Shown: positions 1 through 64,000 of the stretch, piece after piece | How positions within the stretch are numbered: position 1 is the first letter of the stretch | Layout of the letters: each line of letters opens with the position of its first letter | Assembly: GCA_963804165.1 (NCBI GenBank) | Contig: CAWDPO010000043.1 | Span: forward strand, 352,001-416,000 | DNA length: 64,000 bases | Origin: an uncultured delta proteobacterium | GTDB taxonomy: Bacteria > Desulfobacterota > Binatia > UBA9968 | Direction: 5' to 3' | Notes under the pieces: generated by a model | What the model saw: only the letters and a program-made list of their open reading frames with translations | What the model was told of the DNA's origin: nothing | Database searches by the model: none | Position numbers and translations under genes: made by a program

Positions 1-150
1 GATAACGTCGTCATCGGCACCGACTATGGCCATACCGACGCGTCGAGCGAAATCGACGCCATCGACATCTTCCGCGCCAACAAGGAAGTCACCGATCCGA
101 TCAAGAAAAAAATCCTGGACGACAACCCGCGGCGGCTGTACGCGTTATGA
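1..150 (+). CDS. Amidohydrolase family protein, C-terminal end (partial)
   Basis: Frame 1 reads DNVVIGTDYGHTD...KKILDDNPRRLYAL*, the typical Amidohydro_2 C-terminus (G[TS]DYxH...IL.DN..RLY). Confidence 0.8.
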   Translation, partial: DNVVIGTDYGHTDASSEIDAIDIFRANKEVTDPIKKKILDDNPRRLYAL

Positions 151-235
151 ATTTAGTCGTCCTGGGGCAATTCTCCTGACTCCGAGGTTCCTTCTGGTTG
201 TGCGAGGATCAAGCTTTGGAGCGGTAGCTGCTGCT

Positions 236-2182
236 TTAAACTTTGGAATTTTTCTGCTGTTCCTCCAGAAGCCGCTGCGCCTCTTCCTCGGACAGTGATT
301 CCAATTCCTTCAATAGTGTCGTCAAGTCTTGGGCGTCCAAAGTCTTTCCCTGATGTGCCGTGATCATTGATGCCATTTCCGCAACGGTCGGAGATTCAAA
401 TAGTGATCGCAGTGGTATCTCTAACTGAAACTGATTGACGACTCGCGACACAACCCGGGTCGCTGTCAGAGAGTGACCTCCAAGGTCCAAGAAATCGTCG
501 TAGATACCAATGGGACGAACATCAAGCAGATCCTCCCAGATCTGGACCAAACTCTTTTCTATCTCATTTCGCGGCGCAGTATATAACGCGTCAAGTTTCG
601 GTCGCGCACGATCCGGTTTTGGTAAGGCGCGACGATCCAACTTTCCGTTCGTTAGCGGCAGCGATTCCAAAAACACAAAAGTCGACGGGACCATGTAATC
701 TGGCAGTTTATTCCTGATAAATTTTTTGAGATCGCTCACATTGAGAACGGAGTTTTGACGCGGGATGACATAACCGACCAGATACTCTTCTCCGAGCTCA
801 CGGTCCCATGCAGCGACTCCGGCGTCTTTGACCTGAGGATGCGCCAACAATGCTCTCTCAATCTCGCCCAGCTCCACACGGTAGCCACGAATCTTCACCA
901 TGAGATCTTTTCGTCCCAGGTGGATCACAAATCCGTTGGGCAACATCCGGCCGAGATCGCCGGTCGGATAAATTGAATCGGCTGCGCCCTGTGAGTTCCA
1001 GGTTGTCGAGGATGGACGGTGGAACGGCAGATTAAGGTATCGACTGCGGACGGTGATTTCTCCCGTTTGCCCGGGTTGCGCTATATTTCCATCCTCGTCA
1101 ACTATAAGGACTTCTCTTCCAGGCCGGGGATATCCGACGGGAACGCCCTGTTCCGGGAGCTTGAAGTCTTGATCGATCAGAAACGAAGCGAATGTATGGG
1201 TTTCCGTCGCGCCAATAGAAATTTCGAAGGTCGTCGTGGCTGGGAAATGCATCCTATAGAGTGCGATTTCCACTTTGGATACTGGCGCTCCCGACAAATT
1301 AATCAAACGTAATGCGGGAAATTCTATCCTATGCGAGAGCGATTCCACGAACTGGCGAAAGACTACCGGAGTTGAATGAAAGCAAGTGATTTGCTCGTCA
1401 CGCAACCATGACGGGATCCGATTGATTCCTTCCAAGCTAATGTCGAACGGATGAATCGATGCTCCGTTCAGCAAGGACTGATAAAGGTTTATGTGAGACG
1501 AACCAAAAGCAATAGAATGAAATAGGGTGAGCTTGTCGTCTACGCCAATATTATTTATCTGGCCGTGAACAACGCCGTTAAACACGATATTCTTATGAGG
1601 ACAAACGATACCCTTGGGTTTTCCTGTCGATCCCGAAGTGTATAAAAGGCATGCGGGCTCCTCCGCTCCGACCGAAAGTTCGGGGTTCTCAGAGGCGGTT
1701 GAGTGATCGAGTTGGTCGACATTCAGCAATAGCTTCGAATTTCGAATGTGCGGATTGATAAGCCCCTCACCGCGACTATTCGACAGAAGTAAGCTAGCGC
1801 CAGAGTCCTCCAACATTCGAACTTGTCTTTCCTCGGGAAACGATGGGTCTAAACCCAGGTAGAATTTACCTGCCTTCAATACTCCCAAAATTGCTGGAAG
1901 CATGTCGATTCCATGCTCGAATAACAGGGGTATGGGCTCGCTTGAGGCCCCTCGCTTCGCCAAAACGGCGTGAGCGATCCGATTAGCCGCGCGGTTGAGT
2001 TGATCGTAGGTCAGCGCTCGGTCCCTGTCCTTGACTGCCAATCGCTCCGGATACATGTGCACGATCTTCTCAAACCGCGCCGGGATCGATGTCTCAACGT
2101 CCTCCATGGGTCACTCAACGAACATTCCCCATGGAAGAAAGCACTTGGCCCGTATTGATTGTTGGTCATGCGGCAACTTCAT
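236..2182 (-). CDS. Stand-alone NRPS-like adenylation + carrier (A-PCP) protein; in-frame TGA at 2111-2113 near the N-terminus
   Basis: ORF 236..2107 has YTSGSTGKPKG, TGDLG, KIRGYRVELGEIE, NGKLDR and PCP motif LGGHSL. An in-frame ATG at 2182 with GGGGAG RBS encodes MKLPHDQQSIRAKCF... before the TGA. Confidence 0.85.
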
Positions 2183-2483
2183 AGCACTCCCCTACCTTTC
2201 CCCGATTTGCTCTTCCGCGCATCTTTCTCCTGGTCCTGGGAAGGATTGTAGACGAGTGCATTGCTATACGACAAGACTAGAGGTTAGAGGAAGTCTTATG
2301 GTCTTAACAGAGGGGAACTTAATGGCACATGCGGTAAAGAATAGTCCCATAAACATCGGCGCAGTTGGCAGCGAGAACTCGGTTTACATTAAAAAATACA
2401 ATCGCGCACAGAGTGAGCAAGAACTCTAGATTGAAAATTTCGCTCACAACTTTTCGAAGGCAGTTTACCCAGTTTCGACGCAG

Positions 2484-2549
2484 GATTGAACTAAACGACG
2501 CTTCTGACGAATCTCGTGAGATTCGTTTGAAGGAGAATTCAGTTCAATT
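2484..2549 (+). repeat. Double 12-6-12 site (A: CGACGC spacer; B: GGAGAA spacer), copy 1
   Basis: GATTGAACTAAA-CGACGC-TTCTGACGAATC, 6 bp gap, GATTCGTTTGAA-GGAGAA-TTCAGTTCAATT. Confidence 0.85.
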
Positions 2550-2554
2550 CCATG

Positions 2555-2650
2555 GTTAAACGTTCGCGTTGAGCGGCACGCCCGCACGGGAGCCCATTGG
2601 CGAGCCACCGCCGCTTCCGGCGCGTCCGCTCCAACGCGGGGTTAGCTGGC
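2555..2650 (-). mobile_element. Integron attC site
   Basis: Minus strand: GCCAGCTAAC-cccgc-GTTGGAGC...GCTCAAC-gcgaac-GTTTAAC, i.e. R'', 5-bp spacer, 8-bp L'' with one extra base, 7-bp L', R'. It lies just after the lipocalin gene stop. Confidence 0.8.
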
Positions 2651-2666
2651 ACCAGAGCGCCATCGC

Positions 2667-3182
2667 CTATTTTGCGCGTCGAAGGACCAAGTGGACGATT
2701 CCTCCGCCGACAGCCGAAACAGGGCTTATGATCTTTAACTTATCACCCGAGATTTCGATGAGCCGAGACTGATCCTCGCCGTTCCAGTTTGGGTAGGTAC
2801 TCCCATCGTAGTGCAGATTTATCTTCCGTTCTTTCTCGTCGATAGAATACCTGCCGAAATAGGCGATGCTTCCTTGTACGATTGCTTTGTTCTCCTCTGC
2901 AGTCCCCGCCATGCGATTGTTTGAAGCAAACTTCGGCAACGTCCCACGTTGAAGCACCAGGATAAAGCGTCCGTTTGCATCGTATACGACCATGCCTTTT
3001 GGATTAGAGCCGAATGGTTCCAATTTCTTTCCGTCTTGGTCTACGTATTGCGCTACTGCCATCCAAGTACCTACGATTTGCTTGCCTAGCGATTGGGCAG
3101 TCGCCGACACACACAAAAATGTGCTTAGCATAGCCAGTGCAACTGACAAGGTTCCGCGCAAACGGCATTGATACGCCTTCAT
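2667..3182 (-). CDS. Secreted lipocalin-like domain protein (gene-cassette cargo)
   Basis: Signal peptide, IVGTW, G...YDANGRF, IAYFGRYSIDE, STYPNW: Lipocalin_5-type pattern. GGGAGG RBS. Confidence 0.8.
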   Translation of the reverse strand: MKAYQCRLRGTLSVALAMLSTFLCVSATAQSLGKQIVGTWMAVAQYVDQDGKKLEPFGSNPKGMVVYDANGRFILVLQRGTLPKFASNNRMAGTAEENKAIVQGSIAYFGRYSIDEKERKINLHYDGSTYPNWNGEDQSRLIEISGDKLKIISPVSAVGGGIVHLVLRRAK

Positions 3183-3225
3183 AGTGCCTCCCTGTTGTTA
3201 AGTAACGACCGTATGACGCCTCCGA

Positions 3226-3290
3226 GCCAGCTAACTATTAAGTGAACTGCCGGCTCTTGCGGCGGGTTATCCGGGAACCCGAAATCTGAG
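3226..3290 (-). mobile_element. Cassette core site GTTAGCTGGC preceded by an attI-like sequence
   Basis: Minus-strand GTTAGCTGGC (3235-3226) is the exact complement of the attC R'' GCCAGCTAAC. It is preceded by CGGATAA...CACTTAATA rather than by another attC. Confidence 0.55.
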
Positions 3291-3427
3291 AAGAGCAAAA
3301 TGAACTGAATATCCGTCAACAAGCCGTGCTTTGTCAATGGTTTCACCCGACAAACGCTGCCCGCGGAGCGGTATATCCAGATATCAGCCCGCGGTGTATC
3401 TTGGCGGATCAACCGAAATCGCCGTAG

Positions 3428-3457
3428 GATTGAACTGAACGACGCTTCAATTCGATC
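3428..3457 (+). repeat. Single 12-6-12 site (A type)
   Basis: GATTGAACTGAA-CGACGC-TTCAATTCGATC. Confidence 0.85.
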
Positions 3458-3503
3458 TCCATTATCCGTCTTAATCAAAGATGAAAAAGTGAAACCAGCG
3501 ACA

Positions 3504-3553
3504 CGCCTGGAGTCCATCCAGGAGAGGGCCGGGCAGCACGGACCGTGGCGCTC
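3504..3553 (+). repeat. 50-bp direct repeat, copy 1 (copy 2 at 4461-4510)
   Basis: CGCCTGGAGTCCATCCAGGAGAGGGC...GACCGTGGCGCTC. Confidence 0.75.
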
Positions 3554-3700
3554 TAAGTGACACGGAATTGAGTTGCTAGAGAAGCGGCACAAAGACACTT
3601 TGGCTCAATTAGCGCCGTCCACCACGATTGTTTGGACGGTGCAGGGATCTCGTGAGCAAGTCCGTCCGAGATGGTCTGTCGGTAAAGATTCATCCAGACG

Positions 3701-3886
3701 CTATCGCGATGGATCACTCGGACCGCGCGGATTCCCCGCCGATCCTCTGTCAGCAGGAGAGCTTTTCGAAATCTTCTGCAATTCATCAGCCTTCCTTGTT
3801 GGATCAGCATCATTGCCTCGACAGCTCCCAAGAACAACCGTGGCGCATAGTAGGATGGCGACCGCGAGAAGCGTCTGTTTATGCAT
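3701..3886 (-). CDS. Putative small lipoprotein
   Basis: Basic N-terminus, hydrophobic stretch and lipobox LGSC; GGGGAGG RBS upstream. Confidence 0.45.
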   Translation of the reverse strand: MHKQTLLAVAILLCATVVLGSCRGNDADPTRKADELQKISKSSPADRGSAGNPRGPSDPSR

Positions 3887-4138
3887 AATCTGCCTCCCCT
3901 GTCGAATGATCGATATCGTCCAATTCCGAAACTGAGTTGCCGTTGAGAGAGCTGAGGATAAAACGAGCCTCGCAAATTCAGGAGCTCATCTCATGATGCA
4001 GACCTACGCATGAGAAAGCTTGGGACAACTGCGGCAAGCACTAGTTAACGTGACGAGAATTGTCAAGATGCTGAAAAGACATTTTGTCTTGGACGCGCGG
4101 CCTCTGACGGACAACATCCTCACTGAGATGCTGAGAGG

Positions 4139-4168
4139 GATTGAACTTTAACGAATCTAATTTCAATC
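4139..4168 (+). repeat. Degenerate 30-bp palindromic site related to the 12-6-12 family
   Basis: GATTGAACTTTAACGAATCTAATTTCAATC: same outer arms and length, different centre. Confidence 0.45.
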
Positions 4169-4460
4169 GTTCACAAACGGCGCGTTTACGCCGTAGGGTC
4201 CTGGCCATGAAAAAAGGATATCAAGGCGACGAACTCTGGAGCGCTGTAAATCCGGCGAGCGGTAAACAAGAATTGGTTGACCCCGAGGGCGAATTCATCC
4301 CGGTGAAACAATCATCAAGCTGTACTATTGGAAACGGCTTGACGGCTATGTGACCGTCCCTGGGGATTCGATGTTCAAAGTCGCGGCCGATGGCTACACG
4401 CTCGAAGCTGTTAGATGAGACTTAGCACCAGCAGCCAAACCATCAACAAAGACATCGTTG

Positions 4461-4510
4461 CGCCTGAAGTCCATTCAGGAGAGGGCGGTGTGAATCCGAC
4501 CGTGGCGCTC
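4461..4510 (+). repeat. 50-bp direct repeat, copy 2
   Basis: CGCCTGAAGTCCATTCAGGAGAGGGC...GACCGTGGCGCTC, about 30 bp past the MBL stop. Confidence 0.75.
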
Positions 4511-4539
4511 CAAAGTTGATTCAGCGCTAGATACCGAAG

Positions 4540-5520
4540 CTACTGGAACCGTAAGAGACCAGCCTTTGCGCATTCGTCTGCAACGGTCAAATACCGCTTT
4601 ATGCTGTCAGTTCCAACAACATACGGATGCCGATCCTCGGCTTTTCGTTTTGATAACGCTGGCAGCTTCACCTTGCTCCCGTCGTAGATGGTATGGTTGG
4701 AAAGAAGAACATCGGCACCCGCTTTTTCCACAATCTCCCCTAAGCGGCGGGCGGAGTTGCTGTAGGTTTCAAACCAAAAACTATTCGGCTTGCCTCGATA
4801 TTCCGCTCCGCCTCTTAGCCAATTGAACGCAGTACCTCCAACCTCAACAGCGAGGTGACGCTTTCCTCCGTCCTTTACCGGGATAAGAGTTGAGATCGTG
4901 CCTAGCGTATGTCCAGGGGTCTTGTACATCGTCAGTGTCGTGTCGCCAAGCGTGAGCTTCTGTCCGTCAACAGCGACCATATCGCGCTTGGGCTTTGGCC
5001 ATGGCTGCGTATTGCGGCTCATTGCGTCCCAGTCTTCTTCGGCAAGAATGACCCGCGCACCGAAACGATCCTGGAGATACTTTGCTCCACCCGCGTGATC
5101 GATGTGACCATGACTGACAATCACATACTTGATCGAAACCAGATCAAAGCCGAGCTTTTTCAATCCGGCGACGATCTCATCCTCCACTGAGTAGTCAAAT
5201 AAGGCATCCACGATGATGATGCCTTCTGAGGTAGTCACGGCCCAGGCCGAGTGCTCCGCCTGTCCGACAAAGTAAAGATTATCGAAAACTTTTACCGGTT
5301 CGGCGTACCAACTCGAACGATTTGGAGGCCCGGATGGCGGGCGAGCCGTCGTAGCCGGCGTGCACACCGTCTTGAATAAAGCGAGATACTCCTGACCAGC
5401 AGCCTCTCGCGCTTTAGCTACATGAGCATCAGCTGTATCGGAAAACTGAGCAGCAGAGTTGACTGAGACACAATACACCGTAAGACCCAGAGCCAGAACG
5501 ACTATAATCCAAAATCGCAT
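4540..5520 (-). CDS. Secreted metallo-beta-lactamase-fold hydrolase, subclass B3-like
   Basis: Signal peptide; PVKVFDNLYFVG, SHGHIDHAGG (HxHxDH), TPGHTLG, LSNH. Confidence 0.88.
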   Translation of the reverse strand: MRFWIIVVLALGLTVYCVSVNSAAQFSDTADAHVAKAREAAGQEYLALFKTVCTPATTARPPSGPPNRSSWYAEPVKVFDNLYFVGQAEHSAWAVTTSEGIIIVDALFDYSVEDEIVAGLKKLGFDLVSIKYVIVSHGHIDHAGGAKYLQDRFGARVILAEEDWDAMSRNTQPWPKPKRDMVAVDGQKLTLGDTTLTMYKTPGHTLGTISTLIPVKDGGKRHLAVEVGGTAFNWLRGGAEYRGKPNSFWFETYSNSARRLGEIVEKAGADVLLSNHTIYDGSKVKLPALSKRKAEDRHPYVVGTDSIKRYLTVADECAKAGLLRFQ

Positions 5521-5651
5521 CGGCGTTCTCCTTTTGCTCTCAGACGTGTGAAGAAATCAAATCCTAATGGTTGGGTGTCTGACCAACGAACTCGCGGCTC
5601 CGGACGGTTTACCTTCGTGATGAATGGCTTGTCAATATGTCCACGCCCTCA

Positions 5652-5719
5652 GATTGAACTTAACGACGCCTCGGTTCGATGAGTTCCAAGATTGGCTCGT
5701 AGGAGAATTCAGTTCAATC
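5652..5719 (+). repeat. Double 12-6-12 site, copy 2
   Basis: GATTGAACTTAA-CGACGC-CTCGGTTCGATG, 8 bp gap, GATTGGCTCGTA-GGAGAA-TTCAGTTCAATC. Confidence 0.85.
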
Positions 5720-5774
5720 CTGGTTGTTTTCACGTCTGAAACCGATCTGAAAAATCGCCTCGATAAGAACGAAT

Positions 5775-6761
5775 CTACTTGATCACCCTATCCGCCCGCG
5801 CGAGCACGTTCGGTGGAATCGTCACGCCGATCTGCTTGGCAGTCTTCAGATTAATTATCAGCTCAAACTTCGTCGGTTGTTCGACCGGCAAGTCGGCTGG
5901 CTTCGTTCCCTTGAGAATCTTGTCGACGTACGTGGCAGCGCGACGGAGCAGGTCGGCAAAGTTCGGTCCATAGGCCATGAGTCCCCCAGCCTTCTCCGCA
6001 TGCTCTCTTGTGTCATAAACCAGCGGCAGCCGGTTTTTTGCCGCGAAGTCTGCGATTTGTCTTCCGTAGGTAAGGACCGTTGGGTTTGGCACCATAAGAG
6101 CGCCCGGCCGTTCCCGAATCGCGGCCTCGAAAGCACTCGCTAGCTCTGTGGGATTTCGGACCTCCAGGGATTGAAGGGTAATCGCCAATGCCTGGGCCGC
6201 ACTCTGCACCTCTTTGAATCTGATTCTGTTGGCCGAATTAGCCGGATCCCAGATGAAGGCTACTCGTGTGACGTTCGGCAATATTTCTTTGAGCAGTTCC
6301 AATCGTTTTCCATCTAAGTCAGGGGACAGAGTGGTCAACCCCGTAATATTCCCACCTGGCCGTGCGAAGCTAGCGACGAGTCCGACGGCAACCGGATCTG
6401 CTACCTCTGCCATGACAATGGGGATAGTGCTGGTCGTGTTCTTAACGGCCTGGATCGCTGGTGTAGTTCCCGTAACGATCACGTCAACTTTAAGCTGGAG
6501 CAGCTCGGACGCGAGCACGGGCAACCGATCGCTTTTTCCCTCAGTGTAGCGATACTCAATGATGATGTTCTGTCCCTCAACATAGCCAAGTTCCCGCAGA
6601 CCTTGCCGGAATGCCTCGATACGGGCTGAGTAAGAGGAAGGGGAGCCGGGAACTAGAAAACCTACGAGCGGGACTTTCTTCGGCTGCTGCGCCTCGGCTA
6701 TGACCGCAACAGCAAGCAGCACCACTACAAACAGGATTGATAAGATCCAAGCTTTCCTCAT
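5775..6761 (-). CDS. ABC transporter substrate-binding protein (ABC_sub_bind family), orphan
   Basis: AEAQQPKKVP.VGFL, LRELGYVEGQN, GGNITG, KPADLPVEQPTKFEL, ARADRVIK; likely start MRKAWIL. Confidence 0.9.
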   Translation of the reverse strand: MRKAWILSILFVVVLLAVAVIAEAQQPKKVPLVGFLVPGSPSSYSARIEAFRQGLRELGYVEGQNIIIEYRYTEGKSDRLPVLASELLQLKVDVIVTGTTPAIQAVKNTTSTIPIVMAEVADPVAVGLVASFARPGGNITGLTTLSPDLDGKRLELLKEILPNVTRVAFIWDPANSANRIRFKEVQSAAQALAITLQSLEVRNPTELASAFEAAIRERPGALMVPNPTVLTYGRQIADFAAKNRLPLVYDTREHAEKAGGLMAYGPNFADLLRRAATYVDKILKGTKPADLPVEQPTKFELIINLKTAKQIGVTIPPNVLARADRVIK

Positions 6762-6873
6762 TGCACACATCATTTGTTATGTATCACGCGGGCGGTAGTA
6801 GAAAAAGGTAAGATTTACGACGGAAGACGACAGGTATTCGTCGAGCGGAAACACAAATTTTTAGCGTAAGTAA

Positions 6874-6939
6874 GATTGAACTGAACGACGCGTCAGACAA
6901 ACCTTGCGAGATTGAGTCGTAGGAGAATTCAGTTCAATC
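6874..6939 (+). repeat. Double 12-6-12 site, copy 3
   Basis: GATTGAACTGAA-CGACGC-GTCAGACAAACC, 6 bp gap, GATTGAGTCGTA-GGAGAA-TTCAGTTCAATC. Confidence 0.85.
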
Positions 6940-6966
6940 CTAGCATCGCCGCTTCTCTTTCTTTGC

Positions 6967-7947
6967 TCACTTGATCACTTTGTCCGCTCTCGCCAGCACA
7001 TTCGGCGGAATCGTCAGGCCGATTTGCTTAGCGGTTTTCAGGTTGACGATGAACTCAAATTTCTTTGGCTGCTCGACGGGAAGATCGGAGGGTTTGGCGC
7101 CCTTAAGGATCTTGTCCACAAGAACGGCGGCGCGTCTGTAGGGTTCGATCCGGTCTGTTCCGTAGGACATGAAGCCGCCGAGCTCCACAAAATCTGCCAG
7201 ACCGGCTATTGCCGGTAGGCGATTTTTTATCGCCAGGCTTATGATTTGGTTTTGATTATTAGCGATCAACCCGCCTCCCGTCACGAAGAGAGCGCCGCTC
7301 CGTGCCTTCACTGCATCTCTGAACCCGCTCTCGATATCGTTGGCGCTGCTTACCGCCATGGAATGAAGTTGTAGACTGAGTTCCTTTGCTGGCGGTTGGC
7401 TTTCTTTCCATACTTGCGTCGAGCCCGGATTCTGCGAATGCCACAGCACTGCAACGCGGGAGAGCTTGGGAATAGTCTCCTTGAGTAACTCCAGCAGTTT
7501 GCCCGCTAACACCCCGCCAATCGAAGTGAAGCCTGTGATATTGCCCCCAGGCGACGCCAAGCTGTCAACCAACCCAAGCGAAACGGGATCGGATACCGTT
7601 CCCAGAAAGACGATGGGAATCGTCCTAGTAGCGTTTTTCGCGGCTCGGGTGTCATTTGCCCCCGGCGTGACGATCACGTCAACCTTGAGCCGAACCAACT
7701 CAGCAGCAAGGGACCGAAGACGGTCGAGATTGTGCTCTGCGTATCGGAACTCGAAAGCTATATTCTTGCCTTCGACATAGCCGAGTTTGAGAAACTCTCG
7801 CCGAAATGATTCGAGCCTAGCCGAAGGGGAACTGGCTCCTCCGAGAATTCCAATTATCGGTATTTTCGCCGGCTGCTGCGCCTCGGCGACGACTGCAGCG
7901 GCGAGCAGGAACACTACAAGCAGGATTGAAAAGACCGGTTTCCTCAT
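6967..7947 (-). CDS. ABC transporter substrate-binding protein (ABC_sub_bind family), paralog
   Basis: Same family motifs as 5775..6761; upstream region also similar. Confidence 0.9.
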   Translation of the reverse strand: MRKPVFSILLVVFLLAAAVVAEAQQPAKIPIIGILGGASSPSARLESFRREFLKLGYVEGKNIAFEFRYAEHNLDRLRSLAAELVRLKVDVIVTPGANDTRAAKNATRTIPIVFLGTVSDPVSLGLVDSLASPGGNITGFTSIGGVLAGKLLELLKETIPKLSRVAVLWHSQNPGSTQVWKESQPPAKELSLQLHSMAVSSANDIESGFRDAVKARSGALFVTGGGLIANNQNQIISLAIKNRLPAIAGLADFVELGGFMSYGTDRIEPYRRAAVLVDKILKGAKPSDLPVEQPKKFEFIVNLKTAKQIGLTIPPNVLARADKVIK

Positions 7948-8054
7948 TGCACACATGCATTCGCTATGTATCACGGGGGCGGTAGAAGAGAAAAGTGAGA
8001 TTTACGTAGAAAGGCGGCAAGGATTCGTTGAATAGGAAACCCGAATCAGCCTGA

Positions 8055-8084
8055 GATTGAACTGAACGACGCTTCAGTTCGATC
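8055..8084 (+). repeat. Single 12-6-12 site (A type), nearly perfect palindromic arms
   Basis: GATTGAACTGAA-CGACGC-TTCAGTTCGATC (11/12 arm symmetry). Confidence 0.9.
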
Positions 8085-8264
8085 AATCTGCTAGGGCTTG
8101 AGTATTTATTAGTAATTGGAGTCAGATGGGCCACCGTAATATAGAAAATCTATATCTTCAGTTTTTGCACGAACCAAACAGCCCCAAGGGTGAGGACCAA
8201 CACGTTTCCGTTTCGGACAGATGAAGGCGGATAGTTCTGGCAAAGTTGTGACAAAGTAAGTCGA

Positions 8265-8645
8265 TTACCCATCAACTTTAGCGATTAATCGTTCTACTTC
8301 CCCGAGAAATTCTTTCAGGTTGAGCGGCTTGGTCTGATAACCGTCGAATCCTTCCGCCAACATCGTTTGTCTGTTGTGTGTCATCGCCGATGCCGTGATG
8401 GCGACAATCGGTATGCGGTTAGTTTTCGGCGCAGCCTTGAGCTGCTTCATCGCCGTGATGCCGTCCATACCAAGGAGCTGGATGTCCATCAGGATCAGAG
8501 CGGGAGTTTTTTCCTCTGCGAGCTTTAGGCCGTCCTCGGCGGTCTCGGTGTCGATAGTTTGATAGCCCTTGACCTGAAGTAAGTCACGAATGAGCTTACG
8601 ATTTTTCTCATTGTCCTCAATGATCAGTATTAGTTCGTTGGCCAT
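8265..8645 (-). CDS. Single-domain response regulator (DivK/CheY-like)
   Basis: [38 protein letters not shown]; start MANELI. Confidence 0.9.
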   Translation of the reverse strand: MANELILIIEDNEKNRKLIRDLLQVKGYQTIDTETAEDGLKLAEEKTPALILMDIQLLGMDGITAMKQLKAAPKTNRIPIVAITASAMTHNRQTMLAEGFDGYQTKPLNLKEFLGEVERLIAKVDG

Positions 8646-11600
8646 CAAATTTCTCTTGGTTGAGCGGCAGAGTAAAAGTGAATGTACTGCCCTTGCCGAC
8701 TGCGCTTTCCACCCAAATCTTCCCGCCATGCAGTTCGACAAACTTCCGAGTGAGGGTTAATCCGAGTCCCGTCCCTTCGCGTTTTTTGGAATAATCGGTG
8801 CCCACCTGACGAAACTCTTCAAAGATCGTCTCTTGGTTTTCCGGGGCGATGCCGCTCCCCGTGTCGCTCACGGAGATCTCTACCGCTCCGTTGGTGAGCG
8901 CGGCATCGACGTCGATACGTCCACCTTCCTCAGTAAACTTGACTGCATTCGATAAGAGATTCAAAAGAATTTGCTTGAACTTTCTCTCGTCACCGATGAC
9001 CTCGCCCAACCGCTCGTCTACGGTATGCCGTAGCATGACACCGTGCCGTGTCGCCCGTTCTCGTATGAGAATCAGCGCGTTGTCGATCGCAGTTGGTATG
9101 TCAAACTTCGTCAGATCCAATTCCATCCGCCCCGCCTCGACTTTGGACAGATCCAGAATATCGTTGATCAGCGAAAGAAGATGGCGCCCTGAGGAGACGA
9201 TATCGTCCATATACTCGTTCTGCTTGTCGTTCAGTTCGCCGAACAGCTTCTCCGAGAGCACTTCCGAGAATCCGATGATAGCGGTCAATGGCGTGCGCAG
9301 CTCGTGGGACATGTTGGCAAGAAATTCTGATTTATGCCGGTTAGCCGTCTCAATCTCACGGCTTTTGTCCTCGATCTCACGAAACAACCGGGCATTTTGG
9401 ATCGCGAGGGCGGACTGAGTCGCAAACGTCTGAAGCAGATTCACAATTTCCGGTTCGAAGTTTCCAGCCTGCTTCCGCCAAACGGTTAGACCTCCCATGA
9501 TTTGCTGTTCGCGGAAAAGCGGGATCGACAGAAGAGATCGATATCCCAGCCGCGTAAGCATCGGCCGCACTCTCGTCCCGGTGTATTCACGCTGATCTAA
9601 GATATCCGGGACCTGGACTGGCGCGCGTGTCGTTACCGCTTGTCCTGTAACACCTTCACCCAAGCGTATCGGCGCTGCCCGAAGCGCATCGACCACTTCT
9701 TCTTCCATCCGGTGGCTCGCTCTCAGATGAAACTCTTGAGTTGATTCATCGTATTCGTAAATGACGCCGCAATCGGTTCCGGAAAGTTGGACGGCGTGAG
9801 CAACAATAGTGGCGAGAACCGTTTCGAGATCCAGAGTGGAGCTGACCGCTTGACCGACTTCGCCTAAGGCTTTGAATTCCCCAACGGATCGAGCCAACTC
9901 GCTTGTCCGCTCTTCGAGTTCTTGAAACAGCCGACGTTCTCGATGGCGATCACCGCTTGGTCGGCGAAGGTTTCGAGCAGCTTGATCTGCGCCGCGGTGA
10001 AGGGGCGTACCTCGGTGCGACGTGCGATCAGTAGCCCCAATGAGTTCCCCTTGCTGGCGAAGGGGAACGCCTAAAAGGTGCGCCAGTTCGCTGACGGAAC
10101 CCAACTATTGGGATAATCGTTCTGCTGCGCGGCAGGTCGGGAATGTGCAGCGTCCCATGCTCGCGCATCCAGCGGATGACTGTCGGCTCATCGATACTGA
10201 TCTCGACCCGCCCAGCTGGGTATGGATATCGGACCAAAATGAGCCCGCGAAACCAGTAGCGTTTCCCTCGCGGAGCCGCAGTCACCACGTCATCAATCCC
10301 ACAAACCCGGGCGGCGCTCTCGACGATGGCGTCGAGCACCGGCTGCACGTCCGTGGGCGAGCGGCTGATGATGCCGAGCACCTCGGCTGGTTGCGGTCTG
10401 ATGCTCCAGCGCTTCGCGCAACTCGCGTTGCGCTCTTGCAGTTCCTTGAAACAGCCGCACGTTCTCGATGGCGATCACGGCTTGAGTCGGCAAAGGTTTC
10501 AAGAAGCTTGATCTGCTCGTCTGTGAAAGGACGAACTTCCAGCCGGCGGATCGTTGATCACTCCGATAGGCACTCCCTCGCGCAAGAGCGGTGCGGCCAA
10601 TATCGTTCGAATGCCTGGCGCTCCGTGAAGCTCACACGCTCAGGAAAATCTTTTGCGACCACTGCGGCTAGATCCTCAATGTGAATCATCCGTCGCTCGA
10701 GCAACCGCAGCGACCAATGACTGACTGCCATCGATGCTGAAATCAACGCAGCTTCCACGGCTGATGGCAGCCGTAATGCGCCGCGTGTCTGAAAGCATCA
10801 TCTCCTTCGACGTAGTCGAATCGTTGCGTCCTCCGCGTCACACACCCGCGCGGCGTTTTCCGCGACCACATCCAGCACCGGATGGATATCCGTCGGCGAG
10901 CTGGCGATGACACCCAGGATCTCAGCTCGTCGCCGTCTTGCTGCTCCAACGATTCCTTGAGTTCTTTGAACAGACCGCACGTTCTCGATGGCGATCACCG
11001 CCTGGTCGGCGAAGGTTTCGAGAAGTTTGATCTGCGCCGGAGTGAAGGGGCGCACCTCGATGCGTCGCGCTTCCAGATTCGTCCAATGAATTCCTCTTGC
11101 TGAACGAAGCGGAGTGGACAAGTAACGTGCGAAACCCGCTGACCAGCACCCAATCTCGGGAAATCGTTCTGCGCAGCACGGACATCGGTGAACGTGGAGC
11201 GTGCCATGCTCGCGTATCCAGCGAAACCATGGCCCATCAATACTGATCGTCGACCCGCCCAGCAGGTATGGATATCGGACCAAAATGAGCCCGGGCGACC
11301 ATACTTTCTCCCTCCCGGAGTCGCAGCATTACATCATCAATTCCGCAAACCCGTGCTGCACTCTCGACGATGGCGTCGAGGACCGGCTGCACGTCGGTCG
11401 GCGAGCGGCTGATGATCCCGAGCACCTCGGACGTCGCGGTCTGATGCTCCAGGGCTTCGCGCAATTCCGCATTGCGCTCGCCGAGCTCTTTGAACAACCG
11501 CACGTTCTCGATGGCGATCACGGCTTGATCCGCGAAGGTCTTCGAGCAGGGCGACCTGCTTGTCGTGCAAACGGTCGTACCTCTGTCCGGCGGATCATGA

Positions 11601-13686
11601 TGGCGCCGACGGGGAATCCCTCTCGCAATAGCGGAACCGCCAGCAACGTCCGAATACGCCAGCCGCTCGTCGGTGCGCCTGACCTCGGCGTAGTCCTCGT
11701 CTAGCACGGCCAGGCTGTCGTGGATGTGGACGGGCTCGCGCTGGAGAATGGCTCGGCCAATCAGCCAGCTGCGATCGATCGGGCGAGTCTCGCCGACCGC
11801 AAGTATTGGGGAGACCACCCCATAGCTTGCTACCTTCCGCAGGTTGTCGCCCTCAACCCGATAAATCTGCGCGTCACTCGAATCACATAATCGGGCCGCA
11901 TTTTCGGCCACAGTGTCGAGTACCGGCTGGATATCGGTCGGCGAGCTAGCGATGACGCCCAGGATCTCACTGGTCGCAGTCTGTTGCTCCAACGCCTCCT
12001 GTGGAGTTCTTGGAACAACCGCACGTTCTCGATGGCGATCACGGATTGGGAAGCGAACGTTTCGAGAAGCTTGATCTGCTTCTCTGTGAACGGGCGAACC
12101 TCTTTACGGCGGATATGAATCGTCCCGATAGGAATTCCCTCGCGCATCAACGGCGTGGAAAGCATTGTCCTGACACCGAGACTTCTAGCGTACGTTGCTG
12201 GAAAGTCATTCTCTGCCAATGCTGCCAAGTCATGAATATGAAGAGTTCGCAGATCTATCACGGTTCGGCCGGGTACGGAGTCGCGATCCATTGGCACGAG
12301 CCGACCCTCACCCCGCCGTGTCGGCAGCGACCCGTAGTTGGCCACCGATAGAAGCTTGTCGCCATCAATGCGATGAATCACGGCGTCGGTTGCGTCGCAC
12401 AGTCGCGCTGCATTCTCCGCCACTATATCCAGCACTGGCTGTACGTCGGTCGGTGAGCTGGCGATCACGCCCAAGATTTCACTGGTAGCCGTCTGCTGTT
12501 CCAACGCCTCTTTAAGTTCTTGGAACAGCCGAACGTTTTCGATAGCAATCACCGCCTGATCAGCGAAAGTCTCCAGCAACTTGATCTGCACGGGGGTGAA
12601 GGGGCGCACCTCAATGCGACGCGCGTTCATCGTTCCAATGAGTTCTCCATGTTGGCGAAGTGGGACGATCAGGAAAGTACGTGACCGAGCGCCGGCTGAG
12701 GAACCCAGTGTGGGAAAGTCGGTTTGCTGCGCGCGGATATCGGGTATATGGAGCGTGCCATGCTCGCGAATCCAGCCAAAATGCACCTCATCAAGACTGA
12801 TTTTCAGCCGGCCAGGGGCTATTGCCACAGGACCAAAATGAGCCCGTGCAACCATCGCGTTCATTTCAATCAGTCGGAGGACCACGTCATCAACCCCACA
12901 AACCCGCGCAGCACTCTCGACGATTGCGTTCAGCACCGGTTGCACATCCGTCGGCGAGCGGCTGATGATACGGAGCACCTCGGACGTCGCAGTCTGATGC
13001 TCCAGAGCCTCGCGAAGTTCCGAATTAGATGATTCCAGCTCAGTGGTCTTTTGTGTGAGTTCTTGAAATAGCCGAGAATTCTCGATCGCGATCACCGCCT
13101 GGTCAGCAAAGATTTCCAATAGTTTGATTTGTCGTTCTGAGAAAGGACGAACTTCCGGACGGCGGATGAGGATCGCTCCGATGGGAACACCCTGTCTAAG
13201 CAACGGTGTTGCGAGTGCAGTCCTATTGCCGTGGCGCTGAGCAAGTTCCCGTGCCCGTGGATACTCTGATACTGGGGTATTGAAGATGTCATGAATATGG
13301 ATCGTTTGTCTGTCCAGCATCGATCGTCCCGCGAGTGTGCCCCGGTCAAGCGGGACATGCTCCTGGCGGGGATTGACAGAAACGGGACCGTAGGATGCGA
13401 TAACCCCCTGCCCGTCGTCATGAAGACGGAGTATTTGCGCGTCGATAGAATCGCACAACCGCGCTGCACGCTCGGCAATCGCGTCGAGTAAAGACTGAAG
13501 ATCCGCTGGTGCCTTGGCAATCATCCGCAGGATGTCGCTGGTGGCTGTCTCCCGTTCGAGTAACTCGTCGCGCTCGCGCCGCAATGACTGAATATTTTCC
13601 GCTTGTTTCGGCTGAGACTTTTTCACCACAGACCGGCGCGGTTTTGCCTTTTTACTTTTAGAGCCCTTTTGGGTCGTGGTTGCCAT
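8617..13686 (-). CDS. Poly-GAF (8 GAF domains) sensor histidine kinase, broken by many frameshifts
   Basis: Eight GAF-ending motifs ([12 protein letters not shown]-like) about 520-550 bp apart, then [35 protein letters not shown]. Split over ORFs 11830..13758, 11237..11992, 10798..11283, 10028..10381 and 8617..10104. Confidence 0.85.
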
Positions 13687-13892
13687 AAACGAAGACCGAA
13701 ACGGAGATGCTGGTCGGGGAGAATCTGGAAAAATGTCAGGATTACGCTGCAGCAACACGCTCCCCCAGCGCCTGAAGCTGACTTTTACTTCAGGTGGCTG
13801 GTGGCGTCAACGAAGAAGGTCAAGTTTGCGGCTTGGTAGGAGAAGATTCAATCCGAAATCCGTCGCTGACGCAAAGACACAAAAATCGCCAG

Positions 13893-13922
13893 GATTGAAC
13901 TGAACGACGCCTCTGGGCAACG
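13893..13922 (+). repeat. 12-6-12 site (A type) at the right end of the array
   Basis: GATTGAACTGAA-CGACGC-CTCTGGGCAACG; left arm and spacer exact. Confidence 0.8.
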
Positions 13923-14094
13923 CCACTGAGCTCGATTAAATGCAAGCGCGACTGTCAGCGCGCATCTAGGAAGCGTTGCTGACGTAACCGAAAACATCTC
14001 GAACCTAGAAAACGCCCGGCTCTGCTATCAAGTTGACATCATTGACACCGTCAGATAGTCAACGATGGCAAAGCTGAAGGAGCCGGTCGTAACG

Positions 14095-15468
14095 ATGCCC
14101 AAAGACCTCCGCAGTTTCATCGCCCAACTCGAATCCAAATATCCCGAAGAAGTCGCCCGGGTGAGGAAACCGATCTCGCCCCGTTACGAGATCACGGCTT
14201 TGCTAACTCAGTTGGAAAAAGCAAGCGTTTTCCGCTGCTGTTCTGTGAGAACGTCGAAGGCAGCGATGCGCCGGTCGTCATCAATGTGCAAGCGAGCCGA
14301 AAGCTCATGGCGTTGGCACTGGAGTGTAAGCCTGAAGAATTCGCCGCCAAGTTCGCCGAACGCCAGAGTAAACCGATCGCGCCGGTGGAAGTGACCGATG
14401 GGCCGGTCCAGGAAATCGTCAATCTCGGCGATGATGTGGATCTGACAAAAGTGCCGCTGCTCACGCACTACGACGTCAACGCCGCGCCCTTATATCACGG
14501 CGGGCATCGTCGTCGCTGCCGATCCCGACAGCGGCGTCAGAAACACCAGCTATAACCGACTGATGATGGCGCGCAAACGCGAGCTGCGCATTTTCATGGC
14601 CATCGGCCGCCATCTCTGGACGCTGCACAACAAAATGGAGCGGCGCAGCGAGCCGCTCCCCATCGCTATCGTCGTCGGCGTGCATCCATTGTTCTCACTC
14701 GGCGCCCAAGCGTTTACGCCGTCGACGGACGACGAGTACGCCGTCATCGGCGGCATGATGGGCGAAGCCTTGCGCGTGGTGCAAGCGAAGACAGTACCGA
14801 TTTTGGTTCCTGCCGACGCGGAGATGATGATCGAAGGCAAGATCCTGCCCAACGTCCGGCGCGAGGAGGGACCGTTCGGCGAATTCACCGGCCACGCGGT
14901 AGCCAAAGACGATCGCCAGGTCATCGAAGTCACCGCGATCACGCACCGGAAAAACTATATTTTCCAAGACGTCCACGCGGGCTACACCGAGCATAAGCTG
15001 ATGGGCGCAGTGCCGCGCGAAGCCGCGCTGATCAAAGCCGTGCGCCAAACCGTGCCGACGGTGAAAAATGTCTGCATGCCGGTGTCGGGCAACTGCCGCT
15101 TTCATGCCTATATTTCGATTGCCAAGCGCACGCCGGGTCAGGCCAAGAACGCCATCTGCGCCGCCTTCGCCTCCGACATGCTGCTGAAGCACGTGATCAT
15201 CGTCGACGACGACATCGACGTCTTCGATGAAGAACAGGTGCTCTGGGCGGTATCGAACCGCTTTCAAGCCGATCAAGGCTTGGTCGTAATTGCCAATGCG
15301 CAAGGAAGCGAGCTGGATCCCTCCGCCGGCCCCGGCGGCGTCAACGCCAAGATGGGCCTGGATGCGACCAAACCGCTCACAGGTTTTGCTCCTGAGCTGA
15401 GAGTGCCCGAAGAAGTAATGAGGAAGATTCGACTCGAAGATTTCTTACCGAAATTCGCTAAAAAGTAG
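14095..15468 (+). CDS. UbiD family prFMN-dependent decarboxylase (frameshifted)
   Basis: MPKDLRSFI..., EEGPFGEFTG, VDDDIDVFD, ELDPS, KMGLDATKP; split over three frames. Confidence 0.88.
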
Positions 15469-15520
15469 GGGCGACCGGCGGTCGCCCGCAAGTTCAACTG
15501 CCGCGACAGAGCGCAGCAAA

Positions 15521-16496
15521 TTATTCCAACGAAAAGTTTGTGCCGACTTTTCGCTCCAACGCCCAGCGATAAGCCCAAGCGGTTGCTGTCGTGTCCCAGA
15601 TCGACATACCGACGGACTCGAAGACGATCGTCTGGTCAGCTTCGTTCGCGCGGGAATTTTCCCCAGACATCACGTCGCCCAGTTCGCCCGCGATTTGCGC
15701 GGCCGACCAAGTGCCATCAGCGATCATCGCCACGTAGGGCTGGCGCGGCGCTTCGCCGCCGAGCACTTCTTCTTTCCAAGACACAATCACGCGCGAGTTC
15801 GCGACCGTCTCGCGCGGCAGCTGCCCACTGGTGATCGAAACGACCAGCGCGCCCGGCGCGATCCATGCCGGCTCGATCACTGTCGAACGCGAACTGGTCG
15901 CCAGGCTGACGATCGGAGCGTTTTCCACGGCCGCCGTGGATCCGTCGACGGCTTCGACATCGATGCTCGAGCCAATCGCTCATCTCCTTGGCGAAACACT
16001 CGCGATGTTCTTCCGTCGGGCTGAAAACTTTTACCTTCTTCAACGAACTGGCAGCGCCCGGCGGATGGCGAGAATCTGGCCGCGCGCTTGGCGGCCGCTG
16101 CCGATCAGTCCGAGCGTATCCGCTCCTTTAGGCGCGAGGTATTTGCTCGCCACGCCGGCCGGCGCGCCGGTGCGCCAGACATTCAGCGCAGCGCCGGCGA
16201 CCAGCGCCAGCAAATCGCCGCGCTCGCCGTCGAAAGAGAAGATAAAATAGGCGTCCTTGGCGCCGCGAAACAGCGCGCTGATGCGCATGCCCTGCCCTGC
16301 CCGCGGCACGGCGGAAGTCGTGATGCGATATTTTTTCTGACGATCGATCAGACTGGTTTCCAGGCGCACCTGGCCGGCGACCGCGTCGCTGTTAAACGCG
16401 CGCATCGAGTCTTCGATGCGGTCGAGTAGACCGTCCATTGCCACCGGGTCGCTGTACAGCGGCGCTAGGTCTTTTTCGCTGAGCAATGAGCGGCAT
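15521..16496 (-). CDS. Ornithine cyclodeaminase/mu-crystallin family protein (frameshifted)
   Basis: RTGAPAGVA, LGLIGSGRQA, IVSLATSS, GELGDV, FESVGMSIWD. Confidence 0.85.
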
Positions 16497-16814
16497 AGAT
16501 TCTCTTGCGCTTAGTAGTCGATTTCATAGACCGCATGAATTTTACCGATTCGTCCATATTTGAGCAACGTGCGCCTTAATACGATTTACCGGAGTCTACT
16601 TCACTGTTGACACTCGTCTGGCTTACTGACGCAACCCGTCCGACGCCGCACGACAGGGCAAATCGCTATGCTTGACTTCCGTTGTGTGAGCTTGTCGAAG
16701 CATATGCATCGAAGCAGTTATCGCCCTTTTTCATTTCGGATTGCGCATGGGGGTCGACATAATGTAACATCATTGAATCTTTTTCTAGATTATTATTTTA
16801 TTTAGAAGTTCCAG

Positions 16815-17832
16815 ATGGGCATCCAGTCTAGTAGAGAAACCAAGGCCCAGCTGCTGCGCGGCGTCGGTCCAGGACAATATCGACGTCGTCCAGAGGCGTG
16901 CAGCGTCAAACGGGCCAACGTGCAGGCACGCCGGTTACAGCTTCTGGCTATCCGGCGGCGCTGGTCGCCGCGGCGATCGCGTTTATCTGACGGTCCCGTC
17001 GAATCTCGTTACAGAGGCACGCGCCACTTCAGAGCGCAGCGCCGATCAGCCGGCACGCCGGCGATGAATATCGACGCAGACTCCGGAATCGGCCGCGCCC
17101 CTGTCCCATCCCCGTCCGATCGACCGCGGAGCCATGCCGCTGTCGATCAAGAGAATCGTCATCGACCCGGGCCATGGCGGCGAGCCCGGCGCGACTTCGC
17201 GAATCCGGGTCACGGAAAAAGAGATCACCTTGGATGTGGCGCTGCGCCTGCGCCGGCTCTTGGAGAATGAGCCCTTGATGTCCTGCTGACGCGCGAAACC
17301 GACCAGCGCGTCTCCCTCGACAAACGAGTGGCTTTCGCCAACGAAAACAAAGCCGATCTGTTCCTTTCGATCCACGTAAACTGGATGGAGCCGCACACTA
17401 TCCGCGCCTTGGAAACCTATTACGTCGGCCCCACCGACGACCCGGCCACGCTCAAGCTGGCCAGCAGGGAAAACAAGGACTCGGGCTATTCGCTGTCGGA
17501 CTACAAAAAAATCCTCGAAAAAATTTACGTCGACGCCCGGCACGACGAATCGCGCGCCTTCGCCAAACCATCCAAACCCAACTCTTTCATTCACTGAAAC
17601 CGAGCCAATCCCTGAACTGGAGAATCGCGGCGTCAAGACCGCGCCTTTCGTCGTGCTGATCGGCACGCAGATGCCGGCCATCTTGGTTGAGATCGCCAGC
17701 TCTGTCCAACGACGAAGAGGTCAAGTTGTTGACAAAAGAGGATTATCGCGAAAATATCGCCCTTGGCGCTGGCGCAAGGGATTCGACAGCTACGCCACGA
17801 GTTCAACATCACCCGACAGGAAAGGCAGTTAA
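16815..17832 (+). CDS. N-acetylmuramoyl-L-alanine amidase (Amidase_3), frameshifted
   Basis: Across frames: IVIDPGHGG, EKEITLDVA, LTR, FANENKADLFLSIHVN, RGVKTAPFVVL, MPAILVE. Confidence 0.85.
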
Positions 17833-17835
17833 TTC

Positions 17836-18870
17836 ATGGAAGAAAGCAATGAAGCACTCTGCGTGGGAATCGATCTTGGCACTTCGCGCAGCTCGATTTC
17901 GGCGTCCAACGGCGAGCGCCATGTGATCGACAGCTACGTCGGCTGGCCGCTCGATATGGTCGCGCGCAAACTGGTGAAAAAAGCCGATCTTGTCGGCCGG
18001 GAGGCCCTCGATAACCGCCCGATGCTCGACCTGCGCCGGCCGCTCGAACGAGGGCATCATGAAGGAAGGCTCGGAGAAAGATCAAGAGGCGGTGCAAGAA
18101 ATCCTCCGACATCTAATTTCCCTCGCCGGAATCAAGCAAAAAGGTAAAAACAAATCGAAAGTGCGCGCCGTGGTCGGCGTCCCCGCCGAGGCGTTCCGCG
18201 TGAGCCGGCAAAACTTGCGCAACACCATGGAAGGAATCGCCGACAGCGTCATGCTGGTCTCTGAGCCGTTCGCCGTGGCCTATGGCTTGGAGGCGTTGTT
18301 GCACGCCTTGGTCATCGACATCGGCGCCGGCACGGCCGATTTTTGCGTCATGCAAGGGCGTTATCCCACCGAAGACGATCAAAGAACTCTGCCCAACGCC
18401 GGCGATTCCATCGACGAGCAGTTGAACAAACTGGTCCGCGAACGCCACCCCGACGCGCAGTTTTCCATCCATATGATCCGCGAATGGAAGGAGAAATGGA
18501 GTTTTGTCGGTGAACCAAAAGATCGCGTCGTGGTCACCGTACCGATCAAAGGCAAGGCCAGTGAACTCGATATCACCCAGGAAATGCGCACGCGCCTGCG
18601 AAAGCATTCTGCCGCCCATCTGCGAGACCATGACGACTTGCTGACGAAAGTGGAGCCGGAATTTCAGGACAAAGTCCGCAATAACGTCGATCCTTGCCGG
18701 GCGGGACATCGCTGATCGTCGGGCTTACCGACGCGATCAACAAGGCTTTGAACGAGTTCGGCGGGGGGCGCGCCACGGTAGTCACAGATCCGGTTTTTGC
18801 CGGGTCCGACGGCAGCCTGGCCATCGCACGCGATGCCTCGAGCGCCGACTGGGAGAGGCTTTCGCTTTAG
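17836..18870 (+). CDS. mamK: MamK-like actin family ATPase (frameshifted)
   Basis: GIDLGTS, SYVGWPLD, RAVVGVPA, VSEPFAVAYGL, DIGAGTADFC, AGDSIDEQL, KEKWSFVG, PEFQDKVRNNV, DPVFAGSDG: MamK-type rather than MreB-type motifs. The symbol denotes family only. Confidence 0.82.
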
Positions 18871-19286
18871 ATGGAGCGACCGGCGGCGACGTTCCTAGCG
18901 CCGCCGCGATCAGCAATCGCCAATCGAACGGAGACGCAGATGGCGACTGGATTTCCGAGCTGCTGCTCTTTTCCGCCGGCATTACCGGCGGCATTTTATC
19001 GCATGCATCAAGCCCTATCTCCATGCCGCCAAAAAAACGCCGTACCGAGCTGGTAAGGGCGCGGGCGCGCATCTTCGCCGGTATGAAAGAGAAGCACGAC
19101 GAAGAAATTCTCGACGAAGCATTCCAAGCCACCGAAGCGATACGCGGCGAGCTCAACAAATCGCTGCAAACTTTACGAAAAACGTTAACCCCGTTCTGGT
19201 TCCCGCCGGCCGCTCAACGCCCCACCGAACAGACGCCGACTACCCCGCACGCCGACACGATCGATCGAAATCGCTACACATCGTAG
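18871..19286 (+). CDS. Hypothetical protein with N-terminal hydrophobic segment and helical C-terminus (frameshifted)
   Basis: Begins right after the actin stop; ELLLFSAGITGGIL segment followed by charged helical ORF 19023..19286. Confidence 0.5.
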
Positions 19287-19401
19287 CCGCATCTAGCTTT
19301 TTTCCGGGTCGCTTAAAAATTTCTACCTTCGTCTTGCGCTTCGGGATTAATTTGACAAGTAACACTCTCAAGTGACAAATAGTCGTGCGGAGGTATCCGG
19401 G

Positions 19402-20385
19402 ATGAAACTAATAAAGGGGGTATTGGCAGTTGCGTTGGCGCTGCTGCCGATCAAAGCTATGGCTGAAGACACCATCAATATCGGTCTGTTCAATCGCGAC
19501 GCGGCGATCATGCCGCCGAACGCAAAAACTTTCTCAAGCAGGAAAATATTCGCGTCGAGATCAACACGGTCACCGACTCGCCGACGCTGCTGCGCAATCT
19601 GATCAGCGGCAAGTACGGTCTCATCCTCAATAATGCGGACAACGTCATCGCTTGGGCCGAGGGCCAAGGCGAAGACCCGCAGAAAAACGACTTCGTGATT
19701 TTTCTCGGCGGCAGCCAGGGCGTCGATCAGAAACTCGTTGTCGCCCCCGGGATCAATGACTTTCGCGACCTCAAAGGAAAGCTTTTGGCCGCCGACGCGG
19801 TCACCACGGGCTATGCGGTTGTCGCCATGGCCATCTTGAAAAAGCATGGCCTCGAGTGGAAGCGAGACTATGAGGTGAAGTCTTTCGGCAACACCGCCGC
19901 GCGCGCCGATGCCATGAGCCGAGGCGACGCCTCCGGCGCGATGATGAGCATGCCGGACGAAGAGATCCAAAAACGCGGATTCAAAGTGCTCGCCCAAGCG
20001 GAAGATTACGTCAAACACTACGCCCGCGGGCTCGGCGCCACGCGCAGGGTGTGGGCCAATGCTAACGAAGATCTGGTCGTGCGCTTTACTCGCGCGATGA
20101 TCCGCGCCACGGATTGGCTGCAGGATGCCAAAAACAAGGATGAAGTCGATCCAGCTGTTGCTCGGCGAAACCAAGAACAATAAGGCCCGCGCCGAAGCTA
20201 TGTACGCGGCGACGCTAAGTCCGGCCATGGGCCTGACACCGCGCAGCCGCATCGATATGGAAGGCATCCGCACGGTGCTCGAATTGCGCGAAGTCGCCGG
20301 GCTGATGAAGCCACCCGTGCCAAAGCCGGAAAAATACGTCGACGACAGATTCTACAAAAAGGCGTTGGCGACTTTGGACAAGTAA
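19402..20385 (+). CDS. NitT/TauT-type ABC substrate-binding protein (frameshifted)
   Basis: Signal peptide, DLKGKLLAAD, RFTRAMIRATDW, KYVDDRFY. Confidence 0.8.
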
Positions 20386-20435
20386 GTTAGTTCCGTGGCT
20401 GGAAACCTCCGCGGAGATACCGCTCCGGGCCAGGG

Positions 20436-21086
20436 ATGGAGAAAATGAAACGCGCTTTTCTTCCTTTTCAAATGACGATCCTGCTCGCGCTGACCGCGGG
20501 CATCGGGCAACTCCCACCGGTGCAAGCGCAAGCGCCCCAGGGCAAACCCGTGACGATACGTGGCAAGATTGCCGCGGTTGAGAAAGGCGCGCTTAAGGTG
20601 ACCACTGCGGCGGGCGACGTCATGGTCAAGTTCGCCGACAATGTCCGCATCGGCGGGGTGGAAGCCGCCAAGTTTTCCGACATCGGCGCGGGAAACTACG
20701 TCGGCACCACCGCGGTCAAACAGGCGGACGGCACACTCAAAGCCCTCGAGATCCACATTTTTCCGGAAAGCTCGCGGGGCACCGGCGAAGGCCATCGGCC
20801 GTGGGATCTCCAACCCGGCTCGACGATGACCAACGCCAACGTCGAAAAGGTGGAGCAAGTCGCCGTGGAGAAAGTTCAAGGACAATTGCTGACTTTGAAA
20901 TATAAAGACGGCGAGCAAAAAATCTTTGTACCGCCCGGAACACCGATCGTAAAGAATGTGGCGGGCGATCAGTCCCTGCTGAAACCGGGCGCCGGCGTCT
21001 ATATTCCGGCGGTGCGCGGCGAAGACGGCACCCTTACCGCGACGCGCATCACCGCCGGAGTCGGCGCAACGATGCCGCCCATGTAA
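20436..21086 (+). CDS. Secreted hypothetical protein (DUF5666-like)
   Basis: Signal peptide; GTGEGHRPWDLQPGSTMTNA motif. Confidence 0.7.
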   Translation: MEKMKRAFLPFQMTILLALTAGIGQLPPVQAQAPQGKPVTIRGKIAAVEKGALKVTTAAGDVMVKFADNVRIGGVEAAKFSDIGAGNYVGTTAVKQADGTLKALEIHIFPESSRGTGEGHRPWDLQPGSTMTNANVEKVEQVAVEKVQGQLLTLKYKDGEQKIFVPPGTPIVKNVAGDQSLLKPGAGVYIPAVRGEDGTLTATRITAGVGATMPPM

Positions 21087-21119
21087 CCCCATGCGCATCG
21101 CAAGAATCCGCAGCCAAAA

Positions 21120-22175
21120 GTGAAAGTCTTCTCGCGATTATTCTGGCGGAGCTTTGGAGCGCTCGCGCTGCTGCTGGCGTTAGATCCGGTCAAGCTTGAG
21201 GCAAATCCGTACCTCGCCAAGCCGGGTGAGCCCGTCGTACCGATTCGTGTTGCCGCCTGCGCCATCAGCGGCGGTTTCATGCATCTCTACACGGCGCTGG
21301 ATCATCATCTGTTCGACAAATACGGACTCAAAGTCGAGTTCCTGCTCGTCCGCGGCGCCGGAGTATCCGTGGCGGCGCTTACCGCCAACGAGTTGCAATT
21401 TCTCTATTGCACCGCTGATGCGATCATTCCGAGCCTGGCCGCCGGCGCCGAAGCCAAGATGATCGCGTCGCCGCTCGTCGGCTTGCCGTGGGTGATCATC
21501 GCGCGCAAGGAACTCAAACGAGTCGAGGACCTGAAGGGCAAGACTTTCATCGCGACCCGGCCTGGCGGAACGCCGGACACGCTCATTCGGGTCTTGATGA
21601 AGAAACTCAACTTCGGCGCCGATGATGTAAAAATCCGCCACATCGGCGGCGCCGGTCAAACCGAAGTCTATACCGCTTTGCAGCAAGATCTCGGACACGC
21701 AACCATGGTGACTCCGCCCCTCGACGCGCGCGCGAAACGGGATGGTCTCAATACCATTTATCATCTTGATGATCTGAACTTGCCCGCCATTTACAGCAGT
21801 TTTTTTACCAACGAGCGGATGCTCAAAGAACGTCCCTGGATCGTCCAAAAATTTGTCGCCGCTTTGGCGGAAACCGTTTATTTCGTCGAGAAAAATCCCG
21901 ACAAAGCAAAACAGTCCGTCAGTAGAGCTTTGGCCCTCAAAGACGCGGACTCCGCGCAATCCGCCTACGATGTCTACGCCAAGCGGCTGGTCAACCGGCG
22001 GGTCAACGTTCCAGCGTCGCGCGTCGCCGAGGCGATCGAAAACTTGCGTCAGTCCGGCGCCAACGTGCGGCGCAAACCCGCCGAGACTTACGATAACAGC
22101 TTCGCGCAAAATCTGCGGCAGAGCGGCTATCTGATGGAGCTATGGGGCGGAGAAGCGCCGGGAAAAAAGTGGTGA
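21120..22175 (+). CDS. NitT/TauT (NMT1/THI5-like) substrate-binding protein
   Basis: KYGLKVEF, DLKGK, YDNSF. Confidence 0.85.
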   Translation: MKVFSRLFWRSFGALALLLALDPVKLEANPYLAKPGEPVVPIRVAACAISGGFMHLYTALDHHLFDKYGLKVEFLLVRGAGVSVAALTANELQFLYCTADAIIPSLAAGAEAKMIASPLVGLPWVIIARKELKRVEDLKGKTFIATRPGGTPDTLIRVLMKKLNFGADDVKIRHIGGAGQTEVYTALQQDLGHATMVTPPLDARAKRDGLNTIYHLDDLNLPAIYSSFFTNERMLKERPWIVQKFVAALAETVYFVEKNPDKAKQSVSRALALKDADSAQSAYDVYAKRLVNRRVNVPASRVAEAIENLRQSGANVRRKPAETYDNSFAQNLRQSGYLMELWGGEAPGKKW

Positions 22176-22235
22176 GTCGGTGCAGCCGATGGGATGTAAG
22201 ATCTTGCTAAGCTTGATTTAAGTAGGGAAAGGACG

Positions 22236-22634
22236 ATGCCCATGGCGCAAATCAAACACATCGCGATCCGCACCCATGACGTGGAAAAAACCGCGGCCTT
22301 TTACAAGGAAGCCTTCGGCCTCGAACAAGTCGGCGTCGGCCAGAGCGGCATTTATTTGACCGACGGCTATTTGAATATCGCGATCTTGAACTTTCGCGCG
22401 GTCGTCGAGGGTGAAACCATGAAGCTCGGCGTCGATCACATCGGCTTTCAAGTCGACGACGTCGACGCGGCGGTGGCGCGCATTAAAGGCCTTGGCGGCA
22501 AATCGTTAAACGACCGGCACGAGTCCGCGCCGAAAGAACCCGCCCAGCCGCAATCATACTTCGAAGTGAAGTGCATCGGTCCGGAAGATCAGGTCATCGA
22601 CGTCTCCAACGCGGGCTGGGTCGGCGCCAAGTGA
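22236..22634 (+). CDS. VOC/glyoxalase family protein
   Basis: IKHIAIRTHDVEKTAAFY, DHIGFQVDD. Confidence 0.9.
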   Translation: MPMAQIKHIAIRTHDVEKTAAFYKEAFGLEQVGVGQSGIYLTDGYLNIAILNFRAVVEGETMKLGVDHIGFQVDDVDAAVARIKGLGGKSLNDRHESAPKEPAQPQSYFEVKCIGPEDQVIDVSNAGWVGAK

Positions 22635-22638
22635 CGCC

Positions 22639-22816
22639 GCAGGCTGCTGAAAACGACTCATATGCAAACGCCGATTGCCCTGAGCTTCGCCGAAGGGTAC
22701 GCTCAATCGTCTCGCGTCAACGTACTGCCGATGTACGCCTCCGCTCGCCGATTTCTCGCGCACCTCGCCTCTGAGATCTTTTTGAGCAGCCTGCAATCCA
22801 GGTTTCAGCAACCTGC
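22639..22816. repeat. MITE-like element, family 2
   Basis: Ends GCAGGCTGCTGAAA...TTTCAGCAACCTGC; related copy at 42467-42614. Confidence 0.65.
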
Positions 22817-22940
22817 TAGTGAGGTGGTCCAGAAGTTCGCTGAATAAAATCTCCCCTTCCCCTCTTTTTCAAAGAGGGGTCTAAAGGATTTTGATAACAA
22901 TCCCCCTTTGAAAAGGGGGATAGAGGGGATTTGAGTTCAG
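22816..22940. repeat. MITE-like element, family 1 (left end plus CCCCT/AGGGG palindromes)
   Basis: CTAGTG...CAGAAGTTCG end; interior similar to 45870-46075. Confidence 0.65.
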
Positions 22941-23021
22941 CTGCACCCGCAACCGCTCGCCCTGAGCATTGTCGAAGGGCTCCGATCGCATCCGCAATTC
23001 TAACCAAGCCTCCCCACATCC

Positions 23022-24314
23022 GTGAGCACGAACACCCTGCGCAACCGCCTTTCCGGCCTCTACTACGGCTGGCGCATGATCGGTCTTGTTTCCGCGTTGC
23101 GCGTGCTCGGCGGCGGCTTGCATCAATACGGTTTTACGGTTTTCTTTCTGCCCGTCACCCAAGACCTCGGTCTCACCCGCGCCTCCACTTCTTTGGCGTT
23201 TTCCTTGGCGCGCGCCGAAGGCTCGCTCGCTGCGCCCATCGTCGGCTACCTGATCGACCGCTACGGCCCTAGACCGATGATGTTCACGGCCGCGCTGCTC
23301 GCCGGCATCGGCTACATCCTGTTTTCTTTCGTGAACAGCTACGCGACCTTTCTCATCGTTTATCTCGGCGTCATCTCGCTCGCCTTCACCGCCGGTTTCG
23401 TTCACGCGCCCACGGTTATCGCCAACAGTTGGTTCATTCGTCTGCGCGCCCGCGCGATGACCGTCGTCAGCGCCGCAGTGCCGGTCGGCGGCGCGCTGAT
23501 CACACCGCTTCTAGGGATCGCAGTCCATACATTCGGGTGGCGCTGGGCGGCGTTTTTCGCCGGTGTGCTGTTTCTGGTAGCCGGCCTGCCGCTGTGCATC
23601 GGAATAAAGCGATCTCCGGAAAGCATCGGCATGGCGGCCGACGGCGTGCCGCTCCGAAATGAGAGGATCGAAGGTGCAGAGGAAAAAACTTCGACCAATC
23701 AAGAGCCCGAAATCACGGCGCGCGAAGCATTTCGCTCGCCGATCTTCTGGAATCTGATCTGCTCAATGACCTGCCGCTCGGTCGCGTTCACGACGGTCAC
23801 GACTCATTTCATTCCGATGATGGTTTGGAAAGGCGTAAGCCAGACCGAAGCGTCGGTGCTGCTCGCCGGATTTGCGCTCATCAATTTGCCGATTCACTTT
23901 CTACTCGGCTGGATCGCTGATTTCGTTAACAAGCCCAAGCTGGTCACCATCTGCCTGTTCTTAGGTGTCGTCGCCGTCTTACCGATGTTATGGAGCAACT
24001 CCCTTTGGGCGTTGTGGTTCTTTACCGGACTCTACAGCGTGCTCGATGCATCGATCCCGGTTTTTTGGGCTTCGGTAGGAGACTTCTTCGGCCGCAAATC
24101 CTTCGGCGCGATCCGCGGCAACATGAATTTATTCTACACCTGGGGAGCCATCTTGGGTCCGTTTGTCGCCGGCGCGATTTACGATCAGACCCAAAGCTAC
24201 GCACTAGTGTTCAGCGGCATTACCGTATCGCTCCTCATCTCCACCGCCATGACGGCGCTCTTGATCAAGCCGTGGGCGAAGCTTGGAACGATCGCTCAGA
24301 CGCCAATCCACTAA
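23022..24314 (+). CDS. MFS transporter
   Basis: About 12 hydrophobic segments; GYLIDRYGPR motif A. Confidence 0.9.
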   Translation: MSTNTLRNRLSGLYYGWRMIGLVSALRVLGGGLHQYGFTVFFLPVTQDLGLTRASTSLAFSLARAEGSLAAPIVGYLIDRYGPRPMMFTAALLAGIGYILFSFVNSYATFLIVYLGVISLAFTAGFVHAPTVIANSWFIRLRARAMTVVSAAVPVGGALITPLLGIAVHTFGWRWAAFFAGVLFLVAGLPLCIGIKRSPESIGMAADGVPLRNERIEGAEEKTSTNQEPEITAREAFRSPIFWNLICSMTCRSVAFTTVTTHFIPMMVWKGVSQTEASVLLAGFALINLPIHFLLGWIADFVNKPKLVTICLFLGVVAVLPMLWSNSLWALWFFTGLYSVLDASIPVFWASVGDFFGRKSFGAIRGNMNLFYTWGAILGPFVAGAIYDQTQSYALVFSGITVSLLISTAMTALLIKPWAKLGTIAQTPIH

Positions 24315-24384
24315 AGCCATTCGCTAGATTGATAAGGTTCTTATATTAGACCCTGACAGCGATTAAGGGTTACGGTCAAGTCTT

Positions 24385-24482
24385 TATACGCTATCGCGTG
24401 TAGAATACGTTTATACGCTATACAGGATAACTAATATAATACGCTATAAAGTATATTGACAAAATATACGCCATAAAGTATA
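24385..24482 (+). promoter_or_regulatory. hipBA promoter with four HipB-type operators
   Basis: TATAC-N8-GTATA-like 18-mers at 24385, 24412, 24438 and 24465 (26-27 bp period), with TTGACA at 24456. Similar in layout to E. coli TATCC-N8-GGATA operators. Confidence 0.8.
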
Positions 24483-24504
24483 TCTAAATCAGGAGTCAAT
24501 CTTT

Positions 24505-24753
24505 ATGGAGCAGATCGCTAGAACCTCAAAGCAGATCGGAGCCGCTATTCGCCGGTGTCGCCGTGCCGCTGGTCTGTCTCAAGCCCAGCTTGGAGCCAAA
24601 ACCAATTTGCGCCAAGCAACAATATCAGCCCTTGAGCACGGCGAGCCGGGCACCGAGCTGCGAACCCTCACGGATGCGATGACTGCGCTCGGCCTTGAAA
24701 TGGTCGTCCGCGAGCGTTCGAAAGCACCAGCTGCCATCGAGGATCTGTTCTGA
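24505..24753 (+). CDS. hipB: HipB-type XRE antitoxin
   Basis: HTH: LSQAQLG...QATISALEHG; overlaps the hipA start. Confidence 0.88.
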   Translation: MEQIARTSKQIGAAIRRCRRAAGLSQAQLGAKTNLRQATISALEHGEPGTELRTLTDAMTALGLEMVVRERSKAPAAIEDLF

Positions 24754-26078
24754 TGGCCCGTCGGCGAACCCGCATTCCTCTGAACGTCTATTTGAACTCG
24801 CGCCTCGTGGGGCAGCTGCGACGCCAGGCAAGCGGTGCGATTGAATTCCAGTACGACCCAAGCTGGCTGTCGTGGGAGAACGCCTTTCCGATTTCGCTCT
24901 CCCTGCCGATGCGAGAGGATCGATACACAGGCGATCCGGTGATCGCCGTCTTTGAGAATCTTCTTCCTGACAGCGACGCCATACGGCGCCGTCTGGCTGA
25001 GCGGGTCCACGCAGACAGCTCCGATGCTTATGGACTTCTTGCCAAGATCGGCCGCGACTGCGTCGGCGCGCTCCAGCTCCTACCCGATAGCGTTGAGCCC
25101 GGACCTGCAGGAACGGTAGCAGGTCGGCTTGTCGACGAGGAATATGTCGCCCGCAAGATCGGCGATCTCACCGCCACGCCTCTCGGCGTCGACGAAGATG
25201 AGGAATTCAGAATTTCTCTAGCGGGTGCGCAGGAGAAAACCGCCTTCCTGTTCTGGAAAAACAAGTGGCATGTGCCGCACGGCACAACACCAACTACGCA
25301 TATCTTAAAGCCCCAGATCGGCATGTTACCGAACGGCATCGATCTCACACACAGCGTCGCGAATGAATATCTCTGCCTGAAGCTCACAGAGGCATTCGGT
25401 CTGCACAGCGCAAAGATTGCGATTGCGGATTTCAAAGACAACCATGTTCTTGTCGTTGAGCGCTTCGACCGGCGCTGGACAGCGGACAACCGCCTGCTGC
25501 GATTGCCGCAGGAAGATTGTTGCCAATCTCTTTCGGTGCCGCCGACCCGTAAATATGAGCCAGACGGCGGTCCCGGAATGGGCGCAATTTTGGAATTGCT
25601 CAAGGGAAGTGACGACCCGGAAGCGGACCAGCGATTTTTTCTAAAAGCGCAAATCGTGTTCTGGCTCCTGGGCGCGACTGACGGCCACGCGAAAAACTTC
25701 AGCGTCTTCCTTCAACCTGGCGGTCGCTTTCGTCTTACGCCGCTCTACGATGTAATGTCACTCCAGCCCGCCGTTGATGCGGGCCAGCTCCGGAGAAACC
25801 AGATGAAGTTTGCCCTCGCGGTCGGCGACAACCGACATTATGTGATCCAGGAAATCATGCCGCGGCACTTCGTCCAGACGGCGGCAAAGAATGGCATTCC
25901 CGCATCCGTCGTTCAGACGATCTTCGACGAACTTCTCCAAGCTGAGGAGGCCGCCATAAGCAAAGTCATGAGCGATCTGCCGGCCGGATTTCCAGAGGAC
26001 CTTGTTCGGAGCATCGAGAGAGGCATTCGCACGCGCTTGCGGTTAGCGGAAGGCACCCATGCAATCGCCTCACGGTAG
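24753..26078 (+). CDS. hipA: HipA Ser/Thr kinase toxin
   Basis: Couple_hipA N-terminus, GRDCVGA, ISLAGAQEK, ERFDR, ATDGHAKNFS, LYD. Confidence 0.93.
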   Translation: MARRRTRIPLNVYLNSRLVGQLRRQASGAIEFQYDPSWLSWENAFPISLSLPMREDRYTGDPVIAVFENLLPDSDAIRRRLAERVHADSSDAYGLLAKIGRDCVGALQLLPDSVEPGPAGTVAGRLVDEEYVARKIGDLTATPLGVDEDEEFRISLAGAQEKTAFLFWKNKWHVPHGTTPTTHILKPQIGMLPNGIDLTHSVANEYLCLKLTEAFGLHSAKIAIADFKDNHVLVVERFDRRWTADNRLLRLPQEDCCQSLSVPPTRKYEPDGGPGMGAILELLKGSDDPEADQRFFLKAQIVFWLLGATDGHAKNFSVFLQPGGRFRLTPLYDVMSLQPAVDAGQLRRNQMKFALAVGDNRHYVIQEIMPRHFVQTAAKNGIPASVVQTIFDELLQAEEAAISKVMSDLPAGFPEDLVRSIERGIRTRLRLAEGTHAIASR

Positions 26079-26136
26079 CGCCTACCCTCCACTTGCAAGT
26101 ATCACCGGATGCTCAGGCGAATCTGGTTATTGGTTG

Positions 26137-26251
26137 TCGATCCCGGTTTTTTGGGCTTCGGTTGGAGACTTCTTCGGCCGCAAATCCTTCGGCACGATCC
26201 GCGGCAACATGAATCTCTTCTACACCTGGGGCGCGATCCTTGGTCCGTTCG
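26137..26251 (+). repeat. Duplicated internal fragment of the MFS gene (copy of 24051-24165)
   Basis: Encodes SIPVFWASVGDFFGRKSFGTIRGNMNLFYTWGAILGPF. Confidence 0.9.
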
Positions 26252-26297
26252 CTTTGAATCTCGAACTGACTCTTTGATTTTCTTCCTAGATCTCGCG

Positions 26298-26732
26298 TCA
26301 ATAGCTAAAAGCGGACTTGACCCCCCTTTCTGCTGCCCTTGGGAACCGCTCCGGGATGACAGTTTGGCGCGTTACGCGGCTGAGTGGCGCGACCAAACCG
26401 TCGAGCACTGCGAGAATTACGATGTGCCAGAATGCTACGAGCTTGGTTGCGACAAGACATCCATACGACAAGGCCAGCACTCCCTGGAAAAGGTATACGC
26501 CGATCAGGACTCTCTTACGATCGACGCGATCAGCAACAGCGCCAAATATCGGCGCCAATAGAACCCGTGAAGGCCCCTTGCAAAACGCCACCAATCCCAA
26601 GAGAAACGGCGAGCCGGTCATGACAAACACAAGCCAATCCTCCGCCACCTCTTGCATGTCTTCGCCAAGGCGGGTGACCATAGATCCGGTGAAGAACACA
26701 CGGTAGTCGCGATGTGTTAGCGCGTTGCTCAT
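26298..26732 (-). pseudogene. Truncated MFS transporter (N-terminal third)
   Basis: ALTHRDYRVF, GAVADRVDRK; ends after about 4 TM segments. Confidence 0.75.
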
Positions 26733-27215
26733 CGGTGATGAGGAGTCAAGTTTGTCAGGCCCGGTCGAAGCTGAGGCGTGAACCTGCCCCGAAAGGTCGA
26801 GTTGACGCCGCGAAACGGTTTGTACGTTATCGTCGCCTTGCTAAAGGATCAAGCCGATCGCGGCATGACCGTGACAGGTCAGAAGCGGGAGGAAGTGAGC
26901 TCAGGGAAGCGGCAGCGAAGGGCAGTGCACCCCCAAATCTGCACGCGGTTCTGCGCACGGCAGGAAAAATCGTGAAGGACCGACGAGTAAATTTTAAGAA
27001 TCAAAAGTCCTGACCCGCACCGTGACCCCAAAGGTCACTTCCATAAACAAATAAACAAAGCTGACACCTGCGCAGTGCTCACCTGCGCTGTGCTATCAAG
27101 ACAGTCTACAGTGAAAACCCCCATTGATGACCCTCGTTGATGACCCCGCCGCGCGAGTTTGCGCATTTTCGAAAATAAACGTTTAATCGAAACGTCTAAC
27201 TAATTGCCCGAGTTT

Positions 27216-28949
27216 ATGAAGAAGTGGAAAGCTTACGGCGCTTGGATCGCGTGGACGGTGATGATTATTTGTTATCCTCTCGGAAGCATTCACATTGGTT
27301 TAGCCAGTATAGATTTGAAGGGCGCGGATTGGGATCCCGCGGTGACAAGGTTCTTGAGATCAACGTTTGGTCGTCAACAGGAGAATTTCTTTTGGGGAGT
27401 CGCCTTAATTGCTCTCGCTATTCTTGCACAGATCATCGAGCGGTTTTTAAAACCCCTACCCGAAGACAACCTGGCCTTCGACCCGCGCGGAGGAGGAGTT
27501 CAAAAAGGAACACTAGAAGACTTTCTTCAAGAAGTAACCCACTCTGCAAACGAAATAGTTAGAGAAGCAACGGACCATTTTGAAGTTGCTTTAAACGAGC
27601 TATCTACGGGTGATTTCAAGAATGCAGCAAGGGATTTCTCTCGTTCAGTGACAATTGTTCCTACTATGTCCGCTTATTTGAATCTCGGTGCCTCTCTATA
27701 TTTCTGCTCGGAGTGGCTCGAAGCCAAAACTTCCTTTGGCTCGGGATTGGAGATCGCTCGTAGGCTGAAAGACGAACTCTTTGAGGCAAGATTCATTAAC
27801 AACTTGGGCTTACTCGAATTACATATGCGCAATCTGGCCGAGGCAGGTCGACACTTTGAACGAGCCGGTCAGTTGTTTAGGCAGTATGGAAACATGGAAG
27901 GGGTCGCCGCCACCTTGGGAAATTTGGGAGACATCGCATATTTGATTGGCCACTACGGAGAAGCTCACGACTTACAGATGAAAGCGAGAAACAGTTTTAG
28001 AAAGATAAACCACCGAACGGGAGAGGCATACGCACAAATAGGTTTAGGCACCGTGTTGGCAGCCCAAGGCAAATTGGTCGAGGCACAGTCCTGTTATGAT
28101 GCGGCTTACAGAATTTTTAAGGCTAGCAATAACCTTATCGGTGTGGCTCACGCCTTGGGCAATCAAGCAAGTAATTGGGCAAAAACTGGCGACTTTAGCA
28201 AGGCACTAGCGTTACATTATGAGGCATTGAAGTTAGATCGTGATAACGGGGATCGCGTGGGAGAGGCATTTAATCTACAAAACATTGGATCTGTTAAGTT
28301 TCAAACTGGTCAGATAGAAGAAGCTGTAGAACATTACACTACCGCTTTAAAGATCAACAAGGAGGTAAAAAATCGCTCCGGGGAAGCCGAATGCTTGGGT
28401 AATCTGAGCAATATTTACATGGGGCCAGGCAAGTTCAGAGATTTAATAAAGGCCGAAGAACTACTCCAGAAAACACATGAAATTTATCTCGGAATGGATT
28501 ATACGGACGCGGCAGCTACAGTCAAGATTAACCTGGGAAACTTGTACTATATGAAAGGCGACCTCGAGGAAGCGCGACAAGTCTTAAGAGAAGCACTGGC
28601 GCATCAGAAAAAGGTCGGGAACCTAGACGGTCAAGCTTCTGCTCTTGTCAATTTGGGTCTCGTAGACGCCGCCGAAGGGAGATACGACTCAGCACTAACT
28701 CACTACAACGATGCCCTAAAAATTCAAGACACCATTAAAAACAATCTCGGAAAGGCTATCGTCCTTGGAAATATTGGCAATGTGTTTGCTCGTAAAGGTA
28801 ATCGAGATGCTGCTTTAAGTTATTTGCGAGCCTCCCTTTCGTTGTATAGTCAAATGGGAGTGAATGACGAAGGTGTAAAAACAGTCAATCAACTCCTTGC
28901 ACAGTTGACCAACGAGGCGGATCAAAAACTTCCCAAAAGAGAGTCCTAA
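27216..28949 (+). CDS. Membrane-anchored tetratricopeptide repeat protein
   Basis: Two N-terminal TM segments, then about 10 40-aa TPR units (A..L.NLG..Y...G...EA); more AT-rich than its flanks. Confidence 0.85.
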   Translation: MKKWKAYGAWIAWTVMIICYPLGSIHIGLASIDLKGADWDPAVTRFLRSTFGRQQENFFWGVALIALAILAQIIERFLKPLPEDNLAFDPRGGGVQKGTLEDFLQEVTHSANEIVREATDHFEVALNELSTGDFKNAARDFSRSVTIVPTMSAYLNLGASLYFCSEWLEAKTSFGSGLEIARRLKDELFEARFINNLGLLELHMRNLAEAGRHFERAGQLFRQYGNMEGVAATLGNLGDIAYLIGHYGEAHDLQMKARNSFRKINHRTGEAYAQIGLGTVLAAQGKLVEAQSCYDAAYRIFKASNNLIGVAHALGNQASNWAKTGDFSKALALHYEALKLDRDNGDRVGEAFNLQNIGSVKFQTGQIEEAVEHYTTALKINKEVKNRSGEAECLGNLSNIYMGPGKFRDLIKAEELLQKTHEIYLGMDYTDAAATVKINLGNLYYMKGDLEEARQVLREALAHQKKVGNLDGQASALVNLGLVDAAEGRYDSALTHYNDALKIQDTIKNNLGKAIVLGNIGNVFARKGNRDAALSYLRASLSLYSQMGVNDEGVKTVNQLLAQLTNEADQKLPKRES

Positions 28950-29037
28950 GCACGCTCAAGAAATCGTACAGCCCTTTCTCCAGCGAGAGTGGACCTACAA
29001 TAGACAAGAACCAAGAGTCCTAACCCCGTCCTCTGTG

Positions 29038-29157
29038 CTGCACCTCAAGTACGGTGCTGGCTACGTTGATCAAGAAGAATGAAGAACGTTACCGTGACCG
29101 GCTCTTGCGAAACCTAAAGCGGCGTGCGGCCGAACTCGGCTTCCAGGTCAAGGCCGC
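29038..29157 (+). mobile_element. IS110-family transposase C-terminal remnant
   Basis: LKYGAGYVDQ../EERYRDRLLRNLKRRAAELGFQV, the typical IS110 tail. Confidence 0.65.
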
Positions 29158-29197
29158 TCGGGGTCAGGCCTGAATCTGGATTCTAAATTTGGACATC

Positions 29198-29360
29198 TTA
29201 GGAAAGCACTTTCCCGAGCACCCTCATCATGTTGCCGCCCAGGATTTTGCCGATGCTTTCGTCCGAATAGTTTCGTCCGCTGAGCTCGACATGCAAGTTT
29301 TCCCTGTCGAGGAGTTTGGCGCCGATACCGTCGCGCCGGTAGATTCGATCCTCGCTCCAG
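29198..29360 (-). repeat. Dipeptidase 3'-end copy B
   Basis: WSEDRIYRRDGIGAKLLDRENL...GKILGGNMMRVLGKVLS*. Confidence 0.9.
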
Positions 29361-29663
29361 TTAAACATCGGACGCTGCGTGCAAGCGGAGGCCGAGCACG
29401 CGCACAACCTTGAGTACCGTGGAGAACTCCGGGTTGCCGTCCGGTGATAGCGCTTTGTAAAGGCTCTCTCGGCCCAGACCCGTTTCGCGGGCAATCTGGC
29501 TCATACCCTTGGCACGCGCGATGTCGCCCAGTGCCGCGGCGATGAGTGCAGGGTCACCGTCTTCGAGAGCGGCTTCCAAGTACGCCGCCATGTCGCCTTC
29601 CGTGGTCAAATGCTCGGCTGGGTCCCACGGTCGAGTTTTTATCTTTGCAGTCTTCCTTTTCAT
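29361..29663 (-). CDS. Addiction-module antidote protein (HigA-like HTH antitoxin), copy 1
   Basis: WDPAEHL, AAYLEAALEDGD, GMSQIARETGLGRESLYKALS..GNP.F.T. Confidence 0.92.
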   Translation of the reverse strand: MKRKTAKIKTRPWDPAEHLTTEGDMAAYLEAALEDGDPALIAAALGDIARAKGMSQIARETGLGRESLYKALSPDGNPEFSTVLKVVRVLGLRLHAASDV

Positions 29664-29671
29664 AACAACCT

Positions 29672-29910
29672 CTACTGTTCTCGTGCTAATTCCAAAGCTT
29701 TCTTTATGTCCCGATCCTGCGTTCGCTTGTCACCGCCGGCAAGCAAGATGATCAGCATCGGACCGCGTTGCACAAAATAATTGGTCTTACATCCCCCGGA
29801 TTACCAAGCGACAATCGATGGATACGCACATCGATTCGCGCCCGCGCTTTCCGATCACGCAAACTGTCGAACCAGTCGGCGTAAGTTTCGGTTTGGCGGA
29901 TTTCGATCAC
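29672..29910 (-). pseudogene. RelE/HigB-like addiction-module killer toxin with internal deletion
   Basis: VIEIRQTETYADWFDSLRDRKARARI...LGNPGDVRP, then frameshift to YFVQRG..IILLAGGDKRTQDRDIKKA. The usual central ELRI.YGPGYRV segment is absent. Confidence 0.82.
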
Positions 29911-30007
29911 TGAGGCAGAGTGTATTTTATAAGATACAATCAGTCAAGCGCCGGCTAAATAGCCAACGGGGAGAAAACTTTTCCACAGTTAATTGAGGAA
30001 ACTCGAT

Positions 30008-30242
30008 CTAGCGAAGCACTCTCCCGAGCACACGCATCATGTTGCCGCCGAGTATTTTACCCATGCTCTCTTCCGAGTAATTCCGTCCACTGAGCTCAGC
30101 CGCCAGATTTTCCCGGGCGAGTAGCTTGGCGCCGATGCCGTCGCGTCGGTAGATGCGATCCTCGCTCCAGTCGCGCTTCTCGAATTCGGCGGCGAACGAC
30201 GGCAAGTACGGAGCGATGCGCTTGGTGTCTTTGTACGAGCGG
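30008..30242 (-). repeat. Dipeptidase 3'-end copy A
   Basis: RSYKDTKRIAPYLPSFAAEFEKRDWSEDRIY...GGNMMRVLGRVLR*. Confidence 0.9.
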
Positions 30243-30365
30243 CGTCAGATCAATGATGCGCAGGATCGAGAAACGGTGCTGTCCGATCGCTCACGTAGAA
30301 GATCACGACGCACAAGGGTTCGCTGCTGACGCCCACGCGCACCGCCATGCCCACCAGTGCCCATG

Positions 30366-30710
30366 TTATGTCCTCTTGCGCCCGAGCTGATTTCGGCCGT
30401 TACGATCTGCATCGTCAACACGCCTCAGCGAGCAGACACCCTTATTGATACCCATCTCGATGATCGTTTTAACTTCGGCCGGCGAGTTTTTCGCGCAGTA
30501 ATACCCGCTTAAAATTCTTCCGTCTTTGGCAATCATTCGTATTGGCATGCCGTCGTATCTCTCGGCGTAGACCCTGCACCTGGTAGCGTTGGGCAAGCCT
30601 TGCCGAGTTAAAATTTTGAGATTCTCACAGACTGCACCGGATTTACTGAAACAACAGGCGCCGCATCGATTACACTCGCCGGTTAACAGAGCAACGACGG
30701 GGTTAGGCAT
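30366..30710 (-). CDS. Small Cys-cluster protein (CxxCxxCC, YkgJ-like)
   Basis: CNRCGACC...C..L...CRVYAER. Confidence 0.65.
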   Translation of the reverse strand: MPNPVVALLTGECNRCGACCFSKSGAVCENLKILTRQGLPNATRCRVYAERYDGMPIRMIAKDGRILSGYYCAKNSPAEVKTIIEMGINKGVCSLRRVDDADRNGRNQLGRKRT

Positions 30711-30826
30711 GAGTCTGGATTCTAAGATTGGTCACCTTCGGAAAGCACTTCCTAACGGGATGCCGTGGAATCGCGGCCTGCTCTTTCAGGACCTCTGCGG
30801 AGACGAGTCTGGTGAAACGGAAATTC

Positions 30827-32260
30827 TTACGGCGTGCCGACTTTTCGCCTGAGATATTGCCCCGGCGAGGCATCCGTGACCTTGGCGCGAGGAGCGCCCT
30901 CGGGCCATTCCATGACGATCTGGCCGCGGACGACGGTCATGACCGGCCAACCCGTGACATCCCAGCCCTCGTAAACTGACCAAGGGGTTACAGTGTGTAG
31001 AAGCTCTTTGGTGATCGTTGCGCGCCGTTTTAGATCGACGACGATCAAATCGGCGTCGGCGCCGGGAAGAATCGCGCCCTTTTTTGGATAAAGGCCGAAG
31101 ATGCGCGCGGGGTTTTCACTTGCGACTTGGGCCAACCGTTGGATCGAGATTCGTCCTTTGTTCACACCCTCGCTCAACATCATCGGCAGCATGCCTTCGA
31201 CGCGCGATGGAAAACCGCTGATTGTGGTAAAGACGTTCCCCGTTTCCATGGACTCGCGGGTTCTTGTATGCGCGACGTGATCGCTGCCGATGCAATCGAT
31301 GGCGCCCGACGAAAGCGCATTCCATAGCGCTTCATGCGTGGAGCGGTCGCGCAGCGGCACGTTGATCTTCCAAGCATCTTTGTGCAGGACGAGATAGTGA
31401 GTGCCGATTTCGCTGTAGACCGTCAAGCCTTCGGCTTTGGCTTTCTCGATTTCCGTAACGGTATCCGTCGTCGTGCAGTGCACTATGTAAATCGGACAGC
31501 GGGCGATGCGGGCGTAGTAAAGGTATGTTCGGGCGTGGCCGACCTCGGTGAAAGCCGGCGAGCGATCGTCCCACGCGCCCATATCGGTGCGGCCCGCCTC
31601 CATGAGCTGTTTCTGCAGCACTTGGGCGATTTCCCAGTTCTCGCAGTGAAGCAGCGCGATGGCGGGCGCGCCTAGCTTGGCGACTGCCTGGAAGACCGAG
31701 TAAATACTGCCGTCGTCGAAAAAGTAAGCCGGCCATGAAGACTTCCACGGACCTTGCATCTGCAAATGGAGCTTAAAGGAGCTGATGCCGTGCTCTCTCG
31801 CCAGATAAGGAATTTCCGTGACTTGCTCGTCAGTGCTGACGATCGGCGTGAGGAAAAAATCGATGGCCGCGGTTTTCGACGCCTTGTAGAAAATCGGCAT
31901 CGCCGTGGTGAAATTTGGAATATCCGCCGGTCCCTTCACTTTCTCAGCGCCGCCGGTGATCGCGAGGCTGACAAGCTGCAAGCCCCATGTCGTCACACCG
32001 GCAGCCGCAGCCGCGCGCGTCTCACTTTGAAAATCGGCCGCCAGGTCCCGGTGGCCGCCCAGGTGGCATTCGGGATCGATGGCGCCGGGCAGAAGATGTT
32101 TGCCGGCTAAATCGATGACCCGCTCCGCTTCCGGCAAAAAGGCATCGCTGCCGACAGCGCCGATCTTGCCGTCGACGACGGCGAGCCCGCCTTCGATGAC
32201 GCCGGACGGCGTTACGATCAAACCATTCTTGAAAACTATATCCGCGGTATTTTTAGCCAT
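30827..32260 (-). CDS. Cyclic amidohydrolase (dihydroorotase/allantoinase/hydantoinase-like)
   Basis: LLPGAID, AAAAGVTT, HCEN, IGSDH, ENPARIFGLYPKKG, GADADL. Confidence 0.9.
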   Translation of the reverse strand: MAKNTADIVFKNGLIVTPSGVIEGGLAVVDGKIGAVGSDAFLPEAERVIDLAGKHLLPGAIDPECHLGGHRDLAADFQSETRAAAAAGVTTWGLQLVSLAITGGAEKVKGPADIPNFTTAMPIFYKASKTAAIDFFLTPIVSTDEQVTEIPYLAREHGISSFKLHLQMQGPWKSSWPAYFFDDGSIYSVFQAVAKLGAPAIALLHCENWEIAQVLQKQLMEAGRTDMGAWDDRSPAFTEVGHARTYLYYARIARCPIYIVHCTTTDTVTEIEKAKAEGLTVYSEIGTHYLVLHKDAWKINVPLRDRSTHEALWNALSSGAIDCIGSDHVAHTRTRESMETGNVFTTISGFPSRVEGMLPMMLSEGVNKGRISIQRLAQVASENPARIFGLYPKKGAILPGADADLIVVDLKRRATITKELLHTVTPWSVYEGWDVTGWPVMTVVRGQIVMEWPEGAPRAKVTDASPGQYLRRKVGTP

Positions 32261-32436
32261 GGTTCACTTCGAGAAGAATTCCTTTTCCGAATCAATGACC
32301 GATTTTGCCCAGCGCGAGACCAAGTCCTCGGCGAAGGAGCGTTCGTGAATCCATTTCTGACTTGGACCCATGATCGCGATTGACGGTGTCGCCTAAGTTG
32401 TACGATAGCTCATCGTTCTTCACTTCTAAGTGTTCC

Positions 32437-33432
32437 TTACTTTCTTGCTTCCTGCAGATAGCTCATATCGATTACTGCGTCGACAGGTGGCGGCAGTTTT
32501 TGCAGACCGAACTCCTTCCAGCTCTCAGCGACGATCCGCGCGCCTTTGATATCGACCGCGCCATCGCGCGGAATCGATTTTTTGGTTTTAATAAAGAGGT
32601 TATAGGTTTTCTCAGCATCGTCATGATCCGCCTTGGCCTTCTCGATCAACGCCCGAATCACAGCGTCTTTATTTTTCGGCTCATAAAAGAACTCGCACGC
32701 GCGCGCAAAAGCGCGGAGAAATCGCACCGTCAAAGGCCTGTTTGCTTGCGCCCAGTCGCGGCGCATACCCGTAACGGTATACTGAAAATTGTCGACGTAA
32801 TCCGAAGAGTAGCCGAGCAAACGCAGCCCCGAGGCGATGGCTTTGAAATCCGATGGCTGATTGACCAAGGCCCCGGCGACTCCACCTTTTTCCACAGCCG
32901 CCAGGCGAGTTGGAGTTCCGCCGAGTCCGAGCATCTCATAGTCGGCAGGCGTCAGCCCGTTGGCTGCCAACATCCGCGCCATTATATAGTTGAGCGGATC
33001 GGTCGGGCCTGCAACAGCCAGTCGCTTCCCCTTCAAATCGGCATAGCTCCTGATCGAAGGATGTACGACCAACGCATAAATAGGCACCAGGGTATCGCCG
33101 GCCACCGCCACGAGATCGGCTCCTGCCAAGTTTGCGGAGAGTAACTGCACCAAATTCATCTGCGCAAAATCCGTGGAGCCAGCGACCAGCGCCTGCGAGG
33201 TGGCGGTCGTGGTTCCGCCGAGGACGCGCTTCATCTCGATGCCTTCTTTTTGCAGCATACCTTCCTGCTCCGCGATCAAATAGGGCCAGTGTAGCGCGGA
33301 TATCGTAATGGTACCGTAGTTGACTTGTGTGAGTTTTTGTTGGGCGGCAGCGGGGCTCACCGGCGTCATCAAAACAACCAGGACAAGCCAGGCGCTATGT
33401 ATAAGAGCCATGCGCATAGGTTTCTTCCTCAT
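32437..33432 (-). CDS. NitT/TauT substrate-binding protein
   Basis: Signal peptide, DLKGKRLAV, RFLRA, IDMSYL. Confidence 0.85.
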   Translation of the reverse strand: MRKKPMRMALIHSAWLVLVVLMTPVSPAAAQQKLTQVNYGTITISALHWPYLIAEQEGMLQKEGIEMKRVLGGTTTATSQALVAGSTDFAQMNLVQLLSANLAGADLVAVAGDTLVPIYALVVHPSIRSYADLKGKRLAVAGPTDPLNYIMARMLAANGLTPADYEMLGLGGTPTRLAAVEKGGVAGALVNQPSDFKAIASGLRLLGYSSDYVDNFQYTVTGMRRDWAQANRPLTVRFLRAFARACEFFYEPKNKDAVIRALIEKAKADHDDAEKTYNLFIKTKKSIPRDGAVDIKGARIVAESWKEFGLQKLPPPVDAVIDMSYLQEARK

Positions 33433-33670
33433 GTCGTGGCGAAATAGATTTGACGGACAGACCTGCTAGAGTCGAGCCACTACGTACTATGAGCCCGAAA
33501 AAGTGTCAAATTAAAGTGAAGAAAATACGCGGTCGCGCATGGAAGGCTAAAGCATCTTTTTAGCGAAGATCGGAGAGAGGCTTGGATTTGGCTCAACGGT
33601 CCAAGGCCAGCGTCGAGTCTGCGAGGCCGGTCGGCGTCAGGCATGAGTCTGGATTCTAGGTTTGAACATC

Positions 33671-33841
33671 TTAGTAAACCACTTTCCTGAGCACCCGCAT
33701 CATATTGCCGCCGAGTATTTTGCCGATGCTTTCTTCGCGAATAATTTCGTCCGGTGAGCTCGGCCGCGAGGTTTTTCCGGTCGAGTAACTTGGCGCCGAT
33801 GCCGTCGCGCCGGTAGATGCGATCCGTTCCAGTCGCGCTTC
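33671..33841 (-). repeat. Dipeptidase 3'-end copy C
   Basis: RIYRRDGIGAKLLDR...SIGKILGGNMMRVLRKVVY*. Confidence 0.9.
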
Positions 33842-33860
33842 CCATGGAACGAACCCGTGA

Positions 33861-34163
33861 TTAAGCATCGGCCACTGCGTGCAAGCGGAGGCCGAGCGCG
33901 CGCACGACTTTGAGCACCGTGGAGAACTCCGGGTTGCCGTCCGGTGATAGCGCTTTGTAAAGGCTCTGTCGGCCTAGACCCGTTTCGCGGGCAATCTGGC
34001 TCATACCCTTGGCACGCGCGATATCGCCCAATGCCGCGACGATGAGTGCCGGGTCGCCGTCTTCGAGCGCGGCTTCCAAGTACGCCGCCATGTCGCCTTC
34101 CGTGGTCAAATGCTCGGCTGGGTCCCACGGTCGAGTTTTTATCTTTGCGGTCTTCTTTCGCAT
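33861..34163 (-). CDS. Addiction-module antidote protein, copy 2
   Basis: Near-identical to 29361..29663. Confidence 0.92.
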   Translation of the reverse strand: MRKKTAKIKTRPWDPAEHLTTEGDMAAYLEAALEDGDPALIVAALGDIARAKGMSQIARETGLGRQSLYKALSPDGNPEFSTVLKVVRALGLRLHAVADA

Positions 34164-34172
34164 TACATATTT

Positions 34173-34400
34173 TCATGGAACCAAGAAGTCCAGCCAAGAC
34201 CAGCGATGAGGTCGCCAGAGGCCGAAAAGAAAGCCGATGGCTGCTCCCAACAAGCCACCGGGACGAACATTCTCTAATCCGAAATCTGAACCGACCACAA
34301 GCATAATGACATAGAAAGCGAGCATCCCCCCCAATCCGCCGACAATCAAACCCACAAGCGCGGTCAGCAAACGATGAACAAAGGAGGGGAATGCGTTCAC
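34173..34400 (-). CDS. Small 2-TM membrane protein
   Basis: Two Gly-rich hydrophobic segments; occupies the toxin position upstream of the antitoxin. Confidence 0.55.
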   Translation of the reverse strand: MNAFPSFVHRLLTALVGLIVGGLGGMLAFYVIMLVVGSDFGLENVRPGGLLGAAIGFLFGLWRPHRWSWLDFLVP

Positions 34401-34540
34401 AACTATCCTTATTGGTGAACCGCCGTGATTGCCGGCAGCTAAATTTGAAACTCATCAACCGCTACGAGCAAAATCAGGCGCACTATCAGTCCAGTCGCTG
34501 GTTATTGTCAATCGTCTCCTGAGCTGCTGGAAAACTCGAT

Positions 34541-35519
34541 CTAGTGAACCACTTTCCTAAGCACCCGCATCATGTTGCCACCAAGGATTTTGCCGATGTT
34601 TTCAGCCGAATAGTTTCGTGCAGTGAGCTCGGCCTGCCAGGTTTTCACGAATCGAGTAGCTTGGCGCCGATGCCGTCGCGCCGGTAGATTCGATCCTCAC
34701 TCCAGTCACGTTTTGAAACTCGGCGGCGAACGACGGCAAGTATGGCGCGATGCGCTTGGTGTCCTTGTACGACCGGTGCCAATCGTCCTGGGCCGAGACG
34801 CCGACGTGATCGATGCCGGCGAGTTTGACGCAGTAGTCGATCCAATCGGCATACTCCGCGACGCTCGTGTTGGCGCGCACGTCCTGGCAAATCACTCCGC
34901 CTTTTTTTGCCGCCGCGACGATCAACGGATCGGGCGCGTTGCGCGGCCGGTTGAACAATGCCCGGCTGGTGGAATGACTGAAGATCACCGGCTGCTCGGA
35001 AAATTCGAGCGCTTCCATCGCCGTGCGGTCGCCGGAGTGCGACAAGTCGATGACGATGCCAAGCTGGTTCATGCGCTTGATGGCTTTCTTGCCGAGGGAA
35101 GTCAGGCCGGTGTCGACTTCGGAGGCATAGCCGCAGCCGTAATAGCTGTTCTCGTTGAAAGCGAGGGCGAGACAGCGCAGGCCGAGATCGAAGAACGCAT
35201 CCAACAAGCGCAGGCTATCGTCCAACGGTTTGGGATTTTGCAGCCCGAGCAGCACGCCGACTTTGCCTCGATTCTCTTCACGATCCAGATCGGCGGCGCT
35301 CCGCACAATGTAAGCATGCGGATGATCGCGCACGATCGATTTGACGGCCTCGAAGTTTTCGATGCTTTCGAGAGTATCGTCCCAGGTGAGATTGGCGGTG
35401 CAGCCGACGATGGCGACGCCTTGCTCGCGCAGTTGATCGAGAAACGACGGCGAGAGATCTTCCGGCCAGGGCGCGCCCAGGCAGTTGACGATGGTTTGCT
35501 GTGACGTAACTGTATTCAT
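34541..35519 (-). CDS. Membrane (renal-type, M19) dipeptidase family protein, frameshifted near the 3' end
   Basis: GLTSLGKKAIKRMNQLGIVIDLSH, PVIFSHS, RNAPD, GIDHVG, KILGGN; true stop TAG at 34541. Confidence 0.85.
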
Positions 35520-35666
35520 ATCCCCTCCAGATTTCGAGCGAGCGTCCTTCCGACGCCTAAAGGAATTTCACACCGCTTGCAAGTTAGTAAAATCCTCCCT
35601 CGAAAATGGGTGAGCGTGAGACTCATAGAATAAAGAACCCGGAATACGTTAGTAACTGCAGCTTCC

Positions 35667-35959
35667 GTCATACCGCGAAAGCGGGTATCCAGGCTGATTG
35701 GGCGGAAAACCAACATGGATTCCGGCCTTCGCCGGTATGACAAAAGTCACTTCCCCCAACGCGAGGGATTTCAACCGAAAGCCGCTAAGGCGACGCCTAC
35801 TGAAAATAATAATTTCTTGCAAGCGTCAGATGCTGATTGATAGCAGATCCTTCACTTGGTGGGCTGTGCCAGAATGTCATTCTGAGTCGAAGCCGAAGAA
35901 TCTGCTTTTTTCGGTAAGCGGTCGGAAAATCAGATGCTTCGCTTTGGCTCAGCATGACA
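35667..35959. repeat. Intergenic REP-like palindromes
   Basis: GTCATACCG...CCGGTATGAC and TGTCATTCTGAG...CTCAGCATGACA hairpin pairs. Confidence 0.65.
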
Positions 35960-36128
35960 TCCAGGTGATTTGTCCTTACGACACCAATCTGTCGTTCAGG
36001 ATGACGACTCGAATGAAGTGCTACTTTTTAGGACCCGGCGCGGATCCGCTAAATGAATCACGACCAGGGGTTCGAAGTCTCAGAGCAAATCTTTGACTTG
36101 GTTTGATCGCGTGTGATAACCCGTGGCC

Positions 36129-37204
36129 ATGGCAAAATCATCTCTAAAATTCACCGGCGAGGTCGGCATCCACTACCCGCTGCACGTTCTTAACCGCTAT
36201 TCCCTTCCGGAGCTCATCGACCTGGCTGAGCGCGCGTTGAAGATTTTGGGGCCGTTCAATTTTACCCGGGTCTGGACCAACGACAATCTCGAGTATCGCA
36301 GCGTTTTGGCAAGCTCCGCGGCGATCTTGGCTCGTTTACCGGTGAAACTCGGCACGGCGGTCGCCGTCCCCTACTTTCGCAATCCGGTTGACGTCGCCAT
36401 GGCCTTTGCCACCATGTCCGAGCTCGCGGGCGGGCGAGACATTTCTCTCGGCTTGGGTCCCGGTTCCAGATCGATTCTCACGCGGCACGTGGTGCGGACG
36501 AAACCCATGGCCATCATGGCCGAATTGGCCGTCGCGCTGCGCACGCTCTTCGCCGGCGAGACTCTGAATACCAGCGATATTCCGGTTTTGGCGGAATATT
36601 TTCACTTGAATGCGGAACATTATGCGTTGCGCTTCAAAACCCGGCGCCGATCCATCTCTACTACGGCCCAAGCCTGCTCAAGCCCGCCGTGCTCGATTTG
36701 ATCGCGCGCCACTTCGACGGCGTGGTGCTGCAAACTTTATACGGCATCGACGATATGGAAGCTTCGCTCGCGCGTCTCGACTCAGCGCGCTTGCAGTCCG
36801 GCGTGGGGCAACCGCTGCGCAAAACGATGCTCGTCAACGCTTCCGTATCGCACGACAGCCATGCGGCAAAACAACACGCGAAACGGTTCGTGTCGCACAT
36901 CGCTTCGGGTTGGCCGGACGACGTGCTCGCCGCGAAAGGTATCGATCCGAAAGCGATTCAAGCGGTCCGTCAAGCCTACGCCGAGAACCGGGGCGTGGAT
37001 TACGCTTCCGCGCTGACACCCGACGAGGCGGTGGACCGGCTGATTATCTCAGGCACTCCGGAAGAATGTATCGGCCGGCTTCGGAACCTTTTTCAACTTG
37101 CTGCGCGCCATGGCTTCGGCGAGATCACTATCGGAGTTCCCCTCGGGCCCGACGTCCCCGAGGCCATAGATCTTTGGGGAAAAGAAATATTGCCGGCAAT
37201 TTAG
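36129..37204 (+). CDS. LLM (luciferase-like) flavin/F420-dependent oxidoreductase, frameshifted
   Basis: VKLGTAV, RNP...A..FATMSELAGGR..LGLGPG, GTPEEC; frameshift near 36650. Confidence 0.85.
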
Positions 37205-37226
37205 TTACCCGCGTCCCGCAAAGCCC

Positions 37227-38222
37227 CTACTCGATTCGATACACTCGCGCCGCCGTGTCATGAAATAGCGACGCGCGCTCGCCCGCAGAATATTTTTCCG
37301 TGATCCGTTTGAAACTGTTCCAAAGATTCACGTAGGAGGTGGAAAGCTTCTCCACTGGAAAGTTGCTTTCGAACATGCAACGACCGGTCCCCAGCTTTTC
37401 AATGCACCATTCGAAGTACGGCCCCAAAGCCGCGGCGAGCTCAGCCGATGAAGGTTTGACCGCGCGCGCGTGCCAATCATAACCCGAGCGAAGCGAACCG
37501 ACGCCGCCGAGTTTTACGGAAACGTTTGGACAACTTGCCAAAGCCGCGATTCCTCGACTCCAGATTTGGAATACTTCGTCCCGCTGACCCGTGTAAGGTC
37601 CAACGCCCAGCGGCGCAGCGATATGGTTGAGAATGATCGTCACCTCCGGGAAAGCCTGCGCCAGAGCGGCAAGCTCCGGCAGTTGCGGATGATAGAGCCA
37701 AGCATCGAAGCTGAGATTGAGCTTACCCAACAGGGCAAAGCCCCGGCGAAAATTACTATCCGCGAGCAGACCCGGCGGCGCATCGCTTCGCAGCGCGCTG
37801 CTGGCATCCCAAATCGTCGAGTGGCGAATGCCGCGAAAATGGTGTGGGCTTGCCGCCCTATGCGCTTCAAGCACAGCTGCTGCTTTATCTCCCAGCGTTA
37901 GGTTGGCATGCCCGACGATGGCAGCCGCGACGCGCGTTTCTATCGCGGCATCGGCGGCAACTCGATTGGCCACGCTGTCAAGAAACTCCGTCTCACCGAC
38001 CGGCTGCAACTCTTCCGGGCCGCCTTTGCGGTAGGAGTAGCGACATTCGACCGCGACTGTCGAAACCACGTTGTGACCGCTACGTAAGTCCTGAAGCAAC
38101 TCGTCAAGCAGATAGTCCCCCGGGGGCCGCTCCCACAAGTGATGATGCGGATCGCAAATCGGCAGCTCGGGCTCCAAAGCGGCTTCGACGGCTGCTTCAC
38201 GATCATGAATTTCCATTGCCAT
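37227..38222 (-). CDS. Amidohydrolase family protein (Amidohydro_2)
   Basis: ICDPHHHLW, FRGIRH, ILNH, NVSVKLGG, RCMFESNFPV. Confidence 0.9.
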   Translation of the reverse strand: MAMEIHDREAAVEAALEPELPICDPHHHLWERPPGDYLLDELLQDLRSGHNVVSTVAVECRYSYRKGGPEELQPVGETEFLDSVANRVAADAAIETRVAAAIVGHANLTLGDKAAAVLEAHRAASPHHFRGIRHSTIWDASSALRSDAPPGLLADSNFRRGFALLGKLNLSFDAWLYHPQLPELAALAQAFPEVTIILNHIAAPLGVGPYTGQRDEVFQIWSRGIAALASCPNVSVKLGGVGSLRSGYDWHARAVKPSSAELAAALGPYFEWCIEKLGTGRCMFESNFPVEKLSTSYVNLWNSFKRITEKYSAGERASLFHDTAARVYRIE

Positions 38223-38297
38223 TCGCAGCATCTCCAAATGTAGGGGCGGGTTTAAAATCTGCCCTACAGCCACCCATCGGCAGCAATTCCCGCCGTT

Positions 38298-39527
38298 TTA
38301 ACGAATCCGCCACGCGCGCGGTAAAGCCAGATGCATGCCGAGCATGGTGAGAACACCGGCGGCGCCCATCAGGGCGACGGCCCATTGTGTGCCGACGATC
38401 GCCGCCAGAGATCCGATCGCTATGCTACCGACGGTCATCACGACCTGGCTCATATGAAAAAGAGCGAGTGCGCGGCCGCGAAATTCCGGCGGCGAATAGG
38501 TTTGAATGACGGTCTGCACCAGCGCGTGCGAGCACACGTTGGCGAATCCGACGATGATCATGAGCGCCATCGACAAATGAAACCACGGCGACCCCGCGAA
38601 GGCGACGACACCGGCACCGTACAAAGCAACACCGCCGAGCATGAACAAGCCCCGTGGCATGCGGTCGCCGAAGGTTGCGATCATCACCGCGCTGCCGAGC
38701 GCACCGATGCCCATGGCCGTTAGGAGAAATCCCTGACCGGACGCGCCGACGTTGAGAATATCGCGGGCAAATACCGGCAAGAGCGTAGTAAACGGCACGA
38801 TGAACAGCGAAGCAAACATCACCACAAGCAGCGCGGTGCGCACGGCTTCGTTCCGCCAACTAAACTTCCAACCTTCGACGATACTCTTGCCGAAGGAAAC
38901 CGCGTGCCCGTGGTCGCCGCGTCCGCCGGTCGAGGCGCCCTCCGCAGTGCGCAATTTTAGCGTCCAATAGGTTCCCAGGATATAAAACACGGCCTGAGTA
39001 CCGAAGGCGCCTCCGGTGCCAAACACGACGATGAGCACACCGGCCAACGCCGGCCCGGTGCTTCGGGCCACGTTGAAAATAATCGAGTTGAGGCCTACGG
39101 CGTTAGTGAGACCTTCCCTTGGCACGACGTCACCGATGATCGCGGCCTTGGCCGGCTGCTGAAAAGTCTGGACACAGGCCATGGCGAAAGCCGTCACATA
39201 CACATGCCAGGGTTGGATCTGCCCCGTGAAAATAAGGATCGCAAGTAGCGCGAACATCGCGCCATCGATGATCTGAGCGACCAAGATCTGCGCCTTGCGC
39301 GAATAGCGGTCGGCGGCACTGCCGGCGATCGGCGACAGCAAGAGAATTGGAATCGCCTGCACGCCGCGCACCAGACCGAGCTGGACTGTGGAATCGGTCA
39401 GTTCATAGATCAGCCATCCGCGCGACACCTGGTCCATCCAAAATGCCATCGACGTGAAGACATGACCGAACCAAAGCAGACGGTAGTCGCGGTATCGTAA
39501 GGCGGCCAAGCCGCGCAGCTGCAACAA
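38298..39527 (-). CDS. MFS transporter
   Basis: ALRYRDYRLLW, GSAADRYSRK; start uncertain. Confidence 0.9.
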   Translation of the reverse strand: MLQLRGLAALRYRDYRLLWFGHVFTSMAFWMDQVSRGWLIYELTDSTVQLGLVRGVQAIPILLLSPIAGSAADRYSRKAQILVAQIIDGAMFALLAILIFTGQIQPWHVYVTAFAMACVQTFQQPAKAAIIGDVVPREGLTNAVGLNSIIFNVARSTGPALAGVLIVVFGTGGAFGTQAVFYILGTYWTLKLRTAEGASTGGRGDHGHAVSFGKSIVEGWKFSWRNEAVRTALLVVMFASLFIVPFTTLLPVFARDILNVGASGQGFLLTAMGIGALGSAVMIATFGDRMPRGLFMLGGVALYGAGVVAFAGSPWFHLSMALMIIVGFANVCSHALVQTVIQTYSPPEFRGRALALFHMSQVVMTVGSIAIGSLAAIVGTQWAVALMGAAGVLTMLGMHLALPRAWRIR

Positions 39528-39829
39528 CGCGTCGAGCGGCCATGCGCCGTTCGACGCGGATGGTTGCGTGCCGTCGATCGTTTCGTTTTCCGCGTTCTTT
39601 TCAGTGCGGGAAGATCTCAGAGCAAACTCCGAAGCAGAACAAGTGGGTTTGGATCGATCTTGTCGGCTATAACACGCGCCGACGCGCTGCGTCCAGCCGC
39701 AGCGCGTCGAGGGTCATTCGACTAAATGTAACGACGCGGGATTGTCGGGGCAGACCTCCGTGTCTGCCCTTTCGGATGGCTGATTAGAAGAATCACTCCG
39801 GCAGATTCACGCTGGCCGCCAATGACATG

Positions 39830-40837
39830 CTACTTGAACACGCCTTCCTTTTCGAGTTTGCGCACGATCCGTTCGTCGACGAGATCTTCTGCTTTAAGCT
39901 TGCCGAACTTAGGATCGATGCGGCTCAAAATGCGCACCGTGTTGCGCACGCCGTCGACGGTCGGAAACATACGCCGGCTGTAAAGCGTGCGCATCGCTTC
40001 GTATCCGGCGACGGCGTCATCCATTTGCGGCAGACGCAGCCATTTCATCAAAATATTGACGACGTTTTGTTTGTTCGTTGCGTCCTGGAAATAGGCGACC
40101 GACTTGGCAATGGCCTTGAGCGTCCGTTCGGCGACATCGGGCGACTGGTCGAGAAAACTCTTGCGCGCGACGATGCCGACGCCTTGATAGGGAATATCGA
40201 CCTTGGCGAGATCCTGCAAAACTCGGAAGCCGTGGCGCTGCGCGACCTTACTGAAGGTATAGCCGAGATAGGCGGCGTCAACGGTGCCGTTGATCAATCC
40301 CTGTGTGAGCACCGCCTGATCGCCGACGATGCGAAACTGGATCTTGTCTCGTTCCGGCACCAGCCCCCAGTAATCGAGTGCCAGCATGGTGAACGTCCAA
40401 ACGCCGCCGCCGATGCTCTGAATGCCGATAAATTTCCCTTTGAGATCCACCGGTGCGCTAATCTTTGACGAGACGACGACGTCGCCGTCGAGCTTATTGA
40501 CGATGCCCGCGATGAACGCGAGATCGAGACCCGCGGCCATGGCGCCGAGGCTCGCGCCGGTCGCGGACACGCTGTAGAACTGCGCCTCGTTGGCTGCCAG
40601 CGCCGAGACTGCAACTTGTCCGTTTCGCACCTGGACGATTTGCGCGTCGATGCCCTGCTCCTCGAAGAAGCGCATGTCTTTGGCGACGAAAATGTAACCG
40701 GTGCGCTCGTTGAAGCCGGCGAACACAAAGGCGACTTTCTGCGGCGGCGCTGCCGCGCCAACGATGGCCGCATGGAATGCGCCGGCTGTGAAAATTATCG
40801 TGCCGAGCAATCGGCATATGAATCGCCGTCTAAACAT
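39830..40837 (-). CDS. NitT/TauT substrate-binding protein
   Basis: FFEEQGID, DLKGKFIG, LVDERIVRKLEKEG. Confidence 0.85.
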   Translation of the reverse strand: MFRRRFICRLLGTIIFTAGAFHAAIVGAAAPPQKVAFVFAGFNERTGYIFVAKDMRFFEEQGIDAQIVQVRNGQVAVSALAANEAQFYSVSATGASLGAMAAGLDLAFIAGIVNKLDGDVVVSSKISAPVDLKGKFIGIQSIGGGVWTFTMLALDYWGLVPERDKIQFRIVGDQAVLTQGLINGTVDAAYLGYTFSKVAQRHGFRVLQDLAKVDIPYQGVGIVARKSFLDQSPDVAERTLKAIAKSVAYFQDATNKQNVVNILMKWLRLPQMDDAVAGYEAMRTLYSRRMFPTVDGVRNTVRILSRIDPKFGKLKAEDLVDERIVRKLEKEGVFK

Positions 40838-40924
40838 GACGAGTCTATTCCCCGGAGCGGCAACAGCGGGTCTACCCATTCCTCCAACACTCCATCACTC
40901 CAAATCTTCGAAGTACTTGTTTCC

Positions 40925-42265
40925 TCACCGTATCTCCCGCGCCCGGGGCGCCGCGACATAAATGACGACCATGAACAACGTCCCGACGATGCTCATCGAC
41001 GCCGCCGCCCACGGCGCGCCGAAGAGCGCCGAAAGCGCGCCCACCAACATGCCGCCGAGCAATAGCACGACATGGGTCATATGAAAGATCGCCATCGTTC
41101 GACCGCGGAACTCGCGTGGCGAATAGGTTTGAATAATGGTTTGCACGAGCGCATGGGAGCTGACATGACAAAGACCGATAAGCGCCATCAGCGCCATTGA
41201 TAGCGGAAACCACGGCGACGCGGAAAACATCACCACGAGCACGCCGTAGAACGCGACCCCGCCGACCATGAGCAAACCACGCGGCATGCGGTCGCCGATC
41301 GACGCGATCAGAAAGGAACTGCAAAGCGCGCCGATACCCATGGACGTCAAAAGCAGCCCCTGTCCCTGTGCCCCGACCTGCAGCAGATCCCGCGCGAAAA
41401 CCGGCAGCAGCGTTGAAAACGGAATCATGAATAGAGACGCGATGATGACCACGAGGATCCCCGTGCGCACCACCTCGTTGTGCCAGCTGAACTTCCACCC
41501 CTCGATGATACTTTGCCCGAAAGACTCCTCGTGGGCGCCGGGGCCTTGCGAGTGAGACGAAACATGGTGGCTGGAGCTCATCTGCATCGTCCACACCGTC
41601 GCCAATAAGAAAAATACTGCTTGCACCGCATAGGAAAGTCCGGTGCCAAACAGCGCTATCAACAATCCGGCCAAGGCCGGACCGGTGCTGCGGGCCATGT
41701 TGAAGACCACCGCATTCAGGCCGATCGCATTGGTCAGATTTTTTTGCGGCACCGTGTCCGAGATCATTGCGGCGCGCGATGGCTGTAAGAACACTTGCAC
41801 GCAAGCCATCAAAAAAGCCGTCACGTAAACATGCCACGGCTTGATGAGCGCGGCGAAAATCAGCACCGCGGTCACAGCATACAAAAATCCGTTCGCGAAT
41901 TGCGCGCCGACGACCTGAAACTTGCGGGAATAGCGGTCGGCGGTGCTGCCGGCGATCGGCGAGAGCAGGAGAAAAGGGATCGCTTGAATGCCGCGCACCA
42001 AACCAAGCTGCAGCGCCGAATCGGTGAGTTCATAGATCAACCAGCCACGGGTTACCTGATCCATCCAGGTGCCCATCGATGAGAAGACCTGACCATACCA
42101 GAGTAAGCGGTATTCCCGGTGGCGCAACGCGTCAAAGGCGCGCAGGCGCACTAAGAGTTCAATAGGATACCAGAGCTTGTCATCTGCCGTTGCTTCGACA
42201 CTGTCGTCGGCAGGGGTTTCTATTTTCTCCGGTTTGGCAGAGCTAGGGCGCAGAATAATCTCCAA
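40925..42265 (-). CDS. MFS transporter, paralog of 38298..39527
   Basis: Shared GWLIYELTDS..QLGLVRG, EGWKFSW, QTYSP.EFRGR. Confidence 0.9.
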   Translation of the reverse strand: MEIILRPSSAKPEKIETPADDSVEATADDKLWYPIELLVRLRAFDALRHREYRLLWYGQVFSSMGTWMDQVTRGWLIYELTDSALQLGLVRGIQAIPFLLLSPIAGSTADRYSRKFQVVGAQFANGFLYAVTAVLIFAALIKPWHVYVTAFLMACVQVFLQPSRAAMISDTVPQKNLTNAIGLNAVVFNMARSTGPALAGLLIALFGTGLSYAVQAVFFLLATVWTMQMSSSHHVSSHSQGPGAHEESFGQSIIEGWKFSWHNEVVRTGILVVIIASLFMIPFSTLLPVFARDLLQVGAQGQGLLLTSMGIGALCSSFLIASIGDRMPRGLLMVGGVAFYGVLVVMFSASPWFPLSMALMALIGLCHVSSHALVQTIIQTYSPREFRGRTMAIFHMTHVVLLLGGMLVGALSALFGAPWAAASMSIVGTLFMVVIYVAAPRAREIR

Positions 42266-42298
42266 TATTGACGCGAGTAGACGACCATTCTCGTTGAT

Positions 42299-42614
42299 CT
42301 AGTGTCCTGACCCAGAAGTTCGACGAATGAGTTGATCACGCCTAGCCGTCATACCGGCGAAATCCAGATGCTTTTGAAATTCCTGGATTCCGGGTCGCGC
42401 TAGCTACCGCCAGCTTGTCCGGAATGACGATCGAATTATATCGCGAATTTCTGAGTCACCACACCAGCAGGCTGCTGAAAAAAGGTTTCGGAATGCTTCG
42501 CCACCTCATGCTTCGACACACTCAGCAGAACGGAAAATCATCAACGATTTCAAATCCACTCCGTTCGTCCTGAGCCACGTCGAAGGACTGCGAGAGGGTT
42601 TTCAGTAGCCTGTT
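42299..42614. repeat. Adjacent MITE-like elements, family 1 (42299-42467) and family 2 (about 42467-42614)
   Basis: CTAGTGTCCTGACCCAGAAGTTCG...CGAATTTCTGAGTCACCACACCAG, then GCAGGCTGCTGAAAA...TTTTCAGTAGCCTG. Confidence 0.7.
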
Positions 42615-42707
42615 AAAGCCGCGGCATAAGATACTTCTTGGCTATAGCACGCGCTCAGGCTGACCGTCCAGTGAAGCGGTGGATGGCAAGAGCCATCGCG
42701 TGCGTAA

Positions 42708-43352
42708 CTAATTGGATTCGTCCGTCGTGTCGGTGGGAGATTTTCCGATTTGACGCGCCAAACGATAGGCCATCAATCCCAAAAGTAGAACGCCGAAAAT
42801 CAAGCTTCCCCAAAGCGCCCATTTTTTGTAATCCGCCTGGGCGCGCAGACGCGCGGCGCCTGCCAACGTAACCTGCTCGCCCAGCGAGGCAGCGTTGACC
42901 TTGAATTCCGCATCAGTTTTGTAACCGGGAATCAAGGAATCGATCGGAAAGACGGATGGCTTTGCAGTACTGCTGCCGTAAGCAAGTTGAAACGGACCCG
43001 TGCCACGCGCCGCAAACACCAATTTCTGTGGCAGCCAGCCAATTTGAAGAATCGGCACACCGTCGCCGACGCCGCCGCCTATTTGATCGACTCGCAGCAA
43101 CCAATAGCGTTCACCCATGTTCGTCAGCATGATCTCCGGACTTCTCACTTCGGTCTCATTGCGGCGCAAGCGATAGGCCGTCGCGCGTGTCTGGAGCCGC
43201 CATGGCTCGTCGTTTTTGGCGCGCGAGAGAATTTGCAGCCGCACCAGACTATTCAATTGCGGCAGGTCGACGCGCAAACGGTCGAAGGAGCCGATGATCG
43301 TGCCGCTTCCGCCGCCGATGAATCCGCCGATGATTAAACCGAGGAACCACAC
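42708..43352 (-). pseudogene. Probable deletion fusion: DUF2339-like start joined to DUF3999-like C-terminus
   Basis: MWFLGLIIGGFIGG followed abruptly by DRLRVDLPQ...LVFAARG.GPFQLAYGS...WALWGSL...MAYRL. Confidence 0.6.
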
Positions 43353-43561
43353 CGATCACCTCCACATTCCGTCGCCACGAAAGCCAACTCGACGCATTGA
43401 ACGCGCTCTGATGGCGCCCCGAGGACAGAATAGCAGAGATCGATCTTGAACGGGTACTCAATTATCGAGCGGAAACCTCGGGCACTGAGGAATACAAAAT
43501 GGCGGGATAGAAACTCTCGGGCCATCAGAAGAGCAAAGATGGATCCAAAGGAATCTGTGAG

Positions 43562-44200
43562 TCAATTCAAAGTCACGTATTTTTCCAAACGCGCAACTTC
43601 TTTTTTGTCGACGTACTTGCCGATCTCTTTGCGGAACTGTTCGATGTTGGTGTAGGGGCGATATTCTTTAAATTCGCGCAGCATGCGCTTGCCCGTACCG
43701 GGAATACTGAGGATGTCTTCATCGCTGGCGCTGTTCAGGTGGATCGGCACGAAAACGTATTGCTCGAGGCGTGCGACTTCTTTTTGATCGACGTATTTGC
43801 CGATCTCTTTGCGGAACTGCGTGATCGTCTTATACGGGCGATATTCCTGAAACTCGCGTAACATCCGATTGCCCACGCCGGGTATCAATAAGATCTCATT
43901 CGGCGCCGCAGTGTTGAGATTGATCTGCACGAACATCTTGCCGTAAAGCTCGGCCACCTGCTCTTTGCTCAGCGTCTTGGACAACAGCGCGTTCAGTTCG
44001 GTCATGCTCAAGAACGGCCGCTGTTCCATGATGCCTTTAGCGAGTGCCGCGGTCATGTGCGGCAGCGCCAGCAATTCCTTTTCGCTCGTCAGATCGGGAT
44101 TCACCAGTTGTGATTGGCCCGCTTGGCTGTGACCAGCATCCGGCACGGCGATGAGCGCCACTAGCGCGCAGGCGAATACGATACTATTGATCCGGTTCAT
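43562..44200 (-). CDS. Secreted helix-hairpin-helix (ComEA-like) repeat protein
   Basis: Signal peptide; two copies of I.LN.A...IL.IPG.G.RMLREF.EYRPY...QFRKEIGKYVD. Confidence 0.8.
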   Translation of the reverse strand: MNRINSIVFACALVALIAVPDAGHSQAGQSQLVNPDLTSEKELLALPHMTAALAKGIMEQRPFLSMTELNALLSKTLSKEQVAELYGKMFVQINLNTAAPNEILLIPGVGNRMLREFQEYRPYKTITQFRKEIGKYVDQKEVARLEQYVFVPIHLNSASDEDILSIPGTGKRMLREFKEYRPYTNIEQFRKEIGKYVDKKEVARLEKYVTLN

Positions 44201-44201
44201 C

Positions 44202-44663
44202 TCACTCTCCTTTTTTCTTGGCGCCGTTGAGCGCCGGATGCTTAAAAGTGTAAGTCCAGCCGATCAATCCCAACTGCATCATCGCGGCGGGAGCAAGCAA
44301 CGGCGGCGCCTTCCCCTTGACCGCCGCCCAGAATAAGGGCCAACCGCGGAGCGAAGGGTTGGATTCCAATTTGAACTCGGCGCTGCCCTGATAGTGAAAA
44401 TATACTCCCGCGAAGCCGCTGGCAATGAAGCCGATGAAGATCGCCCGTAAAACTCGGACGTTTCGCGCCGTTGAATGAAACGCATGCCACCCGGACGCCA
44501 GTAAACCGAGCGCGATCAAAATTAACGGAATCCATTGGCGCCAGTCTTCCATGTGGTCGAGCAGAATCAATTCCGTGCCGCTGCCGAGCATGCCGATCAG
44601 GAGAATCGAAAACAGAGCGAGGCGAATCAATGTGATGGGCGTTGTCGCTTCCGAAAGGTTCAT
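44202..44663 (-). CDS. 4-TM membrane protein
   Basis: ELILLDH.E..QWIP, FH...EF.LE, PPLLAP; adjoins the HhH gene. Confidence 0.75.
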   Translation of the reverse strand: MNLSEATTPITLIRLALFSILLIGMLGSGTELILLDHMEDWRQWIPLILIALGLLASGWHAFHSTARNVRVLRAIFIGFIASGFAGVYFHYQGSAEFKLESNPSLRGWPLFWAAVKGKAPPLLAPAAMMQLGLIGWTYTFKHPALNGAKKKGE

Positions 44664-45009
44664 TTCGACAGCTCGGACGGGGCTCTCGATCGCCGGTGCA
44701 GTGTAGGGACGTTCAAGAGGATTCTCTCCGCAGTCACGATCTTTTTAACTCAGGAATGACTCTTTTCAAAGCGGCGCTAGAGAAAAATTACCGCCTCGAC
44801 AGGTCAATCTTCAGGGAACCATTAGGCGTGAAAGGAGTGGAGAGAAGCGGCACGACTTCCGCTAGCGGTACTGGACCCCGTGCAACAAGGTAATACCGCT
44901 AACAAAATTTCGGCAGCGTGAGATTGCGACTGGTGTAACTATAATTTTGACAGGGAACCGACTTCCGGCGGATAACGATCAACTCTCGAGGCCCGCGATG
45001 ACGTGGAAC

Positions 45010-45567
45010 TTAATTCGAGCGCTCCGTCGATTCCGCGTCGGACTCCATCAAATCTGTTTCCGGCCTGCGGCTCTTGTACATATGGACGCTGTAATCATAA
45101 ACGTTCGGCGACGGATGCACCTCGCGAATTTCAACGCCCGTTGAAGTCTGATAGTGAATGACGATGGACGGGATGGCGTTCGGTTCCGCGTTTCGATCCA
45201 GCTGCAAGAGCAGACCGCGCTTGGCATCGATCACTGCGCCTACGGCGCGCAGACACTGGGATAAACTAAAGAAGTCCGGCAGCTTGTTTCCCATGTCCCG
45301 CTTTGCCCGTCCCTGTTCATCCAATCGCTCAATCGCTTCCACATTGTATGCAAGTTCCGCCGGGCCGGCCGAGTCTGTATTTCGGTGACCCGCTCTTTTT
45401 CCCACGGAGCCGCGCGAGAGGTTGTTATCCATCGAGCCGCGCAAAGCGCGCACGAGATAGCCCTCGTTGGATGATGTCAGATTGAATTGAGTGATCCCCT
45501 GGGCTTCGAGGTCTTGTCCAATCGCGCGAAGAGATCTGGCATGAAAGGTTGGCTCAAACATAACCAC
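45010..45567 (-). CDS. Hypothetical protein
   Basis: Two LRA(I/V)G..L(E/D)-like units; GAGG RBS. Confidence 0.6.
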   Translation of the reverse strand: MVMFEPTFHARSLRAIGQDLEAQGITQFNLTSSNEGYLVRALRGSMDNNLSRGSVGKRAGHRNTDSAGPAELAYNVEAIERLDEQGRAKRDMGNKLPDFFSLSQCLRAVGAVIDAKRGLLLQLDRNAEPNAIPSIVIHYQTSTGVEIREVHPSPNVYDYSVHMYKSRRPETDLMESDAESTERSN

Positions 45568-45869
45568 CTCGTGAGTCTTAACGACTCGATTCGCGACCCG
45601 TAACCCTCAGGGTCAAAACACATTTTTAGGACTACCCCTTCCAATCGGCCATCCGCACGCAATCTTTAGCGCTTCAGGCTCAGGGCTTAGGTTTTGCCTG
45701 AAGAGCAAGCGCCCTTGAACGATCTGGCGCTAAAGTTTCCCTTTAAGAACACCGGGAACTCATGCAGTTTCCGGTATAGTCGTAATCAAAAGCTTTGGGC
45801 CGATCCCCCCACGCGATCGTTATTATACTGCCCGGTTTTAGACCTGTAAACGAATATCTAAAACAGCAC

Positions 45870-46075
45870 CTAGTGTCCTGTCTCAGAAGTTCGCGACATA
45901 ATTCTCGCGTCATTCCGTAGGAAAATCTCCCCTTCCCCTCTTTGGCAAAGAGGGGTGACAATCGCACGGAGAGAATTCCCCCTTTGAAAAAGGGGAACAA
46001 AGGGGGATTTGAGTTCAACTTCAGTGGCTGCCATCGTTTGGACTTTTTAAACGAACTTCTGAGACGCCACACTAG
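45870..46075. repeat. MITE-like element, family 1, complete
   Basis: 24-bp TIRs CTAGTGTCCTGTCTCAGAAGTTCG / CGAACTTCTGAGACGCCACACTAG (21/24 match). Confidence 0.8.
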
Positions 46076-46269
46076 CGACTCGATTTTGTGAGGCAGACCG
46101 TGATCGACATCACCCACACCCATCCGTTTAGAATCCAACCCAAGCCAGGATTCGTTGTCTCGGCAAAGAAAATTTTTTATGTTAGCCTCCATGCATCGGC
46201 AGCAATCCACGGTCGGTCCGTATCGGCTCCCACATGAGGATTGCGCGCCGCCATTGTCAGGGAGACTTC

Positions 46270-47412
46270 ATGGCGACTTTGTATAGTGACGCACGTCCGT
46301 TCCGCTATCGTATCGATCGTTGGATTCGCCAACTCGCCATGCGAGTCATTGGTTGGTGTGTGCACGAAAAGGACGAGGTTATCTCCGATCCCTATTGTTC
46401 GACGATAAAAAAAATCCTCATGGTCCGGGCTAATTTCCGCATGGGTAATGCGCTGCTTGCGTTGCCCGCGGTGGCCGGGTTTCGCAATCGCTTTCCTGAC
46501 GCTCAAATCGACTTCGTCGGATCGCCCGTGTCAAATGTGCTTTTTCAATTTCAACCTTTGAACCACCATTTTGTCGCGCCCCGCAGATTTCCCTGGGTGC
46601 TTTGGCAATATCCGCGTCTGATTCGAGAGCTTCGAGCCAATCAGTATGACCTGGCCGTCGACGTCAGCTGTTCGCACTCTGGTCTCGGCTCTTTTATCGT
46701 GGGATGTTCCGGCGCACGGATCCGCGCCGGATTATTCGGCAAATGGGACTATTTCTTCGACCTGAAAATTCCGAAATTGCGCGCGGAAAACAAGTATCGC
46801 AAACTGACCGAATTCTTTGCCGCCCTGCGCCTCGACGCGGGTCAATCCGTGGGAGCGATAAAGTTTTCCGCCGCTGAAAGGACCGACGGCTTGAGCAACC
46901 TCGAATCCTATTTGAGCGGGAAGAACGGCAAGAGAGTCGGCGTATTCGTCGGCGGCCGCAAGCTCCGCGGTAAACGCTGGCCAGTGGAGAATTTCGTCGA
47001 TCTTATCCACGGACTCTATCGGCGGGGATTTAGCGTCCTCACCTTTCTCGGCCCGGAAGAAAATGACATCGTCGATCTGCTCAGAGTTTCCCTCGGTCCA
47101 AAAATCCCACTGATCCACGAGCCCTCGGTAAGAAAATTCGCTGCGATGATTTCGCATCTTGATCTACTGATCTGTTGCGACTCCGGTCCGATGCATCTCT
47201 CTTGTTCCGTCGGCGTGCCCGTTCTGGCGATTTTCCAAGAGCGCGACGTGGCGCGATGGGCGCCGCCGCCGGCCGCCGCGCGGACGATTTACGACGCAGC
47301 TGAGGTCGGTGTAGCGGAAGTATTGGATGCCGCTCTCATGGAATTGTCGGAAAGCAGATTGACCGCAGAATTTCCAACCGCAGCGGAGACCAAGACAGCC
47401 ATCGGCAGATAA
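46270..47412 (+). CDS. Glycosyltransferase family 9 (heptosyltransferase-like)
   Basis: RMGNALL, YDLAVD, KRWP.ENF, CDSGPMH. Confidence 0.9.
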   Translation: MATLYSDARPFRYRIDRWIRQLAMRVIGWCVHEKDEVISDPYCSTIKKILMVRANFRMGNALLALPAVAGFRNRFPDAQIDFVGSPVSNVLFQFQPLNHHFVAPRRFPWVLWQYPRLIRELRANQYDLAVDVSCSHSGLGSFIVGCSGARIRAGLFGKWDYFFDLKIPKLRAENKYRKLTEFFAALRLDAGQSVGAIKFSAAERTDGLSNLESYLSGKNGKRVGVFVGGRKLRGKRWPVENFVDLIHGLYRRGFSVLTFLGPEENDIVDLLRVSLGPKIPLIHEPSVRKFAAMISHLDLLICCDSGPMHLSCSVGVPVLAIFQERDVARWAPPPAAARTIYDAAEVGVAEVLDAALMELSESRLTAEFPTAAETKTAIGR

Positions 47413-47601
47413 ATCGGTCGCGGTTGCAGCGCCGAATTATTTTGCATTTTCCCATCCATCGGAAGTTTTCAAGGCGGATTTCTCTGAATTGAGAATCATC
47501 CTGAGAGGATGCTCCCAAGACTGCTCTGTTTTCGTGTGTATGCGATTGGCGCGCCGATTGCTCATTGGATGACTCAAGTAGATTTTGTTGGGAGGAACGG
47601 C

Positions 47602-47850
47602 ATGAACAAATATCTAATCCGGGGACTCATCGTCGGCGGAATTTTTGCGGCCACAATCACTTGGGTCGCAGCTTTCGATACGATCGCGGAAGGGGGTTTC
47701 GCCTTGTTAGCGTCCGTCGTCTTCGGCTTATCCGCGGGCCTTTGCATCGGTGGTCTGATCGCCGCCAACTTCGCGATGCTCGCCGTCGACGAGCGACCGC
47801 ATCAGACCGCAGCTAATGAGCCTGCCGCAGAGCTGCGCCGAGCGGCGTAG
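47602..47850 (+). CDS. Small membrane protein
   Basis: GGAGG RBS; two TM segments. Confidence 0.6.
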   Translation: MNKYLIRGLIVGGIFAATITWVAAFDTIAEGGFALLASVVFGLSAGLCIGGLIAANFAMLAVDERPHQTAANEPAAELRRAA

Positions 47851-48196
47851 CCGACCGTGAGCGCCAAAACACCGTGAGGTAGCGGCAAATCAAAGATTCT
47901 AGGATTTTCGCTACCGTTCACAGTCGATTTACGACTTACACCTCAATGCCCGTGCGATCGGTAGACCTGTGAATATCGATTTCACGCTCTGTCAAAAAAG
48001 TATAAGACCCCCGATTGCTGTCTCGCCCATTACTCTTCGAGGATAGGATTGAGCTTGTCAGCCGCTTTGTCAGGGGCAACCATAGCGGCCAAAGAGTGTC
48101 AGGAACCCTGCGACTCCATCGTGACGTCGGCGGTCGAAATGAGTTACAATCATCGGCAGCATGAAAATGAATGAAAGGCGGGAGGGCGGACGTTAG

Positions 48197-48895
48197 ATGG
48201 AGACGACCGGGAATTTCAGACCTTCGATGCTTTGTTGGCTCCTTGTTTCGATTTTACTGCTGGTGATGCCGCTAACGTCCACCCATGGCGCCGACTCGCC
48301 GGCCGCCCTTAGCGTGCGCGAGTCCGGCGTGGGTTTGTATCCACGGCAGGACGGCGAATCCGATCGCATCGGAACTTTAGAAAAGGGTGAAGCGCTTTTC
48401 CCCATCGCCGAGTCGGTGGGCAGCCAGGTCTGGTACATGGTGCGCACCAAACAAGGTCTGGTCGGCTGGGTGCGCGCCGCAGATGTCCTCGTCAGCAATC
48501 AAGCAAAAGAGTCCTTCAAGGAAAAGGAATCCAGCTCGTCCAGTTGGTCGGCCAGAAGCTCGGACGGTCGAACTTTTAACGGCACGTGGAGCGTTGCGCC
48601 GGGCTCCACGGACAAAAGCGCCAGTGGCGGTTGGACGTTGAATGATGGCAGCGGTGCAACAGTGATGCGCGGCACCTGGACGGCCGATAAACATTCGACC
48701 GGATGGAACGGTGTCTGGCGCGCGTCCGTCGAAGGCCGCGAAAGAGAATTTCGCGGCAGCTGGTCCGCCGAATTTCCTCACGTACACAACGCACCGTTTG
48801 CCACGCTGTTCGACGCCGCCATCAAGGAAGCCATCCGCGGCCTCTGGACCGGCGGCAGCGAATCAGGCAGCTGGTCGATCCGAGCCGCAAAGTAA
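48197..48895 (+). CDS. Secreted SH3-like domain protein with Trp-rich beta repeats
   Basis: WYMVRTKQGLVGWV; repeated GxW motifs. Confidence 0.7.
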   Translation: METTGNFRPSMLCWLLVSILLLVMPLTSTHGADSPAALSVRESGVGLYPRQDGESDRIGTLEKGEALFPIAESVGSQVWYMVRTKQGLVGWVRAADVLVSNQAKESFKEKESSSSSWSARSSDGRTFNGTWSVAPGSTDKSASGGWTLNDGSGATVMRGTWTADKHSTGWNGVWRASVEGREREFRGSWSAEFPHVHNAPFATLFDAAIKEAIRGLWTGGSESGSWSIRAAK

Positions 48896-49118
48896 TCGCG
48901 CTCAAGATACGTGGACTGCGGGATGCTGGATTGCATGACGCGTGCAGATTTTTATTAAACGCGTGAGTCGCTGTGCTATAATACTGCGGATCTCGGGCGC
49001 GAGCTCGCAAAGTCTTAATTCACGCCCGGACTCGCTCAAGACCAATCGAGTTTGTGTCACAGAAAGTACATGCCGGAATACTCACCGAATGTGACGTGAC
49101 AGCGCAAAAGGAGCACCC

Positions 49119-49943
49119 ATGGATACAGCCGATTCACCCCGTTTTGAAGCGATGACCACGGGAGGGCTGCTCGACCGCGCCTTTCGCCTTTACACGAATA
49201 ATTTTTCATTGATGCTCGGTATCGCCGCCGCCGCGTACGTGCCATTTTATTTGGTCATGCTGGTGATCGAAGCCAGTCTGAGCGGACACCTTCAATCTCC
49301 GACAGGTGGTTTATCGATGCTGCTTTTTCAAGTCGTGTTTATGATTCTTTGGGCGAGTGTCGCCTTCCCGATCGCCAGCGGCGCGGCGACCTTTGCGATC
49401 AGCGAACGCTATCTCGGGAACGACGTCAGCATTGTCGATGCGCTACAGCGCGGCCTGAGCCATTTCTGGACCTTGTCCCTGGCCCAGATTACCGCCACCA
49501 TTCGGGTTTTGTTCGGGTTTATTTTATTCATCATTCCCGGCATCCTCTGGATGCTCTCGTATTCTCTGGTTGTGCCGGCGATCCTGGTTGAGGGCCAGAA
49601 GGCCATGCCCGGGCTCAGACGAAGCCGCGAGTTGGTCAAAGGATATCGCGGCAAAGTGTTCTTGGTGATGATCGTCATCAACTTGCTCCAAGCGGTCTTG
49701 GCCGGCGGCGTCGGCGTCATTACCAGCTTTTTGTTGACCAGCGATGGCGCCGGCACGGCGGTCCTAAGCTCGGCATTGGGAAATCTGTTGTCGATTCTGC
49801 TGACGCCGCTCGCCATCATCGCGGCGATCCTGCTCTATTATGACATGCGCATCCGTAAGGAAGGTTTCGATCTCGAAATGCTCAGCCTCGCGGTCTCGAA
49901 TCAATCGCCGGCCGCGGCGACCACGGCGATTTTGAGCCGCTGA
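49119..49943 (+). CDS. Integral membrane protein of the MoxR-associated operon
   Basis: LDRAFRLY, RSRELVKG, LLYYDMRIRKEGFDL. Confidence 0.8.
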   Translation: MDTADSPRFEAMTTGGLLDRAFRLYTNNFSLMLGIAAAAYVPFYLVMLVIEASLSGHLQSPTGGLSMLLFQVVFMILWASVAFPIASGAATFAISERYLGNDVSIVDALQRGLSHFWTLSLAQITATIRVLFGFILFIIPGILWMLSYSLVVPAILVEGQKAMPGLRRSRELVKGYRGKVFLVMIVINLLQAVLAGGVGVITSFLLTSDGAGTAVLSSALGNLLSILLTPLAIIAAILLYYDMRIRKEGFDLEMLSLAVSNQSPAAATTAILSR

Positions 49944-49954
49944 ACTTAAAATTA

Positions 49955-50614
49955 ATGTCCGCCGCGGCACAACTGAGCCAGATTCCAACGCCGGAACGGA
50001 TTCGTGACGCAACGCAGGCGGTTCTTGCGCGGGCCGAATTCGCCGAGCCTTCCCGCTGGTATGAGATTGTCATTGAGGCCCTTAATGCCATCAAGCGCTG
50101 GCTCGACAGTCTGGGTCAATGGTCGGAGGCGAACCCCGCGCTGGCGCGAGTCTTTTTCATCATCGCGCTATTGGTTTTGCTCGCCTGCCTCGCCCACCTC
50201 TTCTACCTCGCGTTGGCCGACGTGCTGCCTTTTCAGCGCAAAAAAAACCGTGCAGACACGCGGCAGACGCGCTGGGATATCCTGGAAGGCGCCGCGACCA
50301 ACTGGCGCGATGCTCTTAAAATCGCGCACGGGCTGCTGCGCGACGGTAATTTGCGACGCGCGGTTTGGATTGCCCATCGGGTTTTATTGGGCCTGCTGGA
50401 CCAACAGGGCGCCATCAAATTCGCCGGCTGGAAAACCAATTCGCACTATCTTGCGGAGTGTGCCCGCAATCATCCTTGGTACCCGACTTTCGCGGAGCTG
50501 ACCGAGCTCTACGAGGGCACGGTTTACGCCAATCGATCGACACCAGTAGACACCGCCGAGTCTCTGGTCGTTCGAGTAGACCAGTTTTGCAATGAGACAA
50601 GTGGCGCGGCATGA
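49955..50614 (+). CDS. DUF4129 domain protein
   Basis: TM segment, A.R..L..L, KTN..Y, F..L...YE...Y. Confidence 0.75.
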   Translation: MSAAAQLSQIPTPERIRDATQAVLARAEFAEPSRWYEIVIEALNAIKRWLDSLGQWSEANPALARVFFIIALLVLLACLAHLFYLALADVLPFQRKKNRADTRQTRWDILEGAATNWRDALKIAHGLLRDGNLRRAVWIAHRVLLGLLDQQGAIKFAGWKTNSHYLAECARNHPWYPTFAELTELYEGTVYANRSTPVDTAESLVVRVDQFCNETSGAA

Positions 50615-51861
50615 CTCCGCAGACGCACAATCGTTTGACGGCAGCGGCGGCGACCGGAATCTTTCTCATCCTATCGCTCGTCCTGGCAAGTTTTTCGACC
50701 CGGCAGAATACCGATTTTATGCTGCAACGCCCGTCGACGTTCTTCACCGATCCGAGCGGAGCGCAAGCGCTGCTGCTGGTGATGCAGCAGTTTTTACCTT
50801 CTGTGCAGAGATGGCGCCGCCCGTTGACTTTCCTGCCATTACCGCAACAGCCGGATGCGCCGAGCACGTTGATCGTTGCCGGGCCGGTGAAGTCGATTTC
50901 CGCCGGCGAAGCGGATCATCTCGCCCGCTGGCTCGCCGGTGGCGGTCAGCTTATCCTGCTAAGCTCGAATGGCTGGCCCGTAGGCCAGCGCCGGGGACCC
51001 GATGACGCGACTTCAACGGAAGACTCGCGCGCGACCAATGAGATCGACGAAAAAACGGTGGAAACGTTATTGTCCCGCTACGCGCCTGCCTTGCTTTGGA
51101 CAAAAGCAGCGGGATATAGAACGGGACGAGCGAGCGGCTCTTCGCTACCGCACGGCGATATCACACTGCGCTGGCGCCAGAGTTTTACCCGGACAGATAA
51201 CGCGGAGGTTATCGCCGGCACCGGCAATACCACTCTTGCCGTTTCGATCCCTGTAAACCAAGGCCGCATCGTCGCCGTCGCCGATCCCACGATGGTGAGC
51301 AACGGCGCATTGCGCAGGTCGGATAATGCCGTGTGGCTGGTGAGTCTTGCGGCGGCCTGGGGCGATGGCAAAATTCTCTTCGATGAATATCATCACGGTT
51401 TCGGCGAAAAACGCGGCACGGGTCAACTCATCCGGGCTTTTCTCATGACACCTTGGGGCTGGTCCGTATTGCAACTAAGCGCCGCCGCGGTGCTCTATCT
51501 GTTCGTCTACCGCCGGCGCTTCGGGCGCATCTCGGAGCCGCCTCTACCGAGCCGAGCAAGTCCGCTGGAATTGGTCAACGCTCGAGCCGGTTTTCTTCAG
51601 GCTGCGGCCGCCCAGGGCCTCGCGGCCAAGCTAATCGTGCAGGACCTTTGCCGGTATTTGACCCAGGGGCGGCGCAAGGTTTCGGATGGCGCTGACTTGC
51701 GCGACGAATTGGCGAAGTTGCCAATCAGCGGCGGCATGGCGCAGCTCGCCACGCTGCGCGCTCTACTCGCGAAGACTCAAACCGGCGAGCACCTCAGCGA
51801 TCGAGAGTTGATCGAGTTCGGCGCGGCCGCCGGCGACCTCGTCAAAGGATCACGACTATGA
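50611..51861 (+). CDS. DUF4350 domain protein
   Basis: ST...P.G..AL, WLAGGG, FDEYHHG, RRFG. Confidence 0.8.
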   Translation: MTPQTHNRLTAAAATGIFLILSLVLASFSTRQNTDFMLQRPSTFFTDPSGAQALLLVMQQFLPSVQRWRRPLTFLPLPQQPDAPSTLIVAGPVKSISAGEADHLARWLAGGGQLILLSSNGWPVGQRRGPDDATSTEDSRATNEIDEKTVETLLSRYAPALLWTKAAGYRTGRASGSSLPHGDITLRWRQSFTRTDNAEVIAGTGNTTLAVSIPVNQGRIVAVADPTMVSNGALRRSDNAVWLVSLAAAWGDGKILFDEYHHGFGEKRGTGQLIRAFLMTPWGWSVLQLSAAAVLYLFVYRRRFGRISEPPLPSRASPLELVNARAGFLQAAAAQGLAAKLIVQDLCRYLTQGRRKVSDGADLRDELAKLPISGGMAQLATLRALLAKTQTGEHLSDRELIEFGAAAGDLVKGSRL

Positions 51862-52826
51862 GCGAAGAGCCAATCTCCATCGACGTGCTGAATATCGGCC
51901 GCGCCGTGCAAGCCGAGTTGCAGCGGGTGATCTACGGTCAAGCGGCCGCGATCCAAAGCCTGCTCGTCGCCATCACCGCTGGCGGCCACGTGCTGATCGA
52001 AGGCGTACCGGGCGTGGCAAAGACACTGCTCGCGCGCAGCCTTGCCGCGGCGCTGCGCTGTCGCTTTTCGCGCATCCAGTTTACGCCGGATCTTATGCCG
52101 TCGGATATCACCGGCGTGAATGTGTTCGACTTGGCGGCCCATGAGTTCCGCTTTCGTCCGGGTCCGCTGTTCGCCGATATCGTGCTGGCCGATGAAATCA
52201 ATCGCGCCCCGGCAAAGACCCAAGCCGCGCTGCTCGAGGCGATGCAGGAGCACCAGGTGAGTATCGATGGGCAAACCCACGAGCTGTCGACCTGCTTCAC
52301 CGTCCTGGCCACGCAGAACCCGATCGAATACGAGGGTACGTATCCGCTTCCCGAGGCGCAGTTGGATCGATTTCTCATGAAAGTCATCATCGATTATCCC
52401 GCCGAGGAAGATGAGCGGGCGATGTTGAAATCGGCCCAGACGCTGGGCGAAAAATCCGCACAACCCCACAGCATCATCCAAACGATCATCGGCCCTCAAG
52501 AAATCGCCCGGCTGCGCGCCGTGACCCACGCGGTCCGCGTGGACGAGACGGTTTTGGAATATGCGCTGCGGCTGATTCGCCAGTCGCGCGGCTTCCCGAG
52601 TCTAACTCTCGGCGCCAGTCCGCGCGCGGCCATCATGCTGCTACAGGCCGCCAAGGCGCTGGCTCTGCTGCGCGGCCACGATTATGTCACGCCGGATGAG
52701 ATTCAGCTCATGGCGCTCCCCGTTCTACGCCACCGCATCCGACTGACGCCGGAAGCGGAGATCGAAGGCTTGACGCCGGACGGCTGTATCCAATCTTTGC
52801 TCGCTCAAGTCGAGATTCCCCGGTAG
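51858..52826 (+). CDS. moxR: MoxR family AAA+ ATPase
   Basis: EGVPGVAKT, RIQFTPDLMPSD, DEINR, ATQNPIEYEGTYPLPEAQLDRF. Confidence 0.95.
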   Translation: MSEEPISIDVLNIGRAVQAELQRVIYGQAAAIQSLLVAITAGGHVLIEGVPGVAKTLLARSLAAALRCRFSRIQFTPDLMPSDITGVNVFDLAAHEFRFRPGPLFADIVLADEINRAPAKTQAALLEAMQEHQVSIDGQTHELSTCFTVLATQNPIEYEGTYPLPEAQLDRFLMKVIIDYPAEEDERAMLKSAQTLGEKSAQPHSIIQTIIGPQEIARLRAVTHAVRVDETVLEYALRLIRQSRGFPSLTLGASPRAAIMLLQAAKALALLRGHDYVTPDEIQLMALPVLRHRIRLTPEAEIEGLTPDGCIQSLLAQVEIPR

Positions 52827-52831
52827 CAAAA

Positions 52832-54160
52832 ATGATCGGCATTCTTTCGTTGATTCCCAGCTTGCGGTTGATTCGGCTGGTCGCGCTCGGCGCGCCGCTT
52901 TGGCCGCTCGCTCTGTTCGTTCCAGGAACATGGCTCGCCGGATTGTTTTATCTTGTGTTGTTGGCGGTGCTCTGCTGGCGCGATACGCGCACGATCCCGC
53001 GACCGTCCGACCTCGCCGCACGGCGCGAGTTGCCGCCCCGCTTCGCGCTCGGCGTCGACCACTCGGTCAAGCTCATTTTAGCCAATCGGGCGGCGCGCCC
53101 GGTCGTCGCCGTCGTGCGCGACGAGCTTCCCGACAGCTTCGAGTCGCGCACGGATTTGCCGTCCGTGCGAATTCCATCCCACGGCGAAGCGCAGCTGAAT
53201 TATGTCGTCCGGCCGCTCAAACGCGGCGCTCACCCGTTCGGCGCTGTGGTCCTGCGTGTGCACGGCGAGCGCGGTTTAATGCAGCGACAGATAGCGCTCG
53301 CGGTCGGCGATACTGCAAAGGTCTATCCCAATTTCCGCGGCGCCGATCAATACCAGCTCCTGGCGAAAATCGACCAACGCGAGGAAATCGCGCGCAAGCC
53401 CCGCCCGTTCAAAGCCGCGGGCACCGATTTTGAGAGTCTGCGCCTCTACATTTCCGGTGAGGATCCACGTAGCATTGATTGGAAAGCGACGGCGCGCCGC
53501 GGATCGCTGATAAGCCGGAACAAACAGGTGGAAAAAGGCCAACAGCTTGCCGTGCTTCTCGATGCCGGGCGCCTGATGGCGGAAACCATCGGTGAGCGTT
53601 CCCGGCTGGAACACACGCTGGACGCGACGGTCATGCTGAGTTACGTTGCGCAAAAGCGCGGTGACGCACTCGCCGTCGCCGCCTTTTCGAATAAGCTCGA
53701 ATCGTTCATGCCACCGGTGCGCGGTCCCGCTCTGCTACCCCGAGTTCTTGAATCGCTTTATGCCGTGCACGCGCGTCCGGTGGAATCCGACTATTGGCAA
53801 GTGATTGCCCAGGTGATGGCAATGCTGCGGCGGCGCAGCCTGGTCATCCTCTTGACCGATGTGCTGGATGCCACGGCCAGCGCGGGATTGGTTCATAATC
53901 TGGCACGGGCGGCGGAAAGGCACTTGGTCCTGTGTGTCGTCCTAACGGAACCTCAGATCGGCGCGATCGCCCGTTCGGTCCCTGCGACCGTCGAAGATAC
54001 CTATCGTAAAGCGGCCGCATGCGACCAGCTGCGCCGGCGCGGACTGGCGCTGGAAAACATGCGCTCTCGGGGTATTTTAGTTCTTGAGACCGATCCGGCG
54101 CACTTGAGCATCCATTTGGTCAAACGCTATCTGGAAATTCGCCAGGCGGATCTTCAGTAG
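52832..54160 (+). CDS. DUF58 domain protein
   Basis: VYP, DFESLR.Y..GED.R.IDWKATAR, LDAGR.M. Confidence 0.9.
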   Translation: MIGILSLIPSLRLIRLVALGAPLWPLALFVPGTWLAGLFYLVLLAVLCWRDTRTIPRPSDLAARRELPPRFALGVDHSVKLILANRAARPVVAVVRDELPDSFESRTDLPSVRIPSHGEAQLNYVVRPLKRGAHPFGAVVLRVHGERGLMQRQIALAVGDTAKVYPNFRGADQYQLLAKIDQREEIARKPRPFKAAGTDFESLRLYISGEDPRSIDWKATARRGSLISRNKQVEKGQQLAVLLDAGRLMAETIGERSRLEHTLDATVMLSYVAQKRGDALAVAAFSNKLESFMPPVRGPALLPRVLESLYAVHARPVESDYWQVIAQVMAMLRRRSLVILLTDVLDATASAGLVHNLARAAERHLVLCVVLTEPQIGAIARSVPATVEDTYRKAAACDQLRRRGLALENMRSRGILVLETDPAHLSIHLVKRYLEIRQADLQ

Positions 54161-54366
54161 CCGCGACGCCACCGGCGGCGATGGCACAGCCGAAGTGAAA
54201 GAAAAGATCCATCACGAGGTCGTGAAGTGCAATGAAATCTACAATCACACATCTATTCAAAACCTTCGTGAGCTGATGGTGAAAGAATGGTTCGTCGAAT
54301 CCTGCAACCTCGACGAACCATCGCAAGAAAATCTGCCCAAGCCGCGAAACTCTAAACGACAGTAAT

Positions 54367-55233
54367 ATGAACGAGAGTGTTTTTATTTCCACACCTGATC
54401 ACGTCACCCTCGAGTTCGAGCTGGCCGGCCCCGGTTCGCGCTTCTCCGCGTACGTGATCGATTTTATCTTTAGCGTCGTGTTGATCGTGGTCATCGTGCT
54501 GGCGCTCTATGCCGGTGGCGCGCTGGTCACCTTGCGATCGCTCGTGGGCGCGGCGCGAGGCAGTTCCTGGGGCGCATCTTGGATGTTGGCGCTGCTGGTG
54601 TTGATTATTTTTTTGATCAACTGGGGCTACTATGTTCTCTTTGAAGGACTGAGCAAAGGTTCGACGCCGGGGAAAAAGCGCGTCGGCATCCGCGTGATCC
54701 GCCAGGACGGATTGCCCATTGGGCTGCGCGAAGCGGCGCTGCGCAACTTGGTGCGCGCCGCCGACATGCTGCCGCCGCCTTCCTACATTTTGGGCGGCTT
54801 GGTCATGCATTTCGATCCGCAGGGCCGGCGCCTGGGCGATATGTTAGCCGGGACCTACGTGGTCGTCGAAAAATTTGATCTGGCCGCGCAGGGTGCGACC
54901 GGGGCCGCTTGGGCCAGCCGTGTCGAACAGGGACGCTCCCGGCAAGCGCTCACGCTGCCGCGCGGTGCGATCTCGCCGCAGCAGATCGGTTTGATCGAGC
55001 GCTTTCTCGCGCGCCGCCACGAGCTCTCCGAAGACCGGCGCGCGCAATTGGTCTGGCAGATCGTCGAGCCGTTGCTGACCGTGCTCGGCGAAGATCACGA
55101 TAGTTTAGCGCACCGGCAGGATCGCACGGAGCGCTGCGAACAGCTGCTCATGCAGGTCATCGAGCTGGCGCAGGCCAAAGCGCCGAACGTCGTGGTCGCG
55201 GAGAAAACAGCGCCACCCGCGGCGCTTTTCTAA
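54367..55233 (+). CDS. RDD family protein
   Basis: LAG.GSRF.AY.ID, TPGKK..GIRV, RLGDMLAGT.V. Confidence 0.9.
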   Translation: MNESVFISTPDHVTLEFELAGPGSRFSAYVIDFIFSVVLIVVIVLALYAGGALVTLRSLVGAARGSSWGASWMLALLVLIIFLINWGYYVLFEGLSKGSTPGKKRVGIRVIRQDGLPIGLREAALRNLVRAADMLPPPSYILGGLVMHFDPQGRRLGDMLAGTYVVVEKFDLAAQGATGAAWASRVEQGRSRQALTLPRGAISPQQIGLIERFLARRHELSEDRRAQLVWQIVEPLLTVLGEDHDSLAHRQDRTERCEQLLMQVIELAQAKAPNVVVAEKTAPPAALF

Positions 55234-55246
55234 GGCAGACCCGATC

Positions 55247-56233
55247 GTGCAAAACGCCGACGAAAAACTCGAACAATGGACGCAGTTCTACCGGCGCGCC
55301 CAAGTGATTTTGCAAGCCGGGCCGCGCGGATTGCGTAAGCTAACCGGTGCCGAGCTCACTCGACTGATCGATGACTATCAAGCGCTGACCGCGGATCTGG
55401 CGCGCGCTCGCTCGCTCGGCGCCGCGCGCGAAACCATCGACCAACTCAATCGCATCGCCGTCGCCGGCCACAACCTCATCTACGGGCAAATTCGGATGCG
55501 CGAAGACACCGCGACCTTGCGCGGTTTCGCTAGCTTTGCCACCGCGGTGCGCCGGCACGCGTGGGCCGTGGCGCTGGCCGCACTCATGTTCTTCGGGTCC
55601 GCGGTCATTTCTTTTGTCGCAGTCGAGCTCTATCCATCCTTGGCTTATGATCTGCTCTCAGACGAGTTTCTCGATTTCGATCCGGCTACTCCGGATAATC
55701 TGCACCACATTCCAAGTCTGGCGCGTCCGGTGGTTTCGTCGCTGATTATTTCCAACAACATTCAAGTCACGCTGCTGGCCTTCGGCTTCGGACTGACCGC
55801 GGGCATCGGCACAAGCTTGCTGCTGATCCTCAACGGCATCCACTTGGGCTCGGTCGCGGGCTGGATGAGCCTACACGGCAAAGACCGAGCTTTATGGGGC
55901 TGGATCATGCCGCATGGCGCGACTGAACTGCTGGCAATCTGCCTGGCCGGCGCGGCAGGTTATATACTGGCGAGCGCGATTATCGCTCCAGGGCAACTGC
56001 GCCGCGCGACGGCACTCAAACGAGTCGGCGGTCCAGCACTGACCATCGAGCTCGGCTGCATGGTGATGCTGGTGGTCGCGGGTTTGATTGAAGGCTTCGT
56101 TTCACCGAGCGCCATCGACTACGCCAGCCGCATCGCGGTGCTGCTTGCCAGCGTCGCGCTCTGGGCACTCTACTTTTTTGGCGCCGGCCGCAATCGCGGC
56201 GCGCCGCCGGCTGACGAGCCGCCGAGCAATTAG
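55247..56233 (+). CDS. SpoIIM family membrane protein
   Basis: DLARAR, NNIQV, NG..LG, PHGATEL, AGLIEGFVS. Confidence 0.9.
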   Translation: MQNADEKLEQWTQFYRRAQVILQAGPRGLRKLTGAELTRLIDDYQALTADLARARSLGAARETIDQLNRIAVAGHNLIYGQIRMREDTATLRGFASFATAVRRHAWAVALAALMFFGSAVISFVAVELYPSLAYDLLSDEFLDFDPATPDNLHHIPSLARPVVSSLIISNNIQVTLLAFGFGLTAGIGTSLLLILNGIHLGSVAGWMSLHGKDRALWGWIMPHGATELLAICLAGAAGYILASAIIAPGQLRRATALKRVGGPALTIELGCMVMLVVAGLIEGFVSPSAIDYASRIAVLLASVALWALYFFGAGRNRGAPPADEPPSN

Positions 56234-56314
56234 TTGGTCCCTTCACGACTTATCGATGTCCTTTAGACATGATCCTCTCGTCACCACTCCGCTAGTGAGC
56301 AAGAGAATTCGATA

Positions 56315-57946
56315 ATGACGCACTTGCACAAACGACTTCTCGCTTTGCTCGGCGTACTGATCCTGCTGCTCATCGTCACAACTCTCTTCTACATGTGGGG
56401 GATGACCTACGTCGAAGGCAAACCCCGGGGATTTTGGGACGCTCTGGAATGGGCGGGTGAGACCTTGTCGACGACCGGTTACGGCCGGGACTCCAACTGG
56501 AGCCATCCGCTCATGGTTTCCTATGTCGTGCTGGTGCAATTTGTCGGCGTGTTCCTGGTTTTTCTCGTCTTCCCAATTTACCTGCTGCCGTTTTTGGAAG
56601 AGCGCTTTGAAACTCGCTTGCCGAAGGAGATTCCCAGGCTAAAAGACCATGTCGTCATTTTCGATTACGGCCCAGCAGTGGCAACGCTGCTAACCGAATT
56701 GGAGCGCGCCGACATCGCCACCGTTGTCGTCGAGGAAGACGAGAACGATGCGCGCCGTCTGCACGAACAAAGGCACCGGGTGATCCACGGCAATCTCGAC
56801 GATGGAGTATTGCAAAAAACCTATCTGACACAAGCTCGCGCGCTCATCGTCAACAGCACCGATGACCGCAACGCCGCGACGATCCTTGCCGCGCGCCAGC
56901 TCGGCTTCAAAGGAGAAATCCTCGCGCTGGTCGAAGATCCTTATCATCGCGAGCCGATGATCCTGGCGGGCGCCAGCAGCGCGTACACGCCGCGACACGT
57001 GTTGGGCGCGGCGTTGGCGGCGCGGGCGAGTCAAAAAGTGAACCCGACGGTGGCCGGGATTCAACATCTCGGCCACAAACTCCAGGTCGGCGAGGCGCGC
57101 ATTACCCGCGACAGCGTGCTCGCCGGCAAAACACTCGCCGAAGCCAATCTCGGCCAGCACGCCGGCGTGACCGTGATCGGTCAGTGGATCGGCGGTAAGC
57201 TCACCACGCCGCCGACGCCGGCAATGCGTCTCGAACCCGGCGGCATTCTAGTGCTCGTCGGCAACGCGGAGAGCCTTCAACGCTTCATGAACCTTTGCGC
57301 CGGCGCGCGTCAGCTGCGCCGGCACGGGCCTTTTTTGATCGCCGGCAGCGGCGAAGTCGGACGCAAGGTCGCCGAGTTGTTGATCGACGCCGGCGAAGAG
57401 ACGTTCCTCATCGACACGCAGCCTGGCCCGGGCGTAAAGTTGGTCGGCAACGTGCTCGATACAAAAATACTAAAACAAGCGGGCATCGAAAACGTCCAAG
57501 CCGTGATCCTGGCGCTGAACGCCGACTCGACGACGCTCTTCGCCACGGTCATTTTCAAAGACCTGGCGCCGGACGTTCCCGTCATCGCGCGTGTAAACCG
57601 CGCGGAAAACGTCGAGCGGATTTATGCCGCCGGCGCCGACTTCGCGCTTTCGATTAGTCAAGTTTCGGGCCAACTCCTCGCTTGGCGACTGCTCGGTAAA
57701 GAATCGGTGACGGTCGATCCCGAGCTCCGCGTCATCAAAGTCTCGACGCGCGGCATAGAAAGTTATCATCCAAGCGACGCCGTTATCCGAGTCAAGTCCG
57801 GTTGTTCCGTCGTCGCCGTCGAGCGCGGCGAAGAATTGCTGGTGGAATTTGCTCCGGACTTTCGTTTCGAGGCCGGCGACTTCGTCTATATCTGCGGTAG
57901 CGCGGAGGCCGCCCAGAAATACTACGACGTTTTTCCACAGGAATAG
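56315..57946 (+). CDS. Potassium channel with tandem RCK (TrkA_N/TrkA_C) domains
   Basis: 2 TM segments plus TTGYG selectivity filter; GSGEVG Rossmann motif. Confidence 0.9.
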   Translation: MTHLHKRLLALLGVLILLLIVTTLFYMWGMTYVEGKPRGFWDALEWAGETLSTTGYGRDSNWSHPLMVSYVVLVQFVGVFLVFLVFPIYLLPFLEERFETRLPKEIPRLKDHVVIFDYGPAVATLLTELERADIATVVVEEDENDARRLHEQRHRVIHGNLDDGVLQKTYLTQARALIVNSTDDRNAATILAARQLGFKGEILALVEDPYHREPMILAGASSAYTPRHVLGAALAARASQKVNPTVAGIQHLGHKLQVGEARITRDSVLAGKTLAEANLGQHAGVTVIGQWIGGKLTTPPTPAMRLEPGGILVLVGNAESLQRFMNLCAGARQLRRHGPFLIAGSGEVGRKVAELLIDAGEETFLIDTQPGPGVKLVGNVLDTKILKQAGIENVQAVILALNADSTTLFATVIFKDLAPDVPVIARVNRAENVERIYAAGADFALSISQVSGQLLAWRLLGKESVTVDPELRVIKVSTRGIESYHPSDAVIRVKSGCSVVAVERGEELLVEFAPDFRFEAGDFVYICGSAEAAQKYYDVFPQE

Positions 57947-58041
57947 GCAAACCGTTGATCTGCCAAACGCGACTCGCGCATAGGGCGTTCAGTGATCCGT
58001 TCCAAGCGATCCTCTCGCGATCGCACCGGCACGAGTGAATC

Positions 58042-58680
58042 ATGGCACAGCCGAATTCGACTAGACGCCGCGTCCATTTTTCGATGCTTCGCAGCTACCA
58101 GTTGGCGGATCTGCTCACGCTCGCCAACGGCGCAGCCGGAACCGCCTCCGTTTTCGCCACCATGAGCTATCTGACGACGCCGGAGTATTGGCGCATCTAT
58201 CTGGCGCTCTTGTTATTGCCGTTGGCACTGATCCTCGACATCGCCGACGGCAAAGTCGCTCGCCGGCACCGGCAACAATCTCCTTTCGGCCAAGAATTGG
58301 ATTCCCTTGCGGACATCGTGAGCTTCGGCGTCGCGCCGGCCGCTCTCGCTTACGGCCTCGGCATGCGCGGCGCCATGGACGTGATTGTCCTTATCTATTT
58401 CGTCGCCTGCGGCATCAGCCGCTTAGCCCGCTATAATGTCACCGCCGGGGAACTCGCCGATGCCACCGGCAAAGTGAAATACTTCGAGGGCACGCCAATC
58501 CCGTCGAGCTTAATCCTGGTTGCCGTGCTGGCCCTGTGCGCTTACTTCGACCGCACGGGTGACGATTTGCCGCTCGGCGTAATCCAGCTGGGCGATGTCC
58601 GCTGGCATCCGCTCTCACTGTTATTTTTTATCAACGGCAGCACGATGATCAGCAAAACACTGCGTATCCCAAAGCTTTGA
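58042..58680 (+). CDS. pssA: CDP-diacylglycerol--serine O-phosphatidyltransferase family
   Basis: DIADGKVAR...G.ELDSLAD.VSFGVAPA, RLARYN, FEGTPIP. Confidence 0.85.
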   Translation: MAQPNSTRRRVHFSMLRSYQLADLLTLANGAAGTASVFATMSYLTTPEYWRIYLALLLLPLALILDIADGKVARRHRQQSPFGQELDSLADIVSFGVAPAALAYGLGMRGAMDVIVLIYFVACGISRLARYNVTAGELADATGKVKYFEGTPIPSSLILVAVLALCAYFDRTGDDLPLGVIQLGDVRWHPLSLLFFINGSTMISKTLRIPKL

Positions 58681-58755
58681 TTCGGCAAGGTTCGGCGTGC
58701 CGGCGGGAACTGGGAATTTGCGTGGTGATCCGCATTCCTGTAAACAGCAGCGAAG

Positions 58756-59727
58756 ATGAACCGCCAATTTGTGATCGGGTCGTGTGCACTGGCGGCACTT
58801 CTGGGCGCCGCCGAAATTTCCCGCGCTCAGGACCGAGTTCACGTCGCCATCTCGAATTTCTCCGCGTCCTACATTTCAATGCACATCGCGCAGAAGCGCG
58901 GCTTTTACGCCGAAGAAGGAATGAGGGTCGAAGTCATACTGATGGCCGGACTCACGAGTACCCGGGCATTGATTGGCAATAGCGTCGAATTTGGCTCGGC
59001 GAGCAATCCGACGGCGGCCGTGCAAGGCGCGAAGCTGAAAATCCTTATGGTGTTCAATGACAAACCGCCGGGAGGATTTATGGCGCAGCCGGGATTCAAG
59101 AATGTCGGCGAATTGCGCGGCAAACGCGTCGGCGGTTCGACGGTGGGCAGTTTGGACTACGGCTGGTTAAAAGAAGTACTGCCGAAGTTCGGCTTGCAAC
59201 TCGAGAAGGACGTCAACTTCGTTCCCGTCGGCTCGACCAGCTCCCGATATACGGCGCTGCGGGCGGGCAGCATCGATGCCGCATCGCTGAGTCCGCCATC
59301 GAGCCTGTTGGCCCAATCCGCGGGATTTCCTACTCTGTTTCGCTTCGCCGATCACTTGGAAGATATTCAAGCATCGATCGTCGCCACCGACGAGCGGCTC
59401 GCGCGCCAGGGTGATTTGGTGCGCCGCTTCATGCGCGCCACCGTCAAAGGCCAGCGTGTCTATCTGACGAATCGTCAAGCGGGGATCGTCGCGCTCATGG
59501 AGTTCACGCGCCAAACCGACCGCGAGCTCATGGCGCGCGTCTACGACGACCACATGAAAACCGTCGCGCGCGACGGCACGATTCCTGAACAGCTGCAGCG
59601 TATCGTCATCGATCGGAGCAAACGATTCACCGGCGTAACACGCGACGTCCGCCCCGAAGAGATTTTTGATTTTTCCTTTTTGAATCGCGCTCAAGCCGAA
59701 GTGGCACAGAGCGGCTGGACGCCGTAG
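58756..59727 (+). CDS. NitT/TauT substrate-binding protein
   Basis: GFYAEEG, LRGKRVG, RFMRA, FDFSFL. Confidence 0.85.
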   Translation: MNRQFVIGSCALAALLGAAEISRAQDRVHVAISNFSASYISMHIAQKRGFYAEEGMRVEVILMAGLTSTRALIGNSVEFGSASNPTAAVQGAKLKILMVFNDKPPGGFMAQPGFKNVGELRGKRVGGSTVGSLDYGWLKEVLPKFGLQLEKDVNFVPVGSTSSRYTALRAGSIDAASLSPPSSLLAQSAGFPTLFRFADHLEDIQASIVATDERLARQGDLVRRFMRATVKGQRVYLTNRQAGIVALMEFTRQTDRELMARVYDDHMKTVARDGTIPEQLQRIVIDRSKRFTGVTRDVRPEEIFDFSFLNRAQAEVAQSGWTP

Positions 59728-59826
59728 GTCCAGGGTTCTTTCCAGGCTCCGCGAGCGGGTATTGTTTTCGCCGCGCCCTTTGGAGAGGCCGCCGCGCAGC
59801 GGCGGGTGAGGGTAAACGGATCGGTT

Positions 59827-60759
59827 TTACTTCAACCAGCCGGTTTCTCGATACGCCTTGATCGCGCCCAGATGTAACGGCACGCCGCCGAATTCGAACG
59901 ACGCGGCGCCCTCGGTGCGCAATGGTTCAAACAAATTTTTCAATCCCTTGAACAACGGATTCATCTCCGGCAGCTTGTCCAGGTTGCCAACGATCGCCTT
60001 GGCCATGTCATGGACAACGTTTTCGGAAATTCTTTCGTGCGTGACCAGGACATTGATGACACCGACCTGTGTCACATTCTCCACCACGCCGCGGAAAGCA
60101 TTGTTTTCGATTACCACCGGACGATAAAACGGCACCTGCGCGAGGACTTTGTCGAGCTGGCCCGAGCCGAAGGGAACCACTCGAATATCGGCGCGCTGAC
60201 TCAGATCGGTCAACACTTTATTCGGGATCGGCGGATGGAATTGCACGTCGATCTCGCCGGCGGTCAACGCCTCCGCACCATCGACAAAACTCAAGTGCAC
60301 CGGCGTGAAGCTGTCGAAGGGAATCCCCAACGCGCCGAAGATCGTGTGGATGTGTTGCTCCATGCCGCTGCCTTTGGTGCCGATGGCGACGCGCTTGCCT
60401 TTGAAGTCAGCCACGGATTGAATCGGCGAGCTCGCCAGTTTGATAAAACACATCGGTCCCGCATTGGCCGGCGCGACCATGCGCACGGCGATCGGCTTGG
60501 TAAACGGCGCCACGGCATTTTTCGCGCGGCCGATCCAATTGGACGCCATGAAGCCGAATTCAAGCTCGCCGCGATCGAGCTGCTCGGCGTTATGGATGCT
60601 TGCATCGGTGGTTTCCACCGTGCACCGTTCATCTCCCGTATGATCGCGATTGAATAGCTCAGCCAATGCCAAGCCCTGGGTGTAAAACGTTCCGCCGTAT
60701 TCCGATGTGCCCATTCTCGCCGTCATAATCGTAGTCCCCGCTTTCTCTTTTTCGCTCAC
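59827..60759 (-). CDS. TAXI-family TRAP solute-binding protein (no evident signal peptide)
   Basis: GTSEYGGTFY, S..N, DFKGKRVAIG..GSG, VPLHLGA..Y. Confidence 0.85.
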   Translation of the reverse strand: MSEKEKAGTTIMTARMGTSEYGGTFYTQGLALAELFNRDHTGDERCTVETTDASIHNAEQLDRGELEFGFMASNWIGRAKNAVAPFTKPIAVRMVAPANAGPMCFIKLASSPIQSVADFKGKRVAIGTKGSGMEQHIHTIFGALGIPFDSFTPVHLSFVDGAEALTAGEIDVQFHPPIPNKVLTDLSQRADIRVVPFGSGQLDKVLAQVPFYRPVVIENNAFRGVVENVTQVGVINVLVTHERISENVVHDMAKAIVGNLDKLPEMNPLFKGLKNLFEPLRTEGAASFEFGGVPLHLGAIKAYRETGWLK

Positions 60760-60916
60760 TCCGTATCCAATTGTTCCCTCTTATACTACCTGGTCGGAAC
60801 GCTGCAAACCGCGATGAATTTGCGTGTTTGGATTCTACTTAAGAATCAACGCTGCCAGCCGATTTTCAGAAAGATAGGCCGCCAACCTTTCCCCAAGACG
60901 AAGGAAATCACGCAGC

Positions 60917-61567
60917 ATGTTCGTTGAAAAATGGATGACACCAAACCCGAAAACAATTCCACCCGATGCATCGATCTCTTACGTGGCGATGGAAATGAAC
61001 CGGCTCAAGTTCCGCCACTTTCCGGTGGCCGAACCGACGCAATCAGGTCAACGCCTGGTCGGCATCGTGTCAAAGTATGACATCGCCAGAGGTTTTCCCT
61101 CAAACCTCAACCCGTTCTCGCTAGAAGTGGTGGAAGATTCGGTAACCCGGCCGGTTTCATCGGTCATGACCAAAAAGGTTTTAACGACGACTCTCGATGG
61201 TCCTATCGAAGATGCGGCACGGACGCTGCGGAGCAATCGCATCGGCGCGCTGCCGGTGCTGCGGGAGAACAAGCTGATCGGCATCATTACCGAGTCCGAT
61301 GTCTTCGAAGCCTTCATCAACATGACCGCCGCAAAAAGTGGCGGCGTCCGTATTCTTGTCGAATCCGAATCGCCTGACAGTCCCGTGCCGACCGTGCTGC
61401 AACTCGGCCGCGATTATCGCGTCGATATCTTGAGCATGGTCGCTTTTCATGAGAATCGTCTGCGCGGTCAGGATCTGACGATCTTTCGTTTCGGCAAACG
61501 GCTTCCGGCTGGATTTCTCCAGGAAATCTCTAAAGCCGGTTATCGCATCGTCAGCCTCGAGGGGTGA
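60917..61567 (+). CDS. CBS-pair protein with C-terminal ACT-like domain (AcuB-like), copy 1
   Basis: MFVEKWMTPNP, FRH.PV, IGALPV, GIITESD. Confidence 0.85.
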   Translation: MFVEKWMTPNPKTIPPDASISYVAMEMNRLKFRHFPVAEPTQSGQRLVGIVSKYDIARGFPSNLNPFSLEVVEDSVTRPVSSVMTKKVLTTTLDGPIEDAARTLRSNRIGALPVLRENKLIGIITESDVFEAFINMTAAKSGGVRILVESESPDSPVPTVLQLGRDYRVDILSMVAFHENRLRGQDLTIFRFGKRLPAGFLQEISKAGYRIVSLEG

Positions 61568-61807
61568 AAACCGCGCTTGAACGGCGTGCCGCTCAATATC
61601 CGAGCGTACTGCTTCAGATCAGAAAATCCTGAGTCGGTCGATCGATCTGCGTAGCTAGGTGTGTGGCTCTGCCGGCCCAGCGCCTTCGCCAAAGTGCCGC
61701 TCCTTCCAGCGCCCCGGGTATTCATGCGCCGCTATAGTTCGTTCCTAAAATGCCGATTTTAGGTATTGACGCATTATAAATCTTGGGGCGAAGGAGTCCC
61801 GGCAACT

Positions 61808-62456
61808 ATGTTCGTTGAAAAATGGATGACGCCGAATCCGTTCACCCTGCCGCCTGACACGACGATTTCGGCGGCGGCGGCGGAGATGCGCCAGCACCAT
61901 TTTCGTCATCTGCTGGTGACCGAATCCAATCCGACCGGTAAAAGACTTCTCGGGCTTTTGGCAAAAGACAATATCGCGCGGGCATTTCCCAGCGACTACA
62001 ACCCATTTTCTCCGCAACCTATCGAAAAACTCGTTTCCCAACCGATCTCCACGATCATGATCCACAACGTGGCGACTGTGGAGCCGTATTGCGCTATTGA
62101 GGAAGCCGTGCACGTCCTGCGCACCCGCCGTATCAACGCGCTACCCGTCGTGCGCAACGGTAACCTCGTCGGGATCATCACTGAAACCGACATTTACGAC
62201 GCATTGTTGGACATGACCGGCACCAACGCCGCCGGAGTCAAGCTGATCGTGGAATCCGATGATGTCAAAAACGCGTTGCTGTCGATGGGGCAACTTTGTG
62301 ATCGCTATCAATTGCACTTGCTCAATGCGCTGTCGTTTCGCGACAAACTATCACCGAACAAAGTTGTCTCCGCGTTCCACTTTGCCGGCAAGACCAATTC
62401 CCACTTTGCCGACGATCTCCACAAACACGGCTTTCGCGTGCTGAAAAATCGACTGA
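61808..62456 (+). CDS. AcuB-like CBS protein, copy 2 (probable extra A at about 62447)
   Basis: Same motifs; removing one A from the AAAAA run gives LKID* at 62454-62456, matching the paralog lengths. Confidence 0.8.
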
Positions 62457-62588
62457 GCGTGCGTCCCACCGAGCGCATACTCAGTCGCTATCTGACCCGC
62501 ACAGAGACCCTCATTGTTATAGAAGTATTGCAGTTACCGATCTTAATCATCCGCAGCATTCGACCCGCGCGCTCCAGGAGTCAAAGGC

Positions 62589-63242
62589 ATGTTTGTCGAA
62601 AAATGGATGACGCCCAACCCGGTGACACTCGCGCCGAGCACGACGATTTCAGCGGCGGCTTTGGAGATGAGCCGCCATAAGTTTAGACACTTGCTCGTCA
62701 CGCAGCCCTCGACCACAGGTAAAAAACTAGTAGGTCTGTTATCGAAGTACGACATCGCCCGCGCTTTTCCCGGTAACTTCAATCCGTTTTCCCTCGAAGT
62801 CACCGCCAGCACGGTTCCTAACCCAGTGAGCACGATCATGATTCGCAATGTCGTAACGGTGGAGCCTTACTGCGCCGTCGAAGAAGCGGCACGGATCATG
62901 CTCACCCGGCAAATAAACGCTCTTCCGGTCGTGCGCAGCGGCAACCTCGTCGGTATCATCACGGAATCGGACATCTTTGGCGCCCTTCTCGGCATGACCG
63001 GCGCAAACGCCCGCGGCGTCAAGATGATCATCGAGTCCAGGGATGTGAAAACGGCTTTGAGTTCGGTCACGCAGCTCAGCGAGAAACATCATTTGCAAAT
63101 TCAAAGCGCCATATCGTTTCACGACCACGAGTCGCCGAACAAAGTCGTCTCAGCTTTCCATTTCTCCGCCCAACCAAACGCTCAATTTGTCCAAGAGCTA
63201 ATCACGCTAGGTTTCCGCGTCGTGCGCGTCAGCAACTCGTAG
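62589..63242 (+). CDS. AcuB-like CBS protein, copy 3
   Basis: Same motifs as copies 1 and 2. Confidence 0.85.
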   Translation: MFVEKWMTPNPVTLAPSTTISAAALEMSRHKFRHLLVTQPSTTGKKLVGLLSKYDIARAFPGNFNPFSLEVTASTVPNPVSTIMIRNVVTVEPYCAVEEAARIMLTRQINALPVVRSGNLVGIITESDIFGALLGMTGANARGVKMIIESRDVKTALSSVTQLSEKHHLQIQSAISFHDHESPNKVVSAFHFSAQPNAQFVQELITLGFRVVRVSNS

Positions 63243-63492
63243 CGATTGGTTCAAGCGCGCGCGATCGCGCCGGATCGCCGTCAGTGACTATATTCCAACA
63301 AATTTGGGTTCGAAGGGCCGTACCGAGACGGGCCTCATAAAGCGTCCCTCACAGCTTTCCCTCCCGACGAGACAGACCTTTTTATTGACGCAAAGGCAGG
63401 ATCTGTAATAGCGTTTCCCCAAAAGCGCGCGCGATCCTCAGCGAGGCCCGCTTCACGCGTCAAAGCGACAAGACGGAAAGGAAATAATCTTT

Positions 63493-64000
63493 ATGGCTAT
63501 CATCGATTTGGATTCTCACCTACGTGATGGCTGGTTACTCGATGAGATCTACCAGCTGCCGGAACCTTTCGCTAAGTTCTCGCCGAAACGGATCGGCGAC
63601 GGAAAATATTTTTATTCCAAGTTCGAGCATAATCTCTCGCCGATGGAAGATCCGATCGCCAACGCAAATTTCAAAAAGCCGGTGACGCACCAGGTTTTTT
63701 ACAATCCGGAAGCGAATCAGCGGGGCAACGAGGTCATGCGCTGGCAACAAGGCGGGTACGACATGGAATACCGCATGAAGGATAACGCCCGCGAAGACAT
63801 CGATTTTCAGCTGATCTTTCCGACTCAAATCGACATACCGTCACAGAATCCGGGTGCGTTGGGTGCAGCGGTCGCGCGCGCTTACAACGATTGGGCGCAC
63901 AAACTCGTCGCCGGTTATCGCGACCGGCTCTCACCCGTAGCGATGATGCCCGCCGGCTGCCCGGAGGAAATGCCCAACGAGCTTAGACATTGCGTCGACG
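63493..64000 (+). CDS. Amidohydrolase family protein, N-terminal part (partial)
   Basis: MAIIDLDSH..., QLIFPT, ARAYNDW; runs off the window. Confidence 0.8.
   Translation, partial: MAIIDLDSHLRDGWLLDEIYQLPEPFAKFSPKRIGDGKYFYSKFEHNLSPMEDPIANANFKKPVTHQVFYNPEANQRGNEVMRWQQGGYDMEYRMKDNAREDIDFQLIFPTQIDIPSQNPGALGAAVARAYNDWAHKLVAGYRDRLSPVAMMPAGCPEEMPNELRHCVD

Follow-up and report, generated by a model that had tools for sequence, protein, structure and literature searches.

How did the genes between positions 2484 and 13922 of this DNA come to lie side by side, and what are the short repeats that separate them? We addressed this in a 64-kb window, the whole stretch of DNA that was analysed, and in the genome from which it comes (G000, whose contigs carry C-numbers); plain coordinates are positions within the window. 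An earlier note had described six co-oriented copies of a 12-6-12 site, with an invariant spacer and a variable right arm, and none elsewhere in the window. This was confirmed: the 18-mer GATTGAACTNAACGACGC has six exact matches, starting at 2484, 3428, 5652, 6874, 8055 and 13893, all on the + strand, versus 0.23 expected from shuffles (0/100 shuffles reached six), and no further copy with up to 3 mismatches was present. Alignment showed the spacer CGACGC to be constant across the six copies and the following arm to be variable, with the two arms at 8055 symmetric at 11/12 positions. Each site follows the stop of a minus-strand ORF by 24-180 nt and precedes the start of the next by 80-377 nt. 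They are all intergenic, as had been claimed, except for the one at 3428, which alone overlaps a listed ORF (3179-3598, without a Pfam match).

Roughly half of the copies are not a lone 12-6-12 unit but belong to a palindrome of about 66 nt with four arms and two different spacers. At 2484, 5652 and 6874 the site forms the left half of such a palindrome (66-68 nt), which terminates in GGAGAA-TTCAGTTCAAT(C/T). The layout of a full element is arm, CGACGC, arm, short loop, arm, GGAGAA, arm, over 64-69 nt; read on the gene strand, the order is gene, arm GATTGAACTGAA, TTCTCC, inner arm, loop, inner arm, GCGTCG, arm TTCAGTTCAATC. When 28 distinct full elements were folded as DNA (C20:6957, C43:354484 and C12:71830 among them), they gave a 12-bp outer stem, a 6x6 unpaired bubble in which CGACGC stands opposite GGAGAA, and an inner stem, in keeping with the R''-L''...L'-R' palindrome of attC sites, which pairs into an R-box stem, an unpaired central spacer and an L-box stem. 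The bottom strand is the one opposite the genes. This strand was the better folder in 22/28 whole elements and 45/59 inner hairpins; G.T pairs favouring the non-coding strand were the sole asymmetry. Extrahelical bases, which in the L box of attC sites mark the strand, were not evident in the minimum-energy folds. The inner arms covary little, with the own partner beating a foreign one in only 34/59 cases (−2.51 versus −1.96 kcal/mol), and Rfam returned no match for the elements. The arms carry ATTGAAC and GTTCAAT, or ACTGAAC and GTTCAGT, with AAC and GTT both present; each agrees at 6/7 positions with the attC core consensus of the R boxes (RYYYAAC and GTTRRRY), and the length of the 32 full copies falls within the attC range of about 57-141 nt. 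The right half of the palindrome had been overlooked in the earlier note, as had the genome-wide family and a canonical attC-like site beside 2484.

The variable stretch is flanked by two conserved genes identified by Pfam, an adenylation and carrier-protein gene (236..2107, − strand), which has an orthologue in the relative G014, and a UbiD-family gene (14095..16488, + strand) with orthologues in at least 12 relatives. Next to the former lies a full element, GATTGAACTAAA-CGACGC-arm-loop-arm-GGAGAA-TTCAGTTCAATT (2484..2549, +), which folds as stem-bubble-stem at −13.9 kcal/mol. Only 4 nt from it is the canonical attC-like site (AGCTAAC ... GTTTAAC; 2554..2647, −; 23.6 bits, E 0.0054 with our own covariance model), which follows a lipocalin-like cassette gene (2667..3182, −; PF13924, E 9e-23). 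A block without an ORF (3233..3445, −) is bounded by an element core and, opposite, by a GTT core; it has a near-identical copy at G000:C23:259328-259546. Motif search and alignment place a stand-alone C-type site, arm-CGACGC-arm TTCAATTCGATC, at 3428..3457 (+), followed by a 140-aa cassette ORF that belongs to no Pfam family (3553..3975, −). The degenerate copy reported at 4139 (4139..4170, +) does align through its arms GATTGAAC...TTTCAATC, but could be confirmed only in part because its spacer differs and it is more than 3 mismatches away from the 18-mer.

Further along are a metallo-beta-lactamase-fold cassette gene (4540..5520, −; PF00753, E 8e-19) and a full element (5652..5719, +; motif search, alignment and DNA fold). 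Two cassette genes for ABC_sub_bind substrate-binding proteins (5775..6773 and 6967..7974, both −; PF04392, E 3e-52 and 3e-49) lie on either side of another full element (6874..6939, +; motif search and fold), 27 nt past the stop of the preceding binding-protein gene. The stand-alone C-type site with the symmetric arms (8055..8084, +) and the terminal C-type site (13893..13922, +), both found by motif search and alignment, enclose a block encoding a response regulator, a GAF histidine kinase and GAF proteins (8265..13758, −; Pfam). This block has many paralogues elsewhere. The right side of the terminal site is not arm-like and marks the edge of the variable region; homology with G015 picks up again about 20 nt to its right. 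The window contains no recombinase gene.

The family extends beyond this locus: allowing up to 2 mismatches, the 18-mer occurs 62 times in the source genome, and in 32/62 the right half follows within 80 nt, so that the whole measures 64-69 nt. Altogether 87 sites were found, 64 of them in 11 clusters that make up 1.58% of the DNA, with uniform orientation in 11/11 clusters and a median spacing of 1319 nt. Copies scattered genome-wide in random orientation, or a conserved gene order in relatives with breakpoints unrelated to the sites, had been named as evidence against a recombination system; the copies are numerous, yet clustered and strictly co-oriented, and gene order varies. Besides full elements there are 33 stand-alone C-type (CGACGC) and 25 stand-alone G-type (GGAGAA) sites, which tend to alternate along the arrays, and genes occupy both C-to-G and G-to-C intervals. 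Both spacers hardly vary, the inner arms tend towards the consensus of the arms, and hybrid sites of the form arm|GGAGAA|arm occur at C23:256818, C5:22621 and C8:28341. No direct target duplication was seen, the flanks extending the inverted repeat by only 3-4 nt. Genes beside sites sit on the strand opposite the motif, where adjacent ORFs average 178 and 146 aa, compared with 74 and 105 aa on the motif strand. The 104 distinct neighbouring products, taken from raw ORF calls, fall into 68 clusters, 60 of them singletons; a single family of 28 comprises relatives of the binding proteins annotated in the window.

That the sites bound mobile gene blocks is supported by near-identical blocks that start or stop at sites and recur in a different setting or order, within G000 and in one case shared with another genome. 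The 562 nt that end with the left arm are 100% identical between C21:9965 and C23:256818, which diverge from there on, while C21:11469 and C23:255309 are 98.8% identical from the element onward and have unlike left flanks. Likewise, C12:71830..70850 equals C20:6957..5981, and C5:21534 equals C8:29431, again with unlike left flanks. L030, the other genome, has a block that begins precisely at the core and shares 95% identity with one of G000; two common blocks are found there in reverse order. Between the block 3233-3445 and its copy on C23, homology stops exactly after ...AATAGTT, and a soil contig of 213 nt covers exactly this block. In G014, 1.4 kb without sites replaces the whole stretch 2126-14095 between the two flanking genes; no empty site was found for comparison. 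The locus is thus variable, with block boundaries at sites.

Which enzyme might act on these sites? The source genome, in an assembly that is 81% complete, has no integron integrase, neither beside the array nor elsewhere: its best match scores 105 bits versus the TIGR02249 cut-off of 265, and there is none in the window. The array does not qualify as a complete integron, which has intI and attI beside its cassettes. Among relatives, 9/41 carry one above the curated cut-off, and 14/24 genomes of the genus have a match at E 1e-30 or better (both tallies include the unpublished G005). A match is present in 4/7 relatives with at least nine element copies versus 10/17 of the others, so element abundance is not tied to the integron integrase. 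Allowing up to 3 mismatches, elements were absent from 490,141 bases surrounding 80 metagenomic integrase homologues. Nor did any lie beside the integrase in G018, G014, G015 or G006, or on the integrase contig of G042. A covariance model of canonical attC sites, which we built from 28 integrase-adjacent sites, recovers six untrained sites in L128, although at E up to 1 it returns nothing on the elements. It does find canonical attC-like sites in the same arrays: besides the one at 2554-2647, three weaker matches on C5 and C23 come within 4-6 nt of elements. In G018, all six matches by the integrase are canonical, two being training sequences, and one has to go about 27 kb past this canonical array to reach the elements nearest the integrase. 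A tyrosine recombinase co-occurring with the motif, as the earlier note had envisaged, was not found with the arrays: those beside the G000 arrays are parts of IS91-like units and were not found in G018 at E 1e-60, and G000 lacks a close homologue of the recombinase fragment that sits within a G018 array. A search for dif-like patterns did no better than its control. Integration by a recombinase encoded elsewhere agrees with a window that holds no recombinase gene; site-specific integration itself is something we infer, and the interpretation of the earlier note is, overall, partly supported, its inference being right for the most part.

Of the known systems, integron attC sites with their CALIN arrays come closest, closer than dif or pdif, which the earlier note had named. 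CALIN, clusters of attC sites that lack an integron integrase, are described by Cury et al. 2016 (PMC4889954). The shared features are an imperfect palindrome with two outer and two inner arms and an unpaired centre, a size that accommodates elements of 64-69 nt, AAC and GTT within the arms, a position just after the gene, one strand per array, diverse cassette contents, arrays away from any integrase and sites that are homogeneous within a genome. The same paper defines CALIN as two or more attC sites on one strand without a nearby intI; the shape of our arrays fits, and their membership depends on the elements counting as attC sites. The elements differ from attC in outer stems of 12 bp versus 7 bp, nearly invariant spacers, folds without visible extrahelical bases and many stand-alone halves; they were never beside an integrase in the loci examined and were unmatched by our attC model. 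In Vibrio cholerae, the superintegron repeats are one highly uniform site family between dozens of chromosomal cassettes, as here, but that array starts at the integrase and attI and forms a single locus, whereas the present assembly contains no integrase, and its sites are spread over at least 11 separate arrays. The pdif sites of Acinetobacter plasmids have unlike XerC and XerD arms and alternate in orientation around modules. They resemble the present sites in that arm, 6-bp spacer and arm bound accessory modules and the recombinase is encoded elsewhere; here, however, the arms are alike, the sites all point in one direction and the arrays are chromosomal. Alike arms and co-oriented sites in each cluster do not agree with a Xer/dif or pdif module.

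We tentatively favour the explanation that these are CALIN-like cassette arrays of the integron type, lacking an integrase and built on an undescribed family of attC-like sites. The 12-6-12 sites would be the best-conserved portion of a recombination site of roughly 66 nt, and each cassette would consist of a gene and the attC-like site downstream, whose bottom strand would fold. A tyrosine recombinase encoded elsewhere, most likely the integron integrase carried by many relatives, may swap strands at the arm/spacer boundary (GAA|CGACGC, or G|TT on the gene strand), and cassettes would thereby be excised, inserted and reordered. The two spacers facing each other as an unpaired bubble and the better folding of the non-coding strand point to a folded single strand; according to PMC8618304, the folded bottom strand is the substrate of integron integrases. 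Several observations count against an attC reading: the near-invariant spacers (those of attC are poorly conserved in the account of PMC4889954), the scant covariation of the inner arms, folds without evident extrahelical bases, the absent integrase, elements that nowhere lie beside an integrase in the loci examined, an abundance not tied to that enzyme, the failure of our attC model and the stand-alone C-type and G-type half sites with their tendency to alternate, which textbook attC sites do not resemble.

A cassette system independent of the integrase we consider possible, although rather unlikely. Each 12-6-12 unit would then be a complete duplex site for a host tyrosine recombinase, Xer-like or other, and CGACGC and GGAGAA would mark two orthogonal, alternating site classes, one of each side by side forming the 66-nt element. 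In its favour are the 33 C-type and 25 G-type stand-alone sites, which tend to alternate and have genes in either type of interval, together with near-constant spacers, inner arms that drift to the consensus instead of covarying, elements that never lie next to an integron integrase in the loci examined, and abundance unrelated to that enzyme. Every block boundary is compatible with exchange inside the constant 6-bp overlap, and the arm agrees with the XerD-side arm of dif at 8/11 positions. Yet no recombinase co-occurs with the arrays, given the IS91-like membership of those in G000 and the isolated fragment in G018. The hybrid sites would require exchange between unlike spacers, and the unpaired bubble, the better-folding non-coding strand and the canonical attC-like sites in the same arrays also weigh against it.

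Like REP/BIME and MITEs, the elements are short, palindromic, intergenic and present in many copies, and a repeat of this sort could have spread between genes, with homologous recombination or slippage between copies shuffling them. The terminal inverted repeats measure 12 nt, the element ends look like the ends of IS91-like units that this genome carries (TTGAACTAAAC), boundaries within an invariant 18-mer cannot separate homologous from site-specific exchange, and deletions between the similar left and inner arms could account for the hybrid sites. We nevertheless judge this account improbable: such repeats are scattered in mixed orientation, whereas 64/87 sites here are confined to 1.58% of the genome in co-oriented clusters without target duplication, the block 3233-3445 ends at a bare GTT core that offers no shared homology to drive homologous exchange, and no empty site was found for comparison. 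Palindromic arms located 80-130 nt upstream of many genes, and 28/104 neighbour products that are binding-protein paralogues with flanks conserved too, would also suit an operator of a dimeric regulator or an intercistronic RNA stem-loop copied along with duplicated genes. This seems very improbable, as the 60 unrelated singleton products are flanked by elements as well, Rfam has no match, and block boundaries at sites and the absence of the stretch in G014 are left unexplained; that the strand opposite the mRNA folds better is in line with bottom-strand use and speaks against an mRNA element.

Should the elements prove to be integrase substrates, they would represent an undescribed and very uniform attC family, able to stand as halves, that orders dozens of cassettes, many encoding solute-binding proteins, in an uncultured soil lineage; our literature search found no paper linking integrons with this lineage. 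On either reading, one invariant 18-mer provides a simple handle to recover cassettes from soil metagenomes. If they are not integrase substrates, they would constitute a second, independent kind of chromosomal cassette system for stacking and shuffling genes. Such a system would be common in Binatia-like soil bacteria, may extend to metagenome-assembled genomes labelled Acidobacteriota and Verrucomicrobiota, and would bear on how soil bacteria gather and exchange accessory genes.

The pattern GATTGAACTNAACGACGC has six exact matches in the window, at positions 2484, 3428, 5652, 6874, 8055 and 13893, all of them on the + strand. Shuffling gave a mean of 0.23 matches, with six reached in 0 of 100 shuffles, and no seventh copy with up to three mismatches was detected in the 64-kb window. 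This count confirms the earlier note's description of six co-oriented copies with none in the rest of the window. Alignment of the window copies likewise bears out its claims that the CGACGC spacer is invariant, that the following arm varies and that the arms at 8055 are symmetric at 11 of 12 positions. The degenerate copy it placed at 4139 does have similar arms, but its spacer is different and it gives no match within three mismatches. The blocks between the window sites encode a lipocalin-like protein, a metallo-beta-lactamase fold protein, two ABC_sub_bind binding proteins, and a response regulator with GAF kinases. Many paralogues of the response-regulator/GAF-kinase/GAF-protein block (8231-13200), at 67-86% identity, were seen in relatives and in the source genome G000 (contigs C30, C11 and C3), and two of the C30 copies have further sites of the element family at a distance of 0.5-2.5 kb. 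A second motif of ~50 nt (CGCCTGGAGTCCATCCAGGAGAGGGCC...GCAGCACGGACCGTGGCGC) recurs at window ~3490-3553 and ~4455-4520 and in the extracted loci L028, L099 and L102, where it closely follows two cassette ORFs and also lies on the right-hand side of several CGACGC half sites that stand alone; it may represent another site family.

Once the copies are aligned with their flanks, the 12-6-12 sites at 2484, 5652 and 6874 prove to be left halves, each belonging to an extended palindrome. The full element consists, in order, of arm GATTGAACTGAA, CGACGC, an inner arm, a loop of ~6 bases, a second inner arm, GGAGAA and arm TTCAGTTCAATC. Across the whole of G000 (7.5 Mb, 46 contigs, 81% complete), the 18-mer of the motif has 62 copies with at most 2 mismatches, versus 0 for a control pattern. 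The right half lies within 80 nt in 32 of these 62, giving elements of 64-69 nt, and right halves without a left half are also present. Merging both halves yielded 87 sites: 29 full, 33 C-type (the CGACGC half only) and 25 G-type (the GGAGAA half only), the full-site counts of 29 and 32 coming from two scripts with different patterns for the right half.

Sixty-four of the 87 sites fall in 11 clusters (at least three sites, neighbours no more than 10 kb apart) that occupy 1.58% of the genome, and co-orientation is total in every cluster (9/9, 4/4, 3/3, 3/3, 10/10, 3/3, 4/4, 8/8, 3/3, 11/11 and 6/6). The median spacing of sites is 1319 nt (range 488-8293). Half sites are frequent and tend to alternate C, G, C, G along the arrays, with genes in both kinds of interval. 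Site-adjacent ORFs average 178 and 146 aa opposite the motif strand versus 74 and 105 aa on it, and in many genes the stop codon lies 6-30 nt ahead of the element. The 104 distinct ORF products found beside sites genome-wide (raw ORF calls) form 68 clusters, 60 of them singletons; one 28-member family is related to the window ABC_sub_bind solute-binding proteins, the Pfam run covering the two window members. Several of the 28 end in ...VIK, with the stop 6-30 nt before an element.

Blocks recur within G000 with boundaries at the sites. C21:9965 and C23:256818 share a 562-nt stretch at 100% identity that stops where the left arm stops and takes in a GACC variant of that arm, after which the two diverge; C21:11469 and C23:255309 are 98.8% identical beginning exactly where the element begins, and their left flanks are unlike. 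The block at C12:71830-70850 recurs at C20:6957-5981 with different neighbours on both sides, and a unit of ~1.1 kb is found at both C5:21534 and C8:29431, again with unlike left flanks. In L030, a locus of a different genome, a block 95% identical to one on contig C12 of G000 starts exactly at the core, and two blocks common to L030 and G000 stand in opposite order. The boundaries of all these blocks fit an exchange that falls on or inside the constant stretch GAA|CGACGC. The 213-nt window block 3233-3445 is repeated almost identically at C23:259328-259546; homology ends at the element core on one side and, on the other, exactly after ...AATAGTT (a bare GTT core), beyond which the copies differ. 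The read data were short soil-metagenome contigs; no RNA run was listed as a carrier of the sequence, and no run contained more than 0.27 of the sampled words. One 213-nt soil contig spans exactly 3233-3445, a weak hint, and joints between site cores in soil contigs have short sides of only 21-26 nt, possibly no more than the repeat.

The variable region of the window is flanked by an adenylation-carrier gene (270-2126) and a UbiD-family gene (from 14095). In the relative G014 only 1.4 kb of site-free DNA separates the orthologues of the two, and in the relative G015 homology resumes ~20 nt past the last site. The UbiD-family gene is split in the window (ORFs 14065-14394 and 14563-15468) and relatives' DNA aligns continuously over 14095-16488; a frameshift or a mistake in the assembly could account for the split.

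The core consensus of attC, the integron cassette site, is RYYYAAC/GTTRRRY, and canonical sites of the form GCCTAAC...GTTAGGC adjoin the integrases of relatives. A crude hairpin finder for such sites proved non-discriminating (6.1 per 100 kb in arrays versus 11.7 in controls) and was replaced by a covariance model built from 28 integrase-adjacent sites, which recovers six untrained sites in the locus L128. This model does not match the elements. It does match window 2554-2647 (E 0.0054), a stretch only four bases away from the 2484 element, and more weakly places on C5 and C23, three of them 4-6 nt from an element. The neighbouring attC-like sites at C5:1186-1285, C5:8697-8788 and C23:256852-256932, like that in the window, show an apparently constant distance of ~11 nt from the G of the GTT core to the element start. 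From sequence, the element beside canonical sites looks as if it were a gene-less cassette set right after them.

Integron integrases (profile TIGR02249) were found above the curated cut-off in 9 of 41 relatives, and 14 of the 24 genomes of the genus have a match with an E value of 1e-30 or lower, both tallies including the unpublished G005. None in the 81%-complete assembly of G000 exceeded the cut-off, the best scoring 105 bits versus 265 required. No elements were detected next to the integrase in loci L020-L025 (from G018, G014, G015 and G006), on the integrase contigs of G042 and G045, or in 490,141 bases around 80 metagenomic integrase homologues. On contig C6 of G018, only canonical matches occur near intI (six, two of which are training sequences), and the elements of G018 closest to the integrase stand ~27 kb beyond the canonical array. 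Integrase matches are present in 4 of 7 relatives with nine or more element copies and in 10 of 17 others. Near the integrase genes of G014 and G018, GTTCAA, which is also the centre of the cassette element's arms, recurs every 9 bases (L022:1433-1487 and 2246-2300; L021:3012-3056, 3810-3845 and 10154-10180); these runs may belong to an attI region, as repeats that the integrase binds.

Other recombinases were also considered. The tyrosine recombinases beside the G000 arrays were rejected as the arrays' enzyme because they are the first gene of ~2.4-kb IS91-like units and were not found at E 1e-60 in G018, which carries dozens of elements. These units (C23:251689-254133, C23:259580-262024, C10:35558-37994, C5:2655-5090, C41:58569-61010 and C18 from 37165, all outside the window) encode a PF00589 tyrosine recombinase and after it a transposase of IS91 type (Zn_Tnp_IS91, Y2_Tnp). 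The units have inverted ends that read G(G/A)ACTAAACCGC, with the flank junction always after TT. Three copies interrupt a cassette-element arm two bases from the spacer, and two (C9:6484 and C41:61010) lie directly after ...CACTTAATAGTT, the GTT core that also ends window block 3233-3445; recombination sites of cassettes seem to be what the units target. A cassette-like gene in a G018 array (L025:2280-2876, that is G018:C11:130279-130875) encodes a 198-aa catalytic fragment of a tyrosine recombinase, and this gene ends just before a stand-alone C-type site. The fragment was likewise discarded, its best G000 match being only 40% identical.

In a species-level genome collection the exact 18-mer occurs at least 91 times in 80 stretches, and at least 24 of the copies listed are full elements, in 19 stretches. 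Most of the matches listed are labelled Candidatus Binatia or 'uncultured delta proteobacterium', and some full elements among them come from MAGs labelled Pyrinomonadaceae or Verrucomicrobiia. Since ~17 exact matches are expected there by chance (our own arithmetic) and short repeat-bearing contigs may be mis-binned, spread across phyla is not established. Literature searches in the paper collection covered found no work on integrons in Binatia or Binatota and, for the arm and core motif strings, only an unrelated primer paper.

What kind of site this is can be weighed on its fold and its arrangement. Folded as single-stranded DNA, full elements form an outer stem of 11-12 bp, an unpaired CGACGC/GGAGAA bubble and an inner stem with a small loop. 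The fold is better on the non-coding than on the coding strand for 22 of 28 whole elements and 45 of 59 inner hairpins, which fits the folded bottom strand of attC used by integron integrases, as Ghaly et al. 2021 (PMC8618304) describe, and does not fit mRNA structure. The parts of attC, and CALIN for attC clusters lacking an integrase, are named as Cury et al. 2016 (PMC4889954) define them. Covariation between the inner arms is slight (the own partner beats a foreign one in 34 of 59), and both spacers are almost invariant. These two features speak against a simple integron reading, as do the frequent half sites, the lack of an above-cut-off integrase in G000, the IS91-like context of the recombinases near its arrays, the element-free surroundings of the integrases examined, the integrase tallies in element-rich and other relatives, and the failure of the canonical model to match the elements. 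An Rfam search of the sites brought up no family, either with the gathering threshold or with E values up to 10. A dif-like pattern search gave matches no more frequent than its reversed control. A purely regulatory element fits the clustering, orientation and boundaries poorly and appears very improbable. The same features sit badly with a REP- or MITE-like repeat undergoing homologous exchange, which we consider improbable. The main rival is a cassette system in which another tyrosine recombinase works on the 12-6-12 sites as duplex DNA; we judge it unlikely.

We tentatively favour integron-type cassette arrays without an integrase, using an undescribed family of attC-like sites. The unit and the closest known system put forward in the earlier note call for correction. 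Read as site-bounded cassette arrays without their own integrase, the loci leave its central proposal largely right: accessory genes would be stacked between sites by a recombinase encoded elsewhere.

Follow-up and report, generated by a model that had tools for sequence, protein, structure and literature searches.

Why does a gene for a MamK-type actin-like ATPase stand directly behind a gene for a peptidoglycan amidase in a soil bacterium, and do the two products act together? The pair lies in the stretch of DNA analysed here (the window, 64,000 nucleotides in all), upstream of a third, smaller gene, and frameshifts interrupt all three reading frames in the assembly (Table 1). The initial annotation had proposed that a filament of the actin positions the wall hydrolase, with the small membrane protein serving as the tether. 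Its spacing of 3 bp between amidase and actin is confirmed by the ORF map, in which the amidase stop codon (TAA) occupies 17830-17832 and the actin ATG begins at 17836. It had also placed an ORF right after the actin stop (TAG, 18868-18870); an ATG-initiated ORF does begin there, at 18871, but the conserved third gene starts, by homology, near 18940. In the interval 16300-19500 a promoter scan found no sigma-70-like site, and terminator-like sites were in no excess over shuffled sequences. The neighbouring ornithine-cyclodeaminase-like gene is divergent from the operon.

Table 1. Features of the amidase-actin locus (positions in the window)
Feature	Position	Strand	Source
Intergenic region 5' of the operon	16487..16814	+	ORF map
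N-acetylmuramoyl-L-alanine amidase (Amidase_3, AmiA/B/C type), predicted bitopic; about 11 small indels in the assembly	16815..17832	+	Pfam PF01520
Cytoplasmic N-terminal helix motif of the amidase, proposed actin-docking peptide	16842..16890	+	Alignment, model, co-fold
Predicted periplasmic catalytic domain of the amidase, with AmiA/B/C-type insert	17134..17829	+	Pfam, alignment A2
MamK-family actin-like ATPase; 5 small indels	17836..18870	+	NCBIfam, PDB match, tree
Small, probably bitopic protein of about 115 aa, hit by indels	18940..19286	+	tblastn with the relatives' proteins

The Amidase_3 domain (PF01520) is detected by Pfam in two pieces of the window, 17134-17289 and 17328-17597, which score 39 and 27.5 bits; in the intact, 331-aa amidases of relatives from the same genus it scores 158-163 bits, far above the gathering score of 27. 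The best matches in PDB are AmiA (8c2o), AmiB (3ne8) and AmiC (4bin). Four residues, His114, Glu128, His181 and Glu286, are invariant in 37 amidase sequences (alignment A2), and we take them to be the zinc ligands (His, Glu, His) and the catalytic Glu. The sequence aligns with AmiA and AmiB without a break through the insert of the AmiA/B/C type, whose place and size match and which is helical at residues 204-231 in the predicted structure; in regulated amidases of this type, the insert carries an autoinhibitory helix. E. coli AmiA, AmiB and AmiC (activators EnvC and NlpD, structure 8c0j) are the closest matches of the catalytic domain in sequence and fold, and share with it an insert that CwlV and CwlD-type enzymes lack. 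The amidase of a relative nevertheless misses the equivalog-level cut-offs of NCBIfam for all three (108 bits versus 400 for AmiA, 93 versus 700 for AmiC, 69 versus 532 for AmiB). The predicted structure has a helix at residues 2-23 and a transmembrane helix at 38-54, and in this model the enzyme is bitopic, with a cytoplasmic amphipathic helix at its N-terminus, a single transmembrane helix, a long disordered periplasmic linker and no cleaved signal peptide. AmiA/B/C, in contrast, are soluble periplasmic proteins that are exported by signal peptides and targeted by AMIN or by activators; the amidase of the module is, as modelled, anchored by its transmembrane helix and exposes a conserved helix to the cytoplasm. 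A separate AmiC-like gene, unbroken, is found on contig 15 of the source genome (G000).

The actin, 343 aa long in intact same-genus relatives, is of the MamK type and not MreB, judging by sequence comparison. The five MamK-style motifs reported initially are all present in its translation from the window (VSEPFAVAYGL, DIGAGTADFC, KEKWSFVG, PEFQDKVRNN and DPVFAGSDG), and the MamK-type identity claimed on their basis holds up in profile scores, structure matches and tree placement, which set the protein outside MreB. Against the NCBIfam MamK model NF040964, an intact relative scores 381.0 bits, just under the curated cut-off of 400, and the central fragment from the window scores 208 bits; the MamK of a genuine magnetosome cluster (in G358) reaches 406 bits. 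The closest match in PDB is MamK 5ljw (E 8.5e-77, residues 6-341). Residues D13, G15, T16, E143, D161, G163, G165, T166 and G288, from the phosphate 1, phosphate 2, adenosine and SEP-Glu motifs, are invariant in 37 actins (alignment A3), and the motifs are also found in the window actin. Pfam recognises MreB_Mbl/Actin in the central piece of the window actin, and the relative's actin passes the broad MreB model PF06723 (83.7 versus 27); the specific MreB models are missed by a wide margin (71.8 bits versus 293 for NF010539, 57.8 versus 365.75 for TIGR00904), so that an MreB identity is rejected. BeeR is likewise rejected (217.1 bits on NF053558, cut-off 530), and no ParM model is among the significant NCBIfam matches of the intact relative's actin. 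The canonical MreB of the source genome, at 500 bits, is encoded on contig 37. More than 6373 database proteins match the actin at E 1e-10 or better; the protein homology search returned close relatives under generic MreB names and no named MamK, and the true MamK sequences were obtained by a family search of the phylum.

Within the genus, 20 of 24 genomes contain a match, full-length in 19 (one of the 20, G005, is unpublished); the match in G007 spans query residues 20-74 only. Searches of G008 (99% complete) and G024 (92% complete) yielded no actin, hence the module is dispensable, and the source genome contains no second copy. Intact genes of 331 and 343 aa, with an identical 3-bp junction, are present in same-genus relatives. 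In 79 of 80 related actin loci, the gene immediately before the actin, on the same strand, encodes a homolog of the amidase, and the lone miss has only 85 bp of upstream sequence. We scored a second set, 88 loci with 92 actin genes, against a profile built from the amidase-linked actins of the first set: 31 genes are amidase-linked, all with at least 430 bits, as against none of the 59 lower-scoring ones, and two high-scoring actins have less than 300 bp of upstream sequence. The linkage is therefore strongly conserved. Record titles of the module loci name Acidobacteriota, Desulfobacterota-type lineages, Nitrospirae, Gammaproteobacteria, Rhodothermales and Aminicenantes. By these sequence comparisons, the window carries a copy of a widespread two-gene module, hitherto undescribed, that is found in a soil bacterium and in many other non-magnetic bacteria. 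A literature search, with supplements and subscription journals outside its coverage, turned up no publication that connects a MamK-type actin with an amidase, and the word "amidase" is absent from the accessible portions of the BeeR preprint, the mBio MamK paper, the Saltatorellota preprint and the Thiomargarita preprint.

In a tree of 87 rows, which is a quick search with a single MreB outgroup on a very long branch and without BeeR, ParM or FtsA rows, the amidase-linked actins form one clade (SH-aLRT 98). Its 32 rows comprise 29 amidase-linked actins, 2 that are untestable for linkage and the window fragment, and their record titles name several phyla. The sister group is a Planctomycetota-rich actin clade; actins from magnetotactic MAGs branch near the base in unresolved order, apart from the amidase-linked clade.

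The candidate link between the two proteins is the cytoplasmic helix of the amidase. Its motif reads KAQLLRGV / VQDNIDVV in the window, split by one inserted base at 16865-16866, and is kept across lineages, with N19 invariant and L12 nearly invariant in alignment A2; the strict form occurs in 82 of 109 amidase ORFs, compared with 3 of 7601 other ORFs. In the sister actin clade, the partner proteins encoded upstream of the actin carry the same motif at their C-terminus (about 27 loci among those listed), and its presence on these unrelated partners is hard to explain unless the motif addresses the actin. Co-folding of the actin with residues 1-40 of the amidase scored 0.83, passing a mark that 58 of 80 solved complexes attained, as did 2 of 110 mismatched pairs, counts that are only rough here, where our own alignments were used. 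The runs share at least 64% of contacts, the pLDDT of the partner is at least 64, and the predicted interface places tail residues 4-25, with the conserved L12 and N19 among them, on actin residues 121-128, 138-155 and 174-176 and on the C-terminal helix. Because the best control itself scored 0.56, the actin surface evidently attracts helices in the co-fold model. The proposed connection between filament and hydrolase is thus backed by a predicted complex and by a recurrent motif.

The best explanation, in which our confidence is slightly more than even, is that the window contains an assembly-damaged copy of the module, in which the amidase tail docks on the actin filament and the filament sets the site of amidase action. 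The actin, as expected from its family, would polymerise beneath the inner membrane; the N-terminal helix of the amidase would dock on the predicted surface, and the filament would decide where, and perhaps when, the amidase meets the wall, with the small transmembrane and coiled-coil protein as an added accessory in the source genus. This suggests an undescribed route for steering wall cleavage from inside the cell. A broader proposal, to which we give a little less than even credence, is that the branch of MamK-like actins outside magnetosomes works via one docking peptide of the pattern hydrophobic-hydrophobic-x-x-hydrophobic-hydrophobic-x-x-Asn-hydrophobic, carried in the amidase-linked clade by the tail of a bitopic AmiA/B/C-type amidase, which the ATP-driven cytoplasmic filament would then directly hold, move or switch across the membrane.

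Adjacency of genes is not in itself proof of binding, and actins of the MamK family are also found in many further gene neighbourhoods; the two proteins might be co-expressed with no tether between them, the actin having another cargo or role (for instance, in organisation of the membrane or of cell shape) and the N-terminal helix inserting in the membrane or self-associating. The control that scored 0.56 also agrees with this possibility. We nonetheless consider it unlikely, given that unrelated partners in the sister clade bear the short motif at their free cytoplasmic end, that L12 and N19 fall within the predicted interface, and that the linkage is nearly invariable among loci whose record titles name several phyla.

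Control could also run in the opposite direction, with the amidase tail acting as a nucleator, capper or membrane anchor of the actin and filament behaviour as the output. The predicted site (138-155, 174-176 and the C-terminal helix) resembles what we take to be the cleft between subdomains IA and IIA, which serves subunit contacts and, on ParM, the binding of ParR; if the site is this cleft, binding of the tail may be confined to monomers or to the ends of filaments. ParR engages the ParM filament through a short helical peptide, and a short helical partner peptide is what is predicted here, although ParM/ParR is a plasmid-segregation system. Conservation of the catalytic residues and of the regulated-type insert, on the other hand, implies that enzyme activity is under selection, and we hold reverse control to be somewhat less probable than co-expression without a tether. 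Reverse control and placement of the enzyme are not mutually exclusive.

The frameshifts noticed in the initial annotation are indeed present in the assembly, and a five-way alignment of the window with four same-genus relatives resolves them into window-specific indels of 1-2 bp, of which the amidase carries 11, the actin 5 and the third gene 3. Six adjacent genes together have 32 such indels (22 insertions, 10 deletions), most of which do not fall in base runs; the UbiD-like, cyclodeaminase-like and binding-protein neighbour genes carry them too. When the relatives' frame is imposed, dN/dS is 0.05-0.10 for the actin and 0.18-0.29 for the amidase, near the values of intact pairs, and there is no premature stop. 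Elsewhere in the source genome (80.9% complete, 46 contigs), rpoB, rpoC, MreB and the second amidase are unbroken, hence indel errors must be patchy. Since the indels are patchy, biased towards insertion and common to the neighbours, and dN/dS is low, they are most likely local long-read assembly errors, and the operon is probably alive. Two other gauges of the indel rate gave no answer: a pairwise blastn comparison between the window and 84 kb of G014 yielded 67-83% identity, too divergent for a regional rate, and long-ORF coverage, a reference-free measure of frameshifts, is confounded by antisense ORFs in GC-rich DNA.

The same indels could mark a dead operon, whose three genes are true pseudogenes decayed by small indels, a reading that we rate about as improbable as reverse control. 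It would account for the 19 small indels within 2.4 kb, a density (about 11 per kb in the amidase and about 5 per kb in the actin) above that of the neighbours (0-4 per kb), and for the intactness of long genes elsewhere in the genome; it is also in keeping with the absence of the module from some members of the genus and of a second copy here, and low dN/dS is compatible with very recent inactivation. Bacterial pseudogenes, however, usually lose DNA, whereas insertions outnumber deletions here, mostly outside base runs; so many natural indels should have been accompanied by many neutral substitutions, whereas no nonsense substitution is seen and dN/dS resembles the values for intact relatives; and the neighbouring genes are affected as well.

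The reported lack of mam genes in the window extends to the whole assembly, which is 80.9% complete: a tblastn search with 35 ORFs of a verified magnetosome cluster found no cluster there. Apart from the window actin, the matches are to generic HtrA, CDF, LemA and TPR proteins, which are encoded on other contigs or at a distance of 270 kb. Although MamK is the closest named family of the actin, a magnetosome function, whether cryptic or remnant, is therefore exceedingly improbable, considering also that amidase-linked actins form a clade apart from those of magnetotactic MAGs and that the relative scores below the MamK cut-off. MamK itself (PDB 5LJW, 5LJV and 5JYG; NF040964) has nucleotide-binding motifs and the SEP glutamate in common with the module actin; the latter belongs to a separate clade, has no magnetosome genes around it, and is paired with a peptidoglycan amidase rather than with MamJ, MamY or McaA/B-type proteins, which are the partners of MamK.

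To our knowledge, spatial confinement of wall hydrolases is known for few systems, namely FtsEX-EnvC-amidase, MreB-linked synthesis and bactofilin-LmdC. If the proposed docking on the actin is real, it would represent a nucleotide-driven route, independent of FtsZ, FtsEX and EnvC, for controlling peptidoglycan cleavage in space, and would assign a role to a very large group of proteins that currently bear the name "rod shape-determining protein MreB"; the shared docking motif may also account for cargo recognition by non-magnetosome relatives of MamK, among them those of planctomycetes. The nearest functional parallel is BacA with the M23 endopeptidase LmdC in Hyphomonas neptunium and Rhodospirillum rubrum, where the gene of the polymer is clustered with that of a membrane-anchored hydrolase and LmdC is recruited via a conserved cytoplasmic motif (PMC10945521). 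By analogy, the module probably works in a similar manner, even though the polymer there is a bactofilin and here an ATP-binding actin homolog, the enzyme there is an M23 endopeptidase and here an Amidase_3 amidase recognised from sequence and models, and the docking element there is a β-hairpin and here a predicted helix. MamK relatives in non-magnetotactic bacteria have precedents: BeeR of Verrucomicrobiota forms filaments in vitro (PMC11929497), and a MamK-like actin of Saltatorellota does so when expressed (bioRxiv 10.1101/817700). Neither text, in its accessible part, mentions an amidase, whereas the module actin does have an amidase partner.

As for the tether, the role assigned to the small membrane protein in the initial annotation is not sustained. 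Besides the window, 15 distinct loci carry the third gene, all of them within the same-genus clade, and none of the other lineages examined has it; a universal tether confined to a genus-level clade is rejected, and comparative sequence data make the gene a lineage-specific accessory. Since the modelled amidase has a transmembrane helix and a conserved cytoplasmic helix of its own, it is probably its own tether. The third protein has no family match in Pfam or NCBIfam. The relatives' proteins align by tblastn to 18945-19205 of the window at 65% identity, and the ATG near 18940 is out of frame with the remainder. The protein has an N-terminal transmembrane helix (by hydropathy in the relatives), followed by a basic stretch and a helical or coiled-coil cytoplasmic part.

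The actin encoded in the window is MamK-like, as the initial annotation had proposed on the strength of five motifs, all of which are found in the sequence. An intact homolog from the same genus (343 aa) scores 381 bits against the NCBIfam MamK model (cut-off 400), 217 bits against BeeR (cut-off 530) and 72 bits against MreB (cut-off 293). The nearest solved structures are those of MamK (5ljw, 5jyg and 5ljv; E about 1e-76 over residues 6-341), versus E 7e-15 for an MreB structure, and the source genome has a separate canonical MreB on contig 37 (500 bits). Because of these scores, the nearest structures and the separate MreB, the proviso that the protein might fall within MreB does not apply. 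Judged by sequence, it is a near-MamK that stands outside MamK in three respects: score cut-off, genomic context and clade.

The gene lies 3 bases downstream of an Amidase_3 gene, as first noted, and in the window both reading frames are broken into several frames (see table). A third gene, for a small membrane protein, does follow the actin, but homology places its start near 18940 and not, as had been thought, at the ATG at 18871. In relatives the pair is intact. Actin matches are found in 20 of the 24 other genomes of the genus (one match, in G007, covers only query residues 20-74, and one genome, G005, is unpublished), with an open frame of 343-344 aa in most listed rows of the search. Six long contigs from these relatives have a 331-aa amidase and the 343-aa actin 3 bp apart, and share the neighborhood of the window, in the order UbiD-like gene, divergent cyclodeaminase-like gene, amidase, actin, binding-protein gene.

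Features of the amidase-actin locus in the window and of the amidase protein, with window-specific 1-2 bp indels
Feature	Position	Strand	Indels	Basis
UbiD-like gene			3	
Cyclodeaminase-like gene			4	
Spacer			2	
Amidase_3 gene	ATG 16815, TAA 17830-17832	+	11	ORF reading, Pfam
Amidase_3 matches	17134-17289, 17328-17597			Pfam
Actin-like gene	ATG 17836, TAG 18868-18870	+	5	ORF reading, Pfam
MreB_Mbl/Actin match	17990-18715			Pfam
Third gene	near 18940 to 19286	+	3	Homology
First binding-protein gene			2	
Second binding-protein gene			2	
N-terminal helix (carries conserved motif)	amidase residues 2-23			Alignment, model
Basic stretch	behind N-terminal helix of amidase			Alignment, model
Transmembrane helix	amidase residues 38-54			Alignment, model
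Variable linker, low confidence	amidase residues 58-96			Alignment, model
Catalytic domain	amidase residues about 100-325			Alignment, model

Linkage to the amidase is conserved well beyond the genus. We scanned one genome per species and kept the best 80 of 174 relatives as loci; their titles are "delta proteobacterium", Syntrophobacter sp. SbD2 and Binatia at 78-100% identity, and many Thermoanaerobaculia, Holophagales and other Acidobacteriota at 62-69%. At all but one of these 80 loci (79), the gene that directly precedes the actin, in the same orientation, encodes an amidase homolog, and the sole exception has just 85 bp of upstream sequence; a stricter profile-and-position rule gives 77/80, the added misses being due to a short flank (268 bp) and to a run-on ORF. 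A second scan, seeded with a diverse alignment, contributed a further 80 loci, among them magnetotactic MAGs and numerous Planctomycetota; together with eight loci from a phylum search, these hold 92 actin genes. Thirty-one of these have an amidase beside them, and all 31 score at least 430 bits with a profile of the amidase-linked actins of the first set; an amidase accompanies none of the 59 lower-scoring genes, and two high-scoring ones have less than 300 bp upstream, too little for linkage to be judged.

The amidase-linked actins form one clade (SH-aLRT 98) of 29 linked rows, two rows untestable for linkage and the window fragment, the sister of which is a Planctomycetota-rich clade of 27 rows without amidase. 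The tree was computed by IQ-TREE in quick mode from 174 rows (172 actins, the window fragment and MreB), reduced to 87 by removing 87 near-duplicates at 80% identity; none of the rows is a BeeR, ParM or FtsA. With the MreB of the source genome, on a very long branch, as the single outgroup, actins of magnetotactic MAGs come out basal and unresolved. Titles inside the linked clade include Acidobacteriota, Desulfobulbaceae, Nitrospiraceae, Gammaproteobacteria, Rhodothermales and Aminicenantes. The genus of the window sits within the acidobacterial branch (starred branches 95-99), which suggests that the pair was transferred as a unit, though some titles may be binning errors. Near-identical pairs also carry titles of different phyla (Chloroflexota, Acidobacteria and Binatia; loci L037, L043, L044 and L045), which means that the pair has either moved laterally or been misbinned.

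An alignment of 37 amidases and an AlphaFold model (mean pLDDT 79) define the anatomy of the enzyme. H114, E128, H181 and E286, which we take to be the zinc ligands and catalytic glutamate, are invariant. The nearest matches in sequence and fold are E. coli AmiA (8c2o; TM 0.86 on target), Bartonella AmiB (3ne8) and E. coli AmiC (4bin), and the alignment runs unbroken across an insert absent from CwlV and CwlD-type enzymes. Because of this residue layout, the invariant residues and the matches that include the insert, the protein appears to be a regulated-type cell-wall amidase that has become a type II membrane protein and whose cytoplasmic end is conserved. The N-terminal helix has the motif basic-x-x-L-L-R-x-x-V-x-x-N-(V/L), with N19 invariant and L12 nearly so.

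Co-folding of the actin (37-sequence alignment) with amidase residues 1-40, as one complex, gives a score of 0.83, versus 0.56 for the best control; 58/80 solved complexes and 2/110 mismatched pairs reach the same mark, counts that hold only roughly here since our own alignments were used. The runs share at least 64% of contacts, with partner pLDDT of at least 64. The predicted interface takes in tail residues 4-25, L12 and N19 included, and actin residues 121-128, 138-141, 149-155, 174-176 and 329-341, a site presumably resembling the cleft that separates subdomains IA and IIA. The model thus supports binding of the amidase tail to the actin.

Across all loci, the strict motif is found in 82 of 109 amidase ORFs versus 3 of 7601 others. 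Of these three, one proves to be the N-terminus of an amidase whose ORF is split, and two lie directly upstream of non-amidase MamK-like genes and have the motif at the C-terminal end. By eye, a like peptide (e.g. ...KKKELMAEIFKANLKLQKK) ends the protein upstream of the actin at about 27 loci, which belong to the Planctomycetota-rich sister clade or are related to it, and falls within the last ~20 residues; no such peptide was seen beside actins of magnetotactic MAGs in the list of upstream neighbors of non-amidase actins. Seven of these partners were viewed and are mostly coiled-coil-looking, with a transmembrane helix by hydropathy in one (L150) and none in six. The motif is best read as a putative actin-docking element, because it persists beside related actins whose partners otherwise differ. 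Example partner genes are L205:1245-2486, L189:1298-2344, L192:1956-2489 and L150:2146-2484 (range L134-L213); in L155:1316-2371 and L189 the N-terminal part looks, by eye, like a degenerate GGDEF domain. A different non-magnetosome arrangement, in Desulfobacterota (L125 in G260:C12, L126 in G318:C1, L134 and L141), has two tandem MamK-family genes around a gene for a 160-190-aa protein, which ends in a conserved peptide unlike the docking motif, ...GSHYLPG.VVRNL..., and in G260 has a hydrophobic N-terminal stretch.

The initial annotation suggested that a MamK-type filament may position the hydrolase through a membrane tether. The module itself is real and a filament-to-hydrolase link plausible, but the tether is likely the amidase's own tail. 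The third-gene product (~115 aa) has an N-terminal transmembrane helix, followed by a basic stretch and then a helical segment (...RRTELV.AR.RILA..KEKH.EEILDEAF..TEAI.GELDK...), and matches no Pfam or NCBIfam family. Its gene occurs in the window and 15 distinct loci (three matches weak or partial), all within the same-genus clade of 21 loci (L023-L043), and was found in no other lineage examined; it is a lineage-specific accessory, and as a general tether we reject it.

The nearest described mechanism is that of the bactofilin BacA, a cytoplasmic polymer that recruits the bitopic M23 endopeptidase LmdC through a conserved cytoplasmic motif (PMC10945521). The non-magnetosome MamK relatives BeeR (PMC11929497) and a Saltatorellota protein (bioRxiv 10.1101/817700) are, in the portions seen, described without partner or function. 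Full-text searches, which did not extend to supplements or subscription journals, turned up no publication that pairs a MamK-type actin with an amidase, and the module is apparently undescribed.

Magnetosome genes, initially reported missing from the window, were not found elsewhere in the genome either. MamK-type matches occur in 17 of 401 genomes of the phylum. A genuine magnetosome cluster from the same phylum (L129 and L133, G358:C23:17000-43000; genome size 3.3 Mb), with two actins and MamA, MamQ, MamB and MamP/E-like genes, served as positive control. When its 35 ORFs were searched against the source assembly (G000; 7.5 Mb, 46 contigs, the window being C43:352001-416000), only the actins matched the window locus, and the remaining matches, to generic HtrA, CDF, LemA and TPR proteins, fell on different contigs or 270 kb from the locus on its own contig; as the assembly is 80.9% complete, the result reads "not found".

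The broken frames in the window very probably reflect local assembly error. Alignment with four relatives over 14.0-21.2 kb reveals 32 window-specific 1-2 bp indels, distributed across six to eight genes, versus 3-12 in each relative counted alike; 22 are insertions and 10 deletions, most outside base runs, and such an insertion bias is unlike bacterial pseudogenes. True decay of the operon in the source organism is unlikely: 19 natural indels should have brought many neutral substitutions and some stops, and in the relatives' frame neither gene has a premature stop, with dN/dS of 0.05-0.10 for the actin (intact pairs 0.04-0.09) and 0.18-0.29 for the amidase (0.11-0.22). Indel density is highest in the amidase. 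Elsewhere rpoB and rpoC (contig 23), MreB and a second, AmiC-like amidase gene (contig 15) are unbroken, and many genes in the window look whole, so the errors must be patchy, which counts against a uniformly noisy genome. The window copy is probably mis-assembled, and a poor exemplar of the module. A UvrA-like region (G000:C37:39994-45549), matched in several pieces with internal TGA, TAA and TAG stops, is probably a further frameshifted stretch, or else a duplicated uvrA paralog.

At 28 acidobacterial loci, and not in the genus of the window, the gene just upstream of the amidase encodes a protein of 410-550 aa whose N-terminal part is a PilZ domain (e.g. L049:3472-4881, L058:3629-4870 and L072:3314-4843), confirmed in all three proteins tested; one of the three has a weak AMIN-like match (E 0.007) at the conserved C-terminal end. 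This hints at c-di-GMP input in these lineages.
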